Shown here: positions 1 through 9,989 of the stretch, piece after piece
How the letters are laid out: every line of letters starts with the position of its first letter
Numbering within the stretch: the first letter of the stretch is position 1
Assembly (NCBI GenBank): GCA_049414405.1
Contig: JBMSAQ010000031.1
Location: 1 to 9,989, forward strand
Direction: 5' to 3'
Origin: Candidatus Nanopusillus sp.
GTDB lineage: Archaea > Nanobdellota > Nanobdellia > Nanobdellales > Nanobdellaceae
Length of the DNA: 9,989 nucleotides
Notes under the pieces: generated by a model
Databases searched by the model: none
What the model was told of the DNA's origin: nothing
What the model saw: only the letters and a program-made list of their open reading frames with translations
Made by a program: the position numbers and the translations under genes

Positions 1-140
1 CTAAATAAAAGAGCCAATACTCCAAAAATAGTTATAAAATATAAACCAGTATAATAAGCTATTGAAAGAAGAGCTACCATTATTAATAAAGCAAGAAAAA
101 ATTGAGAAAAGTTTTGTTTAATTGGATTATTGGTATTCAT
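1..140 (-). CDS. Small hydrophobic (membrane) protein, N-terminal part only; continues past the window start
   Basis: The minus-strand frame is open from 155 to the window edge. The first ATG is at 140, overlapping the stop of gene 127..486 by 14 nt; an alternative ATG is at 80. The translation MNTNNPIKQNFSQFFLALLIMVALLSIAYYTGLYFITIFGVLALLF... looks like a transmembrane helix. Codons are almost all A/T-ending, like the neighbouring genes. It is not in the ORF track because it is truncated. Confidence 0.4.
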   Translation of the reverse strand, partial: MNTNNPIKQNFSQFFLALLIMVALLSIAYYTGLYFITIFGVLALLF

Positions 141-486
141 ATTTTGTTTCTTTTTCTACAACAGTCCCATCCAAGTATGTTATAATTGTTTTTATTATCT
201 TTTTAACTCTTTTTGGTTTAAGTTTATATATTAGATTTGAAGTATATATTGATATTATAGCACCAATTATTGATAATACTAATATAATAAAGAAAATTAT
301 TGTAGATTCAGATTTATATGAAGCAGCCATACCAATAAGAGCAAGAGGTACCATTAAAAGCAAAAGAAAGCCATTAGCATCTATCACATTATGTATTTTA
401 TTTAATGTTTCATAATCTATAAGAATTCCTTTTTTATTTGATTGATCTATATTTGTATTTTGTTGTTGTGTTTGTGTTTCATCCAT
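127..486 (-). CDS. Hypothetical small membrane protein (119 aa, two predicted TM helices)
   Basis: The ORF starts with ATG. A TTTAAATT TATA-like box at 511-518 is centred about 28 nt upstream of the ATG at 486, the leaderless pattern seen across the window. There are two hydrophobic stretches (FLLLLMVPLALIGMAA and IIFFIILVLSIIGAIISIY), a polar Q/N-rich N-terminus and a basic C-terminus. Confidence 0.7.
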   Translation of the reverse strand: MDETQTQQQNTNIDQSNKKGILIDYETLNKIHNVIDANGFLLLLMVPLALIGMAASYKSESTIIFFIILVLSIIGAIISIYTSNLIYKLKPKRVKKIIKTIITYLDGTVVEKETKYEYQ

Positions 487-539
487 AATACTTATATATA
501 TAATTAAACTTTTAAATTTTTCTTAATTCTTCTTGATCT

Positions 540-1016
540 TTATTCATTTTCTTTATGTATGCGTGAAGCAATTTTAAGTATTATATAGAAAGTACCAAAA
601 AGAAACATTACTGAAGCAATACCTATCGCTATTTTTGTTTCTGTACTTACTGGAAAATAATCTAAAAAGAATATTATCATTATTGGAGCTATTATTATGG
701 ATAAAATAATTGCTGAAAGTATTTTATCACTAAGAGTCATATCTTTTGTACATTTTTCCCTTTTTAACATACATTCATATTCCTCATTAATTAAGTCGGG
801 TAAATAAATCATCATCATAATAGTACCTATAAAACCTATTATACTGAGTATAAAAGCAAATATTAGACTAATATATAACTCATCTATTGGTTTCTCAAAA
901 TATAGATTTAATAAAGAAAATGTTACAAAAAGAGGAGTTGGGGTTGCTAAAAATAATAAAAATAAAGCCTTTTTAACTTTGTTTTTCCATTTTTCTTTAA
1001 CTTCTTTTATGTCCAT
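540..1016 (-). CDS. Hypothetical polytopic membrane protein (158 aa, about 4 TM helices)
   Basis: The ORF starts with ATG. CTTTATAAG at 1039-1047 is centred about 27 nt upstream of the ATG. There are four long hydrophobic segments. No recognisable family motif was seen. Confidence 0.75.
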   Translation of the reverse strand: MDIKEVKEKWKNKVKKALFLLFLATPTPLFVTFSLLNLYFEKPIDELYISLIFAFILSIIGFIGTIMMMIYLPDLINEEYECMLKREKCTKDMTLSDKILSAIILSIIIAPIMIIFFLDYFPVSTETKIAIGIASVMFLFGTFYIILKIASRIHKENE

Positions 1017-1020
1017 AATA

Positions 1021-1194
1021 TTATTTTTTATAAGAAGCTTTATAAGTTTTATGTTTGTGGTTTTTGGGTACTTTTAACCATATTTTATTCTGATTTTTAA
1101 ACCCTCGGGATACGGCTAAATATGATACAATTATAGCAATAATTAACCCTAAAAATAGCATGAAAAGAAGTGTTAATACAGTAGATCCTCTCAT
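1021..1194 (-). CDS. Unannotated small membrane protein (57 aa), first gene of the minus-strand membrane cluster
   Basis: Hand translation from ATG 1194 to TAA 1023-1021 gives MRGSTVLTLLFMLFLGLIIAIIVSYLAVSRGFKNQNKIWLKVPKNHKHKTYKASYKK. This is one TM helix plus a basic tail. CTTTATAAGTTT at 1216-1227 is centred about 26 nt upstream of the ATG. The ORF is below the apparent length cutoff of the supplied track. Confidence 0.5.
   Translation of the reverse strand: MRGSTVLTLLFMLFLGLIIAIIVSYLAVSRGFKNQNKIWLKVPKNHKHKTYKASYKK
1039..1050 (-). promoter_or_regulatory. TATA-box promoter element for gene 540..1016
   Basis: The 12-mer CTTTATAAGTTT is identical to the one at 1216-1227. It lies at the same distance (about 27 nt) from a minus-strand ATG. 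Confidence 0.5.
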
Positions 1195-1215
1195 ATTATC
1201 ATTTATATATTAGAC

Positions 1216-1227
1216 CTTTATAAGTTT
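1216..1227 (-). promoter_or_regulatory. TATA-box promoter element for small ORF 1021..1194
   Basis: This is the second copy of CTTTATAAGTTT, centred about 26 nt upstream of the ATG at 1194. Confidence 0.5.
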
Positions 1228-1338
1228 CTGCCCATCGGGGCCTATTGGCATAAAATTCTGCTATTATTTAAGAAGGTTTTTTCATGACCTCTCTTAGGGC
1301 AGCAAATTCTGCTCCTAATAAGGGCATAGAATTATGCC
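1226..1338. promoter_or_regulatory. Cluster of operator-like dyad sites (GGCA-N7-TGC type) in a divergent promoter region
   Basis: Three related sites are present: GGCATAAAATTCTGC (1247-1261), GGCAGCAAATTCTGC (1298-1312) and GGCATAGAATTATGCC (1323-1338). The last is a 6-4-6 palindrome, GGCATA/TATGCC. An extra TTCTGCC half-site lies at 1226-1232. All lie between the TATA box at 1216-1224 (minus) and the one at 1356-1365 (plus). Confidence 0.5.
1275..1299. repeat. Left copy of the shared motif GGTTTTT(T)CATGACC...CTCT(T/A)A
   Basis: GGTTTTTTCATGACCTCTCTTAGGG here matches GGTTTTTCATGACC[CCCACCCC]CTCTAAAG at 7132-7162. Both copies are intergenic and each lies next to a short GC-rich tract. Confidence 0.45.
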
Positions 1339-1385
1339 ACTACATAATGTATAAATTTTTAAAAAGCCAAAACAAACATTAATAT

Positions 1386-2018
1386 ATGTTTGAAAACAAC
1401 TACATAATAGATATAATTAGAGATGCTGAAGGTTATAAGTTTGTTGTAAGAGATATCTCTACTAATGTAGTTAAAACTTTTAATAACAGTAATTATGTAA
1501 TACAACAAACATTAAGAGACGTATCTAATCTAATAGAGGCTTCTCATTTGGTACTTTATGGTAGAGTACGTAATTACCGAGATGGAAATTTTATTTTTGA
1601 TCTATTTAAGAAAGTAATATTTGTTATATTACTAGAGCAAAATCTATCTTATTTAGCAAATGCTAATGGTTATAGAATACATTATCCAGACTTTTCTTAT
1701 TATGCAGCTACTTTGTATAAATTCTATAAAGTATTTGTTAACCCAAACACTACACTAAACCTTCAAGAGTTTATTTTAATTATCGGTCCACTATTAACTA
1801 GAGTAAATATTAACCTTACTAGTAAAGAATTAGTTAACTTATTTGATATATTTGCATTAAATTATTATAAAGCTATAGACTATATATACAAGATGCGTTT
1901 AGGTTTAATATCTACTTCTCACACCCAAACGTCAACATTTACTCAAAATAATACAATAAGTAGGGATAATTTTACTAAAAAAGGCATATCTCGCAATAAT
2001 AAACCAAGACTTTACTAA
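1386..2018 (+). CDS. Hypothetical protein (210 aa), tightly coupled upstream partner of the recombinase; possible distant member of the MGY-paralog family
   Basis: The ORF starts with ATG. TTTTTAAAAA at 1356-1365 is centred about 25 nt upstream. Its stop is 1 nt before the recombinase ATG. By eye it resembles ORFs 6501..7058 and 7503..8138 in an N-terminal YII-x-hydrophobic-R strand, the segment FKKVIFVILL versus FIAFVFLLKV, and YKFYKVFVNPNTTL versus YQLAYYLKDNDPNIAL. Confidence 0.75.
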   Translation: MFENNYIIDIIRDAEGYKFVVRDISTNVVKTFNNSNYVIQQTLRDVSNLIEASHLVLYGRVRNYRDGNFIFDLFKKVIFVILLEQNLSYLANANGYRIHYPDFSYYAATLYKFYKVFVNPNTTLNLQEFILIIGPLLTRVNINLTSKELVNLFDIFALNYYKAIDYIYKMRLGLISTSHTQTSTFTQNNTISRDNFTKKGISRNNKPRLY

Positions 2019-2019
2019 A

Positions 2020-2598
2020 ATGGATAGAGTACCTAAACATTGGGTAAAATTTATAGGAGGAAAACCCCCAACATTTGAAGAATTATACCATATAATTAGA
2101 TCTAATTTAGAGCAATATTATAATCTAGTAAGATTACCAAACCCTAAAAGGCAACATATTAAAAGATTTATGTATTATGCTATAGCTTACTTACAAATAA
2201 CTAACGGGTTAAGAGCTTCAGAGGCAATTTATGCTTTAAAAGAATTCTTAACAAAAGGTAATAAAAAGTTTACTATATTAGCAGAAAAATCAAATAAGGA
2301 AAGATGGGTTATTATATTTGAACCTTTAGTATCAATGGCACCAGTATTAAGAACATATTTAGACACTTTAAAAAATATTAACAGAGGGAATTATAAAGAA
2401 TTCTTAAGGTATAATATGGGAATAAACCCACATACATTAAGGTATGTATTCATAGCAAAAGCCCTTAAAATGATTGGAGTTGAAGATACTATGGTATATA
2501 TGGGTTATGCGTCACCAAAACATTTAATAGAATATTATAGAATAATTAGATCTAAAGAAAATTTAGAAGAATTTATAAATAAGATCATAAATTATTAA
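2020..2598 (+). CDS. Tyrosine recombinase / integrase, catalytic domain only (192 aa)
   Basis: The motifs occur in the canonical order and spacing. These are NGLRASE (Arg65), AEKSNKERWVI (Lys in the beta-hairpin), HTLRY (His138-x-x-Arg141), and MGYASPKHLIEYY. In the last, Tyr163 sits at the usual His/Trp position and the nucleophile Tyr173 lies 10 residues later. By eye this compares with the XerA/XerCD signatures GLRxSE, GKGxKER, HxLRH and LGHxxxxxTxxY. Confidence 0.85.
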   Translation: MDRVPKHWVKFIGGKPPTFEELYHIIRSNLEQYYNLVRLPNPKRQHIKRFMYYAIAYLQITNGLRASEAIYALKEFLTKGNKKFTILAEKSNKERWVIIFEPLVSMAPVLRTYLDTLKNINRGNYKEFLRYNMGINPHTLRYVFIAKALKMIGVEDTMVYMGYASPKHLIEYYRIIRSKENLEEFINKIINY

Positions 2599-2602
2599 TA
2601 GT

Positions 2603-2995
2603 ATGGGTATATTCTTTAAAATAAAAAATCTATTTTCTAATAACAAAAATGAAAAGCTCTATTTACATGTAAGAATAGAAGGTTTTGAAGATGTATTAGT
2701 AAAAGTTTTAGAAGATGAAAAAGTTAAAGAATTTTGGAATGATGTAAAAAAATTATATGGAAAAAATGTGGATGAAAGAGAATTATTTAAAGTTTTTAAG
2801 TTTTATTTATCCGTAATTATAACCATAGATGTTTTAGAAAGAACTAAAACATTTATGAGAATATCAAACTTATTAGATAACAGATATAGTTATGCTTTTT
2901 ATAAAGAACAATTTAATGGAAAATTAGATGAAAAGAAATTTAAAGAATTAGTAGAAAAGATATGGGATTACCATAGCTATATAGCATTAAGATAA
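2603..2995 (+). CDS. Hypothetical protein (130 aa), third gene of the recombinase operon
   Basis: The ATG lies 4 nt after the recombinase stop. The protein is K/E-rich and helical. The gene is followed by a T7 run. Confidence 0.75.
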   Translation: MGIFFKIKNLFSNNKNEKLYLHVRIEGFEDVLVKVLEDEKVKEFWNDVKKLYGKNVDERELFKVFKFYLSVIITIDVLERTKTFMRISNLLDNRYSYAFYKEQFNGKLDEKKFKELVEKIWDYHSYIALR

Positions 2996-3002
2996 TTTTT
3001 TT
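2996..3002 (+). terminator. Oligo-T tract directly after the stop codon (archaeal-type terminator candidate)
   Basis: TAA at 2993-2995 is followed immediately by TTTTTTT. The tract lies in a 35-nt convergent gap. Confidence 0.4.
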
Positions 3003-3030
3003 AGTTTTATATAAAAATATTTTAAATAAA

Positions 3031-3342
3031 TTAAGGAATTTCTACACCTATATTTTCGTTAACCTCCTTTACTACATCCCACACTTTCAAATTCTTAACA
3101 TATATTTTTTTAGGTTCTTTAGTTTTATCATCTACTAATATCACAATTGTTCCTGATACTAATTTTCCTCTTCCAACAACCTCTTCTATTTTATATCCTA
3201 ATCTATTTATATTTCTTGATATTTCTTTTTTGTATCTATCTATTAATTCCTTATCTTTTGCTGCTATTGCTGCATATAGACCTGTAACAAAACCTCTACC
3301 CGTTGGGTTTACCGGTCTTAGTAATTCTACATAGACTTCCAT
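3031..3342 (-). CDS. Hypothetical small alpha/beta protein (103 aa)
   Basis: The ORF starts with ATG. TTTTATAAA at 3364-3372 is centred about 26 nt upstream of the ATG at 3342. No family was recognised. Confidence 0.75.
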   Translation of the reverse strand: MEVYVELLRPVNPTGRGFVTGLYAAIAAKDKELIDRYKKEISRNINRLGYKIEEVVGRGKLVSGTIVILVDDKTKEPKKIYVKNLKVWDVVKEVNENIGVEIP

Positions 3343-3393
3343 AATATTGTTTTAAAAAATAAGTTTTATAAATACTTCTAATGGTTTATAAAA

Positions 3394-3418
3394 GTATTAG
3401 AAATACAATTTCTAATAC
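3394..3418. promoter_or_regulatory. Perfect 25-bp palindrome (11-bp arms, 3-bp spacer): operator candidate
   Basis: GTATTAGAAAT-ACA-ATTTCTAATAC lies between the divergent TATA boxes of genes 3342(-) and 3478(+). A related half-site, ATACTTCTAAT, lies at 3372-3382. Confidence 0.55.
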
Positions 3419-3477
3419 AAAAATTATAAAATGTTTCTTATTATAAAGCTTTTAAATTTTAAGGTATATATTTTATA

Positions 3478-3972
3478 ATGGACCGATTTAATTATGATGA
3501 CTATATAGACACATACCCACCATACGAATATGTATCAAGATATATAAAGGATACATCTGTTTTTGCTTTTATTAGAAGAGATCTTCAACTAGCAAAAAAA
3601 CATATTGAAAAAATTTATCCAATATTAGAATTAATTGAACAATATGCACCTTATTCATCTTATGTACCATACAATAGAGAAATTTATATTTTATTAGATA
3701 ATATAAAAGCACATATTGAAAAATTAAGAGATATTATTGGAAATACAAGATCAAAAGTAAGAAAAATTTCTAGAGAACAAGTTCTTAGTTATTATTTATT
3801 TAGAATTCAAACAGAAATACTTGATGGAATAGAATCTGAAATAGGTGTTCTTCAACATAAGATAAAAAACAATGTTAATGTTTCTAGAGACTTAATTTTA
3901 TTTGTAAGAGAAACTACTAGAAAACTTGATGAATTTGAACGCTTTATAAATGAAATTCAAATGCATATATAA
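3478..3972 (+). CDS. Hypothetical helical / coiled-coil-type protein (164 aa)
   Basis: The ORF starts with ATG. TTTAAATT at 3451-3458 is centred about 24 nt upstream. No family was recognised. Confidence 0.75.
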   Translation: MDRFNYDDYIDTYPPYEYVSRYIKDTSVFAFIRRDLQLAKKHIEKIYPILELIEQYAPYSSYVPYNREIYILLDNIKAHIEKLRDIIGNTRSKVRKISREQVLSYYLFRIQTEILDGIESEIGVLQHKIKNNVNVSRDLILFVRETTRKLDEFERFINEIQMHI

Positions 3973-4024
3973 TTTTTAAGAAAAAGTTATTAAATTTATA
4001 AGAAATACCAAAAATAATTTATAT

Positions 4025-4636
4025 ATGTTAGGCTATATTGATCCAAAAAGTATGAGTACACCAGAAGATAGAATTATAGATAAGCTTGTAATTAAGTATT
4101 ATAATGCTTATAGAAATTTAATAAATTTATCTAAACAGTATAATGGGGTTGTACCTGCAAAAATAGTTCAAAATACTTTAATGGAAATATTTAGATGGGA
4201 AATAATAGAAAGATTTAGAGTACCATTTAGTGTAGAGGGGGATAATGCCGTAATCTTATATCAACCAATTGTATATAAAATTGGTTTCATACCATTTGTT
4301 GGCAATACTTTAAGTAAATTCTTACAAAATACTATATTTCTAATATTTGATAAATTCATATATAGTCCTGAAGAATTTGATGATACATATTACTTTAAAA
4401 TAATTGATTTTATGAAAAGATTATCCATGTATAAACAAAATATTAATAGATCTTACCTAAGAGCTTTCTTATTTAATAATTCAATATCATATTTTGAATA
4501 TAGAACGACCCTTACCTTAAGGGAAGATATTGGATACTTTACATATTTTAAACCATTAGAACCAGATGAAGCAGGTATTAGATTGGCAATAGTTGATCTA
4601 TATTATAGTGTTAAAGATTTAGCTGGGCATAAATAG
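4025..4636 (+). CDS. Hypothetical protein (203 aa)
   Basis: The ORF starts with ATG. TTTATAAG at 3995-4002 is centred about 26 nt upstream. No family was recognised. Confidence 0.75.
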   Translation: MLGYIDPKSMSTPEDRIIDKLVIKYYNAYRNLINLSKQYNGVVPAKIVQNTLMEIFRWEIIERFRVPFSVEGDNAVILYQPIVYKIGFIPFVGNTLSKFLQNTIFLIFDKFIYSPEEFDDTYYFKIIDFMKRLSMYKQNINRSYLRAFLFNNSISYFEYRTTLTLREDIGYFTYFKPLEPDEAGIRLAIVDLYYSVKDLAGHK

Positions 4637-4664
4637 CTTAAGATATTTCTAAAAGAATTCTACT

Positions 4665-4682
4665 ATAGTGCCCCCCACTATT
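4665..4682. promoter_or_regulatory. Short hairpin ATAGTG-CCCCC-CACTAT containing the conserved motif CCCACTATT
   Basis: A 6-bp stem (4665-4670 with 4676-4681) encloses a C-rich loop. CCCACTATT (4674-4682) recurs at 5891-5899, at the equivalent position upstream of the second inactive recombinase paralog. CCACTA also occurs at 1337-1342, upstream of the recombinase operon. Confidence 0.4.
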
Positions 4683-4763
4683 ACTAAACTTGCAAAAAAT
4701 TTAAGGCTCACATATAATAGGTCGAACATTATCCTTTTAAATTTTATATAAAATAGATAATAT

Positions 4764-5303
4764 ATGAAACTACAAATATCAGAAAGGTATTTGTTTTTTG
4801 ATATTCCCAAATTTGTAAAAGAATCACTAATAAATCATTATAGAGATGTGCTTATCTTTAAAGAATCTGTACCAGCTACTTATATAAGATTTTTAGTTTA
4901 TCATGCAATAGCTTACTTTCAATATCTAAATAGTTTTAATACAAAAACTGCAGTAAATCTATATAAGGAATATATCTTATCCGACGGAAAAATTAAAACT
5001 TTTAAATATAAAGAATTGGAAATTCCATTGAATTTTGATGAATTATTGGATGAAGTAAGTAAATATTTAATGAATTATAAAGATATAGTGCAGGGGGTTA
5101 CTACTATTGCCTATACTTCTCACTTAAGATATGGTCATAGAATTCAGCCTACATATATAACTCTCTATAACTTATTAGATGCTTTTAATAAAATTGGGTT
5201 TGATGGATTAGCAGCCCTAAAAAGACATTGGAGAATAATTGATAAGGAGTTTATTCCATATTTGCTAAAAAACTTAAAAAATAATTCTATAAATAAGACA
5301 TGA
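4764..5303 (+). CDS. Tyrosine-recombinase-like paralog with catalytic residues replaced (179 aa)
   Basis: It aligns by eye with ORF 2020..2598. Examples are YIRFLVYHAIAYFQYLNSFNTKTAVNLYKEY against IKRFMYYAIAYLQITNGLRASEAIYALKEF, and HLRYGHRIQPTYITLYNLLDAFNKIGFDG against FLRYNMGINPHTLRYVFIAKALKMIGVED. Arg-I is replaced by Asn, and the HxxR motif by TxxT. TTTTAAAT lies about 25 nt upstream of the ATG. Confidence 0.8.
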   Translation: MKLQISERYLFFDIPKFVKESLINHYRDVLIFKESVPATYIRFLVYHAIAYFQYLNSFNTKTAVNLYKEYILSDGKIKTFKYKELEIPLNFDELLDEVSKYLMNYKDIVQGVTTIAYTSHLRYGHRIQPTYITLYNLLDAFNKIGFDGLAALKRHWRIIDKEFIPYLLKNLKNNSINKT

Positions 5304-5854
5304 GTGAAGAAAAATACACATATCTAGAAAAGATAATTTTAATATTATTGTATCTTTATAATGATAAAATCAGCATTGATAGACTTCATAAAATAGTTTT
5401 TTTAGCTTCTTTAGATCTTAAAGGATTAAAAGAAAAGATGAGTTTTAGACCAAGAATGTATAAGGATATATTTTTTGATCCTGCTGTAGCTGAAGCACTT
5501 GAATTCTTACAAGTTAATAAATTAATAGAAATAAATAATAACATTGTTATATTAACTAAAAATGGTGAAGAAGCAGCCCAATTTCTATTATCAGAACTTT
5601 CTTATAAAGAAAAAGATATATTAGAAGAAGTTTTAGATTTATTTAATGGTACTACAGATGATGAAATTTTAGCAATATTTTACTTTAAATTAGATGACAT
5701 CCTAAAAATAATAAAACCCCTATACAGAATAATTAAAAATAGGAAAAAATTAGCTGTAAGTTTATATAGAAAAGGAAAAATTTCAATTGGTGCTGCTTCA
5801 GAGATTGCTGGCATGAATATAAAAGATTTTATGCATCTATTACATAAGATATAA
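5300..5854 (+). CDS. Two-domain DNA-binding protein: N-terminal wHTH (YwgA/Panacea-like by eye) plus C-terminal UPF0175-type HTH
   Basis: The C-terminus KLAVSLYRKGKISIGAASEIAGMNIKDFMHLLHKI matches the UPF0175 signature (LELYRxGKISLGKAAELAGMSxxEFxxLL). The N-terminal part (RLHKIVFLASLD...FRPRMYKDIFFDPAVAEALEFLQVNKLIE) resembles the KLQKLxY...YGPxSxEL...L pattern of YwgA/DUF4065-like wHTH domains. An ATGA overlap joins it to the upstream gene. Confidence 0.8.
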   Translation: MSEEKYTYLEKIILILLYLYNDKISIDRLHKIVFLASLDLKGLKEKMSFRPRMYKDIFFDPAVAEALEFLQVNKLIEINNNIVILTKNGEEAAQFLLSELSYKEKDILEEVLDLFNGTTDDEILAIFYFKLDDILKIIKPLYRIIKNRKKLAVSLYRKGKISIGAASEIAGMNIKDFMHLLHKI

Positions 5855-5890
5855 CCTAAAAGTCGTTAGTATAAATAAAGCTTGTAGAAG

Positions 5891-5899
5891 CCCACTATT
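5891..5899. promoter_or_regulatory. Second copy of the conserved intergenic motif CCCACTATT
   Basis: The same 9-mer lies at 4674-4682. In both cases it is preceded by CTAAAAG and followed by CCTTTTAWA (the TATA box) and then the ATG of an inactive recombinase paralog. Confidence 0.4.
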
Positions 5900-5962
5900 T
5901 TAACAAATCTGTTTCTATACTTTTTTATTTCCTTTTATAAGATTTTTTCACATAGTTATTTT

Positions 5963-6493
5963 ATGAAAATAAAATTAAAACCCGATAAATTAAAGACCCC
6001 TATCGAAAGCAAATTAAAAAAAGCTTTAGAAGAAGCTAAAGATATAAAAAGTAAGATATATTTATCAATAGCTTATTTTCAATACATAAATAAGCTTTCA
6101 ACTAATAAAGCAATTATTTTATTTAAAGAATATGTTTTATCTGATGGAAAAAAAGCATCTTATCCTTTTGGAATATATCTTCTAAAAGATAATAAAATTG
6201 TAACAAAATATATAGAAATTCCTTTAAAAATTGATGAATTTTTATTAAAATTTATGCCAGAAATTATGGTACACAAAGATTTAGTAGCTAAGGTAAACAG
6301 AAGTGTTTATCGTGAATTTATAAAAACCCATTTAAAGATAAATACCTCAGACATAACTGCTTATGTACTTTATAAAATGATTACCGACATAAATATTTAT
6401 AATTTGATATCTTTAAGAAAACATTGGTCTCTATTTAATAGAAATATAATACCTTTCCTATTAAAAAACAAAAACTATCAAAATTTAACCTAG
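5963..6493 (+). CDS. Second tyrosine-recombinase-like paralog with catalytic residues replaced (176 aa)
   Basis: It is a paralog of 4764..5303. Shared segments include IAYFQY(I/L)N, (I/V)LSDGK, EIPL, L(K/R)(R/K)HW and IP(Y/F)LLKN. Arg-I is replaced by Ser, HxxR by SxxT, and the terminal Tyr-equivalent (IPY) by Phe (IPF). TTTTATAAG is centred about 25 nt upstream of the ATG. Confidence 0.8.
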   Translation: MKIKLKPDKLKTPIESKLKKALEEAKDIKSKIYLSIAYFQYINKLSTNKAIILFKEYVLSDGKKASYPFGIYLLKDNKIVTKYIEIPLKIDEFLLKFMPEIMVHKDLVAKVNRSVYREFIKTHLKINTSDITAYVLYKMITDINIYNLISLRKHWSLFNRNIIPFLLKNKNYQNLT

Positions 6494-6500
6494 GTTAACC

Positions 6501-7058
6501 TTACTTTGAAAAATACTTACTTAATTCATTATTGAAATTTAAGAAGGCCATTCTCACTATATTTGGATTTGATCTAAATGTTATATTATTTAAGATTCCA
6601 AAGAATTTTGGGAATAATTCTGGATCTAAAATAACTTCATAGTATATTTCTGGTAAAGCAATATTTGGGTCATTATCTTTTAAATAATAAGCTAGCTGAT
6701 ATGCTATAGAAATATTTTCCTTTTTTATAGACATTGCTTTTATAAGAGGTAATTTATCCAGACCTTTCTTAAGAATATAATCTATAAATAATTTAACTTT
6801 AAGTAAAAATACAAATGCTATAAATTTATTGAAATCTTTATTCCAATCTATTCCTGAATCATCTAATATAGGCTCAATTAATTTATTTAAACCCCTTCTC
6901 ACATTAGAATCTACTTCTTTTATACTTAAAATTTTTATAAAATTTTGGCTTTCTGAAGATATTATATATGCTATATAATCTGATGCTTTTATAGAGCCTT
7001 TACCCTCTCTTATTATATATATGTCATTTGTTAATTTGTTTATTATTGTATACCCCAT
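6501..7058 (-). CDS. Hypothetical protein, MGY-paralog family member (185 aa)
   Basis: It is a paralog of 7503..8138. Shared segments are MGYTIINKL..IYIIREG versus MGYIIAKLFGNELVVFRAG, FIAFVFLLKVKL versus LFGFLLFVKLSI, ISIAYQLAYYL versus DEIAYNLTHYFL, and VRMAFLNF versus VEMAYTLF. TTTATAAA at 7082-7089 is centred about 27 nt upstream of the ATG at 7058. Confidence 0.8.
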   Translation of the reverse strand: MGYTIINKLTNDIYIIREGKGSIKASDYIAYIISSESQNFIKILSIKEVDSNVRRGLNKLIEPILDDSGIDWNKDFNKFIAFVFLLKVKLFIDYILKKGLDKLPLIKAMSIKKENISIAYQLAYYLKDNDPNIALPEIYYEVILDPELFPKFFGILNNITFRSNPNIVRMAFLNFNNELSKYFSK

Positions 7059-7080
7059 ATATTATATAATGTAAGCATAT

Positions 7081-7090
7081 ATTTATAAAC
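7081..7090 (-). promoter_or_regulatory. TATA box (ATTTATAAAC) most likely serving gene 6501..7058
   Basis: The palindromic core TTTATAAA lies at the standard leaderless distance from the ATG at 7058. The identical 10-mer recurs at 7321-7330. Confidence 0.5.
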
Positions 7091-7091
7091 C

Positions 7092-7116
7092 TGAGGGGGG
7101 GACGGGTATCCCCTCA
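7092..7116. other. GC-rich hairpin TGAGGGG / CCCCTCA (7-bp stem, 11-nt loop) within a G7 tract
   Basis: 7092-7098 is the exact reverse complement of 7110-7116. Alternatively, the G tract GAGGGGGG (7093-7100) is the exact complement of CCCCCCTC (7150-7157). Confidence 0.4.
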
Positions 7117-7137
7117 ACCCACACATTGTATGGTTTT

Positions 7138-7470
7138 TCATGACCCCCACCCCCCTCTAAAGATCAGATAGATTTGCAAATTTTTCTTTTCAAATCTATC
7201 TTTTCCGGACACGGGGGGTACCATCTCCCTAAAGCAGATAGATTTGATGAGATTTAGTTTTGATAGATAACTTTTGTATCTTTTTGGTGATAATAAAATT
7301 TTATAAAGAAAATCATTTTGATTTATAAACTTTTCGTTTCGTACCGCGTTTGTGGTGGTTACACGATCTAAAATTTGGGGGTTTCTGAAAATTGCGACCC
7401 CTCTGGTAACACAACTCAGTAGTAACTCATAACTTTTAAATCTGCAAGCATAAACATAATTGCCATACAT
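7138..7470 (-). CDS. Doubtful ORF overlapping the GC-rich island (110 aa from Met8; the maximal ORF extends to 7491)
   Basis: In favour of coding: a long open frame in AT-rich DNA, and CTTATAAAT at 7493-7501 centred about 27 nt upstream of the ATG at 7470. Against: G/C-ending and rare codons (CGT, CGA, GCG, CCC, ACC) far above the neighbours, three Cys residues, and DNA repeats read in different frames and on both strands. Confidence 0.35.
   Translation of the reverse strand: MYGNYVYACRFKSYELLLSCVTRGVAIFRNPQILDRVTTTNAVRNEKFINQNDFLYKILLSPKRYKSYLSKLNLIKSICFREMVPPVSGKDRFEKKNLQIYLIFRGGWGS
7142..7270. repeat. Iteron-like cluster: CAGATAGATTTG twice in direct orientation, an inverted 11-mer, a degenerate fourth copy, each associated with a G/C-string
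   Basis: The exact 12-mer lies at 7165-7176 and 7235-7246, 70 bp apart. Each copy is preceded by a C-rich tract plus CTAAAG. The inverted copy CAAATCTATCT lies at 7191-7201 and is followed by GGGGGG at 7213-7218. A partial copy, GATAGAT, lies at 7262-7268. Read on the appropriate strand, all three full copies have the form CAAATCTATCT-N7-11-GGG(G). Confidence 0.6.
7166..7201. repeat. 11-bp perfect inverted repeat AGATAGATTTG / CAAATCTATCT with a 14-nt T-rich spacer; extendable by outer C6:G6 pairing
   Basis: 7166-7176 is the reverse complement of 7191-7201. CCCCCC (7150-7155) can pair with GGGGGG (7213-7218), and ACCCCC (7143-7148) with GGGGGT (7214-7219). This gives an imperfect hairpin or cruciform of about 80 nt. 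Confidence 0.6.
7350..7437 (+). ncRNA. Tentative small structured RNA (nested GC hairpin); strand and ends uncertain
   Basis: ATTTATAAAC at 7321-7330 would place a plus-strand start near 7350. The inner stem is GGGGT (7378-7382) paired with ACCCC (7397-7401), with a 14-nt loop. It is nested in GTTAC (7358-7362) paired with GTAAC (7406-7410). A T4 run lies at 7433-7436. TATA-like octamers are common in this AT-rich DNA, so the promoter evidence is weak. Confidence 0.2.
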
Positions 7471-7502
7471 AATAAAAAAATTATATTTCATCCTTATAAA
7501 TA

Positions 7503-8138
7503 TTATTTAGATTTATTAATAGATTGACTAAACAATGTATATGCCATTTCTACAGCCTCTTTATTTAAGTCTTTTTTCTGTGCTAAACTTATATTTAAGC
7601 TTTCTTTAAGCTTTTTATAATAATAAGTAAACTTATCTTTATTTTTTAATTTATCTAATATATTATTGGAAAAGCTAATTTTATAGTCTAATTTATTTAA
7701 GAAATAATGGGTTAAATTATATGCAATTTCATCTTCAAAACCCACTATTAATTGAGATAATTCTGTTAAATGATTACTATACATAGATGAAATCATAGTT
7801 TTAATTGATAATTTTACAAATAAAAGAAAACCAAATAATTTATATGCTAAGTCTTCACCACCACTTGTTTTTTCAGCTATATTTTGTGTTAAAAGCTCAT
7901 GTTTTTTTATTACTGCTTTTTCTAATTTTTTAACTAATATAAGTTTTATTCCGACTTTATTTATTTCTTCAATAGATATTGGAGTTTCTTCTTCTTTAGA
8001 TTCATTCTCAAGTAATTCTAAAAAAGGTTCGTCTTTTTTATAGATATAGAAAATAATATCTGTATTAAGATCGTCTATCTCTCCAGCCCTAAATACTACT
8101 AATTCATTACCAAATAATTTAGCTATAATATACCCCAT
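7503..8138 (-). CDS. Hypothetical protein, MGY-paralog family member (211 aa)
   Basis: It is a paralog of 6501..7058 (see that entry). Its ATG overlaps the 3' end of the upstream gene by 16 nt. Confidence 0.8.
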   Translation of the reverse strand: MGYIIAKLFGNELVVFRAGEIDDLNTDIIFYIYKKDEPFLELLENESKEEETPISIEEINKVGIKLILVKKLEKAVIKKHELLTQNIAEKTSGGEDLAYKLFGFLLFVKLSIKTMISSMYSNHLTELSQLIVGFEDEIAYNLTHYFLNKLDYKISFSNNILDKLKNKDKFTYYYKKLKESLNISLAQKKDLNKEAVEMAYTLFSQSINKSK

Positions 8139-8524
8139 CCCTTAACTAAAGAATTAAATTCGTTTAGGGCTCCGTATATTTCATTCCATCTTTCTTTATT
8201 AGTTATAATATCTATTTTATTTCTTAATGAATGTGATACATACATATGCATTAATTTTATAAATCTTCTAAGTACTTCTGCTTCATTAAAGCCTTCATTA
8301 TCTAAAATATATAGTAATTTTATTCCATCTGATGTTAATACATCTCTTATAGTTTCATATATTTTGTATTCATGTACTGCTAAAATTATTTTATATATAA
8401 TTTCTCTCATATATTTTTTCCAATCATCTGTAAGAATAAGAATTATTGCCTCTGATGTTGTATTAGATTCTTCTACTAAATAAATTAATTTATATGCTTT
8501 TTCTACTATTTCTATTGGGTTCAT
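8123..8524 (-). CDS. Hypothetical helical protein (133 aa from MNPIEIV; the maximal ORF of 147 aa starts at 8566)
   Basis: The ATG at 8566 lies only about 12 nt from the nearest TATA-like box (8574-8582), which does not fit the window-wide leaderless spacing. The ATG at 8524 lies 1 nt after the stop of an upstream 44-codon ORF that has a correctly spaced TATA box. Confidence 0.7.
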   Translation of the reverse strand: MNPIEIVEKAYKLIYLVEESNTTSEAIILILTDDWKKYMREIIYKIILAVHEYKIYETIRDVLTSDGIKLLYILDNEGFNEAEVLRRFIKLMHMYVSHSLRNKIDIITNKERWNEIYGALNEFNSLVKGWGIL

Positions 8525-8525
8525 T

Positions 8526-8660
8526 TTATTTATTATCTTTTTTTGATGCTTTTGCCTTTTCTTCATGTAGATATTTTATAAACTCTGCTTTTATTTTATT
8601 ATTCTTTGTAATCGATATTATAGTTTTTATTTTTTCGGCTTTGGTTATGTTTGTGTCCAT
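8526..8660 (-). CDS. Candidate unannotated 44-aa basic ORF heading the minus-strand operon
   Basis: Hand translation gives MDTNITKAEKIKTIISITKNNKIKAEFIKYLHEEKAKASKKDNK. The palindromic TTTTAAAA at 8682-8689 is centred about 25 nt upstream of the ATG at 8660. The TAA stop lies 1 nt before the ATG at 8524. This ORF competes with the N-terminal extension of the 147-aa reading. Confidence 0.35.
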   Translation of the reverse strand: MDTNITKAEKIKTIISITKNNKIKAEFIKYLHEEKAKASKKDNK

Positions 8661-8738
8661 ATAATAAATATGTTTCTAAAGTTTTAAAAGTTTTATTTAA
8701 TGCAAAACTTTAAAAACATTTACAACATATTATATAAT

Positions 8739-8933
8739 ATGGCTACAAGAAGGTTTTGGAATGTACGTTTTTCAGATGAAGCTACTGCAGAATATATAGA
8801 AAAAGAAATACAAAAGATCGCAATAGAATTAAAAGAAAATTTAGAAGAACTCAGGGGCAAAATATATAAGGCTATAGTATATGACCTAGAAATAAAGGCT
8901 AAAGTAATAGAATATATAAAGAAAAATGGATAA
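8739..8933 (+). CDS. Small protein with a ribbon-helix-helix-like N-terminus (64 aa from MATRRFWNVRF; the maximal ORF starts at 8700)
   Basis: TTTAAAAA at 8709-8716 is centred about 26 nt upstream of the ATG at 8739. The ATG at 8700 lies only about 14 nt from the nearest TATA-like box. RRFWNVRFSDEATAEYIEKEIQKIA follows the pattern of a beta-strand followed by a helix, as in CopG/Arc-type RHH proteins. This is a fold guess only. Confidence 0.65.
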   Translation: MATRRFWNVRFSDEATAEYIEKEIQKIAIELKENLEELRGKIYKAIVYDLEIKAKVIEYIKKNG

Positions 8934-9120
8934 AGAACAAATCAATAAAATAGAAGAATATTTAGAAACACGTTTATTTGGAAAAACACACCATACAGAT
9001 AACGAATTAAAAGAGATGCAAGTAATAATATTATATTTGATATATCAAAAATTAAAGGATATAGATGATACTTTAAGCCTAATAGATGAGGCTTTAAGTA
9101 CAGCCGAATTAAAAAGATAA
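8926..9120 (+). CDS. Hypothetical small helical protein (64 aa)
   Basis: The ATG overlaps the upstream stop (ATGGATAA). The protein is acidic and helical. Confidence 0.65.
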   Translation: MDKEQINKIEEYLETRLFGKTHHTDNELKEMQVIILYLIYQKLKDIDDTLSLIDEALSTAELKR

Positions 9121-9122
9121 AG

Positions 9123-9899
9123 ATGGCAGTAACAAGAAAAGATATATTAAATGATTTAGAATTAATTAAAAAAGGATTGCAGGAAATAGAATTTTACTTA
9201 AGGAATAATGTCACTGATGATAATGAAATTATTGAAAAGGGAATTAATGGTGTTATAGATTACATGAAAAAGATATTAAAAGAAATAGTAAATACACGTG
9301 CAGTAAGCTATTCTCAAATATTAGAAGATGCAAAAAAGAGAGGTTTAGAAAAGGAATTTAGAGCAGCATATAGTTTATTAAGGCAAACAAACTTTATAAA
9401 CTATGATAAACAAAATAAGTTAATAATCATTGGTAATAGAACAAAATATCTACTGAAATTATTTACGGATTCAAAATCAATAAAAAGCCAAAAAGAAAAA
9501 CAAGAAAAACCTGAAGCATTAGATCAAAAAAAGATAGATGAAATATATAAATGGGTTTTAGATCAAATTGATAAACATAACTGGATAGACATTAAAATAA
9601 TAAATACAGAATTTGAAGGATATCAAAAAGAAATTATAGAAGCTATTAATAAGATAATTGCTGAAGGTAAAGGTAAACTAGTAGATGGAAAATATTTATA
9701 TAAAGCTGATGGCGAAAAACCAGTAAAAAGTATAGATACATCTAAAGTTAAAAGAATAAAAGAATTAAAAGATCAAATAGAAACTTTAGAAAGAAAAATT
9801 CGAGTGGGTAAATCTATAGAATTATCAAAAGAAGAATTACAAAAATTAGAAGAAGAAAAGAAAAAGCTTAAAGAAGAATTAAAGAAATTAGAAAAGTGA
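9123..9899 (+). CDS. Hypothetical protein with wHTH-like segments and a K/E-rich coiled-coil C-terminus (258 aa)
   Basis: The ATG lies 2 nt after the upstream stop. The segments VSYSQILEDAKKRGLEKEFRAAYSLLRQTNFINY and IYKWVLDQIDKHNWIDIKIINTEF...IIEAINKIIAEGKGKLVDGKYLYK look like winged-helix units. The last 60 aa or so are heptad-like (KELKDQIETLERKI...LEEEKKKLKEELKKLEK). Confidence 0.8.
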   Translation: MAVTRKDILNDLELIKKGLQEIEFYLRNNVTDDNEIIEKGINGVIDYMKKILKEIVNTRAVSYSQILEDAKKRGLEKEFRAAYSLLRQTNFINYDKQNKLIIIGNRTKYLLKLFTDSKSIKSQKEKQEKPEALDQKKIDEIYKWVLDQIDKHNWIDIKIINTEFEGYQKEIIEAINKIIAEGKGKLVDGKYLYKADGEKPVKSIDTSKVKRIKELKDQIETLERKIRVGKSIELSKEELQKLEEEKKKLKEELKKLEK

Positions 9900-9989
9900 A
9901 TAAAGAATTATCCCATAGAGAAAGTTTAGGATTGGCTACAGCAGCTTTTTTACTTACAGGGTTTATTATGGTAATATTATATCTATTAA
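9896..9989 (+). CDS. Partial small membrane protein (N-terminal part; runs off the window end)
   Basis: A GTG start overlaps the upstream stop (GTGA). The translation (V/M)NKELSHRESLGLATAAFLLTGFIMVILYLL... has a polar head followed by a TM helix. The frame is open to the window edge. Confidence 0.4.
   Translation, partial: MNKELSHRESLGLATAAFLLTGFIMVILYLL

Follow-up and report, generated by a model that had tools for sequence, protein, structure and literature searches.

Two small proteins encoded in the same virus as an apparently active tyrosine integrase are almost certainly non-catalytic derivatives of that integrase that have been kept by selection. The window, which is the whole 9,989-nucleotide stretch of DNA that was analysed, belongs to a virus of Ca. 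Nanopusillus (Nanoarchaeota) that is related to Nanoarchaeotal virus 1 (NAV1; MN056826.1). Fourteen of its open reading frames are homologous, in collinear order, to NAV1 genes (30-83% identity), the host label is Ca. Nanopusillus, and the int gene also lies on a 113-kb Nanopusillus contig. The integrase (Int) and its two paralogues, here parA and parB, were all confirmed as open reading frames at the coordinates of the table. Their genes are dispersed over 4.5 kb, with gaps of 2.2 kb between int and parA and 0.66 kb between parA and parB that are filled with other genes. The paralogue genes sit in a nucleic-acid module that in relatives includes a TBP, an Hjc-type junction resolvase, located between int and parA in nearly all of them, and TnpB; the NAV1 region likewise holds a TBP, an Hjc-like resolvase and TnpB, all three of which are missing from the window.

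Features of the window discussed in the text
Feature	Position	Strand	Basis or remark
Conserved gene, function unassigned	1386..2018	+	directly upstream of int, 1 nt apart
Int, small tyrosine integrase, catalytic-domain-only, 192 aa	2020..2598	+	profile, tblastn, residues
Candidate archaeal promoter of parA, AT-rich, TTTAAA..TTTATATAAA	4728..4763	+	conserved in relatives; upstream alignment by eye
parA, catalytically dead integrase paralogue, 179 aa	4764..5303	+	orthologue of NAV1 NV1_08
Gene with C-terminal UPF0175 domain	5300..5854	+	Pfam UPF0175 E 3.3e-10; 4-nt overlap with parA stop
Candidate promoter of parB, AT-rich, TT[TA]ATAAG ~27 nt before ATG	5928..5962	+	conserved in relatives
parB, second dead paralogue, 176 aa	5963..6493	+	orthologue of NAV1 NV1_14
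Conserved gene convergent with parB	6501..7058	-	7 nt from parB

Int matches the PHROG integrase families phrog_9208 (E 1.4e-13) and phrog_1 (E 0.0013) and is 83% identical to the NAV1 "viral integrase"; its Pfam PF00589 score of 15.4 bits is under the 27.1 cut-off. By tblastn it reaches the integrases of STSV2, STSV1, SMV and ATV at 25-33% identity (E down to 4e-10), and in hhalign it matches six Bicaudaviridae integrases with a probability of 98.7% and E 1.6e-16. An AF2 model (pLDDT 82.9) has the integrase 3nkh as its top PDB Foldseek match (probability 0.99, E 0.023). The full R-K-H-x-x-R-(Y)-Y layout that an earlier note had read in this protein is borne out: R65, K90/K93, H138, R141, Y163 and Y172 are invariant across 16 homologues and line up with R/K/H/R/H/Y of the Bicaudaviridae integrases, Tyr163 being a deviation from the tyrosine recombinase layout at the position usually held by His or Trp. 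Judged by these residues, Int is apparently a working integrase with a complete active site. Its description as a "mini" recombinase does not hold as a mark of unusual size, as the STSV1 and STSV2 integrases are also of ~163-183 aa.

That parA and parB descend from the same ancestor as the tyrosine recombinases, as the earlier note had proposed from their alignment with Int, is confirmed by BLASTP (Int against parA, E 1e-6; Int against parB, E 1e-10; parA against parB, E 1e-26) and by hhalign of the integrase family (16 sequences) with the paralogue family (119 sequences), which gives a probability of 98.5% and E 3.5e-15 over 141 columns. Of the shared motifs, (F/H)LRY and IG(V/F)(E/D) stand for Int and parA only, the corresponding segments of parB reading FIKT and INIY. 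Pfam, PF00589 included, gives no direct match to the paralogues, only 4 of the 119 family members match phrog_9208, and direct comparison with the Bicaudaviridae integrases is weak (E 0.0016, probability 16%). The link of the paralogues to the recombinases runs through the virus's own integrase. The parA model (AF2, pLDDT 90.2) has the same order of helices and strands as Int, and its neighbours in BFVD are NAV1 proteins followed by the Sputnik integrase and VLF-1s; self matches aside, the viral folds closest to it are tyrosine recombinases (NAV1 integrase, E 4.8e-5, TM 0.65; Sputnik V10, probability 1.0; VLF-1s). Among solved structures in the PDB, Foldseek returned no significant match for this model. 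Both paralogues retain the whole catalytic-domain fold and seem to have kept its terminal helices. A dead copy arising from the integrase lineage is ancestral to the two and was later duplicated to give parA and parB.

The catalytic residues have been replaced as the earlier note described for Arg-I and the H-x-x-R motif. Where Int has Arg-I, His and Arg-II, parA has N59, T130 and T133, and parB has Ser, Ser and Thr. Across the 119 members the Arg-I column reads S56/G22/R17/N11/K9, the His column S100/T15/Q4 and the Arg-II column T100/L9/P6, and the catalytic Lys has no assignable equivalent. The claim that Phe replaces the nucleophile in parB depends on the alignment: anchored on the Bicaudaviridae integrases, the Tyr column holds Y166 in parA and Phe in parB (family-wide Y60/F42/other 17), whereas a family-only MAFFT alignment sets Y172-Y173 of Int opposite the near-invariant H155-W156 of the paralogues. 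Whichever alignment is used, the family has no conserved nucleophile. With Arg-I, His-II and Arg-II lost and no conserved Tyr, parA and parB thus cannot perform the tyrosine recombinase reaction and, on this residue evidence, should not be filed as recombinases. It is very improbable that they are still enzymes working through a rewired active site built, for example, from the near-invariant H155, W156, Y51/Y54 and K106. The residues that took over are highly conserved in their turn (Ser in 100/119, Thr in 100/119 and His in 113/119; S-D-I-T, H-W and YFQY.N), and one alignment puts a Tyr at the nucleophile column of parA; against this, three transition-state-stabilizing residues are lost in more than 85% of members, and that column is Tyr in just 60 of 119. 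Moreover, the Y/Q/N of YFQY.N look structural, being common to Int and the Bicaudaviridae integrases.

Loss of catalytic residues is also the one feature that would be expected of decaying pseudogenes or chance open reading frames, a reading that hardly retains any credibility. It is refuted by dN/dS values (Nei-Gojobori) of 0.225, 0.23 and 0.31, the first for parA and the second for parB, indicating purifying selection (Int, 0.13), by the intactness of 103 of 104 paralogue copies and by synteny; the confident parA model also speaks against it. Orthologues at 57-71% identity are full length and in synteny, parA being 62% identical to NV1_08 and parB 66% identical to NV1_14 in the same gene order, and each of the nine contigs covering the region in full keeps int and the two paralogue genes in synteny. 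The earlier view of these genes as maintained thus holds across diverged homologues.

The family is not limited to the two copies in the window. A third, single-copy paralogue subfamily is present in related elements, two of which also carry an intact 211-aa integrase. In an exhaustive profile search covering 1.84 billion representatives the only matches outside the family were these viral integrases (E 1.7e-11 and 3.5e-7), and tblastn of a phage and archaeal-virus collection, Bicaudaviridae included, found no relative of the dead paralogues in any record. By these searches the family appears confined to this virus group, with viral integrases as its nearest active relatives. At 90% clustering it comprises 102 clusters, as compared with 24 for the integrase.

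Each of the genes has its own characteristic surroundings. The conserved gene preceding int adjoins it in all relatives, distant ones included (L015, L032, L093, L005), its homologue being convergent with int in L089. The UPF0175-domain gene follows parA in every NAV1-like relative. Downstream of the single-copy paralogues of related elements (L043, L089, L090) lies a convergent gene similar to ORF 7503-8138, to which the gene convergent with parB shows weak collinear similarity (E 0.055).

What the paralogues do is a question on which several readings compete. The tentatively favored one is that parA and parB are non-cleaving, DNA-binding partners or regulators of the active integrase. Their strongly basic charge (all paralogue groups have pI 9.25-9.7, and parB has a net charge of +17 and pI 9.8) and their retained fold, including the terminal helices that in the tyrosine recombinase family make contacts between protomers, suggest that they may bind DNA without cutting it while acting together with the sole active integrase. 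They might occupy half-sites as silent subunits in the recombination synapse, conferring specificity or directionality, or alternatively might act as a brake on the enzyme or its sites. The evidence for DNA binding, or for any specific role, consists of the basic charge, the retained fold and the genomic neighborhood. The trio is always co-resident and syntenic in NAV1-like contigs. In bracoviruses, vlf-1 and int-1 paralogues are both needed for excision (PMC3649998). Several observations count against such a partnership. The paralogue genes share no operon with int, from which they are 2-3 kb away, and apparently have promoters of their own; parA is coupled to the UPF0175-domain gene, whereas the partner of parB and of the single-copy forms is another conserved gene, convergent with them; and in many single-copy contigs no integrase lies in the nearest several kb, most of these contigs being too short to decide. 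The greater number of paralogue than integrase clusters and the lack of a significant solved-structure match for parA likewise weigh against it, as does the usual second task of the lost arginines, which is to hold the phosphate of the DNA.

A more elaborate version, in which parA and parB are obligatory silent subunits of a heteromeric, "half-dead" integrase synapse, is quite improbable. Each paralogue would recognize a single half-site of an attachment site, whether of virus or host, with parA and parB specifying the two partner sites; exchange would be limited to the Int-bound strands; and processing of the Holliday junction left behind would fall to the Hjc-type resolvase of nearly all relatives or to host enzymes. 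We know of no virus for which such a design has been described.

Another possibility, somewhat unlikely in itself and nearly as likely as a partnership with Int, is that the paralogues have become independent DNA-binding regulators or architectural proteins, serving transcription, a replication origin or genome organization, with the link to recombination gone. The role of baculovirus VLF-1 in very-late transcription represents the same route, and the folds nearest to the parA model include VLF-1 proteins. Within ~35 nt before the ATG of each gene lies an AT-rich block that relatives conserve. It is compatible with an archaeal promoter for each gene, the assignment having been made by eye; the earlier note had proposed that the genes have promoters of their own. 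The absence of a common operon with int, coupling of parA to a UPF0175-domain protein, the viral TBP in the relatives' neighborhood and the greater diversity of the paralogue family would all suit such regulators, as would the proposal that dead DUF3504 domains, such as those of animal ZMYM proteins, act in transcriptional regulation (PMC13465315). Conversely, comparison with relatives found no conserved candidate operator adjoining the genes, and the constant presence of the paralogues alongside int in NAV1-like genomes fits a joint role equally well. Neither of the DNA sites suggested earlier survives the same comparison. As a shared operator, CCCACTATT fails it, its copy at 4674 lying within the remnant of a small minus-strand open reading frame and that at 5891 being the final repeat of an array that is seen in relatives; the "iterons" at 7165-7246 are missing from most relatives.

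Reuse of the fold in a structural, virion or host-interaction protein, away from DNA altogether, is unlikely. Tyr-less VLF-1b paralogues do occur in bracovirus virions (PMC3649998), and no library profile match hints at a function for parA or parB. The proteins are, however, strongly basic, like Int, and their genes lie within the nucleic-acid module rather than beside the large structural genes upstream.

Dead, selected derivatives of tyrosine recombinases are already known from domesticated transposons of eukaryotes and from large DNA viruses of insects; the literature searched contained no report of such derivatives being retained in archaeal or bacterial viruses. An active parent and its dead copies in one 35-kb-class genome, with more than 100 diverged homologues, make a compact natural system that opens the question of how the recombinase fold is used without catalysis, for which site choice, directionality, inhibition and a completely new DNA-binding role are candidate answers. 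Two "hypothetical" genes of NAV1, both among its better-conserved ones, now have a fold and an origin, NAV1 being the virus in which infection of Nanoarchaeota was first described, and the integrase module is flagged as a place to look for viral persistence in an obligate-ectosymbiont host.

Comparison with known systems places Int as a member-level relative of the "MJ0770-like" Bicaudaviridae integrases of large spindle-shaped crenarchaeal viruses (STSV1, STSV2, SMV1-4, ATV, ATSV), with which it has small size in common. These have the usual His (G-H) where the NAV1-type enzyme has Tyr (G-Y163) and, unlike the virus of the window, lack any dead paralogue detectable by tblastn. The direct orthologues of parA and parB, NV1_08 and NV1_14, are annotated only as hypothetical proteins. 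In XerC/XerD and in "recombinase in trio" (RIT) elements, several tyrosine recombinase paralogues cooperate in, or are encoded by, one element, and the Xer heterotetramer can use only one active pair at a time. These partners all keep their catalytic residues and RIT genes are adjacent, whereas here two of three are dead and their genes are scattered, so that the trio is not a RIT element. The VLF-1/Int proteins of baculoviruses, nudiviruses and bracoviruses are likewise a virus-encoded paralogue family, in which some members keep the catalytic Tyr and Tyr-less others are retained and expressed (PMC3649998). They belong to an unrelated sequence lineage with eukaryotic hosts, are larger (300-700 aa) and lose only the Tyr, whereas parA and parB lose the whole R-H-R set. 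The Crypton-derived DUF3504 domains of ZMYM2/3/4 and QRICH1 have lost the R-H-R-Y tetrad yet are conserved, as proposed DNA-binding or regulatory modules (PMC13465315). Pfam DUF3504 (PF12012) matches neither the window's proteins nor any of the 119 family members, and the likeness is functional and evolutionary only: DUF3504 domains reside in eukaryotic host genes, fused to other domains, whereas parA and parB are stand-alone, virus-encoded proteins beside their active parent.

Fourteen ORFs of the window have collinear counterparts, 30-83% identical at the amino-acid level, in Nanoarchaeotal virus 1 (NAV1; MN056826.1, 35.6 kb). Sequence identical to the window (G+C ~24%) is found on hot-spring metagenome contigs, and also on a contig whose label reads Candidatus Nanopusillus sp. 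Gene order and labels together identify the window, as judged from sequence, as a portion of a NAV1-like virus or provirus with a host among the Nanoarchaeota. The sole GTDB species genome with a member of the paralogue family described below is a Nanopusillus MAG, of which the scan returned one contig that is itself virus-like; neither a provirus junction nor an att site was found. The window contains no tRNA genes and matches no Rfam family; in 17 related loci scanned for tRNA there is one doubtful call only, of no assigned type.

The 192-aa product of int (Int) is a small tyrosine integrase, presumably active. It is 83% identical to the NAV1 "viral integrase," matches PHROG integrase family 9208 (E 1.4e-13, residues 47-176), and recovers by tblastn the integrases of STSV1, STSV2, SMV1-4, ATV2, and ATSV at 25-33% identity (best E 4e-10). 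The 16-sequence Int profile aligns with six Bicaudaviridae integrases (probability 98.7%, E 1.6e-16) with R, K, H-x-x-R, and Y in register, and R65, K90/K93, H138, R141, Y163, and Y172 are invariant across the integrase family. The 9 residues from Y163 to Y172 equal the G-H...Y spacing of the Bicaudaviridae enzymes, a correspondence that makes Y172 the likely nucleophile and places Tyr163 where His or Trp is customary. General resources recognize the protein poorly: Pfam PF00589 reaches only 15.4 bits, below its 27.1 cut-off, PDB sequence searches came back empty whether the query was Int or its family profile, and a scan of IMG/VR gave no confirmed relatives. The AF2 model (pLDDT 82.9) has integrase 3nkh as its sole recombinase match in the PDB by Foldseek (probability 0.99, E 0.023, TM 0.46). 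The "mini" size to which the earlier note drew attention is not new, as the STSV1 and STSV2 integrases are equally small (~163-183 aa). Upstream of the ORF1386-int operon, a non-coding stretch is conserved far above the flanking proteins and is a candidate for an attachment site, a regulatory site, or a small RNA. It contains the motif WTTNTGCY four times in direct orientation, together with a pair of short G/C hairpins, GCCC-NTCG-GGGC and CCCC-TAATA-GGGG.

The products of parA (179 aa, orthologue of NAV1 NV1_08) and parB (176 aa, orthologue of NV1_14) are homologues of this recombinase, as the earlier note had proposed. BLASTP relates Int to ParA at E 1e-6 and to ParB at 1e-10, and the two paralogues to each other at 1e-26; the alignment of the 119-sequence paralogue family matches the integrase family over 141 columns (probability 98.5%, E 3.5e-15). 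The AF2 model of ParA, for which the input alignment was free of integrase sequences, is confident (pLDDT 90.2), and its helix order and β-hairpin match those of the integrase model. In a viral structure library, this model lies closest to the NAV1 counterparts of the two paralogues (E 1.9e-18 and 7.5e-11), next to the NAV1 integrase (E 4.8e-5, TM 0.65), then to V10, the integrase of the Sputnik virophage (E 0.023, probability 1.0), and after these to several VLF-1 proteins and nudivirus integrases. Foldseek against the PDB gave nothing significant for the paralogue model, with integrase 3nkh at rank 8-10 (E ~3.6). Library profiles are likewise weak, with phrog_9208 matched by only 4 of the 119 family members (best E 1.1e-4) and PF00589 by none, as is direct comparison of the paralogue profile with the Bicaudaviridae integrases (E 0.0016, probability 16%). 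The link to recombinases thus passes via the virus's own integrase, and by that route the kinship is solid.

The catalytic residues are erased in both paralogues, as previously read. Arg-I (R65 of Int) is replaced by N59 in ParA and by Ser in ParB (in the family of 119: 56 Ser, 22 Gly, 17 Arg, 11 Asn, 9 Lys); H138 by T130 and Ser (100 Ser, 15 Thr, 4 Gln); and R141 by T133 and Thr (100 Thr, 9 Leu, 6 Pro). The hairpin Lys has no confident placement, and the C terminus admits two alternative alignments. When the Bicaudaviridae integrases are included, which better fits the predicted helix breaks, the G-H/G-Y position lies opposite a near-invariant His155 (113 His, 6 Tyr) and the nucleophile opposite Y166 in ParA and Phe in ParB (family column: 60 Tyr, 42 Phe); the tyrosine equivalence of the earlier note stands in this alignment and falls in the family-only one, where the G-Y loop is deleted and Y172-Y173 pair with H155-W156. 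Both alignments leave the family with no conserved nucleophile and with three transition-state residues missing, a combination that excludes tyrosine recombinase chemistry. Strong conservation is found instead in a replacement motif S-D-I-T, an H-W pair, YFQY.N, and YILSDG, which indicates a new constraint rather than decay.

A third, larger subfamily (~191 aa, roughly 70 clusters), likewise without the catalytic residues, occurs as one copy per related element, on elements that carry other NAV1-like genes. Two of these also encode a 211-aa integrase with the R/K/H/R/Y set intact, 3.6-4.4 kb off. ParA is ~43% identical to the single-copy subfamily versus 35% to ParB. When 1.84 billion representative proteins were searched exhaustively with the family profile, only 14 matched: the family itself, its fragments, a single repetitive protein that is a spurious match, and NAV1-group integrases of two kinds (E 1.7e-11 and 3.5e-7). 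The simplest history is that a duplicated viral integrase was inactivated once in the ancestor of the group, with parA and parB arising by a later duplication in the NAV1 lineage. On contigs L011 and L012, cellular-type genes (class II aminoacyl-tRNA synthetase, AsnC regulator, restriction-modification enzyme) adjoin a single-copy dead paralogue and homologues of ORFs 2603 and 3031 of the window, an arrangement suggestive of an element, or what is left of one, integrated in the chromosome of a member of the Nanoarchaeota; L011 has neither a tRNA nor an integrase gene.

The paralogue genes are maintained. The trio int, parA, parB keeps the same order on all nine retrieved NAV1-like contigs long enough to hold it (shorter ones, in which contig ends cut the region, are outside this count), and in comparison with NAV1 the paralogues rank among the more conserved genes of the window (62% and 66%). 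A reading of the paralogues as pseudogenes is ruled out by their uninterrupted frames in 103 of 104 copies found by tblastn, a tally in which some loci duplicate the same sequence, and by dN/dS far below 1. Median Nei-Gojobori values for non-redundant coding sequences are 0.225 for parA (n=23), 0.23 for parB (n=11), 0.31 for the single-copy subfamily (n=52), and 0.13 for the integrase, all rough because synonymous sites are nearly saturated in this AT-rich genome.

The DNA sites proposed alongside these proteins are rejected, CCCACTATT as a shared operator and the repeats at 7165-7246 as conserved iterons. CCCACTATT has 5 matches at ≤1 mismatch in the window versus 2 expected, a number equaled in 8 of 200 shuffles. 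The copy at 4674 lies inside what remains of a small ORF on the minus strand, of which an "LVI(I/V)GGT" segment is conserved at the protein level in NAV1; that at 5891 is the final unit of a CCCAC-headed repeat array (period ~26 nt), and a third is within ORF 7503. The supposed iterons are deleted in most relatives. In most relatives, parB is separated from the UPF0175-domain gene by a TnpB gene (IS605 OrfB), which is followed downstream by 4-8 direct repeats of ~26 nt, each opening (G)CCCAC, with a consensus of roughly GCCCACGATAACAGAAATTA... Among 15 related loci examined, 4-8-unit arrays lie upstream of parB only where tnpB is also present; L093 has tnpB with a single unit, and the window lacks tnpB and has one unit left. 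The array could belong to the right end or the guide-RNA region of the transposon, or could consist of iterons.

Features of the window and of related contigs
Feature	Window	Relatives
Non-coding conserved stretch	1224-1340	
int	2020-2598 (+)	
ORF in place of TBP/Hjc-like genes	2603-2995	two tandem copies in L011/L012
Region compared for TBP/Hjc-like genes	2603-4636	L007:990-2434
CCCACTATT copies	4674; 5891; within 7503-8138	
parA	4764-5303 (+)	
CCCAC repeat array	5888-5899 (remnant)	L023:7417-7551; L015:9680-9812; L005:16006-16113
parB	5963-6493 (+)	
ORF 6501	6501-7058 (-)	
Hairpin, G/C-rich, long-range	7094-7157	L015:10947-11025; L023:8680-8762; other relatives
ORF 7138	7138-7491 (-)	
Repeats proposed as iterons	7165-7246	
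ORF 7503	7503-8138 (-)	
Paralogue beside cellular-type genes		L011:4837-9277 (also L012)
BrxL-type ATPase-domain protein		L002:10332-11804

A hairpin with arms of ~10-14 bp and a conserved loop ...CATTGTATGA.TTTTTCAGGT lies between ORF 7138 and the promoter of ORF 6501. Nine relatives retain it with changes that are compensatory, and in L023 the arm bearing the G-run has traded places with the one bearing the C-run; the hairpin has no Rfam match and is possibly a structured RNA or DNA element. ORF 7138 (117 aa) occupies the sole G+C-richer stretch (0.33), and assemblies differ on whether it is called as a gene. It matches NAV1 over two frames and lies in a region with non-triplet indels among relatives yet nucleotide-identical blocks; it may be non-coding or coding only in part. 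ORFs 6501 and 7503 both begin MGY.I..L and are collinear (24% identity, E 0.055), possibly a second diverged paralogue pair; in L043, L089, and L090, the single-copy dead recombinase gene has a 7503-like gene convergent with it, just as parB has ORF 6501. Just past the right end of the window, ORF 9123-9899 is followed by the gene for a protein of 490 aa that contains a BrxL-type ATPase domain and is conserved in NAV1, possibly the replication or packaging ATPase.

The paralogue genes sit in a part of the genome with nucleic-acid-transaction genes, which in relatives include those for TnpB, for a TBP (E 3.6e-27), and for a Holliday-junction resolvase of the Hjc type (30 bits versus a 21-bit cut-off; 72-82% conserved among relatives). 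The TBP and Hjc-like genes lie between int and parA in nearly all NAV1-like relatives and are absent from the window's virus; neither was found in ~24 kb of its lineage (L001, L002). The UPF0175-domain gene overlaps parA by 4 nt in every relative, and a conserved convergent gene follows both parB and the single-copy forms. All paralogue groups, at pI 9.25-9.7, share the basic character of the integrase, and ParB carries a net charge of +17.

Tyrosine recombinases work as tetramers in which only half of the sites are active. For this reason, and because the paralogues retain the whole fold including the terminal helices and accompany int throughout the NAV1 lineage, they are favored here as putative non-cleaving DNA-binding proteins acting with the active integrase, in the synapse of which they would be silent subunits, site selectors, or inhibitors. 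A further reason comes from bracoviruses, in which excision requires both the vlf-1 and int-1 paralogues and relatives that lack the Tyr have been kept (PMC3649998). Nearly as probable is that the paralogues act independently, in a regulatory or architectural capacity. Their genes have their own promoter-like blocks and differing operon partners, and precedents exist in VLF-1 and in animal DUF3504 domains without R-H-R-Y (PMC13465315). Both NAV1 orthologues are annotated as hypothetical, and no earlier description of these paralogues was found in the literature searched; the phenomenon of the dead recombinase paralogue itself has precedents in eukaryotic viruses and in eukaryotic hosts.
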